Assembly (NCBI GenBank): GCA_027263115.1 | Contig: GCA_027263115.1_3656.1 | Length of the DNA stretch: 64,000 bases | From: a phage | Strand: one strand, 5' to 3' | Shown here: in pieces, positions 1 to 64,000 of the stretch | How positions within the stretch are numbered: position 1 is the first letter of the stretch | How the letters are laid out: each line of letters starts with the position of its first letter | Made by a program: the position numbers and the translations under genes | Notes under the pieces: generated by a model | What the model was told of the DNA's origin: nothing | The model's input: the letters and a program-made list of their open reading frames with translations, nothing else | Database searches by the model: none

Positions 1-10
1 AAAAAAAAAA

Positions 11-37
11 AGGGGGGCCGTTTGGCCCCTTTCTTTT
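11..37. terminator. bidirectional intrinsic terminator hairpin
   Basis: GC-rich inverted repeat aggggggccgtttggcccct with an A-run upstream and T-run downstream; lies just past the stop of the leftward gene ending at 43. Confidence 0.6.
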
Positions 38-42
38 TATAG

Positions 43-243
43 TTAGTAATACTCCCAACATGCCCCATCTTCAGACGGCTTGACGCGCTTACCTTTATGG
101 TCAACATAGGTATAGCCACAACCTTCACAAATAACAGGTGCTGCATAGCCTTCCTTCCACTGATCCTCAGTGATCAGACCTTCCAAATCTTTGCAGTCAA
201 AGCCAAACAACTCTTCAGAGCAATCTTTACAAAAATCAGCCAT
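43..243 (-). CDS. hypothetical Cys-rich zinc-ribbon-like protein
   Basis: 66-aa ORF with two CxxC pairs; shares a GYAAPxxCExC motif with the ORF at 18873-19355. Confidence 0.5.
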   Translation of the reverse strand: MADFCKDCSEELFGFDCKDLEGLITEDQWKEGYAAPVICEGCGYTYVDHKGKRVKPSEDGACWEYY

Positions 244-246
244 TTA

Positions 247-693
247 TCAGTCCTCGCATTTAACAAATTTTTCTACAGATCCACCAAGCACAGCTTGTTG
301 TTTGATGGCACTTTCTTCATCATAGTGGATAGACTTATGTTCCGTACCTCCAAACTTACCTGTGTGGAAGGTGTGCACCCAAATCTCTTTAGGAAGGGAT
401 TTATTCTCTTCTTCCACCAACTCCCACATTCCCCATAAGTGATCTGTGATATCTCTGATGAAATATCCCTCGCCGAGGTTTGTATTCACACTATAAGCTG
501 ATTCGTGATCTCCACAAATATAACGGAAGGCGGTGTACTCTTTCCCTGGCGTGAAGTGGGTATCCATTAGTATAGCTGTTAAAGAATTAGGGTCTCGAAA
601 TCCCAAAAACTTTAGTTTAACAATTTCGACGTTCACATTTGCAAGATTATCCATGACGATCTCCTCTGTTTGGTTGGTGAGATAATCATACAT
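247..693 (-). CDS. hypothetical protein (weak metallophosphoesterase-like motifs)
   Basis: 148-aa ORF; GDHE and VHTFH motifs loosely resemble calcineurin-like phosphoesterase motifs, order incomplete. Confidence 0.45.
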   Translation of the reverse strand: MYDYLTNQTEEIVMDNLANVNVEIVKLKFLGFRDPNSLTAILMDTHFTPGKEYTAFRYICGDHESAYSVNTNLGEGYFIRDITDHLWGMWELVEEENKSLPKEIWVHTFHTGKFGGTEHKSIHYDEESAIKQQAVLGGSVEKFVKCED

Positions 694-818
694 AGATCTG
701 ATGTTGGGGTCAAGCTTAATTTTAAACGATTTTGGGGAGGTATTTTGTTCAGGAGGGTAATCACATAAGGTAGGGCAATTTATGAAGGCACAGGCCTCGT
801 TTGAGGCCTTAAAACAGA

Positions 819-1199
819 TTATGACGCTTTGACGTAGCGCTCTGACAAAGCTGGGAAGCCAAAAGCAGCACCTACACTACCGTACGCTATCCACCATTGA
901 AGTTCATCGTGACACCATTTTCCGATCAGAAAGGTGCTTGGGTAGCGGGTCAGTATTTTGGCATAAGCTTTAGGGTCTGCATCTTCTGGGATAATGATGC
1001 TTGGAACATCTTTGTTGTGACCACAGCAGCAGTTTAGAGTTTTCAATCCTGCTGCCCATAGACTCATAATAGGCTTAACCATGCACTTATCAAGGCACAC
1101 ACGTTTTTTGCCGTCACGGAGCTTTTTAGGCACATCAACGATAACATTTGGATGCTTGGCACCTTTCACTTTCCAATTATAGGATTTACACTTGCACAT
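819..1199 (-). CDS. hypothetical Cys-rich protein
   Basis: 126-aa ORF with CKCK and NCCCGHN motifs; no confident family. Confidence 0.45.
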   Translation of the reverse strand: MCKCKSYNWKVKGAKHPNVIVDVPKKLRDGKKRVCLDKCMVKPIMSLWAAGLKTLNCCCGHNKDVPSIIIPEDADPKAYAKILTRYPSTFLIGKWCHDELQWWIAYGSVGAAFGFPALSERYVKAS

Positions 1200-1502
1200 T
1201 TAATCAGTCTCCGTCTAGAAAGCTATGTAACTAAAAATGACGCACAAAACTACCTAGCAATGCAATCTTATACCTGCGGTGAGTTAAGTGCGCTGCAGGG
1301 GCTCCTGTTGCGTTTTAAGTCATATCTTACTTAAAGTCTTTATCACCTGCCACGATTGCATGAATCCACTCATTGTGATGCTCAATAGCGGTGAGATGTA
1401 GCATGATGTAGTGATCGTCATTGCCAAACATGGTATGATAGGCTTTGGCAGCATTTTGATATAACTTCCACATCAGGTAATGATATCTTCGCCTCATGGC
1501 TC

Positions 1503-1973
1503 TTACTCCGGTTCAGGATCTGGGTAATCTTCAATAATAAAGGGCCATCCGTTCCGCTTAGCCTCAGACTTATACTCGATCTCCTTCATTGCAAACTCTA
1601 ACTGATTCTTAGCCGGAATACATGCCGGAGAATCATCAATCCAGATATCTGGGTAGATATCAAACTGCGCCAGATAGGCTGCCTTCTGAACACCACCAGT
1701 ATAAAACACACCAACATTGAGCTCCTTGCGCCAATACTCGATGTCTACATTGTCTTGAGTAATGAATCGGAAAGTCACAAGGTAGACTGTCCACCCCTCT
1801 TTCTTCAGATCCCTGATCAGGCGGGAGAAGATGAAAGGGCTCGCATTAAACGTTCCATCAAAGTCAATGGCGATGATGTGCGTGCCGTGGCGAGTCTCAT
1901 ATGGATTGCTTGTGGTAAGATTGCTGTAGTTAAAAGGGACCTCTTCCCCGCAGTAGCTGTAGTCCATATTCAC
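1503..1973 (-). CDS. HAD-superfamily hydrolase, possible nucleotidase
   Basis: IAIDFDGT near N-terminus matches HAD motif I (DxDGT); 156 aa. Confidence 0.55.
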   Translation of the reverse strand: MNMDYSYCGEEVPFNYSNLTTSNPYETRHGTHIIAIDFDGTFNASPFIFSRLIRDLKKEGWTVYLVTFRFITQDNVDIEYWRKELNVGVFYTGGVQKAAYLAQFDIYPDIWIDDSPACIPAKNQLEFAMKEIEYKSEAKRNGWPFIIEDYPDPEPE

Positions 1974-2245
1974 ACCTTCTCGTTGATAAATTTACGGGCG
2001 GTTTGGTGAGTTGTTTCTGCTGTCTTCAGAATGATATTAATTTTATCGTCAAGATCATTCATCTCAGCAGTTAATTCAGGAATCTCTCCGGCATGCATGG
2101 TGAAATCATACATAGACATGCCCAGGATCTCATTGATGCGGCGGTTGCATTCTGCAGCACGCTGGTTCATTTTCCAAGCTAACACCAAAGCCTCCTGCGT
2201 AGCCTCTAGTGCAAAATCTAATACGTCGGCCTCTTCTTTCGTCAT
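1970..2245 (-). CDS. hypothetical protein
   Basis: 91-aa ORF, stop/start overlap with neighbour. Confidence 0.45.
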   Translation of the reverse strand: MTKEEADVLDFALEATQEALVLAWKMNQRAAECNRRINEILGMSMYDFTMHAGEIPELTAEMNDLDDKINIILKTAETTHQTARKFINEKV

Positions 2246-2302
2246 CTTAGTCTCTCCTGTTGTATTGTTGGTAGGTGTATGAATACCTTATAACTCACCT
2301 TT

Positions 2303-2869
2303 TTATTCAAACTGCAATAGTAAGTCCACCACCGCGCTAGGTCTGTCAACAAATTCCCCAGGTCCACATGCCCACAGAGGGTATCCGTCTACATACCGCC
2401 AAATCCAACCTGCAGTGTGGAGTTCGAGCAGGGCAGTACCGTCCTTACTGTCAACCACTCTTTCCCACAGTGTCGGGCAGCGAAGCTTGAGGATCGGATC
2501 CCCTCCCTTATACCCATCCATGTAGATACCCATTGCAAAGTTCAGCATCATCTTTTTGTGCACTGATCTTTTACTGAGGGTACTCATCACTTCCTCTTTG
2601 TGAATGTTTGTAAGCTTCTCCTTGGCTACCCGCAGATCGTTGCAACCATTGTTCAGCAGATCTTCCAGACACTTGATCCGAAGGTCGTGAATGTCTTTGT
2701 CGTGTACCGTTGGCACAGGGTCGTAGCGGTATAGCACTGTTGATACAAGGTTGCTCGGGTGTGGGTCTGACAGCAACCCATAACCCCAATACTCTTCTGT
2801 ATCTGAAAGGACAAGACACCCAATGTCTCTGTCAAGCTTTCCTGTGTTGTAAGCCACATTGACCGCCAT
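2303..2869 (-). CDS. hypothetical protein
   Basis: 188-aa ORF in co-oriented gene block. Confidence 0.5.
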   Translation of the reverse strand: MAVNVAYNTGKLDRDIGCLVLSDTEEYWGYGLLSDPHPSNLVSTVLYRYDPVPTVHDKDIHDLRIKCLEDLLNNGCNDLRVAKEKLTNIHKEEVMSTLSKRSVHKKMMLNFAMGIYMDGYKGGDPILKLRCPTLWERVVDSKDGTALLELHTAGWIWRYVDGYPLWACGPGEFVDRPSAVVDLLLQFE

Positions 2870-2871
2870 GA

Positions 2872-3117
2872 CTATAGCTCCACTAGCAAAGTGCTTTCAA
2901 AGTGCCGTTCATGCAAACCGTTGTAAGGGACCACTTCTACAACGCCATCACGGACATATGGGGCCATCATGGTGGTATAATCTCCAAACGGGTTGGTATT
3001 GTCACTAACCACAACCACCTTCTGCCCTTCCTTGGCAGAGTGCCAAATAGATCTGCACTTCATCAGGTGTTCGAGAGCTCCAGGTAAAATTTTGTTACGT
3101 TCTTTACGGGTCTTCAT
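2872..3117 (-). CDS. hypothetical protein
   Basis: 81-aa ORF, tight spacing with neighbours. Confidence 0.45.
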   Translation of the reverse strand: MKTRKERNKILPGALEHLMKCRSIWHSAKEGQKVVVVSDNTNPFGDYTTMMAPYVRDGVVEVVPYNGLHERHFESTLLVEL

Positions 3118-3563
3118 AACAGATATAGCTCCTTATGAAAGTGGTCTTTTAATTTCTCACTGAGAAACTTCTTGATACCTTCCTCTAAAGTGTTTTCGAT
3201 GTAGTCCAGCTTAACTGCTTCGATGGACATATCATAGATCGCCAGCTCTAAGCTGTCAAGTCCCATCATAGCATGAACCATAAGATTTTCATCTTCAGAT
3301 ACATTCAGGGGGCTTCCTATAACATCTGGAGGCAGAATAGTTTCCCAATTATTCTGGGCGGTAGTTCTCCCTCCCTCTACTTTACGGCGCAGTTCGAATG
3401 TGTTCTTAGTGTAGAACACTTCATAAGAAACGATACGACTGTCGCTCTCATAATAAACGAAGTTCAGGTAGGAGCCTAGCCGCAGTCGGCAAACTTCCAC
3501 CCCAAACCATTGTTTCTTATAAGAATTCAGGCTAATGCTGTCGCATTCACGTTTGCTCAACAC
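3114..3563 (-). CDS. hypothetical protein
   Basis: 149-aa ORF, overlaps upstream stop. Confidence 0.5.
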   Translation of the reverse strand: MLSKRECDSISLNSYKKQWFGVEVCRLRLGSYLNFVYYESDSRIVSYEVFYTKNTFELRRKVEGGRTTAQNNWETILPPDVIGSPLNVSEDENLMVHAMMGLDSLELAIYDMSIEAVKLDYIENTLEEGIKKFLSEKLKDHFHKELYLL

Positions 3564-3578
3564 GGCTCTCTCCTTTTA

Positions 3579-3812
3579 TTAATCTTCGTAAATCAGGATT
3601 TCTGCTTTAGGTTTTCGTGCTTTCAGGTCCAGCTCTATCCAGTGCACCATAGCTGTTTCAAGAAAAACAGCTTGGATGCATCCGTCCTCAGCGTGCCCCA
3701 CCAACATAACGAGATCTTCACCTTCGTCATCTGCATCACGAACATAAAGAATCTCTCCAGATTCAAAGTCTTTCACAACCTGATTGCTAGATAATTTACG
3801 AATTTTTGCCAT
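3579..3812 (-). CDS. hypothetical protein
   Basis: 77-aa ORF. Confidence 0.45.
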   Translation of the reverse strand: MAKIRKLSSNQVVKDFESGEILYVRDADDEGEDLVMLVGHAEDGCIQAVFLETAMVHWIELDLKARKPKAEILIYED

Positions 3813-3813
3813 A

Positions 3814-4077
3814 TCAGAAACCCTCTAAAAAGCTCTTGTAGAAAACAATCTCAGTATCCACACCAGTCACAATCTTGTCGTTCCTGATTTCATCGGTAAG
3901 ATAGGTGTCAAAACGCAGAACCTGTGTGGTGTTGTCACACATCCACTCAGCTGTGACCATTGCGAAAATCTTAGCATCTTCATTATCTGGTGTGAATGTT
4001 ACCACCTCACCGCACTTAAACTTTTCGATAGGTTGAGTGTTAGCTTTCGGTTCTGCGATAGTGATTTTTGTGGTCAT
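3814..4077 (-). CDS. small protein, tandem paralog 3 of 3
   Basis: 87 aa; same length as the two upstream ORFs, shared N-terminal pattern, ATGA overlap. Confidence 0.55.
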   Translation of the reverse strand: MTTKITIAEPKANTQPIEKFKCGEVVTFTPDNEDAKIFAMVTAEWMCDNTTQVLRFDTYLTDEIRNDKIVTGVDTEIVFYKSFLEGF

Positions 4078-4340
4078 TATTCTCCTCCTTCTTTTGAATA
4101 GCTTGTCTCTCCAAGGATGGTAATTTTGGTGTCAAGCTCTGTAACTTTCATGTTTGGTGGCAGATCGTACAACTCATTATTTTCTAAATCGAACCCCCAC
4201 ACACAATGTTCTCCTGTTTTGACAATCATAACTATGTTTTGAATGCCGTCTCCGTCGCAACTTACCACGGTCCCACACGGAAAGCTGTCTGCACGCTTTT
4301 TGTTCTTCACCTTAGAATTGAATACAATGCTGGTAGCCAT
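4077..4340 (-). CDS. small protein, tandem paralog 2 of 3
   Basis: 87 aa; MATxxxFxSxxKxKK start shared with the 4340-4603 paralog. Confidence 0.55.
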   Translation of the reverse strand: MATSIVFNSKVKNKKRADSFPCGTVVSCDGDGIQNIVMIVKTGEHCVWGFDLENNELYDLPPNMKVTELDTKITILGETSYSKEGGE

Positions 4341-4603
4341 TATTGTTCCTCCACCATAACTTCGCCAAGAATTTCTATGCAGGCATCCATTTCTGTAACA
4401 ACCAAACTGTGAGGTAGTTCTACAAACACCTTTCTGAACAGGTCAAATACCCCAACATATATGTTTGCAGGATGTGATTTTACAACAAGTGCTGTATTCA
4501 CATCCCCAAGTTCATCAACAAACATCACCACAGTGCCTGGAGCTACTGAGGACAGATACTTCTTAGTTTTACGGTTTGATGCAAATTTTAACTCTGTTGC
4601 CAT
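4340..4603 (-). CDS. small protein, tandem paralog 1 of 3
   Basis: 87 aa; first of three head-to-tail paralogs. Confidence 0.55.
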   Translation of the reverse strand: MATELKFASNRKTKKYLSSVAPGTVVMFVDELGDVNTALVVKSHPANIYVGVFDLFRKVFVELPHSLVVTEMDACIEILGEVMVEEQ

Positions 4604-4635
4604 AAATAACCTCCTCTCTTACTTAGCGTACTCGA

Positions 4636-6099
4636 TTAATTCCACAGTTTTCCCAAAGCTCGGGATATAATTTTTATTATACCCCTCAGTGAGGACCCAT
4701 AGAGTATCGTACTTTTCCACTTGTTGTCAACAACCTTTTGTTCAAAGTTATGCTCAAAGTATAGGTCGGTCAGGACGATGACATCTTTTGCATTAGGTAT
4801 GTTGGCATCCAGATACTCGAACACGCAAGCAGCTGTTGTGCCCCATGTTGAGTGGACCTCATAGTTGATCATCTCGTCTATGTTGCCGCGAGTGTATACT
4901 TTAACCTCTCCAACCTCAGTTGACCAACAGAACATTGTAACCTTAAACTCTTTATACAGATTGCACAATCCGGTGATTTCATTGAACATTTTCTTTAAAG
5001 TTCTTTGAGAGATCGAGCCAGAAACGTCTAAAGCCACCACAATATCTATAGTGTTTTCCGGATTACGACCAGGAACAATAACGTGCTGGTTCTTGTTTAT
5101 AGCCCCAACTTTTCGCATTGTGCTGGTCAAAGACCCAGATCGGCGACCAGGTTTTCTGTAGGTCAGTTCGGCCTTTCTTTTAGACAACATGCGTTGCTTA
5201 ATGATGTCTATATAGTTGATTACAGGTTTACCTCTGTTCTTGACAAACTCACGCACCGCCTCAGGGCAACGGCCTCCGGACGCTTGCATTGCTGCCTCCA
5301 GCATATCACCAGAGTCCTGCATGGCCTGATCTTTATCAGATTGGCTGATTACAGGTTGTGGCTGATCATACCCCATAGCCTTTCCAAGATTATCGCTGGT
5401 GCCACCGTTCCCACTCATGTGATCATCGGTTTGTCGCTTATCACTTTGAGAGTTCTCACCTTTACCGTTCTTACTTTTACCGTTATTCTGATCTCTTTGC
5501 TTATCAAGAACTGCATAAACGTTCTCAGCAATCCATCCATGAAACTTCATGTCGCAGTAGCAGCTGGCTAAGAAGCCAAAAGGCTTACCTTTCACGAACG
5601 TAGTGCTTTTCCCCTTCGGGAAGAAAACACAAGGAGGTTTGCTAAAGTCAACCACAAGGCCTGTGTTGATAACGTGATCACAAGCAATATTGAACAGTTC
5701 CGGCTCAAAGCTTTTACCACGGACTAGGTGATCACAGATAATATGCCCCACCTCATGTGACAGAAGGAAGGCCACCTCTTTCACAGATTTTGGGGAATAG
5801 AAAACTTCAGCCATCTCAAACTGCTCGTCAGTTAGAGAAGCCTTAAGAATAGCCTTGCGTTCATCAGCCAATCCCATAATGAACTCAGGACTGTAATAGA
5901 TGCGTTTATGGTCGGTTGCCATGGTGGAGCACCATGTGTGGTTTTCTACGAACTGCAACCCTGACAGTAGTGTGCCATAGAACGGCAGCTTTTCAAGGAG
6001 ATACATACGTGCAGCCTGCAACATTCTCAGGGCATCATCTTTCTGCGAGGCAATGATTTCTGAACTTCTGCTATCCATTAAAACTCCAGAAGGGGCCAT
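4636..6099 (-). CDS. vWA domain protein with N-terminal HExxH putative metallopeptidase domain
   Basis: HEVGH zinc-peptidase motif plus VVALDVSGSIS MIDAS-type vWA motif; real start may be the internal Met near 6078 preceded by GGAG. Confidence 0.65.
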   Translation of the reverse strand: MAPSGVLMDSRSSEIIASQKDDALRMLQAARMYLLEKLPFYGTLLSGLQFVENHTWCSTMATDHKRIYYSPEFIMGLADERKAILKASLTDEQFEMAEVFYSPKSVKEVAFLLSHEVGHIICDHLVRGKSFEPELFNIACDHVINTGLVVDFSKPPCVFFPKGKSTTFVKGKPFGFLASCYCDMKFHGWIAENVYAVLDKQRDQNNGKSKNGKGENSQSDKRQTDDHMSGNGGTSDNLGKAMGYDQPQPVISQSDKDQAMQDSGDMLEAAMQASGGRCPEAVREFVKNRGKPVINYIDIIKQRMLSKRKAELTYRKPGRRSGSLTSTMRKVGAINKNQHVIVPGRNPENTIDIVVALDVSGSISQRTLKKMFNEITGLCNLYKEFKVTMFCWSTEVGEVKVYTRGNIDEMINYEVHSTWGTTAACVFEYLDANIPNAKDVIVLTDLYFEHNFEQKVVDNKWKSTILYGSSLRGIIKIISRALGKLWN

Positions 6100-6112
6100 T
6101 GGCCCCTGTTAT
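6087..6112 (-). terminator. intergenic hairpin, possible leftward terminator or attenuator
   Basis: inverted repeat aggggccattggcccct between the 6112-7155 stop and the next gene; weak U-tract. Confidence 0.35.
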
Positions 6113-7155
6113 TATTTAACGTGTTTGAAAATACCTGCCAACTCGGTCATTGTCATGCGGGTGGTCTTCATAAGATCTGTCATAGCTTTCTCCATAATTG
6201 GAGATACTACCATAAAGTTTCCTTTAGTGAAACCTTTATTCCAGTCGGTCACCAACAGAGGTTTAAGTCCAGCTCCAAGACGTTCACCAGTTAAAGCACA
6301 GCATTTGCGAATATACGAACTCTTAAATTGGCTGAACGACAGATCAACTTTCATACCTACATCGTAGAACGTTTGACAATAGAAAGTGTAAGCTTTGGCA
6401 ATCTCAACATCATCAGGTAGTGCAGGAACCTCTTCTGTAAGCTCCTCTTCGACCTCCTGAGTCTCTTTTTCCTCTTCATGCACCTGTTGCGTCATTTCTT
6501 CAATCTCTTCTGTGATAGGCTCGTTTACAATGTCGGAAATGTGCTTCTTGGGTGCACGATAAGTAACTTTAGACATCGGTAGCATATCTTCCTCCTCTTC
6601 TTCGTCAAAGAGTGCTAGTTTATCCTCTTCCGTTCCATATTGCAAGATGAAATCTTCAAAAGTATAATCACCTTTCAATTTCTCCATACGCTCTTCGCTC
6701 AGGTGGAGCATCATCTGCTGGACAATTTTTCGATCAGTTTCGTCTTTAATCAAGACTGCAGTCTTTTTATCTACCAGACAGTCCTTTAGAGAGTTGCATC
6801 TCAATCCCACCACACAACAGTTATCAACCGCATAAGGACCTTCATCATCTATCCGCTCCAGAGATGGGTAGAAAGGATTTCCCAGCCCGTTTTCATCTGT
6901 GTGCATGTCAAAAGGTATAAGGGTATAGTCGCATACTCCATCTCCTAAAAGTTTTTTACCAAATAGGAGGTATTCTTCCCATGACAGGTCGAACTCTATA
7001 TCTCGTTTCCGTGCGTTATTCTGTTTGCGTCTATATTTTTTGAGCAAGCGCTCTAACTCTTCTGGTGTATAATATTTTTCAAGATTCATGAGTCGTCTCT
7101 CGTGCTCTGTAAGTGAAGAAATCGTATCAATTGTCTCAACAGATGTCAACATCAA
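6112..7155 (-). CDS. HNH-like endonuclease domain protein with acidic C-terminal region
   Basis: N-terminal region carries an SLERID...PY..DN....CN..K pattern typical of a phage HNH variant; possible internal start at MSKVTYRA (see inverted repeat finding). Confidence 0.45.
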   Translation of the reverse strand: MMLTSVETIDTISSLTEHERRLMNLEKYYTPEELERLLKKYRRKQNNARKRDIEFDLSWEEYLLFGKKLLGDGVCDYTLIPFDMHTDENGLGNPFYPSLERIDDEGPYAVDNCCVVGLRCNSLKDCLVDKKTAVLIKDETDRKIVQQMMLHLSEERMEKLKGDYTFEDFILQYGTEEDKLALFDEEEEEDMLPMSKVTYRAPKKHISDIVNEPITEEIEEMTQQVHEEEKETQEVEEELTEEVPALPDDVEIAKAYTFYCQTFYDVGMKVDLSFSQFKSSYIRKCCALTGERLGAGLKPLLVTDWNKGFTKGNFMVVSPIMEKAMTDLMKTTRMTMTELAGIFKHVK

Positions 7156-7162
7156 AAACGTG

Positions 7163-7191
7163 TTGACTTTACTCTAACTCCACAATATAGT
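7163..7191 (+). promoter_or_regulatory. sigma70-type promoter
   Basis: TTGACT-17nt-TATAGT in the divergent intergenic region upstream of the 7232 gene. Confidence 0.6.
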
Positions 7192-7231
7192 GCACCCATT
7201 CGAAAGAAAACTAACATAGGAGCACTTACTT

Positions 7232-8131
7232 ATGGCAAATCTTAACAGTTTTAGTACGCGGTGGAAACAGGACATAACAACCAATCTTTCAGCTGGGGAC
7301 ATCCTTTCTGCAATTTACGAGGCTTTAGATGATAAAGCTACTTCAAAAGCGGTTTGTACCAACCCACTAATTCCTGTAGTGATGAAGGTTATTGAGCGTA
7401 GATTGGTATCTGGGTCTGATAAGTGGACATATTTAGATAATGAAGGACACACCTATTCCAATGGGTACGTCGATATAAAAGTAGAATACGCGGTATCATA
7501 CCGCCGGAGCGGTTCTGTAACTTTCAACTTCTCTGGAGGTTTTCGATCTCTGGCTACCTCACCTTTTGTTTCCTCAGAGGAGAAGTATGAGCTGCCATTT
7601 CTTTGGATGATGGCTAACGCGACAGGAAAAACCCCCGTTAGCATCCGAGTAAAATACAACTACAACGGATCTAGTAAGATCTATGCCGAAAGTGTCTCAG
7701 CAAGTTTTTATTTTGTGATGGGGGATGGAATCCTCAAACATATAAAGATGTGCGATATGCATGATGTTATAAATGAAGTGACTGATAAGAATGTTCTAGT
7801 GAAAGACCTCAACAATTTTTATACACCCGGAGACTATTACGTCAGCCGTCCACTGTGCATCTTTAATGCCGCACACCCTCTAGGTGAGTATTTGATCGCC
7901 AATAGTGATATTGCCAATAACCGCTTCGAGGTAGCAAGAGTTCAGAATGAGGTATTGACATCTTGCAAGAGCGGTGATAAGTTTACCGAAGAAGAGATGG
8001 GTGTTTTAGAAATGATGGGATATAAGTGTAGCCTTTGGGTAGATGAGGTGTTTAATGATTGCATCTATGGACAGGATATTTACCCATTAAAGAAGTATAC
8101 TGATACAAGTTTAATTTATGCGAGGGTTTGA
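7232..8131 (+). CDS. hypothetical protein
   Basis: 299-aa ORF with TAGGAG RBS; first gene of the rightward block. Confidence 0.6.
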   Translation: MANLNSFSTRWKQDITTNLSAGDILSAIYEALDDKATSKAVCTNPLIPVVMKVIERRLVSGSDKWTYLDNEGHTYSNGYVDIKVEYAVSYRRSGSVTFNFSGGFRSLATSPFVSSEEKYELPFLWMMANATGKTPVSIRVKYNYNGSSKIYAESVSASFYFVMGDGILKHIKMCDMHDVINEVTDKNVLVKDLNNFYTPGDYYVSRPLCIFNAAHPLGEYLIANSDIANNRFEVARVQNEVLTSCKSGDKFTEEEMGVLEMMGYKCSLWVDEVFNDCIYGQDIYPLKKYTDTSLIYARV

Positions 8132-8406
8132 CTATGATGAAGGCATGTGGTAATGTATATTACGTCGGTGAACATGTTCAGGCAGACAGTGTGTGGAAAT
8201 CTATTAAGTCCACCACTGACGATGCCTTTCTGAGTGGACTATGTTTCCCCAATCCGGGAGACATCCTCCCTCATCCTGGAGATTTTGTTGTCAACAAGAT
8301 GGACGGTTATACCGTGTGCCTGATGGTTGAAAAAATCTTTTTAGACACTAGACACAATCACCGTCTTGTGTTAAAATTTCAAGAATGTAAAATGACAATT
8401 GCCTAA
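8128..8406 (+). CDS. hypothetical protein
   Basis: 92-aa ORF, ATGA overlap. Confidence 0.5.
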   Translation: MTMMKACGNVYYVGEHVQADSVWKSIKSTTDDAFLSGLCFPNPGDILPHPGDFVVNKMDGYTVCLMVEKIFLDTRHNHRLVLKFQECKMTIA

Positions 8407-8419
8407 GGAGACCTTACCG

Positions 8420-8776
8420 ATGTCTAAAGTTACTTATCGTGCAGCTATTTACTGCAATGAACACCCAATCAATAATGATGGTCACTGCCTTTTTAAAGAA
8501 AATCAATTGGGCTGTATTGTCCTCCCTGATGAAGGGGAAGGTTATCTGATTGCATTGACAGGGTTTGAACCTGAGGCTCTGGAAGCCAATCTGGACTACC
8601 TGGTAGAAGAGGGTGCTGCAGACCTGGTTGCCAATGGCCTCTCCATAAGCCTTGACGAAGTAGAGCGCTTCATGGGCAATTACCGTGTAGTGCGTGAGTT
8701 TACTATCGAGGTGGAAACTCCCGAGTGGGGTAGCCATGAAACTAATGCCGAAGAAAAAGAAGAGGAGGTAGAATAA
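8420..8776 (+). CDS. hypothetical acidic protein
   Basis: ATG preceded by AAGGAGA; track start 8399 is a TTG and less likely. Confidence 0.5.
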   Translation: MSKVTYRAAIYCNEHPINNDGHCLFKENQLGCIVLPDEGEGYLIALTGFEPEALEANLDYLVEEGAADLVANGLSISLDEVERFMGNYRVVREFTIEVETPEWGSHETNAEEKEEEVE

Positions 8777-9033
8777 TGAAAGTGCAGATCTTGACTAATG
8801 CCGAGAAGATGTTTATTGAAGATACACCTTTTGAAGCTGGTGAGCTACAGTTCGTTTATTTTGTTGACTTAGATAAGGTGTTTCCTGCACTGAATCTAGG
8901 TTTGGATGAAGTTCCTCATAAGGTTTTGTGCCAAGTTGTTCGTGCCTTAGCGGCAGAGGGGGAGTTCCACACCCTTCAAGATGTCCAGACCTACGGGTAT
9001 CTTGAACTACAACGAGAAGAAGAGGTGGACTGA
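8776..9033 (+). CDS. hypothetical protein
   Basis: 85-aa ORF, overlapping stop/start. Confidence 0.5.
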   Translation: MKVQILTNAEKMFIEDTPFEAGELQFVYFVDLDKVFPALNLGLDEVPHKVLCQVVRALAAEGEFHTLQDVQTYGYLELQREEEVD

Positions 9034-9035
9034 TA

Positions 9036-9416
9036 ATGGCTCAGTGGAAGACAACAGTTGACCTTCATGATCAGTGGTTAGGACGCATCACTGAAGACGG
9101 GAAGCTAGTGGAGTGGGACAATAAGCATGTTAGCGAGTTGGCAAGTATTGTGGCTGGCAAGTTACGCTCCAAGTTCCCTGAACAACTGGATCCTGATAGT
9201 TCAAAGTTCGATCCTGAGTTGGAGGATGTTGTATACTACTTCGATACCGTGGATGACTACGATGCGTGGTTTGCAGCACGGGAGCTTTACCCACAAGGCT
9301 CTGCTATGCGCCAGATGGAAGAAGATTATCCTCCGTGTGAGCAATTCAATAGTGCAATGACTTGCCTCTATGATTGGGCAGATAAGAACCTTGTCTGGAT
9401 TCGGACTGCATTTTAG
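9036..9416 (+). CDS. hypothetical protein
   Basis: 126-aa ORF. Confidence 0.5.
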   Translation: MAQWKTTVDLHDQWLGRITEDGKLVEWDNKHVSELASIVAGKLRSKFPEQLDPDSSKFDPELEDVVYYFDTVDDYDAWFAARELYPQGSAMRQMEEDYPPCEQFNSAMTCLYDWADKNLVWIRTAF

Positions 9417-9460
9417 TGGGCAGGAATGGCGGCAAGGATGCTGCTTAAGGAGTAGTAGAG

Positions 9461-9730
9461 ATGTTATACCAGCAATATGAACTTCGTGCAGAAAAAGAGT
9501 TAAATTTTGACAAAGATATTCACAGATATTATTATGGGAAAGTTAGAGGGCAAGCAAGAAAGTGTACTCCAACACTCTTTTATGCCAGCAGACGACTAGC
9601 GCCAGAAGAGGCAACAGCAGAAAGGGTTGCATACAACTGGGAAGTTGTGTACGATATTGACAGATCCGATGTGATATCTGTTTTGGAAAACTTTGAAAAC
9701 ACTTACACACAAGTAGAGGACTTTTACTAA
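9461..9730 (+). CDS. hypothetical protein
   Basis: 89-aa ORF. Confidence 0.5.
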   Translation: MLYQQYELRAEKELNFDKDIHRYYYGKVRGQARKCTPTLFYASRRLAPEEATAERVAYNWEVVYDIDRSDVISVLENFENTYTQVEDFY

Positions 9731-10914
9731 TGTCAAGAAACGTATTTGAAAGTGGTCAAATCACTGTCCGTGAGTTGCCAGCTATCATTCAGTTTGCCCA
9801 GCGTCATAACCGATCTGTCCTGATTTTAGGACCAATGGGTGTGGGAAAGAGTCAGGTGATGAAGCAGATCGCTGATAATATGTTCGGTGAGCGAGATGAC
9901 AACCTGGTTGACGTGCGGCTGTCAGATAAAGATCCTGCCGACTTATCTGGGCTACCTATCCCTGTAGAAGCGGATGGGACTACACGTACAGTGTTTGCAA
10001 TCCCAGAATTTTGGCCTGCGGATCCTGACTGGAGCGGAATTGTCTTTCTGGATGAGCTCACTCATGCAGATAACTACCTGCAAAAGGTTGCAATGCAGAT
10101 TATGCTCGACCACAAGTGCGGCACCTATGCATTCCCTAAGGGCTCTGTTTTTGTAGCTGCAGGTAACCGTTCTACAGATGGTGCTGTTCTTTCGGCGCTC
10201 GAAGCCCCTCTGGCTAACCGCTTTATCATTGTAGAAGTTACAAGCAACGCAGAGGTGTTTATTGAGGACTACGCATTCCTTAATGGGGTGCACTCCTCTG
10301 TAATTGGATATCTGAAAAGAGTTCCATCAGCTATTGATAATTATGAGGCCATGGCTGAGATTAATTGTCCATCTTTTGCCACACCGCGATCTTGGGTTGC
10401 TGCATCTGATATCTTGCACGATTTTGACAGCGGTATTATTTCTGACGCTATGGCCCGTGTTCTTCTACAAGGTGCTATTGGTCACACTGCAGCGGTAGAG
10501 ATCTGGACTTACCACACCAAGAAACGCAACTTACCGGAAATCGGTCGGATTATGGCAGGAGGTTGCAAAGAATACGTAGGCCCTAAACAGCCAGACATCT
10601 TGTGGATTCTTGGATCTGAAGGTTGTATCGCTATTCGTAATATGATGGAAAATGCAAGTATCTCCGACGAAGATCTTGTTAGCTGTGTGGCAAACTTCCT
10701 CGATTTCCTTTGGGAAAACTTCAAGGACGAGAACCGAGATTTTGTATTCTCAGTCTTTATGGCGATGATGAAACCTAATGCCTTAGGAAATGCCTTGCTT
10801 ATCGGTAAAGGTCGTGACAAGATTGTTGCTCAGCTGATCAAAGCATACCCAAACCTGATGAAGATTGTAAAAGAGTTTGGTGAAGAGTTTAGCGCCATTT
10901 TGGCTAAAGCTTAA
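9730..10914 (+). CDS. MoxR-like AAA+ ATPase (AAA_5 type)
   Basis: Walker A LILGPMGVGKS, Walker B IVFLDEL, and sensor region VFVAAGN typical of MoxR/CbbQ ATPases. Confidence 0.8.
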   Translation: MSRNVFESGQITVRELPAIIQFAQRHNRSVLILGPMGVGKSQVMKQIADNMFGERDDNLVDVRLSDKDPADLSGLPIPVEADGTTRTVFAIPEFWPADPDWSGIVFLDELTHADNYLQKVAMQIMLDHKCGTYAFPKGSVFVAAGNRSTDGAVLSALEAPLANRFIIVEVTSNAEVFIEDYAFLNGVHSSVIGYLKRVPSAIDNYEAMAEINCPSFATPRSWVAASDILHDFDSGIISDAMARVLLQGAIGHTAAVEIWTYHTKKRNLPEIGRIMAGGCKEYVGPKQPDILWILGSEGCIAIRNMMENASISDEDLVSCVANFLDFLWENFKDENRDFVFSVFMAMMKPNALGNALLIGKGRDKIVAQLIKAYPNLMKIVKEFGEEFSAILAKA

Positions 10915-10923
10915 GGAGGTTGT

Positions 10924-11304
10924 ATGGCTAAAGTAGGTAAGCGGGGAAACTACCTGGTGGTATTGACCGAGGAGCCGGAGAAGGAGTACGAATGCAGCTC
11001 CACTTGCGTGATCGATATCCGAGAAAAAGATGTAGATGAAATCTGGTTTAAAATATTGGACGCTTGCGATAGCAGTGATTATTTCTTCATCTATGTCAAC
11101 GATAAGGCTGGGTTCTTCCATGACGACGGAGAGTTGCCGTATGAAATCTATGAACTTGTAGAGGCTTGCCATCGTGGAGATGCGGAGTTGTTTGGCTTAC
11201 GGCTGAAAAGCGGTAAATTCTTCTATCAAGATGAGTGCATGAATCTTCATAACTTTGTAGAGGGAACTTGCAACGATGGAGAGATTTTGGCACACTACGA
11301 TTAA
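10924..11304 (+). CDS. hypothetical protein
   Basis: 126-aa ORF with AAGGAGG RBS. Confidence 0.5.
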   Translation: MAKVGKRGNYLVVLTEEPEKEYECSSTCVIDIREKDVDEIWFKILDACDSSDYFFIYVNDKAGFFHDDGELPYEIYELVEACHRGDAELFGLRLKSGKFFYQDECMNLHNFVEGTCNDGEILAHYD

Positions 11305-11352
11305 TTTCTAATACCACCCCGCTTCGGCGGGGATTTTCTATTTGGAGTTATT

Positions 11353-11853
11353 GTGAAAATTAAGATCTTTGCTATTATTTTGAGCGCATTTTTATCGCTG
11401 CCTGTTGTTGCAGCACCAAAACAAAAAGTATATCATACTTGCAAGCCCTCAGATACTAAGGAAAACATTTTGGCATGTAATATCTACAGGGAAGCTAGAG
11501 GGGATGGCACGATGGGTATGCTGGCATCTGGGTTTGCCACATTAAACAGGAAATCTCACCCTAAATACCCAGACACTATAAGAAAGATTGTCTACCAACC
11601 TAACCAGTTTTCGTGGACAAACCACGGCAAAACTTTTAAGGTGACAGAAAAAGATTCATGGGATCACGCTAAAAGTCTTGCAAAGATGCTTCTAAAGGTC
11701 TATAATAACAACCATGTTGCATACATGGCTATGGATATAACAGGTGGAGCAACACACTACCATACAACCAAAGTACGACCGAAATGGGCAAAAAAGATGC
11801 AGAGGACAGCTCAATTCGGGAGCCATATCTACTACAAGGAGCGCAATAAATGA
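11353..11853 (+). CDS. secreted cell-wall hydrolase, SleB/CwlJ family
   Basis: N-terminal signal-like peptide MKIKIFAIILSAFLSLPVVA; YREARGDG...LNR...YPDTI...QPNQFSW and ATHYH motifs match the Hydrolase_2 fold. Confidence 0.7.
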   Translation: MKIKIFAIILSAFLSLPVVAAPKQKVYHTCKPSDTKENILACNIYREARGDGTMGMLASGFATLNRKSHPKYPDTIRKIVYQPNQFSWTNHGKTFKVTEKDSWDHAKSLAKMLLKVYNNNHVAYMAMDITGGATHYHTTKVRPKWAKKMQRTAQFGSHIYYKERNK

Positions 11854-13832
11854 TTGTAAACAGTAATGAAACTAAAGCAGTGCTAACCGGAAATATGGAG
11901 GTCACCAGGGGCTCAATTTCTCTGAACAAAGAGACTTTTGGGCTAATCATTAAAGGGATTTACGAAGATAAGGTGCTGGCAAGCTGCCGTGAACCAATCT
12001 TCAACGCTGTAGACTCCCATGTTGAGTCTGGACGGGGTGATGTACCGATCATCATTCACTCTCCTACAGACCTTGAACCATACTTCTTTGTGCAGGACGT
12101 TGGATTGGGCATGTCAGAAGAGATGGTCCGCAACACGTTCATGAACCTTGGAGAGTCAACCAAGCGCAACAGTAACGCTCTGGTAGGTAATAAAGGTGTT
12201 GGTTCAAAGGCTCCGTTCAGCATGGTGGACACTTTCGATGTTATCAGTGTGCACAATGGTGTTGAAAGCACATATCTATTGTTCTTGGATCAGGGTATCC
12301 CAAACGTTACCAAGATCCGCGAGCGGAAGACTGAAGAGCACAACGGGGTAAAAGTTCAGTTTCATGTTAAGAAAGAGCATGTCCTGAAATATCGCACTGC
12401 TATTGCATCGTGCTTACGCTATGCGAAGTTTCCGTTCACCGTCACCGATCCCATGACCAGTAAGATGTTAGAAGGTGACAAGGTTGAGGCACAGTATCAT
12501 TACGAGAAGGATGGCTGGAAAATGACCATCCTGAAAGGTTATACCAGTTCTGATGAGAGCCGTGTTGTGATGGGTCACCAACCTTACCGCTCTAAGTTCC
12601 TGGAGACATTGACCGATTACCCTGCAATCTGCGTGGAAATTCCTATCGGGGATTGCAATATTAACCCTGGGCGTGAATGGACCATTGAGGGCCATGACGA
12701 CGGTGGATTCCAGGATCGCCTGGAGGCCTTTGTTAAAGAAGGTATACGTCTTCGCGGGGCAGAAGTTGTTGCAGAACTGGAGACGGCAAAAACCTCAGCA
12801 GAAGCACGTGAAATGATGAAGAATAGTGGGGTGTTCGGACACATCTTCGGCAAAAACTTTATGTGGAACCGTTGGGAAGAAACAGGGCTTGGCGACTTAG
12901 GCGATTGTGAAATTTTCGCTGGCGGCTTAAATAAAGGCCGCATAGGCTATGCTCGTTACGGAAAGTCGGAGTTCTTACGAGGTGTATACCTTGTATTTAA
13001 CGACGGAGACGGCAAATATAACCGAAATAAGTGTAACTACTTAAGCGAGATCACCGGACGCAACGTTTTCTATTGCCGTAACACGGATCTGGTGGAAGAG
13101 TTTAAAGAAGCGGCACACCACCCGTTCTTTGCAGATACGGTCAAATTGTTATCAGAGCTCCCTCGCCGACCTGCGAAGAAAGGTGAAACAAAAACTCATT
13201 ACGAGCCAGGTTATTGGGTTAAAAAGCTTGAGAAGGATGGTTACTTCCGTCGTGAACGTATTACTAAGGCAGAGTTCAAGAAGATTAAGCACTGCATTCC
13301 TTATGAGGGTGATATCCAACGTGGAAGTTGTTGGCTGGGACAGCTGAGTAACATCTACCAGCAAAATTATGACCGTGTGCGTGCGGCACTCCAGATTCCT
13401 GAAGGGGAAGACCTGTACCTGGTATCAGAATCCCGTCTGCTTTGGACTAATCCTGATTGCCAGTATGTTACAGAGAAAAATGTGGAACATTTGTTGAAAG
13501 AGGACGCCTGGAAATTCTTACTGACTCGCGCAGCAAATGAAACTTCATATGACAGCCTGTATAGACAATTAGGGAAAATTATCCCCATGCAGGATTTTGG
13601 AAATTATCGGCCACATTTCCACAAGTGGGAAGGTAACACCGCGTGGAAGCACAGTGAGCTAAATCATCGTGCCAAAATCTTAATCGCCAACCGGGTTAAG
13701 TGCGGGAAGGCCTATATTGCAAGATTGGAAAAGAAATATCCACTTTTGAAGCATGTGGGCTTGAAATATTGGGACACTCCTGCTATGATTGAATACCGTG
13801 AACTGATCGATACAAAGAATAACATCAAATAA
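11850..13832 (+). CDS. rIIA: rIIA-like protein with GHKL-type ATPase domain
   Basis: VQDVGLGMSEEMV and GNKGVGSKAPFSMVDTFDVISVHNG align with the T4 rIIA N-terminal ATPase-like region as recalled; followed by rIIB. Confidence 0.8.
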   Translation: MIVNSNETKAVLTGNMEVTRGSISLNKETFGLIIKGIYEDKVLASCREPIFNAVDSHVESGRGDVPIIIHSPTDLEPYFFVQDVGLGMSEEMVRNTFMNLGESTKRNSNALVGNKGVGSKAPFSMVDTFDVISVHNGVESTYLLFLDQGIPNVTKIRERKTEEHNGVKVQFHVKKEHVLKYRTAIASCLRYAKFPFTVTDPMTSKMLEGDKVEAQYHYEKDGWKMTILKGYTSSDESRVVMGHQPYRSKFLETLTDYPAICVEIPIGDCNINPGREWTIEGHDDGGFQDRLEAFVKEGIRLRGAEVVAELETAKTSAEAREMMKNSGVFGHIFGKNFMWNRWEETGLGDLGDCEIFAGGLNKGRIGYARYGKSEFLRGVYLVFNDGDGKYNRNKCNYLSEITGRNVFYCRNTDLVEEFKEAAHHPFFADTVKLLSELPRRPAKKGETKTHYEPGYWVKKLEKDGYFRRERITKAEFKKIKHCIPYEGDIQRGSCWLGQLSNIYQQNYDRVRAALQIPEGEDLYLVSESRLLWTNPDCQYVTEKNVEHLLKEDAWKFLLTRAANETSYDSLYRQLGKIIPMQDFGNYRPHFHKWEGNTAWKHSELNHRAKILIANRVKCGKAYIARLEKKYPLLKHVGLKYWDTPAMIEYRELIDTKNNIK

Positions 13833-13842
13833 GGAGACCAAG

Positions 13843-15048
13843 ATGATTTTCATCTACGAACATTTCAAAACTCGTAAAGAAGCACGTGACCGCCGTGCAG
13901 AACTTGAGAAGAAGGGTTTCACATGTGCCATTGAGAAAGGCGACACAACCTGGACACTGGCAGTTGGTGCCCCAGAGTTGTTCGATCCTGACCGTGACAG
14001 CGTCTGCTACACCCGTGAGGATTTTGAAACCCGTGAAGAGGCCCGTTTATTTAGATATGGGCTGGAAGATAACGGTAAGTACGCCATGATCTTAGACTTA
14101 GGCGAAGGTTCCGTTAAACGTTGGGGCGTGGTATACCCACTGTGTGTTGTTCACGGTGTGGGGTTTACTGGGGTAGCAATCAAGTCAGAAGAACCTTTAG
14201 TAGAAGTCAAAGATCCGGTGCTGGAAGTGGTGAGCAGTGTGTCTCAGCAACAGACTCGAAGCATCGAGCCTTTGGTAGTTATTTGCGGGGAACTCCTCCA
14301 GATCACCTGCAACGAAGGAATTTTTGAAATTCGCCGCAGCGAAAGTGAGGAAGTTTACCAGAAAGTCTTCGACCATATCTCTGTTCAGGAATATGATGAG
14401 GCAATTGGTGAAATCCTTGTCTGGCTGGAACGCAAGAGTGAGTTCACCACACTTGCAGACAACCTGATCATGAAAGATGGTAAGCTCTACTACTACGGTG
14501 TAGAGATGCGATCCACCATTGCAAAGAAAATTGAGAAAGATTATGCAGACGGAACGCTGGATGACCGCTATGTGAAATTCCTCGTTCGCCTGCTACGCAA
14601 TCCTTCTGCAAAATCTGTAAACATGCTCTACGATTTTATGCAGGCCAATGATATTCAGATTGCAGAAGATGGTCGAATCATTTGCTACAAAGGGGTTCAG
14701 TTTAACGGCAGCAAGTGGGTGGATTGGCACAGTGGTAAAGTCCCACAATACCAAGGTGCTTTTGTATCCATGCCTCGTAACTTTGTAGAGGATGATCCTG
14801 AAGCTGCGTGCTCCTATGGCTTACACTGCGCCAGCAAAGAGTATGCAAAGAGCTACGGCACTGTAATGACTGTCATGGTTGACCCTGCAGATGTAGTTAG
14901 TGTGCCATATCAACACAATAGCGCTAAGTGCCGTGCATGCCGCTATGAGATTGTGGTAGCTCCGGAAGCACGCAAAGATGGAGACCCTATTGAATATGTA
15001 GTTGATCGTGACGGTAACACTATCGACATTCTTTACGAGGAGGCGTAA
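13843..15048 (+). CDS. rIIB: rIIB-like protein
   Basis: LYDFMQANDIQIAEDG, CSYGLHCASKEY and SMPRNFVEDD resemble conserved T4 rIIB blocks as recalled; sits directly after rIIA. Confidence 0.8.
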   Translation: MIFIYEHFKTRKEARDRRAELEKKGFTCAIEKGDTTWTLAVGAPELFDPDRDSVCYTREDFETREEARLFRYGLEDNGKYAMILDLGEGSVKRWGVVYPLCVVHGVGFTGVAIKSEEPLVEVKDPVLEVVSSVSQQQTRSIEPLVVICGELLQITCNEGIFEIRRSESEEVYQKVFDHISVQEYDEAIGEILVWLERKSEFTTLADNLIMKDGKLYYYGVEMRSTIAKKIEKDYADGTLDDRYVKFLVRLLRNPSAKSVNMLYDFMQANDIQIAEDGRIICYKGVQFNGSKWVDWHSGKVPQYQGAFVSMPRNFVEDDPEAACSYGLHCASKEYAKSYGTVMTVMVDPADVVSVPYQHNSAKCRACRYEIVVAPEARKDGDPIEYVVDRDGNTIDILYEEA

Positions 15049-16418
15049 TGGAAAAAGGGCAGTATGATGTAGGCACAGATGCTGCCCTCGTTGCAATCAT
15101 GAGCGGTGAGAATGTCTTCGTTTCAGGACCTGCAGGTTGTGGGAAGACGTATCTCATCAACATGATCCAGTCAATGTATGGAGACTCTTGCATAACGGTT
15201 GCCCCGACAGGGGTAGCCGCTTTAAACGTTAATGGAGCAACAGCACACCGAACCTTCGATCTTGCAGCAGGTGTGAGCATGGAGTCAGACTGGACCGCAA
15301 TAAGGGCAAAAACAGCAAAGCCTTTGAAAAGCAAGGCATTTACCATCCTAATTATCGATGAAATCTCTATGATCCGTGCTGATAAGTTTATAGAGATGGA
15401 TAGGAAACTTCGCTTCCTTCGAAAAAATGACAAACCTTTCGGAGGCATACAGGTCATATTGTTTGGCGACTTTTACCAGGCACCTCCTGTTGTCTCTTCT
15501 ATGGAGAAGGAAGCCTACTTCAACTTCTACCATACGGACCTGTGTTGCTATACCGAATCTTGGAAAGAGCTTGACCTCCACAACATAGCCCTAGTAGATC
15601 AGTTCCGACAGGAGTCTATTCGATTTGCCACAATGCTCAACTGTGTTCGTGAGGGTCGTCGCATAAAAGAGGTTGTAGCAGAACTTAATGCTCGCTGTTA
15701 CAAAGGTGGTGTACCAACAGATGCTCTCACAATTTGCGCCACCAACAAACAAGCAGAGGAAGTAAACAGAAGGTTCTATGATGCCATCAACGCCCCAGAG
15801 AAGGTATACACTGGTGAAATGAAGGGTAAGTTTCCCTCCACCCTGCCAGTTGAGCAGGAGATGAAGTTGAAAATTGGCATGAAAGTTATGATAACCGCCA
15901 ACGATGTTGACCCGACGCACAAAGTACCTTATTATGTTAACGGAACACGTGCCACAATTGTTAAATTTAAGAACAAGGCGGTGGTGGTAGAGCTTGAAGA
16001 TGGAACACAGGTTGACATAGAGCAGAGGTTGTGGGAGAATAACGAGTATAAGCCCTCTCAGAGATACAATATTGCAGAAAGGAAGATGGAGAAGTTTATA
16101 GAGAGGGTAGTGATTGGGTCATACAAGCAACTTCCTCTGAAATCTGGGTACGCCGTAACATCTCATAAAAGTCAAGGACTTACGCTAGATTGTTACAACC
16201 TAGACCTTGGAAAGAACGGAGCTTTCTCTCCGGGGATGACGTATGTTGCTTTGAGTCGAGTTAAGACAATACAAGGAATAAACTTGTTGCGTCCACTAAG
16301 AGAAGTTGACATTATTGTTGACCCGCGAGTCGTAGAGTTTTACAATACAACATTCCCTGACTTAGACAAAATTGTCAGGAAAGATTTTGAAACCAGAGCA
16401 GAAGAGGGGGACGTATGA
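15048..16418 (+). CDS. dda: Dda-like SF1B DNA helicase (RecD/Pif1 family)
   Basis: Walker A VSGPAGCGKTY, motif Ia APTGVAA, Walker B LIIDEISM, and C-terminal SHKSQG and ALSRV motifs. Confidence 0.8.
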   Translation: MEKGQYDVGTDAALVAIMSGENVFVSGPAGCGKTYLINMIQSMYGDSCITVAPTGVAALNVNGATAHRTFDLAAGVSMESDWTAIRAKTAKPLKSKAFTILIIDEISMIRADKFIEMDRKLRFLRKNDKPFGGIQVILFGDFYQAPPVVSSMEKEAYFNFYHTDLCCYTESWKELDLHNIALVDQFRQESIRFATMLNCVREGRRIKEVVAELNARCYKGGVPTDALTICATNKQAEEVNRRFYDAINAPEKVYTGEMKGKFPSTLPVEQEMKLKIGMKVMITANDVDPTHKVPYYVNGTRATIVKFKNKAVVVELEDGTQVDIEQRLWENNEYKPSQRYNIAERKMEKFIERVVIGSYKQLPLKSGYAVTSHKSQGLTLDCYNLDLGKNGAFSPGMTYVALSRVKTIQGINLLRPLREVDIIVDPRVVEFYNTTFPDLDKIVRKDFETRAEEGDV

Positions 16419-16756
16419 GTTTGTGGAGAAATATCGTTAACTACGTGTGTGGCAATCCAACTCCTGAAGAGAAGGATGTTGTGATTCACGATTTTACTAA
16501 AAGATCTCGTGAAAAAGATCTACTGCTAACAAAGGTGACTGATAAAGATCCTGCAGTAGGGGACTGGGCAGGTTTTGCGTTTACATCGGACAAATACACC
16601 TTTAACAAAGGTGACTATCTTGTTGTGGATTTTAACGAAGACATCGAGGGTGCTGAACCTTACTATCAGACCCTTATCGTTGCAGGGTGTGTTGATCTCT
16701 CTGCAGGTATGCACAGTTTGATTCTTTTTGAGCTTGACTCTGAAGACCTCCAGTAG
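16415..16756 (+). CDS. hypothetical protein
   Basis: 113-aa ORF, ATGA overlap. Confidence 0.5.
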   Translation: MSLWRNIVNYVCGNPTPEEKDVVIHDFTKRSREKDLLLTKVTDKDPAVGDWAGFAFTSDKYTFNKGDYLVVDFNEDIEGAEPYYQTLIVAGCVDLSAGMHSLILFELDSEDLQ

Positions 16757-16817
16757 TAAGATGTAAGTATAAAGGGGAGGCACTCCTCCCCACAAAAACT
16801 AAGGAGAGCACCAAACG

Positions 16818-18143
16818 ATGAGTAAAACCAAATTAGAACTTACCTGGATAGGTAAAAACGAGCGCAAAAAGTTAGAGCCGCACATTTTGTTAGAAGATTC
16901 TAGCAAGTCTTACCACAGCCAGAAAGTGACCGAAAACGATATTTTTGATAATAAACTGATTTTTGGAGATAACTTATTAGCATTGAAGGCGCTAGAGCAA
17001 GAGTACGCAGGCAAAGTGAAGTGTGTTTACATAGACCCACCATTCAATACCGGGAGGGCTTTTGAGCACTACGATGATAGCCTGGAGCATTCCATTTGGC
17101 TGGGCTTAATGAGGGATAGGTTAGAAATAATTCGTAATCTTCTAAGTGATGATGGGGTAATATTCGTTCACTTAGATGATTGCGAAATGGCGTATTTAAA
17201 AGTTTTGATGGACGAGATTTTTGGTCGTGCAAATCAGTTAAATACCATATCGATGACCACAAATTCCCCTTCGGGATTTAAGGCAACGGGAGCCACAGTT
17301 TTCTCCACAGCAAACTTTTTGCTTGTATATGCAAAAGATCGCACCCAGAAACCGCTTAACAAAATCTATATACCTAAAGGGTATGATACCGGATATAACA
17401 AATACCTATTAAACCCGGATGATCATTATAAAAATTGGACGTGGTGCGGTATTGCCGATGCGTTTGCAAAGGCCAATGGCTATAAAGATGCAAAAGAAGC
17501 CAAGAAAAAACTGCCTGACACATTCGATGATGAATTAGCACAATTTGCAATTGATAATGCAGAACGTGTATTTCAATCTGTTGCAATTGGTGGTGGTGCT
17601 AAAATAAAGAGAAAAGAAACTATAGAGAAGTCAAAGAAAGATAGGGATAAGGTTTATGTACATCCAAATGAGGATGTTGAAGGATTTTATATCGCAAATG
17701 GTAGGCAAATGGTCTTTTACTCCAACAGGCTTTTGGAAATTGACGGTGATATGCAACCTGCGGAACTAATAACTGATGTTTGGACAGACATTAGTTGGAA
17801 TGGAATAGCAAATGAAGGCGGCGTTAGTTTCAAAAATGGGAAAAAACCAGAAGCGCTTTTGAAGCGGATTTTCGAAATGTGTACGCGAGAAGGTGATTTG
17901 GTATTGGATTCATTCGGTGGTTCGGGAACTACTGCCGCTGTAGCTCACAAGATGAAAAGACGTTGGATCTCCATCGAGATTGGTGATCATTGCCATACCC
18001 ATATTATTCCGCGCTTGGAAAAAGTGATCGATGGGGAAGATCAAGGTGGTATTTCTAAGTCTGTAAACTGGCAAGGTGGTGGTGGCTTCCGTTATTACAA
18101 ACTTGCCCCGACCTTAATTGCGAAAGATAAGTCTGATCAATAA
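16818..18143 (+). CDS. DNA methyltransferase, beta class (N6-adenine or N4-cytosine)
   Basis: DPPF motif IV early in protein and FGGSGTT motif I near the C-terminus (beta-class order). Confidence 0.8.
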   Translation: MSKTKLELTWIGKNERKKLEPHILLEDSSKSYHSQKVTENDIFDNKLIFGDNLLALKALEQEYAGKVKCVYIDPPFNTGRAFEHYDDSLEHSIWLGLMRDRLEIIRNLLSDDGVIFVHLDDCEMAYLKVLMDEIFGRANQLNTISMTTNSPSGFKATGATVFSTANFLLVYAKDRTQKPLNKIYIPKGYDTGYNKYLLNPDDHYKNWTWCGIADAFAKANGYKDAKEAKKKLPDTFDDELAQFAIDNAERVFQSVAIGGGAKIKRKETIEKSKKDRDKVYVHPNEDVEGFYIANGRQMVFYSNRLLEIDGDMQPAELITDVWTDISWNGIANEGGVSFKNGKKPEALLKRIFEMCTREGDLVLDSFGGSGTTAAVAHKMKRRWISIEIGDHCHTHIIPRLEKVIDGEDQGGISKSVNWQGGGGFRYYKLAPTLIAKDKSDQ

Positions 18144-18156
18144 AGAGTACAATCAA

Positions 18157-18462
18157 ATGATGAAACGTTATAAACCATACACTTTTGAAATAGATTTCGA
18201 ACTTGACGATATGTTCACTGTAGAAGCTCAGGCAGTTGTCCAGTTGCCAGACCCGGAGTGCCGTGATTCTGATGTTGACTATTACGGATTTAGACAGATC
18301 ACTGATGTGCATGTTTACCACAACGGTGAAGAGGTGGACTTCCACCAACTGCCAAACGATATTCGCCACTCAATTTACAAACGTGCAGCCCGTGAACTAG
18401 AGTCCTATCTGGATGCAGCGACGACAGCAGCTGCATTTGCCGAAGAAGTGGGAGGTTTCTGA
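18157..18462 (+). CDS. hypothetical protein
   Basis: ATG with AAAGAG RBS; track start 18118 overlaps the methyltransferase. Confidence 0.45.
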   Translation: MMKRYKPYTFEIDFELDDMFTVEAQAVVQLPDPECRDSDVDYYGFRQITDVHVYHNGEEVDFHQLPNDIRHSIYKRAARELESYLDAATTAAAFAEEVGGF

Positions 18463-18860
18463 TGATTACAGGTGTGAAGATTCTCCAATACCACTTAACC
18501 AAATTGGAAGATGCTGAAAAAGAGCTTGCAGAAGTTCTGAATAGTGGATATACTTTGCTATCATGCGCCTGCTCAGACACCTACGTTGTGTGGACACTTA
18601 TCCGGAAGGAAGAGCCTGCAGGGATCTTGGTGCCAAACCCTAAGATTATTAGTGAGGTGGATGACTATTCCCAGGACGGCCTGCCAGAAGGCTGGGAAGT
18701 ATGGGAAGGTGGTGAAAACCCTGCACCAGGTAAGTGGGTAAAATATAAACTACGTAGTGGTGCACAGTACGCTGACTACTCTGATGACCTAGACTGGAGT
18801 CATTCTTCACCAGGATCGTCTGCAAGTTCATATGATATCGTTGCTTTTCAGGAAGAATAA
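18462..18860 (+). CDS. hypothetical protein
   Basis: 132-aa ORF. Confidence 0.5.
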   Translation: MITGVKILQYHLTKLEDAEKELAEVLNSGYTLLSCACSDTYVVWTLIRKEEPAGILVPNPKIISEVDDYSQDGLPEGWEVWEGGENPAPGKWVKYKLRSGAQYADYSDDLDWSHSSPGSSASSYDIVAFQEE

Positions 18861-18872
18861 GGAGATAGTGTT

Positions 18873-19355
18873 ATGTCAGATTTTATGTGGAAAGTAGGTT
18901 ACGCAGCTCCTGAAATGTGTGAGGCTTGCTTTGTGAAAATAGGCCGCGAGGATATCGACAAAGTGATCCTTAAGTTTCGTGATGTGGCTGTGATCGGCAA
19001 CCGAGTGCTTAAGCACTTAAAGAATCTGAAGCTCACCAAAAAGAAATTCTTCGGGCTTTTCGAAGAGAAAGTTGATGCTTGGACCCATTGCATTCAGGAA
19101 GCTAAATCTCACTACAGTGCTATCGTTACCCCAGAACGGGTAGCCAAGATGGAAGGACTCATCAACAGCACAGAGTTTGAGTGTCTGAAAGCTGCACTCG
19201 ATAGTTATCCGAAATGCCTCAAGCACTTGGACAAGTATGTAGAAAAGGATGGGGAAATGTATCTCACCCTGGACGCATATTATGAGATGCAAGAAATTTT
19301 AAATTTAGATTTGACATTGGTATCCACCGAGTATACAATAGGTATCCGGGTTTAA
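18873..19355 (+). CDS. hypothetical protein
   Basis: 160-aa ORF with AAGGAGA RBS. Confidence 0.55.
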   Translation: MSDFMWKVGYAAPEMCEACFVKIGREDIDKVILKFRDVAVIGNRVLKHLKNLKLTKKKFFGLFEEKVDAWTHCIQEAKSHYSAIVTPERVAKMEGLINSTEFECLKAALDSYPKCLKHLDKYVEKDGEMYLTLDAYYEMQEILNLDLTLVSTEYTIGIRV

Positions 19356-19362
19356 CACTAGG

Positions 19363-19389
19363 CCCTGCCCGAAAGGGTGGGGCTTTTTG
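19363..19389 (+). terminator. intrinsic terminator
   Basis: gccctgccc-gaaa-gggtggggc hairpin with GNRA-type loop followed by TTTTT; identical hairpin recurs at 31012. Confidence 0.7.
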
Positions 19390-19396
19390 CATTAGG

Positions 19397-20171
19397 AGAC
19401 AGCAAATTGAAATTTATCTACAAAGAACACTACCACAAAGGTGTTGTGTGGAGCCTATTTGACGGATCTGGTGGTGCAGTCATTGACTGGGCAAAAGCTG
19501 GATATCTGTGCCTGTGCTTTAACGCAGAAGGTGCTGACCACGGCAGTTATGCAGAGGTGATCACCGATCATCCAAATATTCACTATGTAGATTATTGGAT
19601 TGATCCATGGTTCCCTCAGGAAACTTTCTGCATGTACCCAGCTCCGGACTTTGTTCTTGCATTTCCTCCGTGCACCCACTTAGCGGTGTCAGGTGCTGCA
19701 CACTTTAAGAAGAAGCTGGCTAAGGACCCGTTGATCCAGATTAATGCTGTAAAGGATGCTCGGGTTGCAGAAGAGTTGGGAGAGATTTACGATTGCCCGT
19801 GGCATGTAGAGAATCCTGTGGGTGTTATGTCCACACTGTGGCGCAAACCTGATTACCGTTTTCACCCTTCTGACTATGGCGGGTATTTACCGGAGGATGA
19901 TGTAAACCCCTGGTTTCCTGAATTTATAGCTCCACGTGATGCCTATCCAAAAATAACTTGCGGCTGGATAGGTAAGGGATTTATAATCCCGGCCACAAAA
20001 CCTGTCCCGCAAATAGTTGACGCGGTTAGCGGGTATTCCATGCAACACGCCAAGCTGGGTGGAAAGAGTGCAAGAACGAAGATGATCCGAAGCCTCACAC
20101 CACGTGGCTGGGCAAAAGCCGTATTCTTAGCAAACGAGCCTGTAGTAAGGAGCAGAATTAATGGGAAGTAA
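19397..20171 (+). CDS. putative DNA cytosine-5 methyltransferase-like protein
   Basis: FDGSGG (motif I-like), PPC...SG (motif IV-like) and ENPVG (ENV motif VI); probable TTG start 7 nt after AGGAGA, track GTG start lies inside the terminator. Confidence 0.55.
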
Positions 20172-22239
20172 ATTTATGGCATCTGCATACAACCGTTTCG
20201 GTGAGCCAAACCCGAAAGCAACTAAGTATAAAAGTGGGGGAAGTGTGAAACGAGACTATCGTGATGAAAAAGAGGTTGAAACTGTAGAGACTGTTTTAGA
20301 AAATACTAAAATTGTCCCTGTTCCACAACAAAATATCGGTCTGATGGCTGCACAATATTTTGGTGTGCGATCAGCATTGTCTCAAGAAGACGGTGTGACA
20401 GTTACTGCAACATATTTCCCATATTACGACCGCTACGGAAATCTGTCAGGTTTCAAAAAGCGTGACTGGACGATTCCTAAAGAGCAAAGGGGCCATTTCT
20501 CAGTTGTTGGCATAGTAAAGGCTAACTCCCAGATGTTTGGTCAAAAGCTGTGTGCATCTTCCAACAACCGTAAGCAGATTAATGTTTGTGAGGGAGAAGG
20601 TGATGTTATTGCAGCATGGCAGGCTGCATATCAAATACAAGTAAAAGGGATTCTCACCAACGCTAAAGCCCCGGCAAAGGTGAAACAGTGGGCTAAAGAG
20701 GTCCAGGACGGGATCGATGCAGTTATCAACGGGGGTGATTTGGCAGGAAAACCCTGCCTGCCTTTTGTCGGAATTAACTGTGGATGTGCAAACGCAGTAG
20801 ATACTTTTGCAAACAATGAGAAATTTATCCGTAGCTACGGAACAGTGGTCCTTGCAATGGACAACGATGCGGCTAACGAGGTAGAGAAGCAAAAACACGT
20901 TATCAAAGGTGTTGAAGCCACACATAATATTGCAGCATTTTTGATGGCTGACAACGTTTACCACGTGGAATATCCTGGCGAGGTAAACGACCCTGATGGT
21001 GTAAAAGATATCCGTGACATGCTGAAGGCTAAAAAGCTGGAAGATATTGTAAACATGTTCCGGCATCCTGTTAAGTATGTGCCTGATGCTGTGTCGGATT
21101 TAGAAGACTTCTCTATCGAATCTTTGCGGAAAAAGACTTCCAACGGGGTAGATATCAGCGCAGAGTTTCCAAAACTGCAAAAAATGCTAAAAGGCTTGCA
21201 CAAAGGGACACTCGTAATGCTTACAGGTCCATCAGGAGGTGGTAAAACAACTGTAGCCAAAAAACTGGAACACTGTATTGCAAGATACCTAATGGACCCG
21301 ACATGTCCAAAGGCCGATGACTACGAAGAGGATGATCGTCTATGCATGATTCATCTTGAGGAGGACCCAGAGGAAGCAATTAACTCCTTGTATGCAAACC
21401 AGTTAGGGTTTGATGTTAAAGAGTTTGTTGAAGATCCTAGCCAGTTTTTAACTGATCAAGAACATGCAGAGATTCACCAATCATGGGCAAAAGCTGGAAA
21501 AATCAAAGTGTTCAAACATTTCGGGTCTATTCCAGTGGACGAGTTGATTACCAAGCTTAAGCAAATGGTCTGCCTGTACCATTGTCGCTATATTGTGCTG
21601 GATCACCTGTCTATGGTAATTTCAGGGCTTAATGTTAAAGATGAGCGAAAAGAACTGGACATGGCTATGACTCAGCTGGCTGCGTTTTGTAAGCAGTTTA
21701 ACGTGTTTATCTTGGTGATCGCTCACCTCAAACGTACAGAGATTGTGCCTCCTAAGGACAAGGATGGTAACCCATTACCTTTCTGGTATCCTGTGCGAAA
21801 AGAGAATTTGCGAGGATCGGCTGGGCTTGAACAGTTGAGTTGGGTAGTCATAGGTGTCGAGGCCGAAGAAATGGTGGATCGTTCTCGTGGGCGTGTCCGT
21901 CTGGTAGGTCTTAAAAACCGTCCAGCAAAAACTTTAGGTATTGCTGACACTTTAGTTATGGACCCACATACAGGTAAGTTCCATGATGCCAGTAATTGGT
22001 ACTGGGACAAAGAAATGCAGATGTTTACAGACGGAGAAGGTGGGGAGGTTGTTTGGAGACCTCAGGCCATGTTTGAGGACCAAGAGCATGCAGTTGTAGA
22101 AACACCTATGGGCAAGGTTGTAGCCGATAAGGTTGTAACTCCTACTATTAAGCCTGTTGACACGCAGGAAGACCTCCAGTACGATGATCCATCCTCTGAT
22201 CCGGTCCCCGGTTTTGAGGGTGATGAAACACCTTTTTAA
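20161..22239 (+). CDS. DNA primase-helicase (Toprim plus DnaB-like helicase)
   Basis: Toprim-like EGEGD and MDNDAANE in the N-terminal half; Walker A GPSGGGKTT and Walker B IVLDHLS in the C-terminal half; acidic tail. Confidence 0.75.
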   Translation: MGSKFMASAYNRFGEPNPKATKYKSGGSVKRDYRDEKEVETVETVLENTKIVPVPQQNIGLMAAQYFGVRSALSQEDGVTVTATYFPYYDRYGNLSGFKKRDWTIPKEQRGHFSVVGIVKANSQMFGQKLCASSNNRKQINVCEGEGDVIAAWQAAYQIQVKGILTNAKAPAKVKQWAKEVQDGIDAVINGGDLAGKPCLPFVGINCGCANAVDTFANNEKFIRSYGTVVLAMDNDAANEVEKQKHVIKGVEATHNIAAFLMADNVYHVEYPGEVNDPDGVKDIRDMLKAKKLEDIVNMFRHPVKYVPDAVSDLEDFSIESLRKKTSNGVDISAEFPKLQKMLKGLHKGTLVMLTGPSGGGKTTVAKKLEHCIARYLMDPTCPKADDYEEDDRLCMIHLEEDPEEAINSLYANQLGFDVKEFVEDPSQFLTDQEHAEIHQSWAKAGKIKVFKHFGSIPVDELITKLKQMVCLYHCRYIVLDHLSMVISGLNVKDERKELDMAMTQLAAFCKQFNVFILVIAHLKRTEIVPPKDKDGNPLPFWYPVRKENLRGSAGLEQLSWVVIGVEAEEMVDRSRGRVRLVGLKNRPAKTLGIADTLVMDPHTGKFHDASNWYWDKEMQMFTDGEGGEVVWRPQAMFEDQEHAVVETPMGKVVADKVVTPTIKPVDTQEDLQYDDPSSDPVPGFEGDETPF

Positions 22240-22297
22240 TGTTTAACAAAGAGTGGGAGGGGTAGTACAACCGCCTCCCCTTTAAGGAGAACTGTAT

Positions 22298-24721
22298 ATG
22301 AGCATGTGGTCGTTCGACTTTGAGTCATCCGGTTTGCTGGAAGACCCAGATCTTTATTATCACTGCGGCCTGTTTAAAGAGCTGAATAAGAACCGTTTTA
22401 TGCTGTTCCTTCCTCTAAATGACCGCACACACTACTCCGAGGAGGATATAGAAAAGGCTAAGAACTTCATTCTGGCAAAGAAAACTCTTTATAAAGATTT
22501 TGAAGTTCGCATAGCAGATTTTTCAGAGTTGGAAGGTTGGCTTACAGGAAATTCTGACTGGTCACCAACAGCTTTGAACTGCCATAACTGCTACAGTTAT
22601 GACTTTATGCTGATGGAAAGATTATCTGGTATTCATTTTGATATGTTCCGTGATCCTAAATGTATGGGGACTATCAACGATCACCAGGTTAACCTGTTTG
22701 ATACGTTGGCGATGAGCCGAATCTTGTGGCCTGATCGCCCTTTACCAAAAGGTTGTCCGGACTCTGTATTCAACCCGGTTACTAAGAAAATGCAGCCTGT
22801 TGGTCCTCACGGCCTTATGGCATGGGGCTACGCCCTTGGTAACCAGAAAGTTCAAATTGATGACTGGCGCGATCTTCCGTTATGGAAGTATGTGGATCGT
22901 GTATTTGAGGACGTTATCATCCAGGAGCTGCTCTGGAAAGAGCTGGTAGCGGAATCAAAAGGTGTATTCTACGGCAAATCTGACATGCAGAACTTTATGT
23001 ACGATCCTGCCAAAGAGAAGCCGAAAGGGTTCAAGAAGATCACCTGGAAGAACGCATTACGTCGAGGCATGTTGCAGCACTTCCTGATGGAGCTGCAGGC
23101 CCGTCAGGGTGTATACTTCGACATAGATGGAGCTATTGCTTTACGTGACCGTTGCGATGCGTGGATGAAAGAAATCGCTGATCGTGTTGAACCACAACTG
23201 CCTTTAAAAGAGCTGTCAATGTCTCAGCGGCCCAAGTTCCCTGAAAAGCCGTTTAACCAAGATGGGACAATCTCTAATAATGGTTGGAAATGGTTAAAAG
23301 ATAAGCTTGGCTATCCTGTGGACATGAGTGCTTTAGAGTTCAAAGCCCCACCTAAGCGAGCATTTACCTCTACAGGAGATGTCAGTAAGATGGGGATAAA
23401 ATGGTGTGAAGAGATGGGCTGCAAAGACCACGATAAGATGGCTGATTTCTTGAGAGGCTATATTAAGGGCACCTCCACACCACAACCTTTACCTAAAGAG
23501 CTAATGGATCAGGCAATAAGTGATCTACAGCAGAAGCGAATGCCGGACTGCAAGATACCTATGAAAATCAGCAATCAGGACGACATTAAGCGATACCTGA
23601 TCAGTGCTGGTTGGCTTCCGACAATGTGGAGAACTAAGGATGTAACTAAAGACAGCAAGAAGAAAGCTTTACCTGATGCAGATGTTGATGCACGAGTATA
23701 TGCATATATGGACGAGCTTTTGGAGTCAGAGTATTGTGACCTAATTATCAACTTCTGGAACAAAACTGATGCTAAGTTCCAGACAACCGTGCACAAGTTC
23801 CGAAGCTTTCCTAACTCCGAAAGGATTAAAAAGGAAGTATTCGGGAAAATACGTAGAAAAGCTAGGGCACTTATTACTTCTCCGCAACTGAAAGATACGT
23901 TTGGACACCTGTGTCCGAATCTTGAAAAATTGAACGGAGAGATGGCTAAAGATATCGTCTTATGGTTATCATTGCGAAACCGCAGATCGGTACTTGATCC
24001 AATCAAGGAGGATAAGGTTGACACTGGTCTTCTTAATCACCCACGTTTGAAGATTGACCATAAGCTTCCTGCTAAAAGCTCTGGATTAACAAACACTTCC
24101 AGACAGAAACACAGTATTTGTGCAAACATGCCTAAACCCTCTCCTAAAGTGGTTATGGGTAAAGAGATGCGTAGCTTGTGGGGTGTTCCTCCAGGATACT
24201 TTGAGATCGGTATCGACGGGTCCAACTTAGAGCAGCTTATCGGGGCTTGGGGTGCCTTTGAGTTCGACAACGGCCTGTATTACGATGTTGTAAGTAACGG
24301 AGACGCACACCAAAACAATGCTGAGGCATATACAAAAGTAGCAGGCAGAGAGGTGTCCCGTAACGACGGTAAACCTATCACGTATGGGGTTATGTACGGG
24401 GCACAAAAAGATAAAGTTGCAGATATGCTGGACATCTCTCCAGAGTTGGGACAAAGGGTAATCGATGCGCTTTGGGATGCCAACCCTGGTCTTAAGGGCC
24501 GTAAAGAGGATCTGGAGAAATTCTGGGAAGCAACGGGTAAGAAGTTTATCTACTCTTTTGATGGTCATGCCATCTGGACCCGATCTAAACACTCTTTACT
24601 TAATGCATACCAACAGAATGGTGGTGCATCGCTGTGTGACTTGGTTGGGATACTTATGCACCACCAAATGGTGAAGCGTGGGTGGTACGATGAAGGTGTT
24701 CGTCGTATTATTTATTACCAT
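22298..24721 (+). CDS. family A DNA polymerase, exon 1 (3-5 exonuclease and polymerase motifs A and B)
   Basis: T7-like exo motif DFESSGLL...HCG, HGLMAWGYALG, motif B RNDGKPITYGVMYG; exon end placed at 24721 after His codon. Confidence 0.8.
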
Positions 24722-25564
24722 AAATAACATTGTGGCTTCATAGAGTGATCTATGTCGAATAACCTCTTTAATTGACGGGAAAGCTAAGTTGACTTTTACA
24801 CCTGAGTATGGTAAAAGCTCAATATGCTAATCCGCAGCGAAGACTAAAGGGGTGTAGTTAAAATGGCTAGAACAGCTGATTATCACGGGTATACCGTGTT
24901 TGATGATGGAACAATACCTTTATCGAAACGTGATCATACAACAATGTTTTGTTTTGATAATGGTAGAGGTTACCTTTGCGTAACCATGCTAATCGAGGGG
25001 AAGCAGTGCACAAAAGGTGTCCACCACCTGGTTGCTGAATGCTTTGTATCAAACCCAGATCCTGAAAGGCTCACATGGGTGAACCATAAGGATGGGAATA
25101 AGTACAACAATGCATACTGGAACCTGGAATGGACCACCCCTGGTGGAAATATCAAGCACGCCTATGATAATGACCTCAGAGTAAGGCCAGTTGGTGAGTA
25201 TAATGCCAACGCTGTGCTGACAGAAGATGAGGTAATAGAGATTTGCGAACTGTTGCAGAGTGGTCTACGACAATGCGAGATTAGGGATCTTGGATATCCT
25301 TATGAGACCGTCAGGGCTATAAAGCAAAGAAGACAGTGGAAACATATCTCTAAAAACTACACCTGGTAGTAACGTTCAGAGACTATCGAAAGCATAGCTC
25401 CAACACAGGTTGGTGTGAAGAAGCGAGTAGAGTAGGCCAGCAAGTGCGGTCGAAATGGGAGGTGCCTTGTTACCAAGGCAGTGAGGTAGTCCGATCCATA
25501 CAGGAAACTGTATGGCTATGCACGTAATGGTGCGGGGTAGCTTAACGACCTACCTGAACAGATG
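24722..25564 (+). mobile_element. group I self-splicing intron with embedded homing endonuclease ORF
   Basis: P element aattgacgggaaag (24770-24783), Q aatccgcagc (24839-24848), R gttcagagacta (25374-25385), S tagtcc (25487-25492); 5-prime exon ends in U, intron ends in G; 843 nt, multiple of 3. Confidence 0.75.
24863..25369 (+). CDS. HNH homing endonuclease (intron-encoded)
   Basis: HHLVAECF and VNHKDGNKYNNAYWNLEW match the HNH_3 family; own RBS. Confidence 0.85.
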   Translation: MARTADYHGYTVFDDGTIPLSKRDHTTMFCFDNGRGYLCVTMLIEGKQCTKGVHHLVAECFVSNPDPERLTWVNHKDGNKYNNAYWNLEWTTPGGNIKHAYDNDLRVRPVGEYNANAVLTEDEVIEICELLQSGLRQCEIRDLGYPYETVRAIKQRRQWKHISKNYTW

Positions 25565-25918
25565 GATGAGTACCAACTTCAGGTCCCTGACACGCCTAAG
25601 TATAAGACTGTGTACACCTTCGACACAATTGAAGAACTGGAAGCATTTAAGGCAGAGCAGGAAGCCAAACTTCATGTGTTCGACGGTCATAAGTACAAAA
25701 AGGCACGCAAGGATGAGGACGGAAACGAAGTGGTTGACAGAGATGGAAACACGGTGTACGATCCTATCCTGAACGATGACGGAAAGCTTGAACTTATCTG
25801 GAGCCCTGTGGGTGAAATGGTGGTGCATTGCTTCTGGCAAGCTTCTAAAATGATGGGCGTCCCGTTCCAGATCACAGGTGAATACCTGTGTGGTCGTAAT
25901 TGGGGGGATTGTCACTAA
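25565..25918 (+). CDS. family A DNA polymerase, exon 2 (motif C Asp-Glu and C-terminus)
   Basis: begins DEYQLQV giving spliced ...YYHDEYQLQV (motif C); ends GRNWGDCH like T7 GPNWAICH and Pol I GENWDQAH as recalled. Confidence 0.7.
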   Translation, partial: DEYQLQVPDTPKYKTVYTFDTIEELEAFKAEQEAKLHVFDGHKYKKARKDEDGNEVVDRDGNTVYDPILNDDGKLELIWSPVGEMVVHCFWQASKMMGVPFQITGEYLCGRNWGDCH

Positions 25919-25967
25919 TGTAAACTATCAACACATGGAAGTGTTGTTGAGCAAAGAGGAGACTTTT

Positions 25968-26285
25968 ATGGTAGTAGAACCAACAAAAACATTTACATCC
26001 ATGACTATCCCTGTTATTATGCAGGTGGAGTGTGTTCAGGTATCTCAAGTGTGGCCAGGCACTAAAATCCCAACAGGGCCTGATTTCTTTCAGGTTGGGA
26101 AAGTGTACAATGTCTGGAAGGCACCAGATTGTCACCCTTTCATTAAAGAGAAGGCACCAAATTGCTACCCTTTCATCAAAGATGACCGTGGAATGCTGTG
26201 GTATCTTGGAAATGATTTGACACTGCACCTTGGGAATGCTATTATTGCAGTATTCAGACTTAACAAGAAGGAGACTGATCAATGA
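25968..26285 (+). CDS. hypothetical protein with internal tandem repeat
   Basis: AAAGAGGAG RBS; KAPDCHPFIKEKAPNCYPFIKDD internal duplication. Confidence 0.5.
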   Translation: MVVEPTKTFTSMTIPVIMQVECVQVSQVWPGTKIPTGPDFFQVGKVYNVWKAPDCHPFIKEKAPNCYPFIKDDRGMLWYLGNDLTLHLGNAIIAVFRLNKKETDQ

Positions 26286-26509
26286 CGACTTTGGTTAAAG
26301 CTACCTTTGTAGAAGAAAAGATGACAGACCTGTCATTCTTTAAAGAAGGAAAGACCTACGAGGTTTATTACGATAAAGCTCGTGCAAACAAGATGATTAA
26401 AGACGAGGAAGGGATTGCCTGGTTTATCTCCCATCTGGCAAACGGTGAGTATCATATCTACGGAACCACCCTGCTTGCCAAGTTTGTAGCTGTTGAAGAG
26501 GACCTATGA
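26282..26509 (+). CDS. hypothetical protein
   Basis: 75-aa ORF, ATGA overlap. Confidence 0.5.
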   Translation: MTTLVKATFVEEKMTDLSFFKEGKTYEVYYDKARANKMIKDEEGIAWFISHLANGEYHIYGTTLLAKFVAVEEDL

Positions 26510-26700
26510 AAGTAAAGTATCTGGCTGAGGGTATGAGTAGGTATTTCACCCTTGGTGAAGAATATTGGCCCTTTACAAGCAACGGCGATGTCTACGTGAA
26601 AGATAATTTCGGCACGCCGTGGTTTCTGCACCCTAATGGGCTGGGATACTCCATTTACTGCGGTGCAGTGAACAACACAACACTTGCAGAGTTTGTATAG
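26506..26700 (+). CDS. hypothetical protein
   Basis: 64-aa ORF, ATGA overlap. Confidence 0.5.
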   Translation: MKVKYLAEGMSRYFTLGEEYWPFTSNGDVYVKDNFGTPWFLHPNGLGYSIYCGAVNNTTLAEFV

Positions 26701-26710
26701 AGGAGGTAGA

Positions 26711-27082
26711 ATGTTAGTAAAAGGTACCCACACAGTCAAACAACGTATTGAAGTTGAGATTGATGACTGCGAGCTGAAGCATATTTTACGGTCATGCTCC
26801 AACGTTTTGCTCCTTAGCATTCTTCAGGAGCGAGCAGAGAACGAGTTCTTAAATGCACTGGCAGGCCGTCCTGGTGACTTCTGTGTGCGTAAGCGTGGTG
26901 ACAACAAGTCATGGCTGTGGGAAATCGATGCCGACTGGGATTACCACAAAAATGAGGGTATAGATGAGCCTATTCGTGAACTGACTGACAAAGAGATTCA
27001 GATGTACAATGAAGTTTGTCATTGGGCAACACGCCAACAAATTTACCTAGACCCTGTGTGGCTGATTGAAAATAGCCATTGA
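26711..27082 (+). CDS. hypothetical protein
   Basis: ATG after AGAGGAGG RBS; track start 26684 less likely. Confidence 0.5.
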   Translation: MLVKGTHTVKQRIEVEIDDCELKHILRSCSNVLLLSILQERAENEFLNALAGRPGDFCVRKRGDNKSWLWEIDADWDYHKNEGIDEPIRELTDKEIQMYNEVCHWATRQQIYLDPVWLIENSH

Positions 27083-27107
27083 CAAGAAGTAAGATTAGAT
27101 ATAAGAT
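27079..27107 (+). promoter_or_regulatory. sigma70-type promoter
   Basis: TTGACA-17nt-TAAGAT upstream of the 27159 gene. Confidence 0.5.
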
Positions 27108-27158
27108 GCTTCGCACAAACAGAGTGTTGATTTTTAAATAACTAAGGAGACTGCTAAG

Positions 27159-27413
27159 ATGAAAATTACTTTGAAGTCAGAATGCGTTGCAAATGACCGA
27201 GCTTTTAAAGATTGCACAGTCGGTGCAATTTATGAAGCAGAGTTTTGTGAGAACCCTCTGGTAAAAGCCCTCCTGGAAGAAGGGGCCCCTTTATCACAAG
27301 AAGAGATCGATGAGCTGGAAAACTCAGCACAGTGCCTTACCTTTAAAGATGATGAAGGAGACTCTGTCTGGTGCACTGTTAATGAAGTAGTTTTTGTAAA
27401 ACCTGAACATTAA
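27159..27413 (+). CDS. small protein, paralog of 27478-27737
   Basis: 84 aa; shares AFKDCT and DDEGDSVWCT-type motifs with the next gene. Confidence 0.55.
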   Translation: MKITLKSECVANDRAFKDCTVGAIYEAEFCENPLVKALLEEGAPLSQEEIDELENSAQCLTFKDDEGDSVWCTVNEVVFVKPEH

Positions 27414-27416
27414 TAC

Positions 27417-27445
27417 TTGACAACAGTGATGGAGCCTAATATAAT
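27417..27445 (+). promoter_or_regulatory. sigma70-type promoter
   Basis: TTGACA-17nt-TATAAT; lies inside the track ORF 27417-27737, indicating the real start is the downstream ATG. Confidence 0.65.
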
Positions 27446-27477
27446 GGCCCTATCAAAACGAAAGGGGACCACAGCAA

Positions 27478-27737
27478 TGACCAAACAATACCAACGAATT
27501 AAAGCCAAGGTTAAGCCAGACTATCTGGAGAAAGACTCTGCTTTTCGGGACTGCACAGCCGACAAAGTTTACACAGGGGCTGTCCTGTTGAACGATAAAC
27601 TTGAAGTAGATGTGCTGGGTAAAGAGGCCGTTATCGAGGATGACAACGGTGACTGTGTTTTCTGCACCACACGGGAGCTAGAAGTCTTAGAATACTTCGG
27701 TGAAATCTTCAACTCTTTAGACGACGAGGAAGCGTGA
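27478..27737 (+). CDS. small protein, paralog of 27159-27413
   Basis: ATG after AAAGGGGA RBS; AFRDCT and DDNGDCVFCT motifs. Confidence 0.55.
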
Positions 27738-28126
27738 TGAAAAATATTTGGGATATTGATATCTTTGAAGCCTCTAAGCTTGACGGTGCTGATGGAGTTA
27801 TTATGGTGTCTGATGGCAAGGCAACACTAACTTCCGGAGATATCATCTATGCCTTGGACGAGCTGGCGCTTCTGAAATCTACCGGTAACACTTTAGAGGA
27901 GCGTCTTCAAGGCTTCGCCTTCAAAGAAGGCACAAATACCGCCATGATGTGCACCACACGGACAGTTCAGGTTGGTAACGGTGTCTATATGATCATTGCG
28001 GTGTGTCCTAAATTCAGCAACGTCAATAAAGATGATGCTGACGCTGTCAACGATGTGGTTGTTCTCTTCGTAGGTGACGCTATGGCAGACCTGATGAATG
28101 CAGGAGAAGCGGCAAATGAAGACTGA
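27734..28126 (+). CDS. hypothetical protein
   Basis: 130-aa ORF, ATGA overlap. Confidence 0.5.
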   Translation: MMKNIWDIDIFEASKLDGADGVIMVSDGKATLTSGDIIYALDELALLKSTGNTLEERLQGFAFKEGTNTAMMCTTRTVQVGNGVYMIIAVCPKFSNVNKDDADAVNDVVVLFVGDAMADLMNAGEAANED

Positions 28127-28418
28127 AAACATTACCCCAGCAGGGTTCTTAAAAGTATACCGTGAACTGCTATATACTACAGAGGACAGTGTTCTAGAGT
28201 ATCCAGAATATCTTTTGCTGTATAAGTATCTGCAGGAGGCTGGTGAAAATCTGCCAGTTAGTGCAGAAGGTGGTCCGAACTGGATATACAGCGCATGGAG
28301 AAAGGTTGACATTCTCCCAGATCCAGGTAAAGATATGGTAGTTTGGCAGCTTATCAACAACATTGGGATTCCAATCTTTGATGAAGCTGTTAAAATCTAT
28401 TTTGAACTTGACGATTAA
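28116..28418 (+). CDS. hypothetical protein
   Basis: ORF; start uncertain between 28098 and 28116. Confidence 0.45.
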   Translation: MKTENITPAGFLKVYRELLYTTEDSVLEYPEYLLLYKYLQEAGENLPVSAEGGPNWIYSAWRKVDILPDPGKDMVVWQLINNIGIPIFDEAVKIYFELDD

Positions 28419-28435
28419 TATCAGGAGACCTTAAG

Positions 28436-28681
28436 ATGACTGAAGTAGTTGCTCGCGCAGGACAGAAAGTACGTTGTGTTGAAGTAGGTTTTGGTGGCAA
28501 AGGGTGTCAAAACTTGACTCAAGGTAAGGAATACGCTGTTATTTCTGGTGGTGGCGACGAAAGTATTGTGTTCGAGGGCCACATCCTGGATGCTGAAAAC
28601 TTTGAAATCTTTGACGACGATGGGGATCCGATCACCTGCCTGCTGGACGGGAATTGGGGAACTTTCGAAGTGATTGGCTAA
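28436..28681 (+). CDS. hypothetical protein
   Basis: 81-aa ORF with CAGGAGA RBS. Confidence 0.55.
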   Translation: MTEVVARAGQKVRCVEVGFGGKGCQNLTQGKEYAVISGGGDESIVFEGHILDAENFEIFDDDGDPITCLLDGNWGTFEVIG

Positions 28682-28764
28682 CAAATACCTATTGTAATTT
28701 GCAGAAGGGGATGCTAAAATAGTGTCTCCTTCTATGTTGTTCAAATAAAATCGGAGATTCCATA

Positions 28765-29130
28765 ATGGAACAAATGAACGATCAAGCGTCGGTTGCGATG
28801 AACGAGCAAGAACAACCTCAAGAATTTTTCTTAGGGTTAAGTAAAGATCAAGTGTCTCTTCTACTAGTGCTTTCTTCTTTCATGGGAAGACTTCAGGAGC
28901 TCACACAACAACCAGAGGCTGAACAATTATTTCAAGCTCTGCGTGAAGAAGAAAAATATCGTCGTTTGGACTATGCCTTAGGTTGGGTAGCTCAACAACG
29001 AGATATGCTGATGGCCCTCTCTGGGACCACAAGTTTTGCAATGGGGCTGTTGGCTCAAGTTCAGGACAAATTAATTCAAGCAGGGTTTGCACACACGGCA
29101 AACACTAACGAAGAACAAGGAGACAAATAA
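28765..29130 (+). CDS. hypothetical protein
   Basis: 121-aa ORF. Confidence 0.5.
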   Translation: MEQMNDQASVAMNEQEQPQEFFLGLSKDQVSLLLVLSSFMGRLQELTQQPEAEQLFQALREEEKYRRLDYALGWVAQQRDMLMALSGTTSFAMGLLAQVQDKLIQAGFAHTANTNEEQGDK

Positions 29131-30401
29131 TGAGCGTTATTCAACAATTCGCTAACCCGATGAATCCGCGTGAAACTGTTTTACTGGCTCACGGCATGAT
29201 TAAACGTGTCAGCATCAAGCCTATCAAAGGTGCTGATCCTACAACAGGTATTAAAACCACTGTGTGGCAAGGTAAGAAAATTGAATCCAGCCACACCATC
29301 TCTTTACTGATTTCTGAACTGGATTCCTCTGATAACCTGCTTCAAGGTGGTGAAGAAGTTTGGATCAGCATGGGTGATAAGCTGCTTAAACCGGGGCATC
29401 AAGACTCTGTCTCTGTTAAGATTGATGACAAGTGGGAAACCGTAACGCCAGGATGGATCGTAAATATTCCTTTGAAGGCAAACGAGCATAACGGTAAGAC
29501 CTATTACAAAGGCTCACTGGCTAAGATGGTTAAGCTGGGTGTAGGAGAGGCTCCAGCAGCGACTCAGCAGCAAAAACAGCAACAAGGTGCACAATCACAA
29601 GGCCAGAAGCAGAAACCTCAGCAGAATGCCAATCAGGACGTTTTACGCATCTATGGTGATGTGACTCAGATTGTTGGCAACGTGGTTACTGTTAATGACC
29701 ACAAGATTGGCGAAGGTGCTATGGTTGTAACTGATGAGCAGCTTAAAGACCTGGTGGTAGGTGGTCGTGTTGCAGCCATTGTTGACAAAGACACCGGAAA
29801 CATTATCAGTGGTTTCAAGGCCTATCCTCCTAAGGCAGAGAACGGCACTCAAGGCTCTGGTGGCAAGCGTAAATCCTCTTACGACCCTATCGGTGTGGAA
29901 ACGGGGCATAGCATCAATGCGTTGCAAATCATCCTGGATCGCGGGTTTAAGGTAGACGACCCACTAGGAGTGGCTAAAACACTACACGTAGTCACTATTG
30001 AGCTTAAGAAAGAGTATGCTCAAGCCACCAACCGAACTGAAGATGAAGTAGGTGCCAGTGTCGGTAATGCGGTGTTGAACGCTTGTCGCCGTATTGACAA
30101 GAAAACTAAAGTTGATGATTTTGCAGCGGCAATTACTGCAGAAGCAAAAGATGTCTTGACTAATCTGGCTGAGCCGTTGTACGATTGGATCAAGAACGGT
30201 GCTGGGTCAACTGACCATCAAGAACCTCAGGCTGCCAAACAGGAAGCAGCTCCACAGCAAAACACTGTAGACGCTCCTCCTGTAAATGATGAGGAAGATG
30301 ACCCAATGGATCAGAATCCAGCACAGTATGACTTCTGTGATGACATACCTTTCGCTCCAGTGGGTTTGCAATATGGCAAAAGTAGAATCCACGCATTGTA
30401 A
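29130..30401 (+). CDS. putative ssDNA-binding protein (SSB-like acidic tail)
   Basis: Gln-rich linker and near-C-terminal YDFCDDIPF resembling the E. coli SSB tip MDFDDDIPF, followed by 15 extra residues; OB-fold not confirmed. Confidence 0.4.
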
Positions 30402-30996
30402 GAGGTGCATCAAGTGCGGAGAGGTGAAAAACCTCTCCGAGTTCTACAAACACCCAAAGATGTCTGACGGTCATCTTAATAAGTGCAAAGAGTGTTGTAA
30501 GAAGGCCAGTAGGGAGGCTGACCAGTTTTCCCACGACTCTTCAGAAAAAGGTGTAATACGCGTGTTGTACAAGGCTCAAAAGTGCAACAGCAAGCAAAGA
30601 GGTCACCCTCCTCCGACTTACACCAAAAAAGAGTTTAAGGAGTGGCTATACCTGAACGGTTACAAAGAGTTGTATGACCAGTGGGTAGCCAGCGGATACG
30701 ACAAAAGGAAAAAGCCTTCTTGTGACAGGATAGATGATTTCAAAGGGTACTCTTTTGATAATATCCGTTTAACGACCTGGGGAGAAAATAAAGACAAGCA
30801 GACGGAGGATATTCTGTTGCATAGAAGCACCAGCGGTAGACGGTGTAAAAATGTAAGGAGGCTGGACATGAATGGAAACGTTCTTAAAGAATGGGTATCC
30901 CACAATTCTTGTAGAAGAGAAACCGGAATATGTGTTGATTACTACATTCATGAAAAAATTCCAGCCCCCGATGGATACCTCTACGAATACTTTTAG
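30372..30996 (+). CDS. HNH-like endonuclease with N-terminal zinc ribbon
   Basis: CKRCIKCG...CKEC ribbon and [19 protein letters not shown]...EN motif; start taken at internal ATG 30372. Confidence 0.5.
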
Positions 30997-31011
30997 CACC
31001 TAGTTAACATA

Positions 31012-31040
31012 GCCCTGCCCGAAAGGGTGGGGCATTTTTG
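31012..31040 (+). terminator. intrinsic terminator
   Basis: same gccctgcccgaaagggtggggc hairpin as at 19363, followed by ATTTTTG. Confidence 0.7.
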
Positions 31041-31058
31041 TATAAGGAGATCTAAAAA

Positions 31059-31475
31059 ATGACATTAGAAGATATCATTGTTAAACCTGAGAACTATGAC
31101 CAATACAACCTGTCAACTCAATCTGTAGACCTTGGATGCGCCACGGTCAGTGCGTGGCTGGTTAACGGAAAAGAGCTGGATAAATGCTTAGAAGCTCACA
31201 TGTCTATTAACAAGTTTCTGGATGAAAATACTCACTGGCTTGAGGGTGCAGGAGTATATGCTTCATGGTTGGAAAGTATGGGATTCGACTACCAATCTGA
31301 AGAAGGGTGGTGGAGCTATTTAGCTATCTGCCCAGAGACGCTGCAATGCTTCATGAAATATTCTGAAGATTTGGAGTACCGGGCGGTGGTTGATAGTGCT
31401 ATTGCCCGTTATAGCCGTAAACCTTTTTCCCACGACATTAAAACTGTGGAAGAGTTTGTTGAAGTTTTCTGTTGA
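31059..31475 (+). CDS. hypothetical protein
   Basis: 138-aa ORF with AAGGAGA RBS. Confidence 0.55.
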   Translation: MTLEDIIVKPENYDQYNLSTQSVDLGCATVSAWLVNGKELDKCLEAHMSINKFLDENTHWLEGAGVYASWLESMGFDYQSEEGWWSYLAICPETLQCFMKYSEDLEYRAVVDSAIARYSRKPFSHDIKTVEEFVEVFC

Positions 31476-31500
31476 CACAGGTGGAAAGGTGTGCAATTAT
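31472..31500 (+). promoter_or_regulatory. sigma70-type promoter
   Basis: TTGACA-17nt-AATTAT. Confidence 0.5.
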
Positions 31501-31571
31501 AACTTCATAGAACGGGAGGACGTGATGAACGAAGAAAACTGGGATGTATAACTAACAGGAGGCCACTGCCC

Positions 31572-31769
31572 ATGATTTATCGAATCCGTGTAAGAGAAGA
31601 TGCACCAGGCTGTTACTTTGACTGGCGTGGGTGGTGGTTTCTCCACCCAATGGATGGACTCACAGATAGAATGCTGGATGCTGCCCTTTATACAGATACC
31701 GACATAGAATATAATCTCTATCTGAAGGACGGTATAGATAACGGCCTGTTTGAAGCAATTCCTGTGTAA
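31572..31769 (+). CDS. hypothetical protein
   Basis: 65-aa ORF with AGGAGG RBS. Confidence 0.5.
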   Translation: MIYRIRVREDAPGCYFDWRGWWFLHPMDGLTDRMLDAALYTDTDIEYNLYLKDGIDNGLFEAIPV

Positions 31770-31837
31770 GAGACTGTGATAGCTATGTTTTATGATCTTC
31801 CTGTAGCACCACCACCTGTTGAACCCGGAGAACTAAG

Positions 31838-32263
31838 ATGATCTATGAAATGCCAAAACTGATTCGTGACGATGCCCAAAACGCCCACACCTTTATCATG
31901 GGCAAGCGCATGGATATTATTTGTCATAAAGATTTCTGGGAAGGTAGTTACTTCACAGAATATTTTGGTAAACTGGATAATGGTCTGCTGATCCAGTTCT
32001 ACACCGATGCGGAAAACAATATCTGCTGGGAGTTCGAAACTGAAGATATCCATAAACTTTTCACCTTCCTAGGTATTAAGGTTGAGGCCAAGTTTGAAGA
32101 AGGCGAGTGCGACGATTGTGGATTCTACGAGGTAACAGATTTCTATCTCCCAAGTGGTGAGAACCTTTACTATGAAAGCCACTTCGGCAACTCAAATATG
32201 CCACAAGGTTGGGATGAGTTTTTTGAAATTGCGGAAGAGGAGCTGACATACCGTGATTATTGA
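31838..32263 (+). CDS. hypothetical protein
   Basis: 141-aa ORF. Confidence 0.5.
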   Translation: MIYEMPKLIRDDAQNAHTFIMGKRMDIICHKDFWEGSYFTEYFGKLDNGLLIQFYTDAENNICWEFETEDIHKLFTFLGIKVEAKFEEGECDDCGFYEVTDFYLPSGENLYYESHFGNSNMPQGWDEFFEIAEEELTYRDY

Positions 32264-32711
32264 TACTGTAGCGGGAGATTTAATCTCCCTTTTTAAGAGC
32301 GGTGCTGGTCACCTGATCCACGGTTGTAACTGCTTTCATACAATGGGTGCAGGCATAGCGAAAGATATTGCCCGTGAGTTCCCTCAAGCACTGGCAGCCG
32401 ACAAAGAGACTGCCTATGGTAATCTGGACAAGCTGGGTATGTTTTCTTGTTGGGAGCATTTTGCCAAGAACAGGGTCGTATATGGAATCAACCTGTATAC
32501 CCAGTTCTACCCAGGGCCCAATGCTGAATACTTCTCAATAATGAAAGGTTTTGAGCGAGTCAACGAGGTATTCAAAGGTGTGTCATTGCCGTTCTACATT
32601 CCTAAAATTGGATGCGGTATTGGCGGTCTAAAGTGGGAACATGTAGAAGATGTAATTAATCTTGCAACCACAGATATTGATGTGGTTGTAGTAGAGTACA
32701 AAAAGTGTTGA
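32253..32711 (+). CDS. macro-domain protein (ADP-ribose binding or hydrolase fold)
   Basis: GDLISL...LIHGCNCFHTMGAGIAKDI..FP and later IPKIGCGIGGL resemble the macro-domain N-A-A-N / GGGV and ISTGIYG blocks. Confidence 0.6.
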   Translation: MIIDTVAGDLISLFKSGAGHLIHGCNCFHTMGAGIAKDIAREFPQALAADKETAYGNLDKLGMFSCWEHFAKNRVVYGINLYTQFYPGPNAEYFSIMKGFERVNEVFKGVSLPFYIPKIGCGIGGLKWEHVEDVINLATTDIDVVVVEYKKC

Positions 32712-32961
32712 CGACCATCTTCTGAGGTGATATAGTTTCCACAACAACTAAGAGAGGAGAGCACTGTGGAGACTAAAATCTTAATTCTTGCTGTGGTAGA
32801 TACAACCGAAGGAGCTATATTCGAATCTGCAGGGGGGTATTTCTACCTACCATACGGAAAAAGAACTTCCGAGCCAAGTAAAGATTCAATCCTCAAGGTG
32901 TTCCCGTGTGCTTTCTGGCTGGAGATTTTGGTATAAGATTGCAGAGGATTTGGGAGAGAAT

Positions 32962-33157
32962 TATGAGAAACAAGAAAGAGCTTTACTCTGGTGAGTGGAT
33001 CAACGATCAACAGGTGGGAGAGGTAACCTGCTTCAGATGTTTTACCAGGTACAATCTTAAAACTGCACCAAAAAGTGTTCCAAAGACTGATGGTTATTAC
33101 ATAAAAGAACCTCATTGCCCAAAATGTAAATGCCGATTGTACTGGAGCAATCTGTAA
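32962..33157 (+). CDS. small zinc-ribbon protein
   Basis: CFRC...CPKCKC; ATG start at 32962 within track ORF 32906-33157. Confidence 0.45.
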
Positions 33158-33161
33158 GAGG

Positions 33162-33189
33162 TTGACATCTGAAAACTGCAGTGTATAAT
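33162..33189 (+). promoter_or_regulatory. sigma70-type promoter
   Basis: TTGACA-16nt-TATAAT. Confidence 0.7.
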
Positions 33190-33220
33190 ATACGCATAAA
33201 CTAACAGAGAGCGATGTATT

Positions 33221-33412
33221 ATGGTAATTTTTAACCGGGATGGTATCATAGTTAGACAGCACCCGTTCCTTGAATACTATCAAATTGAGCAATGGTGCTA
33301 CGGGGATTGCAATCACTCCTATGGGCAAAGTTGGGGATATCGTACAGTTTTTGAATCAACAGATCTTGACAAAGTAAGACAGAGAGTTTTAGAACTTATT
33401 AACAACAAGTGA
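33221..33412 (+). CDS. hypothetical protein
   Basis: 63-aa ORF. Confidence 0.5.
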   Translation: MVIFNRDGIIVRQHPFLEYYQIEQWCYGDCNHSYGQSWGYRTVFESTDLDKVRQRVLELINNK

Positions 33413-33419
33413 GTATGAT

Positions 33420-33755
33420 ATGGTAACATTAGAAAGACGTAAAGCTATCGCCGCCACACTGGCAGACATCTTTTGGGAGTGCAATTTAAAAGATACCCGA
33501 TATTGTGGCGCATCTGTAGATGCATTATTCCCACGGCCCACTATTGTTGCAATGGGAAACCTGTCAAACGTGGTGTATGGAGCATGGGACAAAGAAGGTG
33601 GATTTTATATCTGGCAACCTGACTACGGGACCTGGAAAGAGGTAAGGGGTGCGGATGACTTTGGGCCTGCAGTTGCCAAAACGATGGATGGCTGGCAAAT
33701 TTATGTTGGAAATGACATGAAGCTGAAAGGCGAGATTGTTTACTGGTTACCTTAA
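33420..33755 (+). CDS. hypothetical protein
   Basis: 111-aa ORF. Confidence 0.5.
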   Translation: MVTLERRKAIAATLADIFWECNLKDTRYCGASVDALFPRPTIVAMGNLSNVVYGAWDKEGGFYIWQPDYGTWKEVRGADDFGPAVAKTMDGWQIYVGNDMKLKGEIVYWLP

Positions 33756-33775
33756 GAAAGTGCAGGAGATAAAGT

Positions 33776-34021
33776 ATGAACAAAGGGTGGACATTTGTAG
33801 ACGGCGTTGAAAACATGCCTCTAGGAAAGTATATTGTAGCCATGGCAGATGAGAATGGCAAGGTTGATTTCGGAGCTTGCGAGATTGTTCTTGCAGGATC
33901 TGGTGACCATGTGCACAAAACTGGGATAATTAACGGTCATTTCTACTTTGATTACAACCCTGTTGTGGCGTATATGGCTATGCCAGAGTTAGAGCTCCCA
34001 AAGGAGGGTGCAGATGTTTAA
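33776..34021 (+). CDS. hypothetical protein
   Basis: 81-aa ORF with GCAGGAG RBS. Confidence 0.5.
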   Translation: MNKGWTFVDGVENMPLGKYIVAMADENGKVDFGACEIVLAGSGDHVHKTGIINGHFYFDYNPVVAYMAMPELELPKEGADV

Positions 34022-34211
34022 GCTTAAATCTGCATGGAACATCGCTGTGGGGGACGAGATCCGCATCCCAGGTGGAAAGACCATTATGAAGATATCACGT
34101 ATCGAGTATGAAGGTGATCGTGTATTTCATATCTTTGCAGAAGATGGTCGAGAAATTTATATACAGGCAGGCTCTCACATCTATATCCATAAGAAAGGGG
34201 ACGACAAATGA
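34014..34211 (+). CDS. hypothetical protein
   Basis: ATG after AAGGAGGG RBS. Confidence 0.45.
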   Translation: MFKLKSAWNIAVGDEIRIPGGKTIMKISRIEYEGDRVFHIFAEDGREIYIQAGSHIYIHKKGDDK

Positions 34212-34540
34212 CAGAGATCATCGTTTCAACTGCAGGGTATGTATTCCTGACAATCATTGCGTTGGCTATTCTGGTGGCGGTGTATGGATTTGTTATCCTG
34301 CCTATTCTTGAGACATTTAGCTTGTGTCGGTGTTGGAGAAAAGCTTACGGACCACAACCGTGGAAAGACTGGTTTCATTTGGTGCGTATAGCGTTCTCTT
34401 ATGCCTATGATCACTCCAGCAGTGCATGCGTAACCGGGTACCATGCCTACAACTGGAACTGGGAAGGGCTGGGGAGATGGACTGTTACAAAAACTATACC
34501 CTTACGGTTGTATAAAGGAAAGAACACACTGGGAGCCTGA
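34208..34540 (+). CDS. hypothetical membrane protein
   Basis: N-terminal hydrophobic helix VFLTIIALAILVAVYGFVILPIL. Confidence 0.5.
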   Translation: MTEIIVSTAGYVFLTIIALAILVAVYGFVILPILETFSLCRCWRKAYGPQPWKDWFHLVRIAFSYAYDHSSSACVTGYHAYNWNWEGLGRWTVTKTIPLRLYKGKNTLGA

Positions 34541-34570
34541 TATTTTAAGTTATCAGGTTGCCAGAGATCA

Positions 34571-34605
34571 GGAGGATTTCTAAAATGGATTTCCTCCTTT
34601 TGATA
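34571..34605 (+). terminator. intrinsic terminator
   Basis: ggagga...tcctcc hairpin followed by TTTT. Confidence 0.5.
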
Positions 34606-34839
34606 TTTTACCTACCAGGATATTTTAAAATCCTTAGAAAATCAGAAAATGGATCGAAAACTAAAATGGATTTTTCAGAGCAGGCACGACGAGATGAACC
34701 ACTCATCCTATCGTCTGCACCATATTCCAGACCACCATTACAGATTTCCCGCACATGCTCACACCCTTCTACTAGAACTTCCCCCACTTACCCTTGACCT
34801 TTTATAGTAATAATCCAACCACTACCTTGAAGTTGTGGC

Positions 34840-35110
34840 GCAGCTTTCCAAGTACTCGATCTGTTTTTCGTTTCAAAGATTGAATTTTCTGAAAATTTTT
34901 CTCGATAAATTTCTCAGTACTCGATCTGTTTTTCGTTTTCTGAATCTGATTTTCTGGAAATCGTTCCGGCTCTCGACCTGAAATTTTTGGGGACGAAATC
35001 GATTTTTCGTTTTCAGAAATGGATTTTTAAAATTTCTATATGGGAATATTTTAGTGGATACTATTTTATAGGAAATTGTTACGGAGGGTAATTAGCGTGC
35101 TAATTAAATT
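34840..35110. repeat. non-coding direct-repeat region
   Basis: 23-bp direct repeat agtactcgatctgtttttcgttt at 34851 and 34916; tttttcgttttc motifs; palindrome taattagcgtgctaatta at 35089-35106. Confidence 0.6.
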
Positions 35111-35175
35111 TATTAAATGCGAGGAGTTCTCATTTAGAATTTTGAATGATAATCATTCTCGTTTGCAGAATAACG

Positions 35176-35198
35176 GGCAGGCCCGGTGATTGTCTCCC
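35176..35198 (+). repeat. copy A of palindromic ggcaggcccggtgattgtctccc element
   Basis: 23 bp identical to the reverse complement of part of 44620-44662. Confidence 0.6.
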
Positions 35199-35314
35199 GG
35201 CCCCTACTGCCCCGGCTTGTTATTATAGTAACACACAGGACAAAGAAAGCAAGAAGTTTTTGCATAAATTTTTAGACGATAATGATAATCGTTCTCATTT
35301 CATGCAGCGCCCAT

Positions 35315-35351
35315 CCCCGGTGGTTGTCTCCCCCGTCACCGGTGCCTGCCG
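35315..35351 (+). repeat. copy B of the same palindromic element (right half)
   Basis: ccccggtggttgtctcccccgtcaccggtgcctgccg, about 90 percent identical to the reverse complement of 44620-44662. Confidence 0.55.
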
Positions 35352-35554
35352 TCCTTTCGATAGGTATATTTTGCCACCTGGCGGGGCCGCTGTCAACACT
35401 TTTCAAAAAAATTTCTAACCTGATGCGCTGACCGCTGCAACCTGGCGGGGCCAGCCTGGCAGGGCCTAACTGACCAGGTAGGAGAGAATGAAGGCTTGCA
35501 AACCTGGTGGGCCTATGCTATAGGATAGGTAACAATTGAAGAGGAGGTACAAAA

Positions 35555-35731
35555 ATGGAAGGTAATATGATCCCCCTGGAAAATGTAGCTATTAATGACG
35601 CTGAGGCTATCGCCCTGGTTGAAAAGGCTATGGCGGGAGCGTTGGAACATAAAGAAGAGTACGAAAAAATGATGGTTAACCTGGCAGGGGCGGCGGCTGG
35701 AGAATTCTACCCAAAAAATAATTTTAACTAA
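35555..35731 (+). CDS. small hypothetical protein (58 aa)
   Basis: ATG 8 nt after GAGGAGG; below the ORF-track length cutoff. Confidence 0.45.
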   Translation: MEGNMIPLENVAINDAEAIALVEKAMAGALEHKEEYEKMMVNLAGAAAGEFYPKNNFN

Positions 35732-35734
35732 TGG

Positions 35735-35763
35735 TTGACAGCTCGGACAGTTCTTGTTATTCT
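35735..35763 (+). promoter_or_regulatory. sigma70-type promoter
   Basis: TTGACA-17nt-TATTCT. Confidence 0.5.
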
Positions 35764-35816
35764 TATCCTCGCAAGGTGAACAACACCACACTAATTAACA
35801 GAGAGGATAAAAAATC

Positions 35817-36014
35817 ATGAACGCCTACGGAATTAAAGTACGTCGCAACACTCGCCAGGTGGTCACCAATCAAGTGATTTGCCGGGTGGATGTAACCATC
35901 AACAACGGGCAAGGCCTTTATAAATTTCGTCGCGGTCATAGCTATACCCTGCAACAGCTTAACCGTTGCGCCCTGACAAAAGGTCAGATCAACCACTGGT
36001 TTAATAAAAAATAA
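35817..36014 (+). CDS. hypothetical protein
   Basis: 65-aa ORF with AGAGAGGA RBS. Confidence 0.55.
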   Translation: MNAYGIKVRRNTRQVVTNQVICRVDVTINNGQGLYKFRRGHSYTLQQLNRCALTKGQINHWFNKK

Positions 36015-36016
36015 TG

Positions 36017-36045
36017 TTGACATATGGTCTGACACAAAATACACT
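36017..36045 (+). promoter_or_regulatory. sigma70-type promoter
   Basis: TTGACA-17nt-TACACT. Confidence 0.55.
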
Positions 36046-36077
36046 GAAATCGCAAAAGACACTAAGAGGATAAAATC

Positions 36078-36476
36078 ATGAAAACCACTACCTTTAATTT
36101 TGATAATGCGGACTTTTCTTTTTCTGATGTCAAGAACTGCCGCCGTGATCGTGGATTTTACAAGGCTTATAATCTGGTGGGCCTGGACGATGACAATAAT
36201 TTGCACGAAGTAGCTGAGATCCGGTATTATGCCGCCGCCAGTGGTAACACTCACTACTGCGTGTTTTGGATTCACGACAACAAGAACAATAAGTACGGTT
36301 ATACTGGCGGCAAGGCGAGCGGTCACGGTTACGATAAAGCTAACGCAGCACTTGAGAGTGCATTAAATGCTATGGGGATCACTGCCGACGGCTGGATCTA
36401 CGAAGAAGAGTTTTTGTCGGCACTTGCTGACCACCTGGGCTATAAAAAGCACATTGTGACATGCGCCCACGAATAA
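36078..36476 (+). CDS. hypothetical protein
   Basis: 132-aa ORF with AAGAGGA RBS. Confidence 0.55.
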   Translation: MKTTTFNFDNADFSFSDVKNCRRDRGFYKAYNLVGLDDDNNLHEVAEIRYYAAASGNTHYCVFWIHDNKNNKYGYTGGKASGHGYDKANAALESALNAMGITADGWIYEEEFLSALADHLGYKKHIVTCAHE

Positions 36477-36483
36477 AAATCAT

Positions 36484-36511
36484 TGACACGCTGCAAAATT
36501 TAAGTAAACTA
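36484..36511 (+). promoter_or_regulatory. sigma70-type promoter
   Basis: TTGACA-16nt-TAAACT. Confidence 0.55.
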
Positions 36512-36558
36512 GACACAAAAGGCGGGGATGTTTCCCGCCAGCACAAAGGAAAAAGATC

Positions 36559-36954
36559 ATGAATAAGAACGTACGCCGCATCATGAACGAACTGGCAAAC
36601 GATGAAAAAATTATTGACATGCATTTATTCAACATTTGCCGCCGTTGTGTAACATATAACAACCGCGCCGCAAAAGCGCGTGAGATGAATGCGAAAGGCA
36701 CCTTAAAGCCCTTTCAGGTGGTTGTAAAATCTATAACCAGTGCAGCAGGCCAGGCGCATGACCACAACAACGAGAGCGCTAATATTGATCCGTCTTACGT
36801 AATGAAACGGATCCGGACTTGCAAGAATAAAGAGCAGGTGTATAACGTCATAGATTGGCTGGACTCCCTGGGTGATGTGGTTTACAATAGGTTTTCTGCA
36901 GCTATCGAGATCCAGCTTGACAGATTGGACGGGAAAGTACTGAAAACTTACTGA
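36559..36954 (+). CDS. hypothetical protein
   Basis: 131-aa ORF with AAAGGAAA RBS. Confidence 0.55.
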   Translation: MNKNVRRIMNELANDEKIIDMHLFNICRRCVTYNNRAAKAREMNAKGTLKPFQVVVKSITSAAGQAHDHNNESANIDPSYVMKRIRTCKNKEQVYNVIDWLDSLGDVVYNRFSAAIEIQLDRLDGKVLKTY

Positions 36955-37002
36955 GTTTATTTTTAGATGGCCTTGACTCCAGGGCCATCAATAAAGTAAA
37001 CT
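36955..37002 (+). promoter_or_regulatory. repeated palindromic promoter-like element, copy 1
   Basis: tttatttttagatggccttgactccagggccatcaataaagtaaac; 7-bp stem gatggcc/ggccatc with TTGACT in the loop and TAAACT about 18 nt downstream. Confidence 0.5.
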
Positions 37003-37033
37003 AACCACAGTTGAGCGGAAAGGGGGCTTAAAG

Positions 37034-37153
37034 ATGAGTACTACACGCCAGCACACAAAGGTAACTATTATCGTTTGCATCATTGGTTACATCCTGGCGC
37101 AAATGTTGATGGGTAGCGCCAACGGTATCGCAAAATTTTTCTTAAACTTTTAA
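37034..37153 (+). CDS. small hydrophobic peptide (39 aa)
   Basis: AAAGGGGG RBS; predicted single TM helix; C-terminal SANGI motif shared with the 43512 peptide. Confidence 0.4.
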   Translation: MSTTRQHTKVTIIVCIIGYILAQMLMGSANGIAKFFLNF

Positions 37154-37181
37154 TTGACAAGCTAACTTAGATCAGTATACT
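37154..37181 (+). promoter_or_regulatory. sigma70-type promoter
   Basis: TTGACA-16nt-TATACT. Confidence 0.65.
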
Positions 37182-37231
37182 AAACACATAAACGGGAAAA
37201 CTTCCCAGAACACACAAAAGGAGAAAACACC

Positions 37232-37573
37232 ATGACTACTATGACCGCCGCAGAAAAAGCTATGCAGATCGCCGCGCTGAAAAAACAGATCGCAGACCTT
37301 GAGAATAAGATCGATAACTTTGAAATCGACGAGGACAAGTACGACGAAAACTATGATGAATGGTTAGACGAGATCTACGGCGAAATTATGATCGGAAACA
37401 TTTCTTTTCTTCCGTCGCGTATCCTCAAGGAGCTAGATCCTATCGCTTACCGCTGCGGATTTAGCGACTACATCGACAGCTTGGATATTGAGGACGATGA
37501 AGAATACCAGGAATTGCATACAGAGCTTGAAGAAGTGAAAGAAGAGCTTGCAGAACTGGAAGAAAACGAGTAA
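37232..37573 (+). CDS. hypothetical acidic coiled-coil protein
   Basis: 113-aa ORF with AAGGAGA RBS. Confidence 0.55.
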   Translation: MTTMTAAEKAMQIAALKKQIADLENKIDNFEIDEDKYDENYDEWLDEIYGEIMIGNISFLPSRILKELDPIAYRCGFSDYIDSLDIEDDEEYQELHTELEEVKEELAELEENE

Positions 37574-37620
37574 ATTTATTTTTAGATGGCCTTGACTCCA
37601 GGGCCATCAATAAAGTAAAC
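37574..37620 (+). promoter_or_regulatory. repeated palindromic promoter-like element, copy 2
   Basis: identical to the 36955 element; immediately follows a stop codon. Confidence 0.5.
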
Positions 37621-37662
37621 TTTATACTGTTAACACTGAACTAATGCATAGGAGTTAAAACC

Positions 37663-37908
37663 ATGGCAGCACTAATCACCAAATATTATGCCCCTACCAA
37701 CACCAAAAGCGCCCGTATCATGGTAAAAGGCTTCGGACGTAAAAAGGTTTACACCTGGGATTATGCCTTAGACACGGAAGACAACTACACCAACGCGATG
37801 ACCGATTTTATTAATGACCTGAACACGCGGATCTTGACAAATTATCAAATTACCGATATTGCCTATATAGGGGAAGGCGGGATCTGTTTTGTCGGTATCG
37901 TCAAATAA
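37663..37908 (+). CDS. hypothetical protein
   Basis: 81-aa ORF with TAGGAG RBS. Confidence 0.55.
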   Translation: MAALITKYYAPTNTKSARIMVKGFGRKKVYTWDYALDTEDNYTNAMTDFINDLNTRILTNYQITDIAYIGEGGICFVGIVK

Positions 37909-37983
37909 GCTGGTTTTTCGGTGGTCCTGGTAGCAGGGCCATCTATAAAGATAGTTTATCAACACAATGAAAGGAGAAAGTAC

Positions 37984-38331
37984 ATGATCAGCGGGGCTAG
38001 TTTTATTATTGGCGCTATTGCTACGGCTTTAATTGTAAACAAGATCCAGGATAAAAAGGAAAGTACCGCCCTTGCAGAATATCCATTTTGGACATTCAAC
38101 GATAATGAAGATTATATTATAAAGTATAAAAATAAAGAAGGTGACCAAGTAACACCGCGACCGATCCCGGCTTACAAAATGCAGGAAACACTGTACCGCC
38201 TGGAAGCGGGGGGCGCAAAAATTGTAGACTTTTGGGGATACGATCACACAGATCAGGAAGTTATAAAGCGCCGTATCCGGGCTATTCAGGCCAATATTGA
38301 AGTTAGCAAGGGGGGAATATATGAAGATTAA
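37984..38331 (+). CDS. hypothetical membrane-anchored protein
   Basis: ATG after AAAGGAGA; N-terminal hydrophobic helix; track start 37921 less likely. Confidence 0.5.
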   Translation: MISGASFIIGAIATALIVNKIQDKKESTALAEYPFWTFNDNEDYIIKYKNKEGDQVTPRPIPAYKMQETLYRLEAGGAKIVDFWGYDHTDQEVIKRRIRAIQANIEVSKGGIYED

Positions 38332-38518
38332 TTTTGAGAAGATTGTAAAGCGATCTCATGATTCCGAAGATCTGCCGGAACGACGCCAGCGTAACAATAA
38401 ACTGAATAAGCCAAAAAGATTTGGGAAGATCTGGCGAAATCATTATGATCGTAAACTGCCGGGCCTGCTTTTGGAACGTGAACGACAGGCGGAACGATAC
38501 CGCCACAAAGACAAATAG
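38321..38518 (+). CDS. small basic protein
   Basis: ATG after AAGGGGGG; Arg/Lys-rich. Confidence 0.45.
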   Translation: MKINFEKIVKRSHDSEDLPERRQRNNKLNKPKRFGKIWRNHYDRKLPGLLLERERQAERYRHKDK

Positions 38519-38526
38519 CAACCAAC

Positions 38527-38551
38527 GCCCCGCCATTGTGCGGGGCTTTTT
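38527..38551 (+). terminator. intrinsic terminator
   Basis: gccccgc-cattgt-gcggggc hairpin followed by TTTTT. Confidence 0.7.
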
Positions 38552-38698
38552 ATTTCTATCCCGCCGATAGCGCCCCTGGTTGGCCCTACAAGCGCCATAA
38601 AGGCCCCTACCTATGCAATCCCCTTTATTAACCTGAAAACATCGCCCAGGGCCGTTTTATGGTGTTAAAATATTATTGATAGTTATTTTATTTAAAGC

Positions 38699-38727
38699 TT
38701 GACACCTTGGAATAGTCCGGATATACT
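38699..38727 (+). promoter_or_regulatory. sigma70-type promoter
   Basis: TTGACA-17nt-TATACT. Confidence 0.65.
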
Positions 38728-38762
38728 AACCACATCAAAGCAAGAAGGAAGGAGTAAACGCC

Positions 38763-39032
38763 ATGCGTAAATTAAAAAATTTTGATAAAGTTGATATTGT
38801 CCTGAATAATTTTTACTACTGCAATAACAAGGCCGTTTGGTGGCGTGATAGTTCCACCGATAAAGTCAAGGCGCGCTTTCTCCAGGGGCACTGGCAAGGC
38901 CGCCCAGTGATTAAAATCATGGGGCAATTGGTAGCGTTTAAAAATTGCCGCCGTGTTGATGACGTTGAAGAGATTTTAAACATTTTGCGCCACAATAATT
39001 TAAAAATAGTGTTGACAAGTAAATCTCAATAA
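38763..39032 (+). CDS. hypothetical protein
   Basis: 89-aa ORF with AAGGAAGGAG RBS. Confidence 0.55.
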   Translation: MRKLKNFDKVDIVLNNFYYCNNKAVWWRDSSTDKVKARFLQGHWQGRPVIKIMGQLVAFKNCRRVDDVEEILNILRHNNLKIVLTSKSQ

Positions 39033-39039
39033 GTATAAT
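39012..39039 (+). promoter_or_regulatory. sigma70-type promoter
   Basis: TTGACA-16nt-TATAAT, overlapping the 3-prime end of the preceding gene. Confidence 0.65.
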
Positions 39040-39096
39040 TAAAAACACAGGCGGGAAAACTTACCGCCACTAACAAAGAAAACAGGAGAAAATATC

Positions 39097-39720
39097 ATGA
39101 CCACCGTTAACATTACCACAGGTTGCAATTTATCTTTCGACGTGCTGACCGACGAACAAAAAGAAAAAGCTATTGAAATGGTCCGCGAAAGAGAAGAACA
39201 CAGCGGAGAGGATTTTTTCGCAGAAAGTGTAATTGAATATTATAAAGAACAAGTTTTTCCAGAGTACGGCCTTGAAGATACCGATGTACATTGGTCCGGC
39301 TTTTGGTGCCAGGGTGACGGCGCGTCAATCAGTGCTGAAAACGTGGATTTAGAAAAATTCTTGCGTAAAGTAAAGGCCCTGACCAAGTTCCGATCAATTC
39401 GTCACTTGTTTGGCACAATGCACGATGGCGAGTTATCAGCCAGTATTGAACGCGACAAGTACAGCCATTACAGCCATGAAAACACTGTAAGCGGATACAT
39501 TGATACCACCTGGCTAGATCTGACCGCCAAACAAGAAAACAAAGTGGAAGACCTGGAAGAGCTGATCACCGAGACGGTACGGGAGCTATCCCGCAAGGTT
39601 TACGTAGACCTGGAGGAGGCCTATCTAGAACAGTTCACTACCGAAAACCTGATCGGCCTTATTGAGGCCAATGATTGGCGGTTTGATGTGGATGAATATG
39701 GAGAGATGAGTTTTTCATAA
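39097..39720 (+). CDS. hypothetical acidic protein
   Basis: 207-aa ORF with CAGGAGA RBS. Confidence 0.55.
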   Translation: MTTVNITTGCNLSFDVLTDEQKEKAIEMVREREEHSGEDFFAESVIEYYKEQVFPEYGLEDTDVHWSGFWCQGDGASISAENVDLEKFLRKVKALTKFRSIRHLFGTMHDGELSASIERDKYSHYSHENTVSGYIDTTWLDLTAKQENKVEDLEELITETVRELSRKVYVDLEEAYLEQFTTENLIGLIEANDWRFDVDEYGEMSFS

Positions 39721-39809
39721 ATAAAGTGTTGCAATAATCTAAAAACCTGCTATATTAAAACTCAAGGGGGCAAGACGTTTGCCCCACACAAAACAAAGAG
39801 GAAAACATT

Positions 39810-40190
39810 ATGAAAAACACTACTAAAGCTATTGACACCGTTATGTTTAACCTGGTTACCTTTCGCGAGGATATGAAAGATCTTCCACGTGAAACAGTGT
39901 GCGATCACATTGAAAACTATCGCAAACTAATCAAAGAGTTGCCTTTAAAACGTGACCAGTATGCGGCTAACGCTATGCTCAACGCCATGATCAAAAAGAT
40001 GATTCAGTGTGATTTAACCCTGGCCTATGATTATGCAGGTGGTCGTTTTGCAGTATACAATCAGCCCGTGCCTGGTATGGGCACCACCGAAGAATTGCAC
40101 GCGCTCAATCTAAAACAAGACGTGTGGGATAGTATGCCCCGCGTGGTGGTGTGGGCAGAAAGCGGAAAGATTTACGGCGATAATTTTTAA
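39810..40190 (+). CDS. hypothetical protein
   Basis: 126-aa ORF with AAGAGGA RBS. Confidence 0.55.
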   Translation: MKNTTKAIDTVMFNLVTFREDMKDLPRETVCDHIENYRKLIKELPLKRDQYAANAMLNAMIKKMIQCDLTLAYDYAGGRFAVYNQPVPGMGTTEELHALNLKQDVWDSMPRVVVWAESGKIYGDNF

Positions 40191-40197
40191 TCAGGTA

Positions 40198-40228
40198 ACA
40201 GGCGGCATATTTGCCGCCTTATTGTTAA
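40198..40228 (+). terminator. intrinsic terminator
   Basis: ggcggcatatttgccgcc hairpin followed by TTATTGTT. Confidence 0.6.
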
Positions 40229-40254
40229 ACAGAACTGCAAAAGAGGTACATAGA

Positions 40255-40626
40255 ATGGAATTTATTATTTTGGCCGTATTAGTTGCCTTGTTTAACGCCT
40301 GGATCGCTGGCAAGATGGGTAGATCCGCCTTTTTATGGTTTATTATATCTATTTTCCTGGGGGTGGTTTCAACTATTGTACTTGTTATCCTTGCAATTGT
40401 TGACAAAGGTGATAATAGAAAGGGTAAAGTATTTTCCGACCTGTATGACGCGCAAACATTTGTCAACGCCTATTATAGTGATCTTCCAGTCTCCCTACGC
40501 TGCAGCCTTGCACAACAGGTTTTCGATGAAGCTAAAACCAGAGATCACGCCCATGAGATTTGTTTAACTGAGGCGGATCGCCTATTTGAGAGGAATAGAA
40601 AATATGTGGGCCAGCCGTTTAAATAA
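40255..40626 (+). CDS. hypothetical membrane protein
   Basis: start at internal Met of track ORF 40222-40626 after AAAGAGG; two predicted TM helices. Confidence 0.5.
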   Translation: MEFIILAVLVALFNAWIAGKMGRSAFLWFIISIFLGVVSTIVLVILAIVDKGDNRKGKVFSDLYDAQTFVNAYYSDLPVSLRCSLAQQVFDEAKTRDHAHEICLTEADRLFERNRKYVGQPFK

Positions 40627-40849
40627 TACCACGTTAATTAATCCCTTTGATGAAGATTTGAAGCCAGCCGCCTGGCGTGATGGATTCAATAACGAACGCT
40701 TTATTTTCAGGCCTGATCTTAAGGAATTTTATAACAATGGATCGAACAACGACAGAGATAATTTTTCTTGTGATGTGCGTGGTGATGGTACTCCTGGGGG
40801 CCATTGTAAACCACGTCACTACTACCAGGATGAAAGGGGGAGACGATGA
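40604..40849 (+). CDS. hypothetical protein
   Basis: ORF; start uncertain between 40586 and 40604. Confidence 0.45.
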   Translation: MWASRLNNTTLINPFDEDLKPAAWRDGFNNERFIFRPDLKEFYNNGSNNDRDNFSCDVRGDGTPGGHCKPRHYYQDERGRR

Positions 40850-40965
40850 CAACCAAGGATAAGCCCCGCACCGATAAGGTGCGCCGGGTTATGGTATGGC
40901 TTGAGATCATCGCCCTTGAAATATTGTTAGGCGTAGGGATGTATTTTATCGCTGTAAGTAACTGA
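40846..40965 (+). CDS. small hydrophobic peptide (39 aa)
   Basis: ATGA overlap with upstream stop; predicted TM helix. Confidence 0.4.
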   Translation: MTTKDKPRTDKVRRVMVWLEIIALEILLGVGMYFIAVSN

Positions 40966-40968
40966 TAA

Positions 40969-41010
40969 CGGCCCCCGATCCCTGGGGGCCTAACTTTTTA
41001 AAATTTTTTT
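40969..41010 (+). terminator. intrinsic terminator
   Basis: ggcccccgatccctgggggcc hairpin followed by a T-rich tract. Confidence 0.65.
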
Positions 41011-41106
41011 TCTCCCTGAGTGTTGCAATCCGATCCAGAATATGGATAATAATAATCAACGGGGAGCTAATCCCCACCAACACAAAAACCAGAAAGGAGA
41101 AACAAA

Positions 41107-41307
41107 ATGAGCAACAATATCCGCGTTATTAACTTCAAAAAAGAAGAAAAAATTGCCGTGCTGATTGACGGTCAAGAAATCTTCAAGGGCTATTATGAAG
41201 ATCATCAAACGGCGATTAGTATCACTCGCGTGATTGGTTACCATAATTTTTACCCCCAAGGCGCTGAGGCGGCGGTTAAACGAATCAAAGAGATTGTAGG
41301 CCTGTAA
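41107..41307 (+). CDS. hypothetical protein
   Basis: 66-aa ORF with AAAGGAGA RBS. Confidence 0.55.
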   Translation: MSNNIRVINFKKEEKIAVLIDGQEIFKGYYEDHQTAISITRVIGYHNFYPQGAEAAVKRIKEIVGL

Positions 41308-41355
41308 AATTTATTTTTAGATGGCCTTGACTTCAGGGCCATCAATAAAGTAAAT
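41308..41355 (+). promoter_or_regulatory. repeated palindromic promoter-like element, copy 3
   Basis: variant of the 36955 element (ttgacttcagggcc); immediately follows a stop codon. Confidence 0.5.
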
Positions 41356-41400
41356 TTAAACCCTGTTAAAAGACCACGCAGTTAACAAGGAGTGATAGAC

Positions 41401-41700
41401 ATGTTTATCCAGGCTAATAATCTTTATTTCTTTGATGGTCAGATCGTAGATGGTGTGGAAGTGGAGATCACCGGGTGCCCTGGCGGTCAGGCTATGACTT
41501 TTCGGAATAATGCCTTTGATGATTCTCATATCGTTATGAGAATGGAAGTTACGAAGCTGGACGACAAGAAAACACTTATTGACTATTCTGTGAAAGATCA
41601 TCCAGACTACCACATGATCTATGGTGATTTGTGCGTTGTTGACCGTGACAAGGTGGGCGGCATTGTGATCGCTATTGTGAACGATGTTTTCTCAAACTAA
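41401..41700 (+). CDS. hypothetical protein
   Basis: ATG after AAGGAGTG; track start 41392. Confidence 0.55.
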   Translation: MFIQANNLYFFDGQIVDGVEVEITGCPGGQAMTFRNNAFDDSHIVMRMEVTKLDDKKTLIDYSVKDHPDYHMIYGDLCVVDRDKVGGIVIAIVNDVFSN

Positions 41701-41717
41701 TTTCAGCAGGTGATTTT

Positions 41718-42068
41718 ATGAAAATAAAACTATATTACCTTAATGAGCTTAACCCCCTTGCCCAGGTCCGCGCCATAGCTAATACCTTGATTTGTGAGAA
41801 ATCTGTATATTGTGTTGAGCTTAACGCCATGCGTGAACGTCTCAAAGGTGGTTACTTTGACATCCATACTGCAATCAACGGCCTGAATATGGAATTTATA
41901 CGCTTACGTAACAGCCGCTGGAATCTGGCAAGAATGGAACAAGATCCGGCCTACCTTCGTAAGCTGGTTATTGAAAATCATCTGATGTTTAATGCCGAGG
42001 GTGATTATTACCATTTTCACCGCAGACGCTGGTACCGTGGCGGCAATACAGGCAAGAATGCAAAATAA
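41718..42068 (+). CDS. hypothetical protein
   Basis: 116-aa ORF. Confidence 0.55.
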   Translation: MKIKLYYLNELNPLAQVRAIANTLICEKSVYCVELNAMRERLKGGYFDIHTAINGLNMEFIRLRNSRWNLARMEQDPAYLRKLVIENHLMFNAEGDYYHFHRRRWYRGGNTGKNAK

Positions 42069-42103
42069 GGCCCCTAGCAGGGCCTGCAGCAATATAATCA
42101 CAT

Positions 42104-42136
42104 AAAGGCCATGCAACCGCATGGCCTTTATTATTT
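42104..42136 (+). terminator. intrinsic terminator
   Basis: aaaggccatgcaaccgcatggccttt hairpin followed by ATTATTTT. Confidence 0.65.
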
Positions 42137-42270
42137 TGGCGTTACAACGGCATACGGGGCGCTTAAAAAATTTTTAAAGAAGTACTTGCATCATTCCCGA
42201 CAATATGGATAATAAGAGTTGTCGAGGGGGAGGCCCCCAATCGTTGACCAGATAGATAGGAGTTAAAATC

Positions 42271-42555
42271 ATGGCTATTGTTACCGCTGGCGATGTAGTA
42301 GAAATGGAAGCAAAATACTTAAAAGCGGGTATGCACATCCTACGGAATGATCAAGAGTTATTATTAACGATGGTTGACTATAATCCCGGCCAGGATTATC
42401 CAAGCATCGACTACTTTTTTGAGTATGTTGATGAAGAGTTGAAAGAGGATGAGGCATATTGCGGTGAGTTCTGCAACTTCTTTTGTCCTGATGAGGTTGT
42501 AAAGGTTATTTATCAACCTGGCGTACCTTTCCCACTGCACGCTATCAATAAATAA
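42271..42555 (+). CDS. hypothetical protein
   Basis: 94-aa ORF with TAGGAG RBS. Confidence 0.55.
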   Translation: MAIVTAGDVVEMEAKYLKAGMHILRNDQELLLTMVDYNPGQDYPSIDYFFEYVDEELKEDEAYCGEFCNFFCPDEVVKVIYQPGVPFPLHAINK

Positions 42556-42609
42556 ACCTGGCGGGGCCGAAAAGGCCCCAATTATGAAAATAAAGAGAGG
42601 TAAATCATC

Positions 42610-42843
42610 ATGATGGAACAAATTAAACGCGCTGAGGCTATTAATGGCAATGTGATCTATTTTGTCAGCAAAAACGAAAAAGGCGTACCATATGCGGCGG
42701 TAATAGTACAACCTGACGGCGATTATTGGTTTACTGTGTACGGCGCTTATTCTTTTGGGCGTCCAGTGCATGATAAAATTTTGAAAGTAGCGAACCCTAC
42801 CGGGAAGAATATCACAGCAGAAAAATTTTTTGAAAATAGTTGA
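42610..42843 (+). CDS. hypothetical protein
   Basis: 77-aa ORF with AGAGAGG RBS. Confidence 0.55.
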   Translation: MMEQIKRAEAINGNVIYFVSKNEKGVPYAAVIVQPDGDYWFTVYGAYSFGRPVHDKILKVANPTGKNITAEKFFENS

Positions 42844-42868
42844 CATGACCATATAAGACTGTAATATA
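42840..42868 (+). promoter_or_regulatory. sigma70-type promoter
   Basis: TTGACA-17nt-AATATA. Confidence 0.5.
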
Positions 42869-42918
42869 TAAATCAAAGGGGGCAACAAGCCCCACCAACC
42901 ACAAAGAGGATAAAAATC

Positions 42919-43098
42919 ATGGCTATTATTGCAAAGACTGAGATCGTAGGCTTAGATTCTATTCTACTCGCATATGAGGAAGCTATAGAAATGTATGTGG
43001 TTTCCTACGGTGAATATATCCGTGAATATAAATCTATTGATCTAGCTTTTGAATGTTATATTCGCCAGGTCAATAAAGCATATGATGATTATCGTTAA
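42919..43098 (+). CDS. small hypothetical protein (59 aa)
   Basis: ATG after AAGAGGA; below ORF-track cutoff. Confidence 0.45.
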   Translation: MAIIAKTEIVGLDSILLAYEEAIEMYVVSYGEYIREYKSIDLAFECYIRQVNKAYDDYR

Positions 43099-43189
43099 AA
43101 TAGTTTGACAACAAACAACCATCTAACAAAGCATAATACATAAGGTGGTAGAATGATCCGCCACCTGGAACAAAGAAGAGGTAAACACC

Positions 43190-43435
43190 ATGAAAAGCAA
43201 TAAAGGTTATAACGGTTACAAAAACAAAACTCATTGGAATGTAAGCCTTTGGATTAATAACGATGAGTCATTGTACCGGTTGGCCCAAGGCTTTATTAAC
43301 GCCAATGCTAATCGTAATGATGCGGCGCGGGATATGATGCTTTTTCTGGAGCTAACCGGACAAGATAAGACCCCGGACGGCTTCAAGTACAGCACTACGG
43401 CGATCCGTGCCGCGATGGTTGGAATGAAACACTAA
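43190..43435 (+). CDS. hypothetical protein
   Basis: 81-aa ORF with AAGAGG RBS. Confidence 0.55.
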   Translation: MKSNKGYNGYKNKTHWNVSLWINNDESLYRLAQGFINANANRNDAARDMMLFLELTGQDKTPDGFKYSTTAIRAAMVGMKH

Positions 43436-43511
43436 AAGCATATAGCCGCCTTACCCTGGGGCCGCTGCTACGGCCCCATGAATAAGGTTACTAACAGAAG
43501 AGAATAAACAC

Positions 43512-43616
43512 CATGAAACAAAAATTAATTGATGCTGTGATCCTGGTTATTGCCTTAGGTATTGGCCTGATTGCAACCATGGCTAATGTGATCTTGTCTT
43601 CCAACGGTATCGGGTG
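43512..43616 (+). CDS. small hydrophobic peptide (34 aa)
   Basis: predicted TM helix; C-terminal SSNGIG similar to the 37034 peptide. Confidence 0.4.
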
Positions 43617-43626
43617 AGGTTGACAA

Positions 43627-43842
43627 ATGATCACTAACAAAACAGGAAAAACAGAATTTTTACGCAACTTACAGATCGGCAAGCCTGAGATCTGGCATTG
43701 CACTAAAACACCACGTGACGAAATGAAAGACTTCACCGCCACGCTGCAACGGGTAAAGATATCCATCACGCAGAAAAAGGCCTTGCTAGTGGTGGAAGGT
43801 GAGATCCCCCAAACCGTTGTTATAGTTGAGCGTACAGCATAG
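43627..43842 (+). CDS. hypothetical protein
   Basis: 71-aa ORF. Confidence 0.5.
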   Translation: MITNKTGKTEFLRNLQIGKPEIWHCTKTPRDEMKDFTATLQRVKISITQKKALLVVEGEIPQTVVIVERTA

Positions 43843-43933
43843 TTTAATTTATAGAGATACCTGAAAATTAACCAATAAAGCATAAACAGGCGGTTACCGC
43901 CGCCTTAAACGTAGCAGAAAGAGGATAGACACA

Positions 43934-44218
43934 ATGAAAAAGATGATCGCAGTGGTTGCCCTAGTTGTTGGACTTAATGCGCCTGTAATGGCTAAAGAGC
44001 TGGCAAAAGAGGTTAATCTAACGGATATTCATGCCGTCAATCAAATCGGGGTTACTTATCGCTTATGCCTTGCCGCTAAAACTTTTAATGACGGCACAAC
44101 AGAGTACTACGGATTCGAGGGTATCCGGTGCGGTGAGCTTGCTCGCGACCTTAAGGAAGATCCAGATCTGGAAGATCTACCCATCACCGTAAACGGTAAA
44201 GCTTACGTAAACCGTTAA
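43934..44218 (+). CDS. hypothetical secreted protein
   Basis: signal-peptide-like N-terminus MKKMIAVVALVVGLNAPVMA; AGAGGA RBS. Confidence 0.55.
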   Translation: MKKMIAVVALVVGLNAPVMAKELAKEVNLTDIHAVNQIGVTYRLCLAAKTFNDGTTEYYGFEGIRCGELARDLKEDPDLEDLPITVNGKAYVNR

Positions 44219-44220
44219 CC

Positions 44221-44355
44221 ATGAGAAAGATAATCATCACCTTGGGGATTGTGGTAGCAATACTGGCGCTCTTTCCCCTTATGGTTAGGTATGTGCTGAT
44301 CAGTGTTGTCCTGATAGTCAGCGATCTATTGGAAACGGTTGGCACCTTGTTTTAA
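44221..44355 (+). CDS. small hydrophobic peptide (44 aa)
   Basis: two hydrophobic segments; begins 2 nt after upstream stop. Confidence 0.4.
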   Translation: MRKIIITLGIVVAILALFPLMVRYVLISVVLIVSDLLETVGTLF

Positions 44356-44368
44356 AGAGCGATAAAAA

Positions 44369-44560
44369 ATGAATATCGAACAAGTTAGAAAGGTATTAGC
44401 GGTACTGCGTTATCATAATCATAGAAAGGTCATAGACGATCCTGATTATGTTGATTCAAGTCTAGAAGAGGATACACTACAAGCCATAAGTAACATGCAA
44501 GAATTGCTAAAGCGCATGACAGAGAAAAACAGACCGGACTACATAGGCGAAAAAATATAA
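44369..44560 (+). CDS. hypothetical protein
   Basis: 63-aa ORF. Confidence 0.5.
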   Translation: MNIEQVRKVLAVLRYHNHRKVIDDPDYVDSSLEEDTLQAISNMQELLKRMTEKNRPDYIGEKI

Positions 44561-44578
44561 TATTTATAAACTACAAAA

Positions 44579-44606
44579 CAGGGCTTGCAATGGCCCTGTT
44601 TTTGTT
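44579..44606 (+). terminator. intrinsic terminator
   Basis: cagggc-ttgcaatg-gccctg hairpin followed by TTTTTG. Confidence 0.7.
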
Positions 44607-44619
44607 ATACTTATTCTAC

Positions 44620-44662
44620 GGCAGGCACCTGGCGACGGGGGGAGACAATCACCGGGCCTGCC
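44620..44662 (-). repeat. copy C (inverted, complete) of the palindromic ggcaggc...gcctgcc element
   Basis: reverse complement begins ggcaggcccggtgattgtctccc (identical to 35176-35198) and continues like 35315-35351. Confidence 0.6.
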
Positions 44663-44687
44663 TGTCATACAAGAACTATAAAAACCG

Positions 44688-44716
44688 TTGACATCTGCCA
44701 TGGGGTGGGGTAACAT
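44688..44716 (+). promoter_or_regulatory. sigma70-type promoter
   Basis: TTGACA-17nt-TAACAT. Confidence 0.6.
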
Positions 44717-44770
44717 TTATCTTGAAGGGGCAAAAGTGCCCACACAACAACCAGGAGAGAGGAAAACATT

Positions 44771-45043
44771 ATGTCAAGCTGGATTAATCAAGAAGTCGAA
44801 TCACGTTTTAATGCTATATGGGATCTCATCGAAAAAGAGGACGGAACATCAAGCCCCTACCTCAACAATTTGGAATTCCATTTTGTGGAAGCGATGAACG
44901 CAGAACATGATCACGAAGGTGGCGCGGATGAGTTCGCTAAAGGTTATGGCTTTAACAATGCCAACGAAATGATCGAGGCGGTTGTACTCCAGGCTGAGGA
45001 AGATTATCAATTAAAAACGCTTGAATTCTGCCGCCGTAAGTAA
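44771..45043 (+). CDS. hypothetical acidic protein
   Basis: 90-aa ORF with AGGAGAGAGG RBS. Confidence 0.55.
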   Translation: MSSWINQEVESRFNAIWDLIEKEDGTSSPYLNNLEFHFVEAMNAEHDHEGGADEFAKGYGFNNANEMIEAVVLQAEEDYQLKTLEFCRRK

Positions 45044-45103
45044 TAAGATAATGACACGGGCCAAAAGGCCCACTAATCAGAACCACACAAAGGGAGAAAG
45101 AAA

Positions 45104-45322
45104 ATGACAACCCGTAAAATTAAAGTTGTTTGCATTGAATCGACTGGGGGCGCTTTTGTAGTTGGTCAGGAATATAATGCGGTTTTAATGGGTACGGATT
45201 GGAAGGTTAAAGGCCTTAATGGTTACGAGTACGGCACTACTTGCGGCTTGCGTGGTCGAATCGGATACGTGAGTTTAGACAATAAAGAAAAATTTGTTTT
45301 CGACACCCTTGTGAGTAAATAG
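45104..45322 (+). CDS. hypothetical protein
   Basis: 72-aa ORF with AAGGGAGA RBS. Confidence 0.55.
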   Translation: MTTRKIKVVCIESTGGAFVVGQEYNAVLMGTDWKVKGLNGYEYGTTCGLRGRIGYVSLDNKEKFVFDTLVSK

Positions 45323-45400
45323 CATGAATTGCTAAAGACTGATCTGCGAACTGCTGTATTATCAACTAATCAAAACGAACCACATAAAGAGGTAAACATC

Positions 45401-45664
45401 ATGAAACGTCTTGATCAGCTCAAACTAGTTCAGTACATGGCCTACAGAATTCTTGAAGTCCAAAAAGGTAGCAAAAAAGAGGTTTGCGAGAAAGCTTATA
45501 AGATCTTTACCCGCAAAAAAGATGACTGGATGCTACGCCAGACCAAAAAGGCTGACATCTTGGGGTACCTGGAAGAAGAGATCCGCCTTGAAGAGCAAGA
45601 AGAGATCCGCCGCAGTGAAGCAGATTATCAGGCAGCTTGGGAAAACTGGATGAATAACAAATAA
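45401..45664 (+). CDS. hypothetical protein
   Basis: ATG after AAAGAGG; track start 45329 less likely. Confidence 0.5.
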   Translation: MKRLDQLKLVQYMAYRILEVQKGSKKEVCEKAYKIFTRKKDDWMLRQTKKADILGYLEEEIRLEEQEEIRRSEADYQAAWENWMNNK

Positions 45665-45728
45665 TACAACAAGTTACGGTCAGGGGGCAATAAAGCCCCT
45701 TGATCACATAAAAATTATGCTATCCTTA

Positions 45729-45757
45729 TTGACAAGGATCGGCAGTTTTGCTATATT
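45729..45757 (+). promoter_or_regulatory. sigma70-type promoter
   Basis: TTGACA-17nt-TATATT. Confidence 0.65.
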
Positions 45758-45806
45758 CTTTTTTAAAGGGAAGTTGTAAGAAAATTAACTAAGAGGTAAA
45801 AACACC

Positions 45807-46226
45807 ATGAACATTAAATCTAATAATCCGGCATATAGCTTTGATAACGCTTTTTGTCACGGTCCGGCGGCGAAAGGATTCGAAATCGATGGTAAACTAA
45901 TTATTGTCAATGTTGACGGGGAAGAGGTTGCAGTATATCCGGTGGCAGACGTAAAAAGCCGTTTACAATGCCGCATTGATGTTACCGCCTATCAGCTTGA
46001 TCCGGTCCGCATAGTTGCCCTGGTCCTGGAAGAAGAAATTAAAGCCATGCACCATAGCAACAGGTTTATTGGTGACGCTCAGGATAATATGAAGGTGTGC
46101 CGCCATAAAGTTAATGAAGTGCTTAAAGAGTACGGCTATAAAGATCTTATGATCAAACGTGATGAAAAATTCCGGTACCGTAACGACCTGGCAAATCGAA
46201 TCTATGAAATATACGAATCATTATAA
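45807..46226 (+). CDS. hypothetical protein
   Basis: 139-aa ORF with AAGAGG RBS; last gene of the rightward block. Confidence 0.55.
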   Translation: MNIKSNNPAYSFDNAFCHGPAAKGFEIDGKLIIVNVDGEEVAVYPVADVKSRLQCRIDVTAYQLDPVRIVALVLEEEIKAMHHSNRFIGDAQDNMKVCRHKVNEVLKEYGYKDLMIKRDEKFRYRNDLANRIYEIYESL

Positions 46227-46244
46227 TTTTTTAACTGAATTATC

Positions 46245-46269
46245 AAGGGGCTTAGGCCCCTTTCTTTTT
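46245..46269 (+). terminator. intrinsic terminator
   Basis: aaggggc-ttag-gcccctt hairpin followed by TCTTTTTG. Confidence 0.7.
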
Positions 46270-46880
46270 GTCTGATCTTCCCCCTACCATAAACGGCCCT
46301 ACCTGGCAAGTGGAATAATTGACGAGCCATCAACCCCACACACTGTACAAATATACATGTAAAATAACTATTGCATAACTTTTCATTGTGTGGTAGCAGG
46401 GCTATTTTTACCCGTTTTTCCTTCCAAAATTGCACGTAATGCAGCTATTGCACAAAATTTAACCTGATGCATATCTTCAGTGTCTTGTCAACAACTAAAA
46501 ATCTTTATAAGTCATGCACTTACATAACCACAAAAGCGTGCTCTACGTGAAAAATCGAGTATAACTATAGCCGCCAGATCTCAGAATTTACGTACGCTCA
46601 CCATTCTATAGTCTGCTAAGTATTTATTCCAACCATAGAATAACGGAATAGTCAATACCTGCATAAAATAATTATTCGTGTAAACTGCATAACATAAATC
46701 AGCTTAGGTGTCAACATTTTTCGTAAACAGTCTGAAATTATCACGATGAGTTATCATAAACAGAGAAATCTTTAGTCGTCTAATGTTTACTGTACGTTAC
46801 TATACTAACTGAAATCATTAGATGACTAATAGAAAGATAAGAAATAATTAACAATACAATTATTTTATCTGTAACAATAA

Positions 46881-47166
46881 GGCAACTATGCAAACGAATG
46901 GCATGGCGCGACGGAGTCGCGACATAATATAAAAGCAGTAACCATCACCCCCGTGATAGTTTGTCTGCAATCTATTAATCAGATCATAGTTGCCTTGTAT
47001 TTAGTTAATCATGACATAACAAGCAAGGCAACTATAGATCTGCTAATAGTTGCCCTGCTTTTATATTATGTCATAGGAACGCCCGAAGGGGTGACCTAGT
47101 CACCTGGCATAGCCAGCGAAAGATTATTAACTTGGTAATAGTTATCATGCAAACGAATGGCATGGC
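46881..47166. repeat. nested inverted-repeat structure flanked by 20-bp direct repeats
   Basis: direct repeat atgcaaacgaatggcatggc at 46888 and 47147; 18-bp inverted repeat gacataatataaaagcag (46921) vs ctgcttttatattatgtc (47055); 12-bp inverted repeat atagttgccttg (46986) vs caaggcaactat (47024). Confidence 0.6.
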
Positions 47167-47177
47167 TTATCATCTCT

Positions 47178-47300
47178 GTGTAAACAGTCAATCATGTAAA
47201 CTATTAGATATGTAAACAGTAAAGGGCGTGAACAGTAAGCGAGGGAATAGTAATAGCGTGAATAGTGACAGCGTAAACAGTGACAGCGTAAACAGTCAGG
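47178..47300. repeat. iteron-like GTAAACAGT repeats
   Basis: at least six copies of GT(A/G)AA(C/T)AGT, including two tandem 15-bp units gacagcgtaaacagt at 47267-47296. Confidence 0.6.
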
Positions 47301-47400
47301 CATGTCAATTATGTCATATTGTGTCACCATTATGTCACTATTGTGTCACCAGTATGCCCAGTATGTCAATTGAGTCTAAAGTGTCAAAGGTGTCAGACAA
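47301..47400. repeat. 10-bp-periodic TGTCA tandem array
   Basis: about ten units (catgtcaatt, atgtcatatt, gtgtcaccat ...) each containing TGTCA or a near variant at helical-turn spacing. Confidence 0.6.
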
Positions 47401-47859
47401 GTTTTTCTCCTCTTTGTCAAGTGCTGCATGAAAAATTTACAAGCTTGTATGGTAGCATTTTTGCGGCCCGTTTACATTCAGTGATGTATGTATAACCCTT
47501 GTTGTGTGGGAGTTTAGACGTCTAGACGGTTGGAAGTCTGCAGGTCAATATCTAATCTATCGGCTGCTAACTATATCCCACACAAATAGTAAGAAATATA
47601 ATTGTTATATGTGTAAACAGTAACTCATGTTATCAATCCCTGTATGGATCGCCAGTGGTGCGCATAATGGGTATTATGTTAAATTGCCCGTAATGATAAC
47701 AGTTCTCACAATGATAGGTATTCTCATTCATCCACACAAAATAGGTTGCAAATGTTGTGCCACTGTGTGAACGGCCTGGCCTATTAATTTCTCTCACTGC
47801 CTCGATATTTGAGGATTGTTATAAGAATGAGAAGTATTCCCATTCCGTCCGCCTGGCAG

Positions 47860-48180
47860 CGCTCCTGTAGGTCCTGCAAGGACTCTAGCTGAAAGCTAGA
47901 CCCTTCGGGCCTCCCTGTAGGTCAGGTCAAAATCGTGGCAGAACTGAGCCTGTTCAGATATTTCTGGCTGACTCTTCAGGTCTGTGTGGGAAAAGCCAAC
48001 CTCTCCGGCGGGGCAGGGGAGGGAGGTAAATTAAAAAATTTACGTGGTGTATGAAGCGCTCTTCAGGTAAGGCAGGTATTATGTGATGAAACCCTCTTCA
48101 GGCAATGATATTTGTGGGTGTGATATTTGCTGGAAAGCCAGATATGACGGGACTCCCGGCGGGGCAGGGGTAGTACAGAC
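47860..48180. repeat. G-rich direct repeats
   Basis: CCGGCGGGGCAGGGG at 48004 and 48155; CCTGTAGGTC at 47864 and 47914; CTCTTCAGG at 47972, 48059, 48094 (also 48508 and 49156). Confidence 0.5.
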
Positions 48181-48866
48181 GGGGGAAATATGGGGATGTA
48201 GTTGGGGAAATTGATCAGGCAGGTAGAGTATGGAATATGTTACAAGTATGTTAAATATGGAGGTTGAATATCTGTAGGATTTGTGTGTAAAATCAAAGAC
48301 TTAAGTGGTGTTGTGGTATTTTCTATAAATAATTCAAGTTTAATAGGTAATATTTGCCTCTATCCACTTTGTGTGGTAAACAGATTCAGATGAGATTAGT
48401 TTACAAGTGTATACATAATATACAAATTAAAGATACAAGAAACCCCCCTCCCCCCTTCGGCTACCATTCACCTTTTCCTCTGACTGGTACTTAAACACTT
48501 ATTCAGACTCTTCAGGTTATCACCCATATATCATATGGCAGTGACTGGTGTCCTCCGGCCCCTCTTTCGTCACCCGTCCGCTTCGCCATGCTAATGCCAT
48601 AGCTAATGGTTCGGTTGTTCACCCTGTTCACTCAGGTGTATCTCTATACCCCTTCAAACCGAAGAGAACAGAAAACCCGAATTACTCGGTAAAAGAAAAG
48701 AGAAGAACTTAATTTTATCAGGATAGGCAAGAATGTCAAGGCATGACTGCTCACTAAACAAGCAAACAGTCATGTGTGGGAGGTAAGTGATTGTGGTGGT
48801 AGGAAATTTAGTTGAAAGATGTGTTATAGGTGCTTCCAGCACTTTAGCCGGGCAGCTAATTGTGTG

Positions 48867-49082
48867 TCAGTCCAGCGGTTCATCCTCTACTTCACTGAAA
48901 TCAATGTTCATGGTCTCTTCCCAACCATCGATCTCAGCACAAGAGTGGAGTTCTTTAGGGTTTACTCCCAAAGCCTCAGCAACAGAGTCTATATTTAACA
49001 CCTCTGGCAGGTATGATTCATCGAATTCAAGGTAAATCAGGCCACGAGTGTTGTCAGCTCCACCAAATATCTCTATCTTCAT
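48867..49082 (-). CDS. small acidic protein
   Basis: 71-aa ORF, last gene of the leftward block. Confidence 0.55.
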   Translation of the reverse strand: MKIEIFGGADNTRGLIYLEFDESYLPEVLNIDSVAEALGVNPKELHSCAEIDGWEETMNIDFSEVEDEPLD

Positions 49083-49203
49083 AAAATCTCCTCTGGGAAT
49101 GAAAGTGTGAACAGGGTTTTATACGTTCTAATGCACAGGAATTATACACGTTTGCCTCTTCAGGCCATGCTTTAGCATGAGGAACCTGTGTGGGCTCGGT
49201 GCT

Positions 49204-49416
49204 TCATAGTCTACCACCTCTGAACTCTTCGTGCTCAGGCATAATAGAGAACCAGATATCTACGATGTCCTCCCACGTCAGGTCATCAGCCTCAGGATCT
49301 GTCTGGGACGAAGATGAAGAGTCCTCAGAATCTAAGTTTTCCTCTTTAACTGGCTCATCCAAGGGACATATGGTCACTCCTTCGGATGTCTCTTCAGATG
49401 CATGTGTGTTGATCAT
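49204..49416 (-). CDS. small acidic Ser-rich protein
   Basis: 70-aa ORF. Confidence 0.5.
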   Translation of the reverse strand: MINTHASEETSEGVTICPLDEPVKEENLDSEDSSSSSQTDPEADDLTWEDIVDIWFSIMPEHEEFRGGRL

Positions 49417-49776
49417 GTTCCACCCGTGAGTATTCCGGCAACAGCCGCTATGGAAGTAATGATCATCAGGATCACCACTAAAACTTCAGACAATGTTCTC
49501 ATTGTGTATTCCATATTCTCCAAACTGTGTGTGGATACTATCACGGGAGCGGTAATGTGTCAACAGCAACGCCGCGAGGGTTTGGTTAAAATCCGAGCGT
49601 ATGGTGATTTGGGTCAAAACGGACGTGCGTTCTCGCTACGCTCGAAAGAGAGACTTGTTTGTAGAAAGCTCTTAAACGCTCTGTAACGAGATTATCTGTC
49701 CAAGGTATGCAATCGTGCACCAGATAAAGAAAAGGACGCCACAGAGCGTCCTAGGTGTCTTAAATTTGATATTTTG

Positions 49777-50088
49777 CTATACCCATGATGGCTTATCAAG
49801 GTTGGAGTAGCTGAAAGGTGTCAAAAGGTGACTGTCAAAATCTCTCAAACTATCCAGATCTTTTTCCTCGTCCTGACACCATCTGTGCCTGCATTTATTG
49901 TTGTAGTGCATAGAATGCATGGCGTTCTGCAACTTAACAGGCACAAGTGATTCCGGAGTAGATAGTATTGTTGGGTATGCCAGAACCACCTCAAACAGTG
50001 GAAACACATCGAAACTAAAATCTACCTCTGCAGAGGTTGATGGCATGTAGGAGTATTTAGCCGTCTTTGTAGACATAATCCACCTCAC
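49777..50088 (-). CDS. hypothetical protein
   Basis: 103-aa ORF. Confidence 0.5.
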   Translation of the reverse strand: MRWIMSTKTAKYSYMPSTSAEVDFSFDVFPLFEVVLAYPTILSTPESLVPVKLQNAMHSMHYNNKCRHRWCQDEEKDLDSLRDFDSHLLTPFSYSNLDKPSWV

Positions 50089-50411
50089 ACAGGTTTGATA
50101 ATACCTTTACCGAATAATTCTTCGTATCTAATCTTATCCGGATCCCACTCTTGGATAATTTCGAAGACAATATCCAACCCAGGGATAATCACTTCTCCAG
50201 TGTCAAGTTTGGCAAGAACAAAACCAGAAGGCTGAATGGTTTCCCAGTTGCGCCGATTGGAATAGAAGACCTCGAAAATATCGCCGACCTTTATCTGTTG
50301 ATCAAGATGTTCAAGATTCTCTTTCATATAGACGCAGCGGATTTTTCGTGCAGGCCATAGACCACCTGCATCACGTTCATTTAGCTCTTTTACAGTAATC
50401 GGTATACCCAT
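50085..50411 (-). CDS. hypothetical protein
   Basis: 108-aa ORF, ATGA overlap. Confidence 0.55.
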   Translation of the reverse strand: MGIPITVKELNERDAGGLWPARKIRCVYMKENLEHLDQQIKVGDIFEVFYSNRRNWETIQPSGFVLAKLDTGEVIIPGLDIVFEIIQEWDPDKIRYEELFGKGIIKPV

Positions 50412-50434
50412 CTCAAATCTCCTTCATAGATAGT

Positions 50435-50462
50435 AAAAAGAGGGGCCCAAGCCCCCCCTCTT
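50435..50462 (-). terminator. intrinsic terminator (leftward)
   Basis: on the minus strand, hairpin agagggggggcttgggcccctct followed by TTTTT, just past the stop of the 50468 gene. Confidence 0.6.
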
Positions 50463-50467
50463 TGTCA

Positions 50468-50773
50468 TTATTCTACAGAGCGTTTGAACAGAATGTCTGC
50501 CTCAGACATGTGCTCAACCTCTTCTTCGATTTTAGCGCGACGTTTTTCAGCCTCATAGCGAATATCGAACTCGGTAGCCACCAGAGATTTGATGAATTTA
50601 GGAGAATACAGGTGATCCTGCTTCTCAACGAGAATGATATCCTTAATGGCATCTTTCAGATCTTTAATCTGAAGTTGGAGTTCTACCAGTTCTTCGATTG
50701 TTTTGCGAAGGCGATCACGCTCTGCAGTGTCAGAAGGAAGAGAGGTGAACAGTTCAACTTTAGATTTAGCCAT
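50468..50773 (-). CDS. hypothetical coiled-coil protein
   Basis: 101-aa ORF with AAGGAGAC RBS. Confidence 0.55.
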   Translation of the reverse strand: MAKSKVELFTSLPSDTAERDRLRKTIEELVELQLQIKDLKDAIKDIILVEKQDHLYSPKFIKSLVATEFDIRYEAEKRRAKIEEEVEHMSEADILFKRSVE

Positions 50774-50801
50774 AGTAAGAGTCTCCTTATGTTGTTTTAA
50801 A

Positions 50802-51053
50802 TTAACGTTCTACAAAAATACCGTTCAGTTCAATAACCAGGAATTTCTGGTCTTCACTATCGTCTCGTGCCAGCACCTCACAGACGTATCGGTCATCCCC
50901 ATCATCATCGCAGTCAAATACAAGACTGAGGACTTTATCATGGTAAACCTTCGCCACTACCGCCTCGTAAGTATTGCCGATTGTGAATCCAAGATAATCT
51001 CCGATGCATTTGACAACAACATGGTCTCCAGCATTTAAGTCAATCTTCGTCAT
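50802..51053 (-). CDS. hypothetical acidic protein
   Basis: ATG after AAGGAG; track ORF 50802-51119 extends upstream. Confidence 0.5.
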   Translation of the reverse strand: MTKIDLNAGDHVVVKCIGDYLGFTIGNTYEAVVAKVYHDKVLSLVFDCDDDGDDRYVCEVLARDDSEDQKFLVIELNGIFVER

Positions 51054-51208
51054 TACTGCGCTCCTTGGGTAATAATACTGTATGTAAAACTTTAACCAGA
51101 GATGTGAATAACGCCCCAAAACACACCGATAGCGCTAAAACAGACAAGGCCATCATTAAAGCTTCAGTAAAATCAGTCATTCCTCACCTCTTGTTAGTCA
51201 CTATACTA

Positions 51209-51472
51209 TCATTTATCCTTGTCGTCAAGAACTTTTTTAAATCTTTCAGGGATATCTCCCGTTCTTAGATAGTTCATGACCTCGCAAGGTTCCCACTTGA
51301 ATTTCTTACAGAGCAGGGCGGCTGAGATTGTTTCATTGCGAAAAGAAAGGATATTAATATCCCACTCTGAGAACCCCAACTTCCGAAGGGTAGCTACAGA
51401 AATCCTCACCGCAACCCAGCAGCAAAAACATGCAACAAACGCCACTGCTACAACCCACATCAGGATGTTCAT
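51209..51472 (-). CDS. hypothetical membrane protein
   Basis: N-terminal hydrophobic segment ILMWVVAVAFVACFCCWVAV. Confidence 0.5.
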   Translation of the reverse strand: MNILMWVVAVAFVACFCCWVAVRISVATLRKLGFSEWDINILSFRNETISAALLCKKFKWEPCEVMNYLRTGDIPERFKKVLDDKDK

Positions 51473-51561
51473 ATAAGCACCTTACTGAAATACAAGACAC
51501 AGTGTTAAGGTTACTGACCAGCAAATAATTAACAGTGCCGTTGCAACCTTGGCAAGATTTA

Positions 51562-51849
51562 TCATAGTGCCTCTAAGATTTCATATCCTTCGGGTCGGAA
51601 TACAAGCCACTCCGTGGCTCCGTTTGGTCGATACGCTTTATACAGAACAACCTGGTCTCGGCACATGCACATGGCTACATAGTTTTCATCCACACCTGCA
51701 GCCTGCATTGCATCTTCTTCTCCGGCAACTGCTTTGCTTACAACTTCCTTGGTAGGCAGGTGTGCGATCAGCTCGTCACCATCATTAATTCCAAAATGGC
51801 TGAGTTCGCCGTTGGTATCTTTAATCTTAATCTTAACCAGATCTTTCAT
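51562..51849 (-). CDS. small acidic protein (possible distant member of the MKVK family)
   Basis: 95-aa ORF, ATGA overlap. Confidence 0.5.
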   Translation of the reverse strand: MKDLVKIKIKDTNGELSHFGINDGDELIAHLPTKEVVSKAVAGEEDAMQAAGVDENYVAMCMCRDQVVLYKAYRPNGATEWLVFRPEGYEILEAL

Positions 51850-52178
51850 TAGTCTTCCCCCAGGTTCAAAGGTCCTAAGATTTCATATGCCAGATTAGAA
51901 GTTACAAGAGGGTCTTCTGCGTCTTTAGTATTATACCACCCGTGAATAACCAGAGTCCCACTTTGTTTCATGTCCAACTGGAACTCTTCTGCCGTTTCCT
52001 CATCCAGCTCCAAGATTTCCATAAGGTATTTGATGTTAGGGAGGTATGCAGCTGTTACAGTCCCCTCTACCAGACCTTCAGGCCAACCTACATCTGGATG
52101 ACAAGTAGGAACCAGGTTGGTCAGCTTAATGGTGTACGCTTTTTCTGCACGAGCCTTCAGTAACGGGTCAATCTTCAT
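51849..52178 (-). CDS. small acidic protein
   Basis: 109-aa ORF, ATGA overlap. Confidence 0.5.
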   Translation of the reverse strand: MKIDPLLKARAEKAYTIKLTNLVPTCHPDVGWPEGLVEGTVTAAYLPNIKYLMEILELDEETAEEFQLDMKQSGTLVIHGWYNTKDAEDPLVTSNLAYEILGPLNLGED

Positions 52179-52528
52179 TATTCGTCCTCCTCTTCGGTAC
52201 CTGCTTCCAGTAATAAGTTAAGAATATCTTCTGCACAAGGTTCATAGAACTCTTGGCCTTCATTATCGATGATTTTGTAGTCATCTCCACGAATAATCAG
52301 GGGATCACTCTCAAAATTATCGAGACCTTTAACAACGACAACACGATCGATTGCCATCATTGTAAGAACTTTATCGACATCTTCCTCTGCTACACCATAC
52401 TGCAGCAGAATGTCTTTGGTAGGAGGAACAGCATCCACCACAACGCCGTTACCAAAACCTTCTGGAAGTTTAGCTAAAATATCTTCCGGAACCACATTCA
52501 CATCAAAACCGGTAATTTCTACTTTCAT
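52178..52528 (-). CDS. small acidic protein (MKVE start, family-like)
   Basis: 116-aa ORF, acidic C-terminus. Confidence 0.5.
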   Translation of the reverse strand: MKVEITGFDVNVVPEDILAKLPEGFGNGVVVDAVPPTKDILLQYGVAEEDVDKVLTMMAIDRVVVVKGLDNFESDPLIIRGDDYKIIDNEGQEFYEPCAEDILNLLLEAGTEEEDE

Positions 52529-52789
52529 TTACAGCACCTCTTCGTCAACTACTTCATAAAAATGGCCTGGGATTGCAATAGCGTTCTCACCTTCACCTAC
52601 AAACACAGTTCCGTCAAGAATCAACATCATAAGAATTTCTGTAATATCCTCTTCCGGAACGTTGCCAAAACCTTTAATCAGCTCGTAGGTTGGAATATTT
52701 ACCTCTAAGATGTCACCATCTTTAGAACGGAAATCAACACCGTCCTGAATCTCTGCCGTTTCAAGGTTTTTCAATTTAATCTTCATCAA
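52529..52789 (-). CDS. small acidic protein (MKIK start, family-like)
   Basis: 86-aa ORF ending ...VVDEEVL. Confidence 0.5.
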   Translation of the reverse strand: MMKIKLKNLETAEIQDGVDFRSKDGDILEVNIPTYELIKGFGNVPEEDITEILMMLILDGTVFVGEGENAIAIPGHFYEVVDEEVL

Positions 52790-52865
52790 TCGGTCCCCTG
52801 TCTTGTTAAGATGAAGGTATTATTTCACACAGGGTTGGCGTTGTCAACACCTGTGTGCAAGAAAA

Positions 52866-53261
52866 TTACTGAAACAGTGCGGATAAATTACCTTCTGGTG
52901 GGAACTTATCTGCCAAAAACGGTGTTAGCACAGTAGCCTTCTGAAGATCTGGGGTCCACTCGTTGTTCAGAACATCCCAGTAGTACGCAATGTTGCTGTG
53001 TGGGTGCCGCATTACGAACTTTTTCCCTTCGTAGTCATCTGAAACCTCTACAGAAGAAATAACAACAGAATCTTCAAGGGTTTCTTCATAGAAAGATCCA
53101 CCTTCAAATTTCCAACGAGATGCAAGAGCCCCTGCCTTGAACGCTGCAGATAACGGACTGTCGGCAAGAACATACATTTCTTGCACTCTGTCGCTGCGAT
53201 CTTTGCTTCTTACGTTGTATACAGTATCTGAGCTATACTCAACACGGTATAGGCTTACCAT
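52866..53261 (-). CDS. hypothetical protein, paralog of 55068-55466
   Basis: RHPHSNIAYYWDVLNNEWTP vs HPDSRVKHYWNARTKTWTP in the paralog. Confidence 0.55.
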   Translation of the reverse strand: MVSLYRVEYSSDTVYNVRSKDRSDRVQEMYVLADSPLSAAFKAGALASRWKFEGGSFYEETLEDSVVISSVEVSDDYEGKKFVMRHPHSNIAYYWDVLNNEWTPDLQKATVLTPFLADKFPPEGNLSALFQ

Positions 53262-53620
53262 TACCGCACCTCCTCAATAACTTCCACATCTGAACCTACC
53301 ACAAATGCAAAAGGACAGGTTTCATGAAAGATATCCGGATCGCCGCCAAGCTTGCTAACAATTTCTCCACCACTAATAAACACAAGCTCACCGATATTCA
53401 TCAGATTGCTGAAATAGTACCCATAATGATTAAAGAATGCAGCAGGGTCAGGTAGACTAGTAGCCTCAAGCACTACATCGGTTGAGGTTACTTTCTTATC
53501 ATAACCTCTCGCCTTTTGAGATGCAAGATCTGCAGAATCCTCAGGCGACCGGAGATGCATAGGAATTGTTTCACCAATAAAGCGTACTTTCATATTATCA
53601 CCCAACAACCATAGCTTCAA
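53261..53620 (-). CDS. small acidic protein, MKVK family
   Basis: likely starts at internal MKVRFIGE; ends ...DVEVIEEVR. Confidence 0.5.
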   Translation of the reverse strand: MKLWLLGDNMKVRFIGETIPMHLRSPEDSADLASQKARGYDKKVTSTDVVLEATSLPDPAAFFNHYGYYFSNLMNIGELVFISGGEIVSKLGGDPDIFHETCPFAFVVGSDVEVIEEVR

Positions 53621-53861
53621 AAGGAGTCATGAACGAATAAACGGCATCATCATCTGCTTCAGGGAATGCTCCCAAAGACTTCATATCTGAGCCCTTGACA
53701 AATACAAGGTTTTGATCAAAGGCTTCTTGGGGGTCAATCCGATACATATTTCGTAAAATATCGCTTACCTCCTCATCAAGAGGTGAGTATGCTGTGCACG
53801 TTTTTCCGATCAAGCTTTGAGAATCAGGGTATCCACCTGAAGTTTTAAAATAAACAATCAT
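53598..53861 (-). CDS. small acidic protein, MKVK family
   Basis: GYPDSQSLIGK...VFVKGSDMKSLGA resembles the 59276 and 55479 members. Confidence 0.5.
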   Translation of the reverse strand: MIVYFKTSGGYPDSQSLIGKTCTAYSPLDEEVSDILRNMYRIDPQEAFDQNLVFVKGSDMKSLGAFPEADDDAVYSFMTPFEAMVVG

Positions 53862-53952
53862 ATAGTATCACCTCTGGTAAGAGATTGGGACTCCTTTCCC
53901 ACAAATAATTACAAATCTTCCTTAGCGAGGAAGTATGCTAATCCAAGCAGGA

Positions 53953-54222
53953 TTATTCCTCTACAATCTCATACACATCAGGAGTTACAATCAACTCTTC
54001 TCCGTTACCCGGTGCAACAAACACCACCAAACCTTCAGGTGTGTGCTTTTTAGCCATCTCGATAACATCTTCTCGCAGAGCTGGCTCCATCAGATCAAAA
54101 CCTTCACCTAGGGCATCACGAACCACCTTCATATAGTCCACTGGTTGTGCTTCAACAATCATGCCTTCAACCAGTCCACAATTTTTGTCTGCCAGCTCAG
54201 TTTGGAATAATTTAATTTTCAT
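53953..54222 (-). CDS. small acidic protein (MKIK start, family-like)
   Basis: 89-aa ORF ending ...YEIVEE. Confidence 0.55.
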   Translation of the reverse strand: MKIKLFQTELADKNCGLVEGMIVEAQPVDYMKVVRDALGEGFDLMEPALREDVIEMAKKHTPEGLVVFVAPGNGEELIVTPDVYEIVEE

Positions 54223-54248
54223 TTAGAGGTCTCCTCAATTATTTGATA

Positions 54249-54350
54249 TTAATAGCCGTAACCTAACACATTAACTACAACTGCGATTGCAAACATAATT
54301 TCAAAGCATGCAATCTCTACACTTGGGACTAATTTCTTAATCACGCCCAT
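54249..54350 (-). CDS. small hydrophobic peptide (33 aa)
   Basis: ATG after GAGGTG; hydrophobic core. Confidence 0.35.
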   Translation of the reverse strand: MGVIKKLVPSVEIACFEIMFAIAVVVNVLGYGY

Positions 54351-54359
54351 TGTAGCACC

Positions 54360-54677
54360 TCATTCTCCAAAGTCAATCTTTACTTTTCCTTTCCCTTTAC
54401 CTTTCTTTCCACCGCATTTAGCCAGCTGACGTGCTGCAACATCTACCATACGGTCAGTTGCCTCGTAAGCATCACTGCCTTTAGCTTTGGCAATAACTTC
54501 TTTTCCAGAAGTGTCAAAAATGAACGCCATAACTTCCTGGTGATCATTTTCAACTTTTACACTTACACGTGCATGATTTACAGAAGGATGTAGACGCTCC
54601 AGTTTTGACATTTTGTGGGAAATGAAAGACACCATACCTTCGGTGATTTCTACGTTGCCAGTAATCTCAATTTGCAT
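54360..54677 (-). CDS. ribosome hibernation factor, RaiA/HPF (YfiA) family
   Basis: MQIEITGNVEITEGM...KLERL...V.VKVE...A.GSDAYEA.D...D...RQLAK aligns with E. coli HPF/RaiA as recalled; Lys/Gly-rich tail. Confidence 0.8.
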   Translation of the reverse strand: MQIEITGNVEITEGMVSFISHKMSKLERLHPSVNHARVSVKVENDHQEVMAFIFDTSGKEVIAKAKGSDAYEATDRMVDVAARQLAKCGGKKGKGKGKVKIDFGE

Positions 54678-54759
54678 AACGTGTTCCTTTTAAAGAAGAG
54701 AGAATAACTCTCTCTTTGAAAACAATAATACTATAACTGAAGCGTTGTGTCAACAGTTT

Positions 54760-55050
54760 TTACAGATTGTTGTCGATAGTATTTAAAATATCTACAGCAA
54801 GATCTGCCATTTTTCGAACATACTCTGCAAACTCAACAGGATCCTTGATCAAAGAATTCACAGGGTCGTACCCTAGAGCGTTTAAAATGGCTGCAGCATC
54901 TACAACCTTCTCATCATTTGCGAAGATCTCTCCGTCAAACTTGTAGGTCCATTTTGAGTCAACCTTAGCAGAGCAGGGTTTGTCCATGCTTGTTACACCA
55001 TCGTCTTTAAACTCTCCTGCGTTATCAATATTTAGAATTAAATCCATCAT
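54760..55050 (-). CDS. hypothetical protein
   Basis: 96-aa ORF. Confidence 0.55.
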   Translation of the reverse strand: MMDLILNIDNAGEFKDDGVTSMDKPCSAKVDSKWTYKFDGEIFANDEKVVDAAAILNALGYDPVNSLIKDPVEFAEYVRKMADLAVDILNTIDNNL

Positions 55051-55067
55051 GGTGACACCTCACTGTT

Positions 55068-55466
55068 TCAGTTTAGCTTTTCTTCAACAACCCCATAACT
55101 TGGGGCAGAGTCAAGAGCTTTCTGGTTTAAAAGTGGCGTAGCAGAATCTGCAAACGGTGTCCAAGTTTTTGTTCTGGCATTCCAGTAATGCTTCACTCTG
55201 GAATCTGGATGCACTATAACAAAAACTTTTTCACTTGTCAACACATTAATTTCTTCTACACCCTTGCTGATAATTTCTCCGTCATAGCCCCCAGTCTGGT
55301 ATCCTTCGTACCAGGTTCTTGCATAGGCATAGCCAGCCTGCCAGCATGCAGCCTCCTCCGAGGTGGAGACTACGTAGAAGTCTTTCTCAAATTCTGGAAT
55401 ACGCCCTTGCTTTACGCTCCAAGCCCCGCGAATTTTCATTGTAACTTTAAACAGTTTATTTTTCAC
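55068..55466 (-). CDS. hypothetical protein, paralog of 52866-53261
   Basis: 132-aa ORF; see paralog. Confidence 0.55.
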   Translation of the reverse strand: MKNKLFKVTMKIRGAWSVKQGRIPEFEKDFYVVSTSEEAACWQAGYAYARTWYEGYQTGGYDGEIISKGVEEINVLTSEKVFVIVHPDSRVKHYWNARTKTWTPFADSATPLLNQKALDSAPSYGVVEEKLN

Positions 55467-55478
55467 AACGGTTACCCA

Positions 55479-55733
55479 TCACAGCTCTACAATATCTGCA
55501 TCTGACCCTACCCCAAAGGCATAGTAGGACTCTTCCCCGAAATAATATTCAGGTGCACCAGCGGTGATCAGGTCTGATCCCAAGATAAACACCACGTTGT
55601 GGCCTACATAACTGTGATGTTGCCGCACAGGATCATCCCACGGCAACCCTTCAAAGTATACCGCAGGAACGACCTTTCCATTCAGGAAGGATTGTCCCAA
55701 GTAGACGTTAGAATCAAGAATTTTAACCTTCAT
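55479..55733 (-). CDS. small acidic protein, MKVK family
   Basis: MKVKILDSNVYLGQ...LITAGAPEYYFGEE. Confidence 0.55.
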   Translation of the reverse strand: MKVKILDSNVYLGQSFLNGKVVPAVYFEGLPWDDPVRQHHSYVGHNVVFILGSDLITAGAPEYYFGEESYYAFGVGSDADIVEL

Positions 55734-55950
55734 GATCGTCCTCCACTACCTCTACATCCTCACCTAGGGCAAAGTTATAGGTCCACTGACTGTCAAAGCA
55801 TTCCTGAGATGCACCAGCGGCAATAAGATCTGCTCCTTTTATTTTTAAAAGGTCAGGGTAATCTTCGTTAGGGACAGCAGTAAACACTTTTCCTACTAAA
55901 GGCTCCTGACCAATATAGAAGCTTGAATCTAAAACTTTAACTTTCATCAA
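55723..55950 (-). CDS. small acidic protein, MKVK family
   Basis: MKVKVLDSSFYIGQ...LIAAGASQECFD. Confidence 0.5.
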   Translation of the reverse strand: MMKVKVLDSSFYIGQEPLVGKVFTAVPNEDYPDLLKIKGADLIAAGASQECFDSQWTYNFALGEDVEVVEDDHEG

Positions 55951-56234
55951 CGGTCTCCATCAGGTGGTTGTGGGACGTAAACACTGTTACGAATATCGTC
56001 AGCAGTGTAGTAATAAGTGGTTCCAACCCTGTCTCGGGCTGCAATGTACTCTGCTATACCAATAAGTGCCATTGATTTGGTGGCGTATCTTCCCAACTCG
56101 TTAGCTCCCCAGTAGAATTTAGACCAGTAGGGAATAAGACCGAACAAATATACCTTTTGACGAACTTCCCAGTAAGTGCCTTTTCCGACAAGTTTAAACT
56201 CTACTTCACTACTGTTAATCTTTTTCATTATCAA
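55947..56234 (-). CDS. hypothetical protein
   Basis: 95-aa ORF, ATGA overlap. Confidence 0.5.
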   Translation of the reverse strand: MIMKKINSSEVEFKLVGKGTYWEVRQKVYLFGLIPYWSKFYWGANELGRYATKSMALIGIAEYIAARDRVGTTYYYTADDIRNSVYVPQPPDGDR

Positions 56235-56527
56235 TCTCCCTCTACCGTGGTCGGATTGTCAGTAAGAAATTGAGCATTGGCTGGAGGCACGCCTGACATT
56301 TTCCACACAACCATAAGTTTGTAACCAGGCACTCTATTAAGTGCAGATCGAGTAGAGTTTGTGCACGTATACTTTCGCTTTCCAAACCCGTTCTCCATCA
56401 TAATCCAGTACCCAGTATCTTTGTCACCAGGTATCGGTAGACCACCTTCATCAACCCACTGAATGGACCACGGCACGATGGCTACAGCTTTATATTTAAA
56501 CTTTTTAAACCACTCAAAAAGTTTCAT
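56231..56527 (-). CDS. hypothetical protein
   Basis: 98-aa ORF, ATGA overlap. Confidence 0.5.
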   Translation of the reverse strand: MKLFEWFKKFKYKAVAIVPWSIQWVDEGGLPIPGDKDTGYWIMMENGFGKRKYTCTNSTRSALNRVPGYKLMVVWKMSGVPPANAQFLTDNPTTVEGD

Positions 56528-56712
56528 AATTCAGCCTCGCTTGGCAACTCTTCTACCTTAACATGCCGAAAAGTGTTACCGTAATGGTTGATCCATGACA
56601 TCAGCTCGCTTTCTTGCTCTTCCTCTGGGATGAACTCTCGAATGCTGACAAGTTTTAAGAAAACCCAATCACAATCTGCACCCATTCTACCAGACAGGCA
56701 ATAGTGCTTCAT
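56524..56712 (-). CDS. hypothetical protein
   Basis: 62-aa ORF. Confidence 0.45.
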   Translation of the reverse strand: MKHYCLSGRMGADCDWVFLKLVSIREFIPEEEQESELMSWINHYGNTFRHVKVEELPSEAEL

Positions 56713-56730
56713 AAAACCCTCCTGCCTGGT

Positions 56731-56925
56731 TTAGAATATTGCTTCTTCCATTGCGCCTGAGAGCAACAAAGAGGTGATCTGGCTAACATTCATCTCAGAC
56801 TCTACTTCCTCCCCTTTGAAAGGTTCGCGGCAGAATAGGACTGTTTCAGGACTTTTACTTCGAACAATATAATACAAATCATTCAATGTGTTGTAGTAAT
56901 AAGTGTTAAAACGTAAGTTTTTCAT
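56731..56925 (-). CDS. hypothetical protein
   Basis: 64-aa ORF. Confidence 0.45.
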   Translation of the reverse strand: MKNLRFNTYYYNTLNDLYYIVRSKSPETVLFCREPFKGEEVESEMNVSQITSLLLSGAMEEAIF

Positions 56926-57209
56926 TTTCTAGTCCTCTTCTTAGATTTTTGGGGAGAAACGCTTTCTGCAATACGAGACAGACGTTCTTCTGAAGCCTTA
57001 CCTACTCCAGGTTTTTTGAGTGGATTATCTTTATGACCACAATCCAACTGGATATTGGATACCTCTCCAACTTTGTAAGTCAATTCTAGCAAAAGGTTGT
57101 CGTCCTTGTCAAATGTTTTTACGATAAATTTTTTATCGTTCTCCTGAACTTCATATCTGGTACCTGCAGTATACAGCATGGTGCCATCAGCATAGGATAT
57201 CCAGATCAT
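56922..57209 (-). CDS. hypothetical protein
   Basis: 95-aa ORF, basic C-terminus. Confidence 0.5.
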   Translation of the reverse strand: MIWISYADGTMLYTAGTRYEVQENDKKFIVKTFDKDDNLLLELTYKVGEVSNIQLDCGHKDNPLKKPGVGKASEERLSRIAESVSPQKSKKRTRK

Positions 57210-57553
57210 TGAGCCTCCTTTTGCTGCAACAGCATTAACTCTTTGTTAGAGATCTTTACTGCTGTTTTTATTGTTCCATCTTCACGAAACCACGACCAGA
57301 ACTCTACAGTGTCACCACTATCAAGTAAAGCATGCCCATGGTAAAAATCTTTGTCCTTAGACAGTTTCTCATCTATATCTGCATCAACACATTCGTGATC
57401 CATAGCATTTTGCCTGAACGCATCGGTTATGCCAATGCACGCCTTGCTCTCAAGACTGGTATATCCGATATCTTTTAATTCAGTTTCCCAAGTCCAGTAC
57501 CCTATAAAAGCTAAAACAGCTACCCACAGTAATAACGTTTTAATCTTTGGCAT
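57206..57553 (-). CDS. hypothetical protein with N-terminal signal or TM segment
   Basis: MPKIKTLLLWVAVLAFIGYWTW hydrophobic N-terminus. Confidence 0.5.
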   Translation of the reverse strand: MPKIKTLLLWVAVLAFIGYWTWETELKDIGYTSLESKACIGITDAFRQNAMDHECVDADIDEKLSKDKDFYHGHALLDSGDTVEFWSWFREDGTIKTAVKISNKELMLLQQKEAQ

Positions 57554-57615
57554 TCTCTCTACCTCTTTCTTAGTTTATTTCACTATGGCACATCCTTTGT
57601 GCCATATCTCAACTA

Positions 57616-58086
57616 CTACTTAAATAGTAGTTCAAAATAGTGCAAAATTAACAGAAGTTGAACTACACCTAGTGCAACGGCGAGTATGTTAATCTTAGAA
57701 TCGAAAAACTTCTTAACTTTTACTCTAAAAGGTTCCTTAATGTCCTTTACGATCCTATCTATAGATGACCTCATATCTCTGATTACCATCCTGAACATTA
57801 AAGACGGATGCTCCCCCATCTCTGTAACGGAATCGAAAACATACTCTCTTCGGTCATAAGGGCCGCCAGCTCTGCGTATTAACCTCTCCACAGAGACCTC
57901 GAACGTCACACCTGTAACGTAATCATCTATAACAAGTCGTGACGGGTCTTTACCTTTACTATCAAGAGGTATCAAAGTTATCTTTCCAGATTTTGTTAAA
58001 ATTTCCCCTTTTTCAAGCAAGGTGTACCAATGCTCTCTGCCAAGACTGTTGAGGCACGTTTTTACATATTTAACAAACATCGTCAC
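57616..58086 (-). CDS. hypothetical protein with C-terminal TM segment
   Basis: 156-aa ORF; C-terminal LAVALGVVQLLLILHYF. Confidence 0.5.
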   Translation of the reverse strand: MTMFVKYVKTCLNSLGREHWYTLLEKGEILTKSGKITLIPLDSKGKDPSRLVIDDYVTGVTFEVSVERLIRRAGGPYDRREYVFDSVTEMGEHPSLMFRMVIRDMRSSIDRIVKDIKEPFRVKVKKFFDSKINILAVALGVVQLLLILHYFELLFK

Positions 58087-58286
58087 CCCTCATCGCACGT
58101 CTGATATAACCACTCTATAAAATCTTGATACCATTCGCCCTCTGAGCGCTCCGTAGGCCAATAATCTTCACCCTCTCGTGCATTAAAATCTGAGTATTCA
58201 ACTTTCCACTCCTTTACCAGCTCGTGGAGAAGGTTTTCAGCCTGCTCTAAAGATTTATTTTTTACCATTGCTGTCTCCTTTTTCAA
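58083..58286 (-). CDS. hypothetical protein
   Basis: 67-aa ORF, ATGA overlap. Confidence 0.45.
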   Translation of the reverse strand: MKKETAMVKNKSLEQAENLLHELVKEWKVEYSDFNAREGEDYWPTERSEGEWYQDFIEWLYQTCDEG

Positions 58287-58487
58287 GATAGTTATACATC
58301 AGAACTGCACCACCTAAGATGGCTACCAGTAACAATATCCCAGATAGCATCTCAATAAACATGGCTTGAAACACTGGAAGGTCTCCCTAAATTAACGCAC
58401 CATTTTAAATACATGCTCTTTTCCCATAAAGGTGCCTGGCTAAGATCTGCGTAGAACGCAATCTCTTTAAGAACAGTATAGATAGTT

Positions 58488-58715
58488 TTAGGTGCGGTCT
58501 CCATCCCTACTCTCCTTCCTGATATTCTTGTAGTAATCAACTAGGCACATTATTACGATGAAGATAACAACAGGCCAAAAAGGTGCAGCAGTGATGATGG
58601 TGATAAAATCATCAAACTTCACCCTTCGTCTGGACACGATGCATACACCTGTCAAGAATACCGCTGTTATAACGGACATTACCAGGTAACCTATTAGCAC
58701 AACATTTATACTCAT
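58488..58715 (-). CDS. hypothetical membrane protein
   Basis: two hydrophobic helices. Confidence 0.5.
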   Translation of the reverse strand: MSINVVLIGYLVMSVITAVFLTGVCIVSRRRVKFDDFITIITAAPFWPVVIFIVIMCLVDYYKNIRKESRDGDRT

Positions 58716-58745
58716 TGGTCCTCCCTTTGTAGGTTAAATTGTATA

Positions 58746-59279
58746 CTACAAATGGTCGCTGAGGGTGTCAAGAAAATTATCCCGTTCTTTCTCAGAGTTT
58801 TCATGTGTGTAGCTGAAAAACATATCGAGAATAACCTTATTGATATATTCCAGCTCCTCTGTGTTCAGATGCTTAGCAGGATCTACAATGACATCCCAAA
58901 TATCATACAGACCACACTCATGATACCCATAACGCCACTCAATTGTCAAGCTGAGCGGCAAATCTTTACCTTCACAAACAACCTTCCATCTACATATGTT
59001 GGTATCTGGTCGTACCTGTGCACGGTACACCTGCACAAAATCCAATTTGAATTTGAGGTACTCGTCATACAATTTAAGCACAAAGCTCTCGATTTGTGGA
59101 GACACTTTTGCAGCAAACTGTGCGTATTTGTACTTGCACTGGATGATCTTTCTGCGTTTTGCAGTTAAATTTTTTGCCGCCAGTTGTTCTTCAGTGTATC
59201 TCCACCTACGATCAACAAACGCAACAGGGTCTTTGTCCCCATAGAGGTCTTCCCAGTTAATCAGAAGCATACCTGTCAC
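58746..59279 (-). CDS. hypothetical protein
   Basis: 177-aa ORF. Confidence 0.55.
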   Translation of the reverse strand: MTGMLLINWEDLYGDKDPVAFVDRRWRYTEEQLAAKNLTAKRRKIIQCKYKYAQFAAKVSPQIESFVLKLYDEYLKFKLDFVQVYRAQVRPDTNICRWKVVCEGKDLPLSLTIEWRYGYHECGLYDIWDVIVDPAKHLNTEELEYINKVILDMFFSYTHENSEKERDNFLDTLSDHL

Positions 59280-59509
59280 TCCTCCACAACTTCAAGGCCT
59301 TTACCGCCTCGCTCTGGCAGATTACTTAAAGATAGGTAATACATATAATCAGGAGAGATCCTGCCAGACTCTGCACCTGCAGCTAGTAAATCCTTCCCTT
59401 TAACCAGGACAACATTCTCGTTTGCAGATAGCCGTTTTGCTTCCACAATTTTACCAACACAGTCAACCAAGGAAGGGTACCCTAAATCTGTAAGAAATTT
59501 AACTTTCAT
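59276..59509 (-). CDS. small acidic protein, MKVK family
   Basis: MKVKFLTDLGYPSLVDCVGK...LLAAGAESG...EVVEE. Confidence 0.55.
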   Translation of the reverse strand: MKVKFLTDLGYPSLVDCVGKIVEAKRLSANENVVLVKGKDLLAAGAESGRISPDYMYYLSLSNLPERGGKGLEVVEE

Positions 59510-59546
59510 GCTACCTCCTACCTACCGTCCCTGGTAAGATAAATTA

Positions 59547-59945
59547 TTACTGAACAGAGCGCGGTGCTGGGAAGGATAACTCTTCTAAAGAGAAGATTTC
59601 ATTTCCTACCACCCAAGTTGCTGGGTCATCTGGATCAACAGGTTGGATAATCATTACCTCATCCGCCTCGCACACACGTTTCCCACCCATAGTAGCGTCA
59701 GCCACTAACATACGCGGCTCTTCAGAAATGCACAGGTAGCCACCTCGGCCCACTGTTCCTTCCACGGGATCCTGCCCTTTGACCACAATGAATACCTTCT
59801 CTCCTGTGGAGATATTACTTTTCACACTAACAGTTTGACCAACTTTAGATGTACCGATCTTGGTGGCTTCAAACATTAAATCCCGAATTACTGTTGCATA
59901 GTTGCCGGACACTTTCTTACCTTCTTTAGTAATCTCAATCTTCAT
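59547..59945 (-). CDS. hypothetical protein
   Basis: 132-aa ORF. Confidence 0.5.
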   Translation of the reverse strand: MKIEITKEGKKVSGNYATVIRDLMFEATKIGTSKVGQTVSVKSNISTGEKVFIVVKGQDPVEGTVGRGGYLCISEEPRMLVADATMGGKRVCEADEVMIIQPVDPDDPATWVVGNEIFSLEELSFPAPRSVQ

Positions 59946-60217
59946 AATCTAGGCTCCTTAAATGAATCTATGTAATCAATTAAATCCCAAGCATCGCGAT
60001 GGGCTGTCAGAGGGTATACTTCTCCGAGAGGGATCATAGCAATAAGTCTATCAAAAACCCAGTCTGGACGCAACATTTTATGGTGATATTCCCACTCACC
60101 TTCCACAGATTTTTTCTGAGTGATCAGGATCTCTGTGTAGTGTTTCGCCTGTCTTGAGTAGATTGAAAATGACTTGTACATAAATGACCCCCTCTTGTTG
60201 AAAACAACAATACACAA
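59942..60217 (-). CDS. hypothetical protein
   Basis: 91-aa ORF, ATGA overlap. Confidence 0.5.
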   Translation of the reverse strand: MCIVVFNKRGSFMYKSFSIYSRQAKHYTEILITQKKSVEGEWEYHHKMLRPDWVFDRLIAMIPLGEVYPLTAHRDAWDLIDYIDSFKEPRL

Positions 60218-60532
60218 CTACCAGGTTACTGTCAAGTAGGCAACCGTATTATTTTTCTCTGGGGAGATGCCAACAACATCTACCTGCAGACCTCCTGCCC
60301 TTAAATCTCCAACAATGTGCGGGAAGTAATCTGAGAGATGCGAGGGTAGATTTATCGAAAATCCGCACCCCAGAAAGCCTGCTAACGCTTTATTTTGTAT
60401 CTCCCCTACAATCGCATCATAAATGGAGTTAAGCTCGTCAGGGAGCGTTACAGGGCGTTTTAGCGCTAGCTGGTGTAATTTGTCCTTAGCACTCATTTTC
60501 ATTTCAGGTCTACCTCTGGGGGTGCCAACCAC
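60218..60532 (-). CDS. hypothetical protein
   Basis: 104-aa ORF. Confidence 0.5.
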   Translation of the reverse strand: MVGTPRGRPEMKMSAKDKLHQLALKRPVTLPDELNSIYDAIVGEIQNKALAGFLGCGFSINLPSHLSDYFPHIVGDLRAGGLQVDVVGISPEKNNTVAYLTVTW

Positions 60533-61032
60533 ATAAACGGCGGCAAGTCTAAACGGTTTTTCTTATCCCACACAAAATATGCATATGCTTGCCCGTCAGT
60601 TCTGCCGTTTGATTGAAATGATGGACGCTTAGATATTGTGATCACAGTAGTAGGTGCATTATCAAGCCACCATTCAAATCTGGCTTTGCTTTCCAGAAAA
60701 TTAAGACGCAAAAGCATAATAACTACGTCAGCATCTTTCAACGCCTTGTCTACAAACTCACGAGCCAGGCTGTATGGTGGGTTGGTGATAATACAGTCAA
60801 CATGGTTGTATTCTGTATTCAGATAGTCAACACCTTCTTGTATTTCTCCCCATGCAGATCCTAACGGCATACGGGAGTAGAACACACCTGAGGCACTATT
60901 CCTGCAAGGCTCTAAGTAGGTCCAGTCTTCTGGGAACGGAATAAGGTCATACAGCCCTTCTGCACACCACTCCGGTGTCACATACTCATCGTAGGCGTTA
61001 CGTTGTTCATCAGGTTTTCTAGCACAAGTCAT
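60499..61032 (-). CDS. small Dam-like DNA N6-adenine methyltransferase
   Basis: IITNPPY motif IV (NPPY); 177 aa, typical of compact phage Dam-family enzymes. Confidence 0.65.
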   Translation of the reverse strand: MTCARKPDEQRNAYDEYVTPEWCAEGLYDLIPFPEDWTYLEPCRNSASGVFYSRMPLGSAWGEIQEGVDYLNTEYNHVDCIITNPPYSLAREFVDKALKDADVVIMLLRLNFLESKARFEWWLDNAPTTVITISKRPSFQSNGRTDGQAYAYFVWDKKNRLDLPPFMWLAPPEVDLK

Positions 61033-61083
61033 GCAAATCTCCAGATCATAAAAGCCCTCCGAAGAGGGCTTTAGAATTAATGT

Positions 61084-62133
61084 TTAAGCTTCTTCGACAA
61101 TTCCTGCACCCAGGATTTTTTCATTGAGCTCTTTTGCTGTTTTAATAATATTGTCCACCAGACGCTTGCGAGTCTTATCTTTCACCTTAACCTCTTCACC
61201 GCCGTTCAGAGTAGTCTTCAATTGAGACAGAATATCCTGAAGTTCAACGACAGAGAATCTCTGCAGATCTTCTGAAGTAATCTCACTCAGGGCAATTCTG
61301 ACGGTCTCGCCACTTTCCATCTGCAGATTCAGGAACACAGTGTGAACATCACCTTTCGAACCACCCGCTTTTGCAGATTCAACAGCATGAACTAACTCAT
61401 CTAAAGATGTGCACTGGTGAATCTCCGGAAGACCTGCTTCACCTAACACGCCTTCTTCATCACCTTTTGCCAGAAGCTTTTTCGGTTTTTGTCCGTTCTG
61501 GATGCGTTGTATGTTGCCTTCATCCAGAATAATAGCTCCAGTGCGTGCTGCCAGCTCTTCTCCGTCCAACCACACTTCGCCACCAGCTGTGATGGATGCG
61601 ATCTCATCTTCTGTCAGCACCCCACCGTAGTATTTTTCGATCAGGCGTTCAAAACGTTTTTTCCAGTAGCTGACCTGAGTATTCATGTTCACACCGTTAC
61701 CATAAGTGCCACCTTGATAGTAGTGGAACATAAACTCTGTGTCCGGAGCCACAGTACGTTCTTTACAACCAAGCCATAAGATTGTTCCAGCAGAGCAGCA
61801 CATCCCTTCAGCATGTGCAACAACGCTTGCCTGAGACTCTCGGAATGCCTGCAGATAAGCCATTGCAATGTGCACGCAACCCCCAGGGCTATTGATGATC
61901 ACCCGAATGCTTTCTTCCGGCTGAGCCATACGGATCGTCTGCAGACGAGACATATGATCTTGTAAGTCTTCCAAATCGTCGATATAAAGAACGTGGTCAA
62001 CAACAGGTGTTGGGTAGCTGTATGTTTCCATGATACCGCCCGGCATACCAAACATTTTATTACTCATAGGTTCGAAACCGTTCTGTTTTTCTTTCATGCC
62101 GTGTACCATGGTGCTGCGAGGTGTTAAATTCAT
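61084..62133 (-). CDS. ClpP-like serine protease (S14/S49 fold)
   Basis: INSPGG, catalytic Ser context GMCCSAG, His in FMFHYYQGG; long C-terminal extension. Confidence 0.7.
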   Translation of the reverse strand: MNLTPRSTMVHGMKEKQNGFEPMSNKMFGMPGGIMETYSYPTPVVDHVLYIDDLEDLQDHMSRLQTIRMAQPEESIRVIINSPGGCVHIAMAYLQAFRESQASVVAHAEGMCCSAGTILWLGCKERTVAPDTEFMFHYYQGGTYGNGVNMNTQVSYWKKRFERLIEKYYGGVLTEDEIASITAGGEVWLDGEELAARTGAIILDEGNIQRIQNGQKPKKLLAKGDEEGVLGEAGLPEIHQCTSLDELVHAVESAKAGGSKGDVHTVFLNLQMESGETVRIALSEITSEDLQRFSVVELQDILSQLKTTLNGGEEVKVKDKTRKRLVDNIIKTAKELNEKILGAGIVEEA

Positions 62134-62193
62134 GAGAAATCCTTAATATTGGAAGTTGAAAGCTATTTATTTAAACCTGATTCACATTTACCT

Positions 62194-62505
62194 TTATTTA
62201 GCAATCACTATGGAATACTTACGATTGTCAGAAGCATCACAGCTCAATGATTGCCAGTCTACCACATACCACGTATCATTGTCAACAATTACTTTATCGC
62301 CTGTTCTGTAGCAGGTGCTGCTTTCAATAATCCGAGACTCGATAAAGAATCTGTGTCGGCGCTCACGTAGCAACGCTAAGTTGATTATATTACCACCACT
62401 GTCCTTGATCCACACATTCTTGGATCCTTTATTTGCCAAAATTGTCTCGCCGTTATAGACAAACAGGCAGTATATTTTATTCAGTCTCTCTTGTATTGTA
62501 GCCAT
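62194..62505 (-). CDS. hypothetical protein
   Basis: 103-aa ORF. Confidence 0.5.
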   Translation of the reverse strand: MATIQERLNKIYCLFVYNGETILANKGSKNVWIKDSGGNIINLALLRERRHRFFIESRIIESSTCYRTGDKVIVDNDTWYVVDWQSLSCDASDNRKYSIVIAK

Positions 62506-62535
62506 ACTATCTCCTTCTCCTTGTCTTGTCCGATA

Positions 62536-62564
62536 ATAATATCTAAAGCTTACCTGTTTGTCAA
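62536..62564 (-). promoter_or_regulatory. sigma70-type promoter (leftward)
   Basis: minus-strand TTGACA-17nt-TATTAT between phoH and the downstream gene. Confidence 0.55.
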
Positions 62565-62608
62565 CAACTGTTTTAGATATTTAAGGGTGGAATAACCACC
62601 CTTCTGTA

Positions 62609-63397
62609 TTACTCGGAAACAGGGGTCCAAATATGATTTGCACGATCCTCAATAAGATTGAGTGCAATCTGACGACCCAACCCGGAACGAACAACATCGT
62701 CTGGACTATCAAAGCTGATCATTCCAACCTCAGGGTCTGGATGACGAGTAAAGAAATCCGTCACCCATGCAAGGCCAGATTTACCAGGGATGTCACGTTG
62801 GCTATTATCGCCCATAATTACAAGGGTGGCCTGATCAGAGATCCTTGTGATAATTGACAACATTTCTTCAGGGTTAGTTTGCTGTGCCTCGTCAATCAGG
62901 ACAAAGCATCGCTCATCGAAACTACGACCACGAATGCTTTCAACCTCACAAATCTCGATACGGCTGTTCTGACCGTCTCCCAGCATTGCGGCAAAAGCAC
63001 CTTTGCCAACACGACGACAAATCGTGTCCATCATGCTTCGAAGATAGGGCCACAGTTTCTGCATTGCATTTCCAGGTTTAAATCCTGAAGTCTTTCCTGT
63101 CTGAACGTAAGGACGTGCAACAATGATCTTATCAATCTCGTTCTTACGCAGAAGATCACCTGCATATGCAGATGCCATGAATGTCTTACCGGATCCAAAC
63201 ACACCGTTTACAATGATAATCTTACGTGACCCTAGATAATCAAGATACTTTTGCTGCTTCTTATTCATTGGTCGGAGAGCTGGAGCGGTGTGCTCTCTTT
63301 CGTCAGCAAATTTCTCAGCAGCCTTGCGCAGGCGATCAGATTTGCGAGCCTCTCTAGCTTCATCACGCATGCGTTTTGTTTCTTTAGCTCGACCCAT
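62609..63397 (-). CDS. phoH: PhoH-like ATPase
   Basis: Walker A GVFGSGKTF, Walker B CFVLIDEAQ, IMGDNSQRD block; matches the PhoH family pattern. Confidence 0.85.
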   Translation of the reverse strand: MGRAKETKRMRDEAREARKSDRLRKAAEKFADEREHTAPALRPMNKKQQKYLDYLGSRKIIIVNGVFGSGKTFMASAYAGDLLRKNEIDKIIVARPYVQTGKTSGFKPGNAMQKLWPYLRSMMDTICRRVGKGAFAAMLGDGQNSRIEICEVESIRGRSFDERCFVLIDEAQQTNPEEMLSIITRISDQATLVIMGDNSQRDIPGKSGLAWVTDFFTRHPDPEVGMISFDSPDDVVRSGLGRQIALNLIEDRANHIWTPVSE

Positions 63398-63435
63398 GTT
63401 GGGACTCCTTTCAGATTGAGATGTGCCAAGTACTT

Positions 63436-63786
63436 TTACTGCAACAGTTTTTCAATAGCCGCTTCCATGCTGCTTGCAACAGCCTGAACTCGGATATTCA
63501 TCTCTTCTTGGTGGATCAGCTCCTTAAGCTCTTTAATGGTAAATTCTTTAGAGAAACCTTCCACCATAATCTTGTGTAAGGCTTCTTGCGTATCTACTTG
63601 CAAGAACTTTTCCAGTTTGTTGGCAGAGGCTTCTAAATCAGCCCGAATGCGAGGGTCATCTGTGCGATTCAGCATTAGGCGTAAGCCATCAAGATTAGTA
63701 GAAATAGCGTCTGCATGTTGAGTAACTAACCGTGGCAAAATGAGATCTACAAACTTATTAGCCAAATCGATACGTTCTTGTGTCAC
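63436..63786 (-). CDS. hypothetical protein
   Basis: 116-aa ORF, GTG start overlapping upstream stop (GTGA). Confidence 0.5.
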   Translation of the reverse strand: MTQERIDLANKFVDLILPRLVTQHADAISTNLDGLRLMLNRTDDPRIRADLEASANKLEKFLQVDTQEALHKIMVEGFSKEFTIKELKELIHQEEMNIRVQAVASSMEAAIEKLLQ

Positions 63787-63896
63787 TGTTGCACCCCCTC
63801 TTCATCCTCATGATGTTTCTTTTCACGCTTGTGTTTTTTCTTGAGCTCAAGCGCAATTTCTTTTTTGTACGCCTTCTTCAAGGCTTTTTTAGCCAT
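63783..63896 (-). CDS. small basic protein (37 aa)
   Basis: ATG after GGAGGTG; Lys-rich; below ORF-track cutoff. Confidence 0.35.
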   Translation of the reverse strand: MAKKALKKAYKKEIALELKKKHKREKKHHEDEEGVQQ

Positions 63897-63927
63897 TTGG
63901 CACCTCCTCTGCTTTCATTTTACGATA

Positions 63928-63957
63928 ATTATACCTATCTAAACAAAGCTTTGTCAA
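63928..63957 (-). promoter_or_regulatory. sigma70-type promoter (leftward)
   Basis: minus-strand TTGACA-18nt-TATAAT upstream of the small basic ORF. Confidence 0.6.
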
Positions 63958-64000
63958 CAGCTAGTCTACCTGAACCCAACCGCCTGATACTTTTTTAAAC

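Follow-up and report, generated by a model that had tools for sequence, protein, structure and literature searches.

Does a row of small, equally long genes in a phage genome record a recent amplification, and what could such a row contribute to the biology of its carrier? This question is raised by positions 3,814 to 4,603 of a 64,000-nucleotide stretch of phage DNA (in the following, the window), which an initial annotation had described as a recent tandem triplication of one gene, the copies sharing sequence patterns and being translationally coupled via overlapping ATGA junctions. From the evidence presented below, we consider it probable that genes A, B, C, and probably the adjacent D instead are old paralogs of one small gene arranged in tandem. 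Its product is predicted to be an SH3-like barrel, and the array is subject to cassette recombination. The relevant features are compiled in Table 1.

Table 1. Genes, junctions, and regulatory features in and around the array (positions refer to the window).
Feature	Position	Strand	Description	Basis
Gene A	4340..4603	-	87 aa, subtype A, phrog_10698; first in variable cassette	ORF, annotated CDS
Gene B	4077..4340	-	87 aa, subtype B, phrog_10698; second in variable cassette	ORF, annotated CDS
Gene C	3814..4077	-	87 aa, phrog_12861	ORF, annotated CDS
Gene D	3579..3812	-	77 aa, phrog_12046; probably the fourth array gene and the most diverged one
Gene E	3114-3563		149 aa, early gene, phrog_6790
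DUF2201_N/VWA gene	4636-6099	-
Srd-like gene	6112-7155
Sigma-70-like promoter	7121..7149	-	TTGACA-17-TACGAT with TG; heads the leftward unit of Srd-like gene, DUF2201/VWA gene, and A-D
A/B junction	4338..4342	-	TAATG, stop of A and start of B share one base	CAATAATGG
B/C junction	4075..4079	-	TAATG(A), 1-nt overlap	GAATAATGACC
Dimorphic cassette A+B	4078..4603	-	replaced by a single 85-aa rV5 gp014-type gene in relatives	tblastn counts, DNA identity

Source Phage and Genomic Context

A 4.9-kb stretch around the array is 99.9 % identical to Escherichia phage vB_EcoM_Gotham, and about 115 further rV5-like phages (genus Vequintavirus, species murica) match it at 97-99 %; judged by its sequence, the window represents a coliphage of the rV5-like type, Vequintavirus murica. 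This coliphage group also includes phages of the BASEL collection, for example, MaxTheCat (locus tags bas57_). Sixteen public records named "Campylobacter phage" (host Campylobacter jejuni; e. g., C12, A13b, and A147) are 98-99 % identical over the region, and either the host assignment or the sample purity of these records looks doubtful.

ORF listing and translation bore out three consecutive minus-strand ORFs of exactly 87 aa, each with an ATG start, and all three are annotated CDSs ("hypothetical protein") in Gotham, Murica, and others (more than 100 phages). The array is located between a DUF2201/VWA gene ("metallopeptidase") and the phrog_6790 gene E, with A-D lying downstream of the Srd-like ("anti-sigma") and DUF2201/VWA genes in a leftward unit. 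The promoter at the head of this unit is a PhagePromoter prediction in Gotham and the annotated promoter P11 in rV5. The unit would be the first leftward one to be driven by sigma-70, and A-D would be co-transcribed early, a timing suggested by promoter predictions only. In Seunavirus, Mydovirus, Avunavirus, and phage W70, a homolog of E directly follows the DUF2201/VWA gene, and the A-D block is thus a Vequintavirus-specific insertion. Genes of 86-87 aa upstream of the DUF2201 gene in Seunavirus, Mydovirus, and Avunavirus were considered as relocated homologs and discarded, as they belong to a different family and lack similarity to the array; in these other Vequintavirinae genera, the gene (MYEDILGRPAS...) is conserved and lies between the Srd-like and DUF2201 genes (2167-2430 in contig L008, 2197-2457 in L009, and 2192-2455 in L011).

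Public names in this neighborhood are in conflict: RefSeq/PHROG-derived records call both the DUF2201/VWA protein and the Srd-like protein "HNH endonuclease", and the product of E is named "tail protein", while Pfam backs only a DUF2201_N and a VWA-like domain in the DUF2201/VWA gene. The names given to these three products look like propagated mis-annotations. The DUF2201/VWA gene, which is split into gp012/gp013 in the rV5 reference, furthermore carries a 1-bp deletion in an A5 run at 4708-4722 (GTGGAAAAAGT -> GTGGAAAAGT) as compared to Gotham, Murica, and FV3. This alters the last ~25 codons and shifts the stop from 4619 to 4636, and tblastn matches of the protein to relatives span only aa 1-462 of 487. 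The deletion may represent a true C-terminal variant or else an error in sequencing the homopolymer.

Junctions and Translation

The start codons of A, B, and C follow each other at a spacing of 263 nt. The ATGA overlaps that had been reported at their junctions did not withstand closer inspection: both A/B and B/C read TAATG, the stop TAA and the start ATG sharing one base. The letters ATGA are indeed present at B/C, but the TGA is a second in-frame stop of B after TAA. The C/D junction reads TGAtATG (3810-3816) and has no overlap. A genuine ATGA overlap was found in phage FV3, in which the TAA is changed to CAA. All lineages examined have retained overlapping stop and start codons (TAATG in rV5, naam, and the divergent contig L005 introduced below; ATGA in FV3).

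Each ATG is preceded at a distance of 5-7 nt by a Shine-Dalgarno (SD)-like GGAGG/AGGAGG within the preceding ORF; that of B (GGAGG) lies inside the last codons of A. Folding of the junction RNAs gave minimum free energies not distinct from those of shuffles (z 0.07-1.95), and no occluding structure was predicted. Overlapping stop and start codons (TAATG, ATGA) with coupling by termination-reinitiation are known in phage and bacterial operons. While A/B and B/C have the 1-nt stop/start overlap in common with such coupled operons, they differ from them in that every downstream gene is equipped with its own strong SD sequence, and folding predicts no RNA structure that would sequester it. Translational coupling of A, B, and C, initially asserted as a fact, is therefore plausible on this evidence but optional rather than required, and termination-reinitiation between the A-D genes may occur. 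Since the genes are tightly packed, with TAATG overlaps and their own SD sequences, A-D are expected to be co-transcribed and probably translated at similar levels.

Kinship among the Array Genes

A and B share 37-39 % amino acid identity (blastp E ~1e-11) and align globally with z=17.8 (0/3000 shuffles). Both match phrog_10698 over their full length (1-87 of 87; A with 145.6 bits and E=7.6e-43, B with 139.9 bits and E=4.8e-41), and mutual E values of A, B, and rV5 gp014 range from 1e-11 to 1e-19. For C, amino acid identity to A/B amounts to ~20-30 %; a blastp comparison among the operon genes A-G retrieved A-B as the only pair, leaving C unmatched to A or B, and the pairwise alignment of A and C alone was not significant (z=1.6). 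Taken by themselves, these values, along with the placement of A/B, C, and D in three separate PHROG families, would fit a scenario in which C and/or D are unrelated small genes that resemble A/B by chance or by convergence of beta-rich proteins.

This scenario is, however, at odds with the outcome of the profile comparisons. With a family HMM made from two divergent orthologues along with A, B, and rV5 gp014, C obtained 20.5 bits in a colinear alignment (1-75 vs. 1-77), a score reached by none of 5000 shuffles (maximum 11.1), and hhalign aligned C end-to-end and colinearly over 77 columns with a probability of 90.6 % (P=1.3e-6). Global alignments of C against B, gp014, and the L005 orthologues A′ and B′ gave z=4.0-6.5 (6.2-6.5 against A′ and B′), and a weak but colinear match of C to phrog_10698 was detected as well (E=0.078 with 38,880 models). 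From the HMM, hhalign, and pairwise-shuffle results, C is therefore regarded as a distant paralog of A/B.

The case of D is weaker on several counts: it obtained 7.8 bits against the HMM without C, which was reached by 5/5000 shuffles, and hhalign gave P=0.002 against C and 0.03 against A/B/gp014 (probabilities of 1.5 % and 14.5 %), values that are again compatible with an unrelated gene. On the other hand, D adjoins the array, aligns globally with C at z=4.6 (2/3000) and with B at z=4.0 (15/3000), whereas the control proteins F and the Seunavirus 87-aa protein remained at z ~0. Inclusion of C in the profile raises the score of D to 13 bits, and none of the other remaining hits among the 614 six-frame ORF stretches in the 64 kb of the window scores better. 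D is thus probably the fourth array member, and it appears very unlikely that C and/or D are unrelated to A/B.

The proposed descent of the tandem genes from one ancestral gene accordingly gained support. A and B are significantly similar in pairwise comparison, as is C to B, gp014, A′, and B′, although A-C alone is not. The term "triplication" probably falls one short, with D as a neighboring fourth member. Among the sequence patterns held to be shared, the MAT/MTT N-terminus and G(T/E)VV do occur in A, B, and C, whereas LGE is confined to A and B and is replaced by FLEGF in C. Phrog_10698, phrog_12861, and phrog_12046, to which A/B, C, and D show full-length matches (E 1e-41 to 1e-62), are kept apart in PHROGs but are joined here as distant paralogs, firmly for C and probably for D. 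The same genes in the same order are known as gp014, gp015, and gp016 (ORFs 14-16) in rV5, where one gp014-type gene takes the place of A+B.

Age of the Duplication

The equal length of 87 aa, the identical 263-nt spacing, the MAT/MTT and GxVV motifs, and the identical TAATG junctions are traits that a recent tandem triplication in this phage lineage could account for. High nucleotide identity and a head-to-tail DNA repeat, the hallmarks of recent duplication, are nevertheless missing from A/B/C. Not only is amino acid identity as low as stated above, but synonymous differences between the copies are saturated (proportion, pS, of 0.84-0.87), and neither a repeat search nor TRF found a ~264-nt periodic DNA repeat in the array.

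Further evidence against a young age comes from three contigs of a divergent rV5-like phage (L005-L007, from Logan/NCBI E. coli assemblies), the flanking proteins of which are only 55-78 % identical to those of the window. These contigs have the same gene order, with products of 88/85/87/77 aa, and TAATG junctions. The L005 orthologues are 58 % (A′ to A), 70 % (B′ to B), 98 % (C′ to C), and 95 % (D′ to D) identical to their counterparts, and because orthologous A′ and B′ stand in the same order, the split of A and B predates the divergence of the window and L005. In a neighbor-joining tree, A, B, and the gp014 type form three deep, about equidistant clades with 98-100 % bootstrap support, the branching order between which is unresolved. 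The equal length of 87 aa is in part a coincidence, as orthologues in relatives comprise 88, 85, 85, and 83 aa.

The dating as "recent" is hence refuted by the A-B identity of 38-39 %, the saturated pS, the missing DNA repeat, the A′/B′ orthologues, and the deep clades, and a recent triplication can be regarded as extremely improbable. The array is instead old, and the divergence of its copies, which took place long ago, has given rise to the subtypes A, B, C, G (the rV5 gp014 type), and probably D.

A Dimorphic Cassette at the Head of the Array

The relatives of the window differ in what precedes C. Searching with A by tblastn yielded 118 phage records, 44 of which contain A at at least 90 % identity together with a second place (B), while the other 74 show a single place with less than 60 % identity to A (gp014 type). 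C, in turn, is found at at least 93 % identity in all 118 Vequintavirus records (tblastn). In rV5 and FV3, for example, one gene of 85-89 aa (gp014 and FV3_00013, respectively) is followed by C and D; rV5 gp014 is ~40 % identical to A and to B alike. Within the AB type, A+B are 99 % conserved.

At the DNA level, the identity between the window and rV5 drops from ~96 % to ~50 %, or to sequence that cannot be aligned, precisely where A starts (ATG at 4603) and is regained at the start of C (4077). The flanks of the G-type phage rV5 are 94.7 % and 98.2 % identical to those of the window, as compared to 95.9 % and 98.1-98.2 % for the AB-type phages MaxTheCat and 10C2. Since the breakpoints coincide exactly with gene starts and the backbones are equally similar, the swap of A+B and gp014 is a recombinational cassette exchange. 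As this comparison of genomes shows, A+B and the single gp014-type gene are alternative alleles of one slot that are swapped at gene boundaries. Copy number in relatives thus does not reflect gain or loss of a repeat unit, as an amplification would imply, but the replacement of A+B by one ~40 %-identical gp014-type gene. Formation of rV5 gp014 as a hybrid of A and B by unequal crossover was also considered and rejected, as there is no clear segment-wise switch of identity and the three types form separate clades.

Selection and Recombination around C and D

The dN/dS ratios (~0.21 for A as compared to A′ of L005, 0.01-0.03 for C, and 0.04 for D) mark A, C, and D as real, constrained genes under purifying selection. 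The idea that A/B evolve unusually fast was considered and dismissed, since neighboring L005 products are equally diverged (Srd-like protein 59 %, E 61 %, and operon gene G 55 % identity). Instead, C-D are unusually similar to L005 because they are part of a putative recombination tract: a 600-bp tract (4077-3475; 6258-~6860 in L005) that extends from the start of C to ~90 nt into E, and thus covers C, D, and ~30 codons at the beginning of E, shows 90-95 % identity between the two phages, while its flanks reach only ~65-72 %. It has the appearance of a recombination tract whose beginning coincides exactly with the B|C junction, and the C-D block has apparently been exchanged between distant lineages. 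The B/C junction bounds both elements, the cassette on its right-hand side and the conserved C-D tract at its left end.

On a smaller scale, a segment inside C (~3850-3950) is only 80-86 % identical to rV5, with the surrounding DNA being 98-100 % identical. The differences in C are almost purely synonymous (protein 99 % identical, pS 0.35), and pS toward rV5 in D, E, and operon gene G is 0.04-0.07. This segment resembles a short patch of gene conversion on which strong purifying selection has acted.

Distribution of the Family and Origin of the Array

A search of 5.8 billion proteins returned 23 clusters, almost all on phage-sized contigs, and when 1.84 billion representatives were scanned exhaustively with HMMER, true members of the family numbered only three, besides three spurious repeat proteins; as far as these searches reach, the family is confined to rV5-like phages. 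One of these three, an 83-aa protein (P0024, 1355-1606 of the 2.7-kb ENA metagenome contig L012), is 63 % identical to gp014. On this contig, the gene stands singly between genes for 211-aa and 143-aa proteins with no C or D adjacent; the 143-aa protein is 53 % identical to that of the minus-strand window ORF 852-1199. As P0024 is alone in a different neighborhood, the gp014-type gene apparently also moves as a single unit.

Such mobility gives some room to another scenario, in which the array was built by capture of alleles from co-infecting relatives at the SD/stop-start junctions and the neighboring genes are xenologs. The exchange of whole cassettes with breakpoints at gene starts, the movement of the C-D tract between lineages, the solitary G-type gene on L012, and the about equal distances between A, B, and G would all be in line with it. 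Yet, the family occurs only in rV5-like phages, so that any donor would itself be closely related. Gene order and junction type agree between the window and L005, and duplication followed by divergence accounts for the same data. Assembly by allele capture is hence a possible, albeit less likely origin of the array.

Predicted Fold

AlphaFold2 models based on an 11-sequence alignment (pLDDT 80.6 and pTM 0.68 for A; pLDDT 79.7 and pTM 0.68 for C) show the same strand order for both proteins, with A being all-beta, and feature the five-stranded, strongly bent antiparallel barrel of ~50-60 residues by which the fold is recognized. A and C are thus predicted to fold as SH3-like (Tudor/KOW/uL2-type) small beta-barrels with an N-terminal beta extension. 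Structure prediction, which had been suggested as a check of their kinship, hence gives the same barrel for both, with the restriction that the C model is not independent of the A model, because both derive from this one alignment. An independent BFVD model of an identical protein from phage nomo superimposes on the A model with a TM score of 0.81.

Dozens of uncharacterized phage proteins of 70-90 aa in BFVD match the A model as well (E 4e-4 to 2e-2), while C-type proteins are absent from its top 50 matches. Barrel proteins of the same predicted size and fold occur, for example, in Vibrio phage Thalassa (A0A2H5BHC0), Serratia phage Hera (A0A7T3N9D3), Salmonella phage 7-11, and Proteus phage 3H10_20 (Foldseek E 4e-4 to 1e-2, TM 0.55-0.7), and several phages have more than one of them. 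None is characterized, and in contrast to the members of the array, they have no detectable sequence relationship to it (8-22 % identity). The array proteins are only 7-20 % identical to Tudor, KOW, uL2, EF-P/eIF5A domain I, and the UvrD/PcrA Tudor domain, and they differ from members of the SH3-like superfold by an extra N-terminal beta-hairpin and an acidic tail. Pfam gave no Tudor/KOW/SH3 match at E<=1, a PDB profile search a single match (E=0.5), PADLOC no match, and NCBIfam only sub-threshold noise. All members are acidic (pI 4.5-5.0) and small (~9-10 kDa). The predicted resemblance in fold says nothing about the ligand.

Possible Functions

Their small size, the place behind a sigma-70-like promoter, and the cassette dimorphism are traits that phage accessory genes for anti-defense or host takeover would also show. 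The products could be non-enzymatic single-domain binders that act early, each on the surface of a host (or phage) macromolecule, and duplication and divergence may have led to different binding specificities. A binder role in host takeover or counter-defense is proposed as the most likely one, if only tentatively. These genes are not mentioned in the paper on the rV5 genome, in the BASEL paper, or in a PNAS paper of 2026. Given the strong conservation of A+B among AB-type phages, rapid diversification of the kind that an arms race might bring about does not seem to be under way.

A more specific scenario would have A-D act as RNA polymerase (RNAP)-binding Tudor-like factors that, together with the Srd-like anti-sigma gene, redirect host transcription. 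It draws on the likeness to the RNAP-interacting Tudor domains of UvrD/PcrA, Mfd, and CarD, but support for this ligand is no better than for any other, and we deem this role quite unlikely. Somewhat less doubtful, though still unlikely, is a broader version, in which the four acidic SH3/Tudor-like proteins are diversified host-factor binders that constitute a polymorphic host-takeover or anti-defense module of rV5-like coliphages, either as mimics of the RNAP-interacting Tudor domains of UvrD/Mfd/CarD or as inhibitors of defense systems. If true, the dimorphism of A+B and gp014 would be kept since the alternative alleles neutralize different host variants, and the locus would represent a previously unrecognized module of these abundant phages.

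Conclusions

Summed up, over-readings of the locus as a "recent amplification" with "ATGA overlaps" are corrected, and three PHROG families annotated without function are joined as a single diverged family of paralogs for which an SH3-like barrel is predicted. The array is an instance of ordinary phage mosaic architecture and of modest practical value. It nonetheless offers a clean two-allele cassette in a group of coliphages that are widely used in therapy and as models and whose backbones are otherwise equivalent, and this natural dimorphism is a ready-made experiment on host range or sensitivity to defense; should the proteins have no measurable effect, the locus would add one more case of mosaic ORFan early genes.

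Follow-up and report, generated by a model that had tools for sequence, protein, structure and literature searches.

A conserved two-gene phage module of a MoxR-type ATPase and a peptidase-like vWA protein is split onto opposite strands in an rV5-like Vequintavirus

The DNA analysed here, a stretch of 64,000 nucleotides that we refer to as the window, belongs to a Vequintavirus, an rV5-like phage of E. coli. A first-pass annotation had described two of its genes as a MoxR/AAA_5-type ATPase and a partner joining an HExxH metallopeptidase domain to a vWA MIDAS domain, and both open reading frames were found where it placed them, at 9730–10914(+) and 4636–6099(−). The plus-strand gene encodes 394 residues and was identified as the ortholog of phage N4 gp24 from its open reading frame, PHROG and homolog matches, a structural model and hhalign comparison. 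It matches PHROG 1297 ("ATPase") at 2e-110, but none of its own Pfam matches reaches the gathering score (16.4 bits for AAA_5, where 22 are required, and 15.8 bits for bpMoxR, where 27 are). The HMM search proposed in the first-pass annotation thus gave no direct support for AAA_5, and it is four further lines that carry the MoxR assignment. AAA_3 and AAA_5 occur in homologs that share 35% identity with the protein (E 1e-45); members of the family match bpMoxR (15/27), AAA_5 (12/27) and AAA_3 (11/27); a profile search matches Midasin AAA modules (E 9.5e-11); and a fold search with the AF2 model (pLDDT 85.7) returned NorQ and CbbQ2 (CbbQ) as the best PDB folds (E 5e-8 to 1e-7).

Judged by its residues, the ATPase is a divergent MoxR-class AAA+ protein whose catalytic motif set is intact. 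Walker A (GPMGVGKS, 9829–9852) and Walker B (VFLDE, 10042–10056) are followed on the plus strand by the stretch from sensor 1 (AAGNR) to the arginine-finger motif (LANRF) at 10156–10224 and by sensor 2 (ATPRSW, 10378–10395). G37, G39, K40 and S41 of Walker A and D108 and E109 of Walker B are invariant in 27 homologs; N146, R147 and R164, and P219 and R220, are likewise invariant in the later motifs. A predicted beta-hairpin between beta2 and beta3 (9949–10014(+); DSSP strands 75–81 and 84–90 in the model) occupies the position of the NorQ helix-2 insert, which contacts the vWA "finger" (PMC13036017), and may play an equivalent role here.

The partner, an ortholog of N4 gp25, is read in the window as 487 residues (4636–6099(−)), but the intact gene would span 4619–6078(−) and encodes 486 residues in relatives. 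Its true start is probably the ATG at 6078 (MDSRSS...), which is preceded by a GGAG Shine-Dalgarno sequence and is the annotated start of the orthologs, while the ATG at 6099 falls within a GC-rich hairpin discussed below. The two-domain composition proposed earlier was borne out: Pfam DUF2201_N ("putative metallopeptidase", PF13203, E 4.5e-28) and DUF2201 ("VWA-like", PF09967, E 5.2e-9) both match above the gathering score. The N-terminal domain is of the zincin HExxH type, with putative peptidase activity. Its motif HEVGHIICDH (HExxHxxxxH, 5728–5757(−)) would provide a zinc site and catalytic Glu, and its three H residues and its E do not vary across sets of 20 and 32 diverse homologs. Members of the family also match M48, SprT-like, PhageMetallopep and DUF5700, with M78 among the peptidase families matched, and the profile weakly matches selecase MJ1213 (E 0.006). 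The fold of this domain was not visible in fold searches because vWA matches filled the lists. In the next helix, ACDHVIN (5665–5685(−)) has an invariant A-x-D...N (A139, D141, N145) and is a candidate additional metal ligand.

An acidic disordered linker is present besides the zincin and vWA domains. Just before the vWA core lies a conserved basic RPxRR motif (RKPGRR, 5140–5157(−); P317, R319 and R320 nearly invariant), a candidate "finger" or linker modelled at low confidence (pLDDT 57–68). In a profile search the vWA domain aligns with the integrin I-domain MIDAS (E 5e-5), and its own MIDAS site is complete: DVSGS (DxSxS, 5014–5028(−); D358, S360 and S362 invariant), with the T of WGTT (4834–4845) and the D of LTDLY (4759–4773) supplying the remainder within 4759–4845(−) (G420, T421, T444 and D445 invariant).

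The C-terminus of the partner differs from that of its relatives. At 4713–4716(−) the window has four A residues where relatives have five, and this one-nucleotide deletion shifts the frame, so that the last 31 conserved codons of the vWA domain are replaced and the open reading frame ends at 4636; the shifted frame at 4619–4714 restores the conserved C-terminus. Accordingly, the Pfam DUF2201 match covers positions 1–90 of 123 in the window and 1–122 of 123 in an intact ortholog (intact orthologs P0121–P0123 were compared). If the deletion is real, the pair may be non-functional here: the partner could be a decaying pseudogene whose vWA domain has lost its last, conserved strand and its C-terminus, the latter being a contact with the ATPase in NorD and CbbO (PMC13036017), leaving the ATPase to act alone and the split to mark a loss of functional coupling. 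We regard this as hardly credible, since the allele is private (0 of 39 matching phage records share it) and lies in a homopolymer, as is typical of sequencing error, the gene otherwise shows no lesion and shares 98% identity with its intact orthologs, and both genes have intact motifs throughout the clade in which they are split.

Between the two genes lie predicted control elements. Back-to-back sigma70-like promoters were found at 7121–7191 at the level of consensus only, one on the minus strand (7149–7121, TTGACA-17-TACGAT) and one on the plus strand (7163–7191, TTGACT-17-TATAGT), with both −35 boxes inside the palindrome GTCAAC-N11-GTTGAC. Both sites are annotated (PhagePromoter) in phage Gotham (MT682716); the promoters did not turn up in L007, a phi92-like relative, and sigma70-like consensus sites are not enriched in the region (28 against 20.6 ± 4.7 in shuffles). 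The leftward unit begins with an "anti-sigma factor"/Srd-like gene (6112–7089(−); PHROG 3118, 4592 and 1400), whose start at 7089 was taken from the Gotham and WalterGehring annotations and which, throughout the split clade (L006–L017), is always the next gene upstream of the DUF2201 gene. Between its stop codon and the DUF2201 start sits the hairpin GGGGCC-AAT-GGCCCC (6091–6107(−)), a possible attenuator. A terminator-like hairpin at 11317–11332(+) closes the rightward unit containing the ATPase gene, and the same site is called as a terminator (ARNold) in Gotham. The pair flanks the promoters and adjoins the Srd-like and rIIA/rIIB genes. In other phages the module lies beside genes for a 5'-3' exonuclease, thymidylate synthase, dCTP deaminase and dUTPase, and beside a DHFR-like gene called by eye from sequence.

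In phages and bacteria alike the two families form a strict, obligate syntenic pair, much more often than chance would give. Of 77 testable viral loci with the partner, all 77 have an ATPase homolog. At the 65 testable viral loci outside the split clade, the homolog in every case sits directly upstream of the partner gene and on its strand, and the nearest non-vequintavirus relatives of the ATPase have the DUF2201 gene directly downstream. The adjacency in bacteria assumed by the first-pass annotation was confirmed, the ATPase homolog being directly upstream at 74 of 75 testable loci with a median gap of 4 bp. So was the arrangement in the window, where the genes are divergent and 3.6 kb apart. 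All 12 loci of the Vequintavirinae-like clade are divergent, with 3.5–5.1 kb between the genes, and one inversion in this lineage placed them on opposite strands. Both genes have been under selection since the split: they are retained down to 37–43% identity with invariant catalytic and MIDAS residues.

As an adjacent pair, the MoxR-vWA module is very common among phages, with the vWA partner present in 626 cultured phage records. It includes gp24/gp25 of N4 (Schitoviridae), an AAA+ ATPase and a vWFA-domain protein that are both homologous to the window pair (hhalign E 2.5e-36 and 2.2e-56) despite sequence identity of only about 25%. Like the window partner, gp25 has two domains with HExxHxxxxH and MIDAS, and rIIA/rIIB lie a few kb downstream in both phages. 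The N4 genes, however, are adjacent and co-directional with a 168-bp gap, and are transcribed by the phage's own middle-phase RNA polymerase II (PMC4193335), whereas the window genes are divergent and have sigma70-like promoters. Both belong to the set of 14 core genes in N4-like phages, and their transcripts are middle-class (PMC4193335, PMC7650795). A MoxR protein with an N-terminal-metallopeptidase-vWA protein, of architecture identical to the window's, was described as a "chaperone-cochaperone pair" in group 2.2 jumbo phages (Iyer et al. 2021, Viruses 13:63; PMC7824862). The jumbo phages PA5oct, PBECO4-like A4, XbC2 and SCTP-2 carry homologs of the window partner, and from these matches and the shared architecture we infer that the families are the same. 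The window genome (130–140 kb) is not that of a jumbo phage, and its genes are split, unlike the jumbo-phage pair.

For the jumbo phages, Iyer et al. put forward a role in virion assembly by analogy with p618 (MoxR) and p892 (vWA) from ATV, the Acidianus two-tailed virus (PMC7824862). The ring and adaptor would help to put together a structural complex of head, tail or fibres; the zincin, as a maturation protease, would process structural proteins. ATV p618/p892, which resemble the window pair by description, are the sole viral MoxR-vWA pair studied experimentally: the proteins interact, p892 stimulates the ATPase, and p618 binds p892 and tail proteins. The tail-fibre sets of Vequintaviruses are also unusually complex. 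The PA5oct ATPase ortholog bears an "ESI-MS/MS" virion-proteome flag and p618 is a major virion protein; these two observations favour morphogenesis over a pre-late role. On the other side, the PA5oct vWA partner has no virion flag and ATV p892 has no peptidase domain (PMC7824862). ATV is an archaeal virus, and its p618, of 618 residues, was modelled on RavA. The N4 transcripts are middle-class rather than late-class (PMC4193335), and in every context examined the module lies in replication, nucleotide-metabolism or early regions, never in structural modules. The role thus fits the gene context of the window poorly, and we consider it unlikely.

In structure, the window ATPase best matches NorQ and CbbQ, two MoxR ATPases (CGN subfamily) that have vWA partners, and NorD is among the vWA fold matches of its partner; NorD/CbbO and the window partner alike have a C-terminal vWA domain joined to an N-terminal domain by a flexible linker. 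A metal-insertion or cofactor-maturation role like that of NorQ/NorD, CbbQ/CbbO, CoxD/CoxE or BchI/BchD would have HExxH hold or deliver a metal, and the pair would activate a metalloenzyme of phage or host, perhaps one in nucleotide metabolism. BchD also matches, enzymes of nucleotide metabolism are recurrent neighbours, and metalloenzyme maturation is typical of MoxR-vWA systems (PMC13036017, PMC9976466). The likeness is incomplete: identity is about 16–21%, the window ATPase is extended by a C-terminal helical region of ~120 residues, and the zincin-like N-terminal domain is unlike that of NorD or CbbO. The catalytic Glu is invariant and the family matches genuine peptidase families (M48, SprT-like, M78). 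Unlike NorQ/NorD and CbbQ/CbbO, the window pair has no linked metalloenzyme substrate, and across Vequintavirinae, N4-like and jumbo phages the module keeps no one metalloenzyme gene as a constant neighbour. We consider this reading improbable.

The apparent early or middle expression and the rIIA/rIIB and Srd-like "anti-sigma" neighbours would also suit a protease that degrades a specific host immunity or housekeeping protein in counter-defence or host takeover, and host MoxR-vWA systems are found among conflict systems (PMC7159879). Yet PADLOC gave no significant matches, and a core pair conserved across phages of Escherichia, Pseudomonas, Vibrio and roseobacters is atypical of fast-evolving, patchy anti-defence genes, as are chromosomal bacterial orthologs in a fixed operon. 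We give this reading a very slender chance.

The reading we favour, and think reasonably probable, is that the pair forms a single conserved phage machine of two halves, one and the same module as N4 gp24/gp25, acting in a NorQ/NorD-like manner before the late phase. Both window genes would be transcribed early from the shared control region with its back-to-back promoters. The ATPase would assemble as a hexamer and, on the pattern of NorQ/NorD and CbbQ/CbbO, dock the vWA domain at two places, a finger-in-pore contact and the C-terminus of the partner; the cryo-EM structure of NorQD, with these two contacts, serves as the template (PMC13036017). The MIDAS site might then take hold of a specific target protein at an acidic residue, and ATP hydrolysis would twist or stretch adaptor and target, allowing the fused zincin domain to cleave or process the remodelled target. 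Timing and neighbourhood would place this activity in the early or middle phase, with replication and host takeover, and not in late morphogenesis.

The same families, in the same order and with intact motifs, make up the bacterial DUF2201 operons (COG0714-like ATPase and "predicted metal-dependent peptidase"), for which ~14,000 family representatives at 50% identity were counted at E <= 1e-30. These operons are chromosomal, often carry next a conserved third gene of ~381 residues (28/47 loci) that is absent from phages, and are as uncharacterised as the phage module. Our DUF2201 literature search returned four incidental mentions only, with no experimental datum on the family from any phage, and the genes of the pair go unmentioned in the CRISPRi-ART study of EdH4 and N4. 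GenBank relatives already label the genes "MoxR ATPase" and "putative metallopeptidase", and the architecture was reported in jumbo phages in 2021 (PMC7824862), so the first-pass observation was correct yet already known, and the novelty it implied was overstated. Its phage-adapted module holds as a module common among phages and not as a special adaptation of this one. The MoxR-type AAA+ ATPase and its zinc-peptidase-like/vWA-MIDAS fusion partner are a known, widely conserved two-gene phage module, whose only peculiarity in the window is the split of the pair onto opposite strands in this phage lineage.

The 10 kb around the two genes shares 98–99% identity with Escherichia phages from the genus Vequintavirus (rV5-like myoviruses, ~137 kb). 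The nearest record is phage WalterGehring (Bas51), and 112 records match with at least 80% query coverage. Both reading frames reported in the first-pass annotation are real: a 394-aa ATPase on the plus strand (9730–10914) and a 487-aa partner protein on the minus strand (4636–6099). Public relatives already label the first "MoxR ATPase" or "ATPase" and the second "putative metallopeptidase" or "VWA-like domain-containing protein". The public matches to window positions 4000–14000 include 16 records under the name "Campylobacter phage C..", with Campylobacter jejuni as host, that share ~98% identity with E. coli vequintaviruses; these deposits look mislabelled or contaminated.

Searched alone against Pfam, NCBIfam and PDB sequences, the ATPase gave only sub-threshold, P-loop-level matches. 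It had been called an AAA_5-type protein with a DUF2201-type partner. The partner half of that assignment is borne out by Pfam matches above gathering, whereas the AAA_5 match of the ATPase itself falls short (16.4 bits against a cut-off of 22), as does bpMoxR (15.8 bits, cut-off 27), and no AAA family threshold is reached. Because these searches were weak, the assignment required homolog-based profiles and a fold search. The protein carries a full AAA+ catalytic set: Walker A (GPMGVGKS), Walker B (VFLDE), sensor 1 (N146/R147), an arginine finger (R164) and sensor 2 (R220), and every motif is invariant across 27 homologs. Homologs at 35% identity (E ~1e-45) have precomputed AAA_3 and AAA_5 matches, and Pfam matches within the family include bpMoxR in 15/27 members, AAA_5 in 12/27 (best 2.4e-9) and AAA_3 in 11/27. 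The family profile finds the Midasin/Rea1 AAA modules (E 9.5e-11) above Clp and p97. An AlphaFold model (pLDDT 85.7) has NorQ, CbbQ2 and cso-CbbQ as its best Foldseek matches in the PDB (E 5e-8 to 1e-7 for NorQ/CbbQ2). Together, the homologs, family matches, Midasin profile match and NorQ/CbbQ2 folds make membership of the MoxR class secure. In the AF2 model, DSSP predicts a hairpin at residues 75–90, between beta2 and beta3, as well as short strands (129–134) ahead of beta4; these are candidates for the helix-2 insert and the pre-sensor-1 beta-hairpin of the AAA+ clade to which MoxR, dynein, Midasin and McrB belong.

The ATPase start codon is overlapped (ATGA) by an 89-aa ORF at 9461–9730, which suggests translational coupling. 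This ORF is kept only in vequintavirus and phi92-like relatives, at 47–95% identity. Its PHROG is named "ATPase", a label at odds with a product far below ATPase size.

The partner was described as joining an HExxH metallopeptidase-type domain to a vWA domain with a MIDAS, and this description stands. In the 487-aa window ORF, DUF2201_N ("putative metallopeptidase"; 99 bits, E 4.5e-28) and DUF2201 ("VWA-like"; 36.7 bits, E 5.2e-9) both score above gathering, and the intact ortholog scores 101.2 and 43.8 bits, respectively. The two domains occur in that N-to-C order and are found together in 32/32 aligned homologs. The zincin-like motif HEVGHIICDH lies at 5728–5757 (minus strand), with H115, E116, H119 and H124 invariant. 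The MIDAS signature is complete: DVSGS at 5014–5028 (minus strand), followed by T421 and D445. The HExxH and MIDAS residues are invariant across diverse phage and bacterial homologs (sets of 20 and 32). Used alone as a query against PDB sequences, the DUF2201 protein gave no match; family members do match M48, SprT-like, PhageMetallopep, DUF5700 and M78, and a zincin-related domain, putatively a peptidase, is supported at the level of sequence. The same protein also carries wrong labels, namely "HNH endonuclease" (PHROG 1314 and RefSeq N4 gp25), "anti-sigma factor" and "DNA repair ATPase", a misannotation that propagates across PHROGs 1314, 3118 and 13164 and GenBank records.

The window copy of this gene differs from its relatives at both ends. 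Orthologs begin with MDSRSS at ATG 6078, which has GGAG just before it, while ATG 6099 sits within a GC hairpin; going by the orthologs and the GGAG, the probable true start is 6078. At the other end, the window reads AAAA at 4713–4716 where relatives read AAAAA. This 1-nt deletion shifts the frame of the last 31 conserved codons, so that the window frame continues through 25 unrelated residues to a stop at 4636. The conserved C-terminus, KYDTLWVLTEGYNKNYIPSFGKTVELIEYAK, is recovered in the shifted frame and ends at 4619. The full-length reading frame is therefore not intact in the window, and the Pfam vWA model is covered over positions 1–90 of 123 by the window ORF versus 1–122 in the intact ortholog. 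The four-A allele was found in none of the 39 records of a phage collection that matched the stretch in a 91-nt megablast. An exact-pattern search of IMG/VR found neither the four-A nor the five-A allele and is hence uninformative on this point. The simplest reading is that the deletion is probably a homopolymer sequencing error, of which annotators of this vWA gene should be aware. If real, it would be a natural C-terminal truncation in which the vWA domain loses its last strand and tail.

How consistently do the two families occur together? At least 561 IMG/VR viral stretches encode relatives of the partner, and we took the best 80. An ATPase homolog was present in 77 of these, which is 77/77 of the testable loci: in the other three the partner gene lies at the contig end and the upstream DNA is absent. 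Outside the vequintavirus-like group, the ATPase gene was on the same strand as the partner gene and upstream of it in 65/65 testable loci, with gaps from −3 to 2,803 bp, often below 130 bp; the nearest non-vequintavirus relatives of the ATPase have this same order. In 80 proteobacterial loci, the ATPase gene lay directly upstream in 74 of the 75 that were testable (median gap 4 bp), a sample biased to Gamma- and Betaproteobacteria because the alignment behind the scan was headed by a bacterial sequence. The premise that the two families are normally adjacent is thus correct for the sampled phages and bacteria, and the genes form a pair with strikingly obligate linkage. In 28 of 47 long proteobacterial loci, the pair is followed by a conserved gene of ~381 aa without a Pfam family (for example at 7297–8409 in the bacterial locus L005). 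Absent from phages, it is possibly a third component or a substrate of the cellular system. PHROG labels for conserved neighbours in uncultured phages are mostly "unknown function".

The divergent, separated arrangement noted in the window was confirmed and is common to its clade: all 12/12 vequintavirus-like contigs, which range from 97% to 37% identity, carry the pair in divergent orientation with 3.5–5.1 kb between the genes, as does the window. One inversion of the ATPase-bearing segment turns A>D> (A, ATPase; D, DUF2201 partner) into <A...D>. Within this split clade the two proteins diverge in parallel, the ATPase from 97 to 43% identity and the partner from 97 to 37%, with motifs intact and both genes kept. 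Adjacency is therefore not needed for the partnership.

Upstream of the partner gene, always so within the split clade, lies a minus-strand gene at 6112–7155 (probable start 7089). Its product, labelled "anti-sigma factor" and 325–347 aa long, has an acidic, E-rich central linker and no Pfam family; among PHROGs it hits those of T4 Srd ("decoy of sigma70"), endonuclease VII and HNH. We rejected this Srd-like gene as a conserved third partner: it is kept within the split clade only, is unrelated to N4 gp22 and is missing from 68 other viral neighbourhoods. Directly downstream of the vWA gene are three tandem, abutting, paralogous 87-aa ORFs on the minus strand (3814–4077, 4077–4340 and 4340–4603), with 18–28% identity to the first copy and a common pattern, G-x-V-V ... 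V-T-x-x-D-x-x-I. An IMG/VR relative (L006) has a close match (98%) for the 3814–4077 copy only; the other two share one ~40% match at a single position.

A 142-bp intergenic region separates the two transcription units of the window. Consensus prediction places back-to-back sigma70-like promoters here, at 7149–7121 (minus strand) and 7163–7191 (plus strand), with their −35 boxes within a perfect 6-bp inverted repeat, GTCAAC-N11-GTTGAC (7145–7167). The repeat could also act as an operator or fold into a hairpin in both directions. Both promoter sites are annotated as predicted promoters in the record of phage Gotham; they were not confirmed in the one relative checked, a phi92-like phage. A strong terminator-like hairpin at 11317–11332 (plus strand) closes the rightward unit. 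At the level of consensus matches, the divergent promoters and the terminator-like hairpin suggest coordinated early expression by host RNA polymerase in the window.

The module reaches well beyond this clade. Members of the partner family are found in at least 626 cultured phage records, covering Vequintavirinae and their relatives, N4-like Schitoviridae and such jumbo phages as PA5oct, PBECO4-like phages, XbC2 and SCTP-2; the family numbers 13,983 representatives at 50% identity in public data (E <= 1e-30). By hhalign, phage N4 gp24 is homologous to the window ATPase (99.9% probability, E 2.5e-36, 279 columns) and N4 gp25 to its partner (100% probability, E 2.2e-56, 348 columns). N4-like phages have 14 core genes, gp24 and gp25 ("vWFA domain") among them, and in N4 these two are transcribed in the middle class (PMC4193335); both are in the Schitoviridae core list (PMC7650795). 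Homologs of rIIA/rIIB lie a few kb downstream of the module in the window (11850–13832 and beyond) as well as in N4 (6461–11076), which could be early/middle-region synteny or coincidence. In PA5oct four genes lie between the two members of the pair (963–2078 and 4965–6149), one of them for a putative homing endonuclease.

We found no experimental work on the DUF2201 family, and the four papers in which "DUF2201" turns up mention it incidentally. The literature yielded nothing on fitness, timing or function: neither gene comes up in the CRISPRi-ART study of EdH4 and N4, and no gene-level statement on the module was found in the BASEL paper or in the main text of the PA5oct paper. PADLOC gave no meaningful match for the four proteins submitted, so none is tied to a known defence system. 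Annotation of the feature in public genomes, and its description as a phage module, both predate this work. The present analysis contributes the equivalence with N4 gp24/gp25 and the quantified obligate pairing, along with the clade-wide inversion, the divergent promoter region shared by the two units in the window and the frameshift private to the window copy.

A MoxR–vWA system generally serves as the dedicated maturase of a single target complex. The first-pass annotation proposed a phage-adapted MoxR–vWA module, which is essentially the right interpretation of an accurate finding. Its role has been read in several ways. Gene context argues for action before the late phase: N4 gp24 and gp25 are middle-class transcripts, the window module sits beside the Srd-like gene, rIIA/rIIB and sigma70-like promoters, and module neighbours in other phages include a 5'-3' exonuclease, thymidylate synthase, a DHFR-like gene (identified by eye), dCTP deaminase and dUTPase. 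This context counts against a role in virion assembly, which Iyer et al. proposed by analogy with ATV p618/p892 (PMC7824862; ATV data, PMC4124505). Assembly nonetheless stays the main rival, since that precedent is morphogenetic and the PA5oct ATPase ortholog is flagged in the virion proteome ("ESI-MS/MS"), a note carried by the ATPase and not by the vWA protein.

Taking the NorQ/NorD cryo-EM work as a template, we can sketch by analogy how the pair might operate. The ATPase would form a hexameric ring onto which the partner's vWA domain docks. The contacts may involve the ATPase hairpin 75–90, the conserved C-terminus and a conserved, low-pLDDT RPxRR segment that precedes the vWA core; as docking elements, the RPxRR candidate finger and the C-terminus are only suggestive. 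An acidic residue of the target protein would be bound at the MIDAS site, and remodelling powered by ATP would then bring the target within reach of the fused zincin domain. Metal insertion, suggested by the fold relatives NorQD, CbbQO and BchID, is a lesser rival to this proteolytic scheme. Counter-defence is possible, albeit a poor fit with core-gene behaviour and stable bacterial orthologs. A more far-reaching proposal, less likely than not, is an ATP-driven, substrate-selective, pre-late protease machine, in which the ring would mechanically present a MIDAS-captured target to the zincin and which phages as far apart as rV5, N4 and PA5oct would use to process a single conserved protein, of host or phage origin, in the course of takeover or replication.

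The window instance itself is unsurprising and adds little beyond the split showing that adjacency is dispensable. The module is a worthwhile experimental target: it is not new, yet it is a large blind spot given its spread. If the protease scheme is true, this would be the first MoxR–vWA system whose output is proteolysis and whose role in phage infection is defined, and the divergent split in vequintaviruses would let the stoichiometry of ring and adaptor be tuned separately. The identity of the target would expose a step that is conserved in lytic phage development and test MoxR-driven proteolysis.

Follow-up and report, generated by a model that had tools for sequence, protein, structure and literature searches.

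A perfect inverted repeat between two genes of an rV5-like coliphage as the probable footprint of a templated mutation

Here, we have analyzed a perfect 29-bp inverted repeat in a 64,000-nucleotide stretch of phage DNA (hereafter the window), which belongs to an rV5-like coliphage (Vequintavirus) and is 99.9% identical to phage LL12. It is very probable that this repeat records a single templated mutation, by which the start of gene gp008 would have been copied into the linker of gene gp011, and that it most likely has no function. This reading is based on comparison with relatives, which polarizes the two arms, and on the short homologies that flank the copied patch.

The repeat and the genes that carry it

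Reading of the sequence showed that TACCGATGTCTAAAGTTACTTATCGTGCA, which lies on the plus strand at the start of gp008, is present as its exact reverse complement within gp011 (coordinates of all features are shown in Table 1). A repeat finder returned the same 29-nt pair with 100% complementarity and arms 1833 nt apart. No other exact inverted repeat in the 64-kb window is as long, and a pattern search allowing up to three mismatches gave exactly two matches to the 29-mer. A chance origin was ruled out by dinucleotide-preserving shuffles, none of 100 of which contained a match. The same sequence was also found in 28 GenBank records (26 phage names when FFH2 and Murica are counted without their RefSeq copies) and in one human-gut metagenome contig. 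Chance similarity or an assembly artefact can practically be dismissed as an explanation.

The preliminary description of this repeat, made from the sequence alone, was accurate in that the repeat is perfect, duplicates a start codon and eight codons, is in frame in both genes and brackets the divergent promoters. It correctly placed the promoter region and the genes at 7232-8406 between the arms, which is incomplete in that the 5' 60% of the minus-strand gene also lies there. The minus copy is indeed internal to that gene, the start of which is, for most depositors, the ATG at 7089 (325 aa) and not the TTG at 7155 that had been given for an ORF at 6112-7155. It should be noted that the minus-strand promoter falls inside this longer ORF. 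Both divergent promoters are sites annotated in phage Gotham.

A profile match to phrog_3118 was obtained across the whole gp011 protein (residues 3-324, E 6.5e-113), and its N-terminal domain also matched Srd anti-sigma, sigma70-decoy and endonuclease VII PHROGs at 1e-10 to 1e-13. By this significant whole-protein match, gp011 is predicted to belong to the Srd/HNH-like class of phage early proteins. It consists of two conserved domains (about residues 1-160 and 223-325) with a hypervariable acidic linker between them. No Pfam, NCBIfam or PDB sequence match could be observed for gp011, gp010, gp009 or gp008. A 'fucosyltransferase' label among gp010/gp009 comes from depositor annotation, for which Pfam gives no support.

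Table 1. Features of the window around the inverted repeat
Feature	Position	Strand	Remarks
Donor arm	8415..8443	+	Last 5 nt of gp008 leader, ATG (8420) and codons 2-8 (MSKVTYRA); native
Recipient (derived) arm	6553..6581	-	gp011 linker, encodes LPMSKVTYRA (residues 170-179); in 28/118 GenBank relatives
gp011	6112..7089	-	325 aa; Srd/HNH-like early protein (predicted); phrog_3118
gp008	8420..8776	+	118 aa; phrog_12908
gp008 Shine-Dalgarno AAGGAG	8405-8410	+	Outside repeat
gp010	7232-8131	+	Between arms
gp009	8134-8406	+	Between arms
Sigma70-like early promoter	7149-7121	-	TTGACA-17-TACGAT, with TG
Sigma70-like early promoter	7163-7191	+	TTGACT-17-TATAGT
Imported 13 nt, TCTAAAGTTACTT	6561..6573	-	Replaces ancestral 25 nt, CAGGATTTTAAAAATTTCATGGCTG
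Left microhomology ACCGATG, 7 nt	6574..6580	-	Also in gp008, 8416-8422
Right microhomology ATCGTGCA	6553..6560	-	Ancestral form 10 nt, ATCGTGCAGC
GGAGG, Glu-codon sequence	6595-6591	-	Ancestral; outside repeat
Upstream Met169 ATG	6585-6583	-	Ancestral; outside repeat
ATG of the repeat	6576-6574	-
Predicted inversion junction A			gp009-end/AAGGAG/arm/CCCAAGAAGCAC
Predicted inversion junction B			GAGGAAGATATGC/arm/GCTATTTACTGC

Direction of copying and the imported patch

In every relative examined, gp008 begins with MSKVTYRA and its start reads ATGTCTAAAGTTACTTATCGTGC, with two synonymous changes in FV3. The gp008 arm was considered native because this sequence is present at the gp008 start in every Vequintavirus relative examined. 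The gp011 of 90 of the 118 GenBank relatives, including rV5, has no MSKVTYRA, and the gp011 arm was absent from all six IMG/VR relatives and five other genera. Thus, absence of the repeat in close relatives, which had been named beforehand as an observation against a functional reading, is what was found (90/118 GenBank and 6/6 IMG/VR relatives). An alignment-based scan of IMG/VR returned the same six loci and one weak match.

At the corresponding site, the linker protein reads ...DMSPMQDFKNFMA(N/D)R(G/A)ANKH... in repeat-lacking relatives and ...DMLPMSKVTYRAPKKH... in the window. The repeat-lacking gp011 alleles (L004, L005, FV3, JES2013, slur16, I29 and JeffSchatz) read ...TCACC(A/G)ATGCAGGA(T/C)TTTAAAAA(T/C)TT(T/C)AT(G/A)GCT(G/A)ATCGTG(C/G)AGCC..., and a homologous PAQELREFMEKR occupies the gp011 site in the 64% relatives. 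The gp011 arm was taken as derived because the relatives all have the gp008 start, whereas about 90 of 118 and all distant homologues lack it in gp011. With the derived state polarized by outgroups in this way, the alignments show that copying ran from gp008 to gp011. The reverse direction was rejected, since the gp008 start is constant in the relatives examined and the gp011 site aligns, as far out as the 64% relatives, with a different, homologous sequence.

Comparison of the alleles further establishes, at the sequence level, the exact patch and the microhomologies flanking it. The 13-nt insert and the net change of -12 nt (four codons, in frame) are wholly accounted for by gp008 8423-8435, and the protein change in gp011 is from QDFKNFMA(N/D) to SKVTY. 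The left microhomology, ACCGATG, pre-exists in the ancestral gp011 of JES2013 and reads ACCAATG in most other alleles. The 10-nt ancestral form of the right one is found in gp011 of JES2013, I29, JeffSchatz and slur16, and ATCGTGCAGC is also present in gp008 (8436-8445) for four genomes; JeffSchatz gp008 has one substitution there. In JES2013 both microhomologies are exact, gp011 reading TC[ACCGATG]...25 nt...[ATCGTGCAGC] and gp008 reading TT[ACCGATG]...13 nt...[ATCGTGCAGC]. In 64 kb, about 20-27 inverted configurations of 10 + 7 nt are expected by chance. The gp008 start is the same in derived and ancestral-state genomes, which means that the donor was unaltered and the transfer non-reciprocal. 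Thus, a polarized arm, a donor in the same genome, microhomology at both switch points and an unchanged donor, that is, all the features that define a templated mutation, could be identified.

Three substitutions abutting the patch (TC to CT upstream; GCC AAC to CCC AAG downstream) match neither the donor nor known ancestors, and they are unexplained because none of the sampled alleles is an immediate precursor that combines these flanks with the unaltered patch. They may be errors made in the event or ordinary allele divergence, the latter because the gp011 block carrying the patch shows about 7-10% divergence from every other allele.

We suggest that the event took place in a Vequintavirus ancestral to the LL12/Murica/FFH2 group. 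DNA synthesis in the gp011 linker would have left its template at the 7-nt ACCGATG, copied 13 nt from the gp008 start, 1.8 kb off and in inverted orientation, and returned to gp011 at the 10-nt microhomology, by which a chance quasi-repeat (7 + 10 nt) would have become a perfect 29-bp inverted repeat. The route that we favor is a replicative strand switch, in which, with the fork moving from gp008 towards gp011, the leading-strand 3' end would jump back by roughly the length of one Okazaki fragment to lagging-strand template that is still single-stranded. Template switching in recombinational repair synthesis (an ectopic micro-conversion) would be an alternative route, which the data equally allow. 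The short spacer of a hairpin-mediated template switch was not found here. The spacer of 1,833 nt is far longer than in studied events, which makes hairpin fold-back implausible and requires a route across the fork or through recombination.

The patch is located in a linker that differs wholly in length and sequence between genera, with conserved domains on either side, which suggests that the change was tolerated and the event neutral. However, the overwritten motif, Q-[DE]-[FL]-[KR]-x-F-M, is conserved down to the 64% relatives, which counts against neutrality.

With regard to the number of events, the central block of gp011 (6354-6785) divided the records into 28 that were at least 98.6% identical and 90 that were at most 89.9% identical, with none between. 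One central-block allele is common to the 28 records, which shows that the event happened once. In ECP32, the allele of the window is confined to the central block, and the rest of the gene is FV3- and JES2013-like. Independent recurrence in this phage was rejected in favor of recombination, because about 200 nt on either side of the patch also have the window's allele. Identity between the two arms is down to 24 nt in ECP32 and to 27 nt in both A51.2 and PMBT16. These comparisons show that the patch later spread through homologous recombination and that each arm has since decayed on its own.

Functional readings of the repeat

It had been proposed that the minus copy marks an internal start behind a GAGGAAG-like ribosome-binding site, or a fused gene. 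Fusion at the repeat was rejected: full-length two-domain homologs of 33-46% identity, which do not have the repeat sequence, occur in other Vequintavirinae genera, and the same architecture is found in Seunavirus, Mydovirus, Henunavirus and a Serratia phage. On this comparison, gp011 is an old two-domain protein and not a fusion made at the repeat. An internal duplication of gp011 was not supported by BLASTP of its two halves (E = 1.5). As for the internal start, the duplication would have created or would mark a functional initiation site, from which the C-terminal half of gp011 would additionally be translated as a separate protein beginning with MSKVTYRA. An in-frame ATG with an upstream GAGGAGGAAG run, and the fact that this half is a conserved, self-contained domain, agree with such a reading, but copying extended no further than 5 nt upstream of the ATG, and the AAGGAG of gp008 was left behind. 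The nearest GGAGG is ancestral and lies 14 nt from the ATG of the repeat vs 5 nt from that of Met169. Moreover, the 64% relatives have Ala where the repeat encodes Met, and the ATG predates the event (PMQ to PMS), therefore the repeat adds no start codon. No significant structure could be observed in the local gp011 mRNA (z 0.0). A Shine-Dalgarno sequence at functional spacing with a conserved start codon, as would define a nested gene, was not found, and internal initiation is very unlikely.

Because the sense sequence is identical in both mRNAs and overlaps the translation-initiation region of gp008, we also considered whether the 29 nt could be selected in both genes as a shared operator for a translational repressor, a small RNA or a DNA-binding protein. 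Such an element is absent from gp011 in 76% of relatives, its arms are not kept identical in the three phages with diverged arms mentioned above, and the gp011 copy is located 500 nt into the coding region. A shared RNA structure was rejected by folding both contexts, which gave no structure in common and no significant fold in either (z -1.6 and 0.0). In addition, no third copy was found in the window (at most three mismatches). A shared regulatory element therefore appears highly improbable.

The geometry of the repeat is right for inversion: recombination between the arms, as the preliminary description had pointed out, would invert 6582-8414. An invertible segment, programmed or recombination-driven, in which the arms would serve as crossover sites to flip the 1.8-kb promoter-bearing segment, would join the N-terminal domain of gp011 to a different C-terminal partner, giving an N-gp011::gp008 fusion and a free C-gp011 expressed from the gp008 Shine-Dalgarno. 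Both products are in frame and look expressible in the predicted sequences, a repeat of 29 bp is about as short as homologous recombination in bacteria and phages can use, and phage invertible segments that exchange C-terminal gene parts are known (Mu G and P1 C). Nevertheless, none of the 108 matching phage records covered at least 80% of a chimeric query spanning the inversion junction, all full-length matches were single collinear pieces, and the metagenome contig with both arms (L018) has the same collinear arrangement. Thus, the predicted inversion isomers did not appear in these assemblies. No recombinase or invertase was found in the eight flanking ORFs (Pfam) or in the depositor annotation of window positions 4000-11000. 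In addition, only one orientation occurs among genomes, the repeat is missing in 90 of 118 relatives (76%), and the arms decay independently. We therefore regard an invertible segment as extremely unlikely. It is also very improbable that, in the approximately 26 carrier phages, the repeat acts as a substrate for homologous recombination of phage or host, with a sub-population of genomes having the 1.8-kb segment inverted. If this were true, the two early promoters would be re-aimed, and an in-frame N-gp011::gp008 fusion and a free C-terminal gp011 domain would be made, that is, an accidental, newly formed two-state early-gene switch. Overall, no sign of a switch or regulatory site was found, and the repeat most likely has no function.

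Comparison with known systems and significance

Mutations templated by quasipalindromes form a known class, with a model proposed by Ripley in 1982, hotspots in E. coli thyA and rpsL, and 'short-range template switch' clusters in yeast and human. The event in gp011 resembles them in that an imperfect repeat was perfected in one step, with a substitution and an indel templated by the other arm between short flanking homologies. It differs in its spacer (1,833 nt vs a few to about 70-100 nt) and in that the 29-bp repeat extends across two genes and forms no local hairpin. Classical gene conversion relies on flanking homology of tens to hundreds of bp, whereas just 7 and 10 nt are available here. 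In phage T4, a 2008 study by Schultz and Drake (Genetics 178:661) reportedly described templated mutagenesis from imperfect direct or indirect repeats. The present case is similar with respect to a phage genome, an ectopic donor and a complex mutation copied from an imperfect repeat elsewhere; however, the T4 cases were laboratory mutations in a reporter gene, and here a fixed natural variant has reached about a quarter of sequenced isolates.

Template switching at imperfect inverted repeats was first described in the lytic phage T4 and involves two switches, intra- or intermolecular, resulting in multinucleotide changes that perfect the repeat; one survey limited spacers to 70 bp, cruciforms being unlikely beyond, and in another, switching repeats had shorter spacers (PMC5941160, PMC8604942). 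In gene-conversion repair, a partly copied strand can re-align to another template, according to a preprint (bioRxiv 10.1101/2023.08.09.552703). The event is also similar to ectopic (non-allelic) short-patch gene conversion or template switching in recombinational repair of the SDSA/BIR type, with a short tract, non-reciprocal transfer, an intact donor and junctions in short homologies. Compared with Mu G/Gin, P1 C/Cin, Salmonella Hin and R64 Rci, the inverted repeats likewise lie in coding sequence, and flipping would swap C-terminal parts in frame and redirect promoters; the likeness is one of geometry alone, as no invertase gene was found nearby, one orientation is present, and the repeat is unconserved with decaying arms. 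No paper linking rV5 or Vequintavirus to an inverted repeat was found in the literature searched.

The repeat is therefore a real feature and a further example of a known mutational process, and reveals no new biological system. Its value is that of a fully polarized natural templated mutation in a phage, in which donor, recipient, both microhomologies and a precursor-like state (JES2013) are directly readable, and in which the donor is 1.8 kb away and not within a hairpin. A single, apparently neutral step can yield a long perfect inverted repeat over a start codon and bracketing promoters, which calls for caution in reading such repeats as switches or operators. Finally, the pasting of an N-terminal stretch of one protein into the linker of another represents a small-scale route to sequence novelty.

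The repeat and the genes around it

The window comes from a Vequintavirus, an rV5-like lytic coliphage; over 5500-9500 it shares 99.9% identity with phage LL12. The 29-nt sequence TACCGATGTCTAAAGTTACTTATCGTGCA was found at the start of gp008 on the plus strand, and its exact reverse complement lies inside the minus-strand gene gp011 (see table). This perfect inverted repeat, reported in a preliminary description of the window, was recovered by direct reading, a repeat finder and a pattern search (up to three mismatches), the last of which found only these two copies; 100 dinucleotide-preserving shuffles contained none, and no exact inverted repeat in the window is longer. As also described, the plus copy supplies the start of the 118-aa ORF, its ATG (8420) and codons MSKVTYRA, and the minus copy encodes LPMSKVTYRA within gp011.

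For the ORF 6112-7155 of that description, most depositors place the start at the ATG at 7089 (325 aa) rather than at the TTG at 7155, and a sigma70-like promoter falls within the longer ORF. The segment between the arms holds the promoters and genes 7232-8406, as described, and also the first 60% of gp011, which had been omitted. PHROG 3118 matched the whole of gp011 (LL12 and Murica numbering; E 6.5e-113). The N-terminal domain had further matches to the T4 Srd anti-sigma, sigma70-decoy and endonuclease VII PHROGs, which explains the inconsistent database names of gp011 (anti-sigma factor, HNH endonuclease, anti-termination protein). The sole matches of gp008, gp009 and gp010 were PHROGs of unknown function.

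Positions of the repeat, neighboring genes and other features in the window
Feature	Position	Strand	Remarks
Plus arm	8415-8443	+	at gp008 start
Minus arm	6553-6581	-	inside gp011
gp008	8420-8776	+	AAGGAG at 8405-8410
gp009	8134-8406	+	
gp010	7232-8131	+	label 'alpha 1-3 fucosyltransferase' without Pfam or NCBIfam support
gp011	6112-7089	-	
gp012	4636-6099	-	RefSeq 'HNH endonuclease' vs Pfam DUF2201_N metallopeptidase and VWA-like domain
sigma70-like promoter	7149-7121		
Divergent sigma70-like promoters (two, including the one above)	between gp011 and gp010		same sites as annotated in phage Gotham
Gene-scale mosaicism	5811-8776		window vs relatives L010-L017
51-nt intergenic repeats (four)	36953-37003, 37572-37622, 37907-37957, 41307-41357		67-96% identity to reference copy; resemble a terminator or regulatory cassette used repeatedly; copies 36953 and 37572 (the two read) directly 3' of a stop codon, with hairpin GATGGCC-TTGACTCCA-GGGCCATC and A/T-rich flanks
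Second 29-nt inverted pair	35170-35198, 44640-44668		93% complementary (GGGAGACAATCACCGGGCCTGCC...), arms 9.4 kb apart
ORF-poor region	46700-47400		no ORF >67 aa; possibly non-coding or regulatory; exact 20-nt direct repeat ATGCAAACGAATGGCATGGC at 46888 and 47147
Terminator-like hairpins	19362-19388, 31012-31038		near-identical, GCCCTGCCCGAAAGGGTGGGGC, 11.6 kb apart; T-rich tails TTTTT and ATTTT
Three abutting 87-aa ORFs	3814-4603	-	N-termini MATSIVFNSK..., MATELKFASN..., MTTKITIAEP...; this resemblance makes them candidate tandem paralogues, an array of small early proteins
Adjacent 57-nt direct repeats (two)	34845-34966		77% identical, starts 65 nt apart

Direction and spread of the copied patch

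The preliminary description had named absence from close relatives as evidence against its own reading, and the repeat was absent from all six IMG/VR relatives. In the two closest (gp011 proteins 91% identical), the gp008 start is still ATGTCTAAAGTTACTTATCGTGC and gp011 reads ...GAAGATATGTCACCAATGCAGGATTTTAAAAACTTCATGGCTAATCGTGGAGCCAACAAGCAC... (= DMSPMQDFKNFMANRGANKH) where the window has DMLPMSKVTYRAPKKH; the homologous MTPAQELREFMEKRAEKH occupies this site in four more distant loci (the 64% relatives). Across the GenBank genome panel, the gp008 start was conserved in all genomes examined and gp011 occurred in two forms, so that the gp011 arm is the derived one and was copied from gp008.

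An 86-nt query spanning the derived patch matched 28 GenBank records (27 identical; ECP32 with two mismatches), and the ancestral version, without the patch, matched 90, including rV5, FV3 and JES2013. Identity in the central block 6354-6785 was bimodal (28 records at ≥98.6%, 90 at ≤89.9%, none between). ECP32, with an overall identity to the window of only 93%, has a mosaic gp011 that resembles JES2013 at its 5' end, FV3 at its 3' end and the window only in the central block, which bears the patch. Together, these patterns show that the patch arose once and was later moved by homologous recombination.

Homologous recombination is pervasive in this region. JeffSchatz and the window agree at 100% from the intergenic region through gp008, apart from gp010 at 99.9%, and at only 92-95% in gp011. 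A51.2 and PMBT16 exceed 98% everywhere but in gp009 (91.9%). The two arms are not kept identical: all 29 nt are common to them in the window, Murica, Gotham, LL12 and a human-gut metagenome contig, 27 in A51.2 and PMBT16, and 24 in ECP32. It should be noted that sixteen GenBank MG0656xx 'Campylobacter phage' records (for example, MG065635 and MG065655) match this E. coli Vequintavirus over the region at 92-99.7% identity; fifteen give C. jejuni as host, a doubtful label.

Anatomy of the event and its possible mechanism

In the gp011 patch, 25 nt (CAGGATTTTAAAAATTTCATGGCTG) were replaced by 13 nt (TCTAAAGTTACTT), a net change of -12 nt that keeps the reading frame, and the replaced stretch is flanked by two short sequences already common to both sites. 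JES2013, in the ancestral state, has TC[ACCGATG]...25 nt...[ATCGTGCAGC]CAAC in gp011 and TT[ACCGATG]...13 nt...[ATCGTGCAGC]TATT in gp008, both microhomologies being exact. Since ∼20-27 such inverted 10-mer and 7-mer pairs are expected per 64 kb of shuffled sequence (10-mer and 7-mer at most 40 nt apart, inverted pair within 3 kb), this precursor needs no special explanation. Three substitutions adjoin the patch (TC to CT upstream; GCC AAC to CCC AAG downstream) and match neither donor nor known ancestral alleles. No sampled allele combines the window's flanks with the ancestral patch, and the three changes may be either part of the event or ordinary divergence.

The repeat shows the pattern of a templated mutation and its defining features: the copying was non-reciprocal and left the donor as it was, the donor specifies the whole of the complex change, each junction has microhomology, and an imperfect inverted repeat became perfect. 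Template switching at imperfect inverted repeats, with two switches that may be intra- or intermolecular, was first proposed for phage T4 (PMC5941160, PMC8604942), and a partly copied strand re-aligns in a comparable way during gene-conversion repair synthesis (bioRxiv 10.1101/2023.08.09.552703). The present repeat works like quasipalindrome correction or ectopic micro-conversion. However, the template-switch events studied have short spacers (PMC5941160, PMC8604942), a feature of the classical hairpin-mediated switch that is not shared by these arms, unusually 1.8 kb apart; hairpin fold-back is therefore unlikely here.

In the route inferred here, a fork would run from gp008 to gp011, and its leading-strand 3' end, with ACCGATG as its last bases, would anneal to the still single-stranded lagging-strand template about one Okazaki-fragment length behind, copy through ATCGTGCA(GC) and then return. 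Recombination-dependent replication or break repair would also lead to this product, through strand invasion at microhomology. Our literature search found no link between rV5-like phages and this repeat.

Functional readings of the repeat

Recombination between the arms had been proposed to invert the intervening segment. The hypothetical products are both in frame (an N-gp011::gp008 fusion, and a free C-terminal gp011 domain behind the gp008 Shine-Dalgarno), but the inverted isomer occurred in no record. None of 108 phage records matching a constructed junction query reached 80% coverage, 27 records gave two normal partial matches, and every full-length match was a single collinear piece. The metagenome contig with both arms has the same 1,867-nt spacing, and no recombinase was detected among flanking genes (Pfam, depositor annotation). 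Compared with site-specific invertible segments, the repeat lacks all three testable features (recombinase, second orientation and conservation). Because the products stay in frame, low-level isomers in lysates are possible, though unsupported.

The suggested gene fusion is ruled out by full-length two-domain homologues (33-46% identity) in Seunavirus, Mydovirus, Henunavirus and a Serratia phage, whose linkers are completely different in length and sequence. Thus, gp011 is an old two-domain protein with the patch in a hypervariable acidic linker. The event overwrote a motif, Q-[DE]-[FL]-[KR]-x-F-M, modestly conserved in Vequintavirus and the 64% clade, and the patch may have a phenotypic effect.

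Spacing, ancestry and relatives all go against the second in-frame start with a GAGGAAG-like RBS. The copied tract reaches just 5 nt beyond the ATG on its upstream side and leaves out the gp008 AAGGAG. In gp011, the GGAGG stems from ancestral Glu-codon sequence and is spaced 5 nt from Met169, which is upstream and also ancestral, and 14 nt from the ATG of the repeat. The repeat's ATG is itself older than the event, and its Met is Ala in the 64% relatives. A shared RNA element was also rejected: the two mRNA contexts fold unlike each other, without significance in either case (z -1.6 and 0.0).

The repeat most likely has no function and adds a new case to a known mutational process. It lets templated mutation be read with unusual clarity and cautions that perfect repeats at gene starts need not mean function.

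Follow-up and report, generated by a model that had tools for sequence, protein, structure and literature searches.

SleB of Bacillus is an exported lytic transglycosylase that acts on spores and requires muramic-delta-lactam, which is absent from E. coli peptidoglycan. Among phage enzymes, the SAR endolysins (P1 Lyz, phage 21 R21 with its partner S21, and phiKMV gp45) reach the periplasm by Sec-dependent, holin-independent export. Lys44 of Oenococcus phage fOg44 carries a bona fide cleavable signal peptide and is also exported independently of a holin; it is the sole endolysin of fOg44, is encoded beside the holin, and works in a Gram-positive host. Homologous Hydrolase_2 proteins are encoded among DNA-metabolism genes in Nankokuvirus and Pakpunavirus (PAK_P3 gp151, PAK_P1 gp159 and K8_033), and the PAK_P3 gp151 family has been proposed to act as auxiliary wall-degrading enzymes. 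The closest described relative of the gene considered here is gene 002 of phage rV5, which is annotated as 'cell wall hydrolase' (gp002, YP_002003504).

The window, by which is meant the whole 64,000-nucleotide stretch of DNA that was analysed, derives from a Vequintavirus with 95–99.5% nucleotide identity to rV5, to the BASEL phages DrSchubert and RudolfGeigy, and to others, and it is collinear with rV5 coordinates 13466 to 1 joined to 137947 to 88773. Its hydrolase protein is identical to rV5 gp002 apart from the reading of the GTG start, and the gene occupies the same position 5' of rIIA behind the same terminator, t003, with no substantive difference between the two loci (Table 1). The two genes differ at nine synonymous codons and at no non-synonymous codon, 116 phage records encode the protein at 95% identity or more, and the hydrolase is under strong purifying selection. 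The gene is present in essentially all Vequintavirus genomes, and its orthologue family (CB7_83, CR3_087, 4MG_270) is reported in all Vequintavirinae genera (CB7 paper). Several elements of the locus are already known, namely the gene itself (rV5 genome paper), t003 (rV5 Table S4), and the signal peptide, conservation and toxicity of the orthologue (CB7 paper). The presence of two lysins has also been noted in genome announcements; what is new here is the cross-lineage comparison only.

Table 1. Features of the hydrolase locus and of its context, in window coordinates.
Feature	Position	Strand	Basis or remark
Intrinsic terminator t003, hairpin CCCCGC-TTCG-GCGGGG followed by ATTTTCTATTT	11317..11343	+	Terminator scan
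Shine-Dalgarno GGAG	11344..11347	+	5 nt 5' of GTG; sequence reading
Hydrolase gene, 166 codons plus stop, GTG start	11353..11853	+	ORF reading, Pfam, PHROG
Signal peptide, residues 1–20 (MKIKIFAIILSAFLSLPVVA)	11353..11412	+	Predicted SPase I cleavage between VVA and AP
Mature predicted periplasmic SleB/CwlJ-type catalytic domain, residues 21–166	11413..11850	+	Pfam, AlphaFold2, Foldseek
Codon GAA, Glu47, predicted catalytic, motif Y-R-E-A-R-G-D	11491..11493	+	Alignment with SleB
rIIA	11850..13832	+	Context gene; PHROG 612, E=1e-124
rIIB	13843..15048	+	Context gene
ORF129, two-TMD putative holin	58488-58715	-	In the window, 47 kb from the hydrolase

The hydrolase matches Pfam Hydrolase_2 (PF07486; E=2.1e-19; score 70.4 bits, curated gathering threshold 27; profile positions 2–100 of 100) over residues 51–161, and it matches PHROG 938, labelled 'endolysin', at E=1.7e-27. 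Its YREARGD motif aligns with YGESRGE of the SleB structures 4F55 and 4FET, which are the sole PDB matches in a phmmer search (E=2.5e-6), and the phage protein shares the Y-x-E-[AS]-R-G-[ED] motif and the fold of the Bacillus enzymes at an identity of only 21–24%. Glu47 is invariant in homologue alignments of 12 and of 40 sequences. Its partner in 4FET_B is chain residue 120, which by alignment arithmetic would be Glu151 of B. anthracis SleB. The SleB counterpart of Glu47 is essential for transglycosylase activity (PMC12331253). An AlphaFold2 model built from 40 homologues has a mean pLDDT of 92.5, and a Foldseek search with it returns the SleB catalytic domains 4FET and 4F55 with probability 1.00 and TM 0.72–0.79 on the target; beyond SleB domains it returns no match below E=1. 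Residues 21–35 form a short linker and a strand in the model, and the protein has one Pfam domain only, with no N-terminal PG_binding_1 three-helix domain. In this it differs from SleB, and its architecture is CwlJ-like and single-domain. The mature protein of 16.9 kDa has a pI of about 9.9 and contains Cys30 and Cys42. Taken from motif and model, the hydrolase is a predicted lytic transglycosylase of the SleB/CwlJ family. The host of the phage has neither spores nor muramic-delta-lactam and, given SleB's need for the latter, activity on the E. coli wall is assumed by analogy.

The N-terminus of the hydrolase consists of MKIK followed by a 17-residue hydrophobic core, IFAIILSAFLSLPVVAA, with a mean Kyte-Doolittle value of 2.5, no Gly, and 35% Gly/Ala/Ser/Thr. 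Pro occupies position -4 and the predicted cleavage site conforms to the -3/-1 rule; no lipobox is found by the same check, which was rule-based. The predicted anatomy matches a cleavable Sec signal peptide, whereas a SAR anchor would be rich in Gly/Ala. The initial annotation had described a secreted SleB/CwlJ-type hydrolase at this position and named signal-peptide and SAR-domain prediction as checks. PF07486, the SleB fold and the features of a cleavable signal bear out that description, whereas a strongly hydrophobic, Gly-free core with a cleavage site speaks against a SAR domain. No in-frame ATG precedes codon 54 in the hydrolase ORF.

Export signals are widespread among the relatives. 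Every one of the 110 full-length proteins among 121 database homologues carries one, either SPase I-like (15) or with a lipobox (95); ten of the other 11 begin at an internal Met just 5' of the catalytic motif, and the last is a motif-less fragment. A hydrophobic N-terminus is also found in 60 of 79 diverse IMG/VR relatives. The homologue encoded by T5-like phages bears a classic signal peptide, and those of PAK_P1 and PAK_P3 begin with a membrane anchor that shows no obvious site for cleavage, unlike the hydrolase of the window. For CB7_83, the Certrevirus orthologue, a signal peptide has been reported, as has toxicity on expression in E. coli, the latter as 'data not shown' (CB7 paper).

Set against the known classes of phage lysin, the hydrolase resembles SAR endolysins in its predicted Sec-dependent, holin-independent export, but it belongs to another catalytic family, has a Gly-free and strongly hydrophobic N-terminal segment with a signal-peptidase site, and lacks both the SAR type of N-terminal TMD (by rule-based assessment) and a partner pinholin. 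It also departs from canonical holin-dependent endolysins, as an export signal is present and no holin or spanins are its neighbours. With Lys44 it shares a cleavable signal on a muralytic domain, predicted by rules in the case of the hydrolase; however, the hydrolase is accompanied by a separate canonical lysin, has no adjacent holin, and would act in a Gram-negative periplasm.

On the coding strand between 7232 and 22239, no ORF other than the hydrolase contains a hydrophobic segment, and therefore no holin or spanin lies nearby, as had been noted from the sequence. The conventional lysis genes of rV5-like phages are located elsewhere. The rV5 lysin gp085 (ORF89), a lambda-R-like member of the Phage_lysozyme family, is encoded at 71.6 kb and adjoined by a small membrane ORF, and the spanin pair gp067/068 adjoins the terminase at 60.9–61.6 kb. 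Previous work supports the identity of this lysin: gp085 was termed the 'obvious lysin', its purified orthologue LysECP26 lyses permeabilised Gram-negative cells, and the LL12 endolysin in the Center for Phage Technology annotation is the gp085-type gene and not the SleB-like one. Since a conventional lysis set exists elsewhere in the phage, the hydrolase is an extra lysin and not a displaced or main endolysin. The gp085 counterpart and the spanins fall outside the 64-kb window, which made the status of the hydrolase as a second enzyme invisible to the initial annotation; its placement of the gene outside a lysis cassette was correct, and the phage nonetheless has such a set in gp085 and gp067/068.

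The hydrolase lies among early or middle genes. On its 5' side are those for an acidic protein of 126 aa and for a MoxR-like ATPase, and rIIA and rIIB on its 3' side are followed by a Dda/PIF1-type helicase, a primase-helicase and DNA polymerase, a setting for which the earlier label of replication module is roughly right. As had been noted, the hydrolase is directly upstream of rIIA/rIIB: the ATG of rIIA overlaps the hydrolase stop codon (ATGA), and the two genes are probably on one transcript and coupled in translation. According to Kropinski et al., rV5 genes 10-1-238-164 form one unit with sigma70-type promoters, and a T4-late-like motif occurs in rV5 only upstream of structural genes; no such motif is present upstream of the hydrolase. 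Sigma70-like matches near the hydrolase are weak and not in excess of those in shuffled sequence (14, against 10.9 expected), and no promoter is found between t003 and the hydrolase start. A candidate internal promoter for rIIA lies at 11678-11706.

The t003 stem (CCCCGCTTCGGCGGGG plus a T-run) ends 20 nt 5' of the GTG, and its dG is listed as -16 kcal/mol in rV5 Table S4. In KB57, 4MG, PAK_P1 and K8 the homologue is likewise preceded by an equivalent hairpin, at a distance of 19–20 nt, whereas the Stephanstirmvirinae and Vibrio phage helene homologues have near-consensus sigma70 promoters in place of the hairpin. The 'tttggag' context of the start is also found in KB57 and 4MG, and five of six Vequintavirinae/Stephanstirmvirinae representatives use GTG or TTG starts. 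A strong terminator combined with a GTG start is in keeping with a toxic product that is made at a low level. Measured timing comes solely from PAK_P3 gp151, a Pseudomonas phage homologue that is 33% identical to the hydrolase (E=3e-21); its transcript is already present at 3.5 min, at a level that does not differ from that at 13 min (log2FC 0.62, p=0.28). The PAK_P3 authors put gp151 forward as a possible cause of the build-up of cell-wall precursors in infection and suggested an auxiliary metabolic role. Thus the proposal of an early-acting lysin receives indirect support from the sigma70-driven unit, from the absence of a late motif, and from equal PAK_P3 transcript levels at the two times.

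A comparison of synteny across nine other lineages and 80 loci from IMG/VR separates the hydrolase from its rII neighbours. The gene order in Vequintavirus, as represented by the window, is hydrolase, rIIA, rIIB, helicase. Seunavirus 4MG has the same order with a 57-aa ORF (a TMD plus a basic tail) between hydrolase and rIIA, and Mydovirus KB57 has at this position an unannotated 51-aa ORF homologous to that of 4MG; in both small ORFs a TMD is combined with a second segment rich in Gly/Ala and with a C-terminus that is basic. In Certrevirus F5M2A, the hydrolase is followed by an overlapping 65-aa two-TMD ORF, a 61-aa ORF, and a helicase 40% identical to that of the window, and rII is absent. 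The two-TMD ORF was proposed as a class II holin, and CB7 lacks rII entirely yet keeps the hydrolase (CB7 paper). The homologues of Justusliebigvirus, Phapecoctavirus, T5-like phages, Menderavirus, Vibrio phage helene and PAK_P1 lie among DNA-metabolism genes, with no rII in the 4.5–6 kb on each side. Likewise, rIIA, rIIB, gp003, the MoxR ATPase and the Dda helicase are found within 6 kb of none of the 80 IMG/VR hydrolase loci. Among the lineages examined, adjacency of hydrolase and rII is confined to Vequintavirus, Mydovirus and Seunavirus. The rII genes of T4 are not known to have a comparable neighbour.

Two further candidate associations were rejected. The small membrane ORFs of 4MG, KB57 and Certrevirus have no match below E=0.03 in a tblastn search of the whole rV5 genome, which speaks against a relocated pinholin in rV5. 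A linkage with rV5 gp003, which is homologous to T5.083, is likewise discarded, as no gp003 homologue was found within 6 kb of the hydrolase in T5-like phages, nor in any other lineage. Small membrane ORFs occur beside IMG/VR hydrolases in 28 of 79 cases downstream and in 33 of 79 upstream, counts that derive from mechanical ORF calls, have no baseline, and for that reason carry no weight here.

An exported Hydrolase_2 protein is present in addition to a complete conventional lysin in at least four unrelated lineages, Vequintavirus among them. Phapecoctavirus encodes a PF00959 lysin plus a PF07486 protein; Certrevirus CB7 a T5-Lys-like peptidase plus CB7_83 (CB7 paper); and Pakpunavirus K8 an endolysin-holin-spanin cassette, K8_079-082, plus K8_033, which coexists with it as the hydrolase does with gp085. 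T5-like phages have the known T5 L-alanyl-D-glutamate peptidase in addition to their hydrolase homologue. In these lineages the hydrolase genes sit among early/middle nucleotide-metabolism or replication genes, and the PAK_P1 and K8 homologues share with the window gene a terminator-like hairpin upstream. A search of the literature on the function of Hydrolase_2 proteins of Gram-negative phages found only annotations and in-silico surveys.

These observations are best accommodated, with a probability of about 0.6, if the hydrolase is an accessory lytic transglycosylase, exported by Sec and soluble in the periplasm, whose action on the sacculus precedes lysis triggered by the holin. Read-through of t003 would make the hydrolase the first gene of a message that continues into rIIA, rIIB and the helicase, as part of an early/middle unit driven by sigma70. 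Inefficient translation from GTG would be followed by Sec export and cleavage after Ala20, and a Cys30-Cys42 disulfide would probably stabilise the enzyme. During infection it may then cut glycan strands in the sacculus of the host, at a level low enough to be tolerated. A likely benefit, although a conjectural one, would be a pre-weakened or remodelled wall that permits fast and complete lysis once the holin frees gp085, with release of muropeptides or wall precursors as a possible side effect.

The chief rival to this accessory enzyme is a second endolysin that is exported by Sec ahead of time, is harmless while the membrane is energised, and is unleashed on PMF collapse caused by a holin or pinholin, after the manner of fOg44 Lys44 or of SAR endolysin/pinholin pairs. 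The holin-like membrane ORFs directly 3' of the hydrolase in three sister genera point towards such a true lysis role: the proposed class II holin of Certrevirus overlaps the hydrolase stop, the homologous TMD ORFs of 4MG and KB57 fill the space before rIIA, and the arrangement recalls SAR/pinholin pairs. The uncleaved-looking anchors of the PAK_P1 and PAK_P3 homologues and the PHROG label 'endolysin' lean the same way. However, the rV5 genus has no membrane partner, either adjacent or anywhere in rV5, a cleavable signal leaves no tether by which the enzyme would be kept inactive, a complete canonical lysin is present in every lineage checked, and the PAK_P3 homologue is expressed early and not with the late lysis genes; on balance we consider this explanation doubtful. 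It is also unlikely, since the catalytic Glu is conserved and CB7_83 has been reported to be toxic, both of which argue for cleavage of the host wall, that the protein has next to no activity on E. coli peptidoglycan or serves a periplasmic role apart from lysis, such as superinfection exclusion, muropeptide signalling or recycling, or a block to wall growth or division. A role of this kind would agree with the early expression of the PAK_P3 homologue, with its authors' auxiliary metabolic proposal, and with the retention of the gene beside nucleotide-metabolism genes in several lineages.

The initial annotation had offered two other roles, and neither fares well. It suggested that the hydrolase acts in lysis timing together with the rII genes, which may be framed as a lysis-timing or membrane-integrity module in which rII protects the membrane from the exported lysin, or vice versa. 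The ATGA overlap and shared transcript are in keeping with such a module, as is an order of hydrolase, (small TM ORF), rIIA, rIIB and helicase that is kept in Vequintavirus, Mydovirus and Seunavirus, and in Certrevirus a two-TMD protein takes the place of rII in the slot between hydrolase and Dda helicase. Yet the adjacency is limited to these three Vequintavirinae genera, rII is absent within 6 kb of the hydrolase in all 80 IMG/VR loci and from the 4.5–6 kb flanks in six other lineages, and CB7 retains the hydrolase without rII; co-function with rII is rejected as a general explanation and is improbable for this locus. The other role, a virion-associated lysin, which would breach the wall at DNA injection, would suit a small muralytic enzyme encoded outside a lysis cassette, as some phages package such enzymes. 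Virions assemble in the cytoplasm and a Sec signal takes the protein out of that compartment, which makes a virion role hard to reconcile with the sequence. Moreover, a search of the rV5 virion MudPIT file (19 proteins) for six peptide strings diagnostic of gp002 found no match, CB7_83 is missing from the 26 proteins that MS identified in CB7 virions, the 166-aa protein stands alone and is encoded in the early/middle arm rather than the structural arm, and a gp25-like baseplate lysozyme has already been proposed for the injection role (CB7 paper). The hydrolase is not a virion protein, and we give this proposal hardly any weight.

Beyond the single locus, a broader interpretation of the accessory enzyme can be put forward tentatively. 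In large virulent phages of Gram-negative bacteria, exported early/middle SleB/CwlJ-type enzymes may carry out an unrecognised, conserved step of infection, a deliberate low-level cleavage of the sacculus from the periplasmic side well ahead of holin triggering, throttled by upstream terminators and weak start codons, and an ancestral pinholin-like partner in Vequintavirinae may have been lost in the rV5 genus. If true, this step would be common to Vequintavirinae, Stephanstirmvirinae, T5-like phages, Pakpuna- and Nankokuvirus, and others, and would serve wall conditioning or muropeptide release. The locus would bear on a long-standing problem only if the hydrolase had a functional tie to rII, which comparative genomics makes unlikely.

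The two-lysin pattern occurs in many large lytic phages used in therapy and biocontrol, including rV5-like, T5-like, phAPEC8-like and PAK_P1/P3-like phages. In their annotation, the automated label 'endolysin' conflates two functions, as it is also applied to an enzyme that is encoded outside the lysis cassette and is not late where its expression has been measured. The hydrolase could supply a naturally secretable muralytic scaffold. Models of lysis timing would gain precision from knowledge of whether its role lies in faster lysis, wall remodelling or muropeptide release.

The whole window is best matched in GenBank by MG065658, MG065661, MG065682 and about 13 further records, at 99.5% identity. 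Genomes of this group are unannotated, are titled 'Campylobacter phage C7/C9/A112b...' and give C. jejuni as the host. The sequence under these titles is that of a typical E. coli Vequintavirus, and the records are probably mislabelled or contaminant entries. In a blastn map, five stretches of the window (Table) have no alignment to rV5 and represent indels or replacements with respect to that genome. The stretch beginning at about 24787 adjoins the DNA polymerase region; introns or homing endonucleases occur there in relatives.

Upstream of the hydrolase lies the acidic protein gp003, for which T5.083 is a reported homologue; gp003 is not linked to the hydrolase homologue of the T5-like phage, nor to that of other lineages. 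A sigma70-like site within the hydrolase ORF could drive rIIA/rIIB expression apart from the hydrolase, and it cannot be told from chance statistically (14 such sites found versus 10.9 expected in shuffles).

In the Mydovirus KB57 locus that encodes a hydrolase homologue, an unannotated 51-aa ORF, MKKFLVIFVCITPLCVILSLSQPMYWEQICGAYAIGMATAAFRLNINNCKK, is 49% identical to 4MG_271, the small membrane ORF between hydrolase and rIIA in Seunavirus 4MG, and has a holin/pinholin-like layout; no counterpart of it is present in Vequintavirus. A 78-residue protein, ORF129, which has two TMDs and whose C-terminus is basic, was put forward as the holin candidate by Kropinski et al., and its orthologue is encoded in the window, at a distance from both lysins.

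Features of the window and of the KB57 locus
Feature	Sequence	Position	Strand	Remark
rV5 gp003 (PHROG 12370), 126 aa	window	10924-11304	+	upstream neighbour of hydrolase
sigma70-like site, TTGCAA-17-TATAAT, 10/12	window	11678-11706	+	about 145 nt 5' of rIIA start
rV5 ORF129 (RefSeq gp124) orthologue	window	58488-58715	-	92% nucleotide identity
no rV5 alignment	window	about 4088-4592
no rV5 alignment	window	about 24787-25431
no rV5 alignment	window	about 41714-42058
no rV5 alignment	window	about 43204-43493
no rV5 alignment	window	about 47019-47390
KB57 51-aa ORF	KT934943 (L093)	about 142,820-142,980		between KB57_245 and rIIA

The hydrolase homologues differ in their N-termini. Those of the Pseudomonas phages, PAK_P1 gp159 and PAK_P3 gp151 (loci L010 and L097), begin with a hydrophobic helix, METLEALVLSILLAFIGMFLD..., and because this N-terminus is acidic rather than basic and has no obvious signal-peptidase site, it suggests a membrane-anchored, not soluble, version of the hydrolase. 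About 95 of the 121 database homologues (P0006-P0120) form a tight clade sharing a lipobox-like signal, ...ALLLSTASC, which suggests that they are lipoprotein versions of the enzyme, from an abundant environmental phage group.
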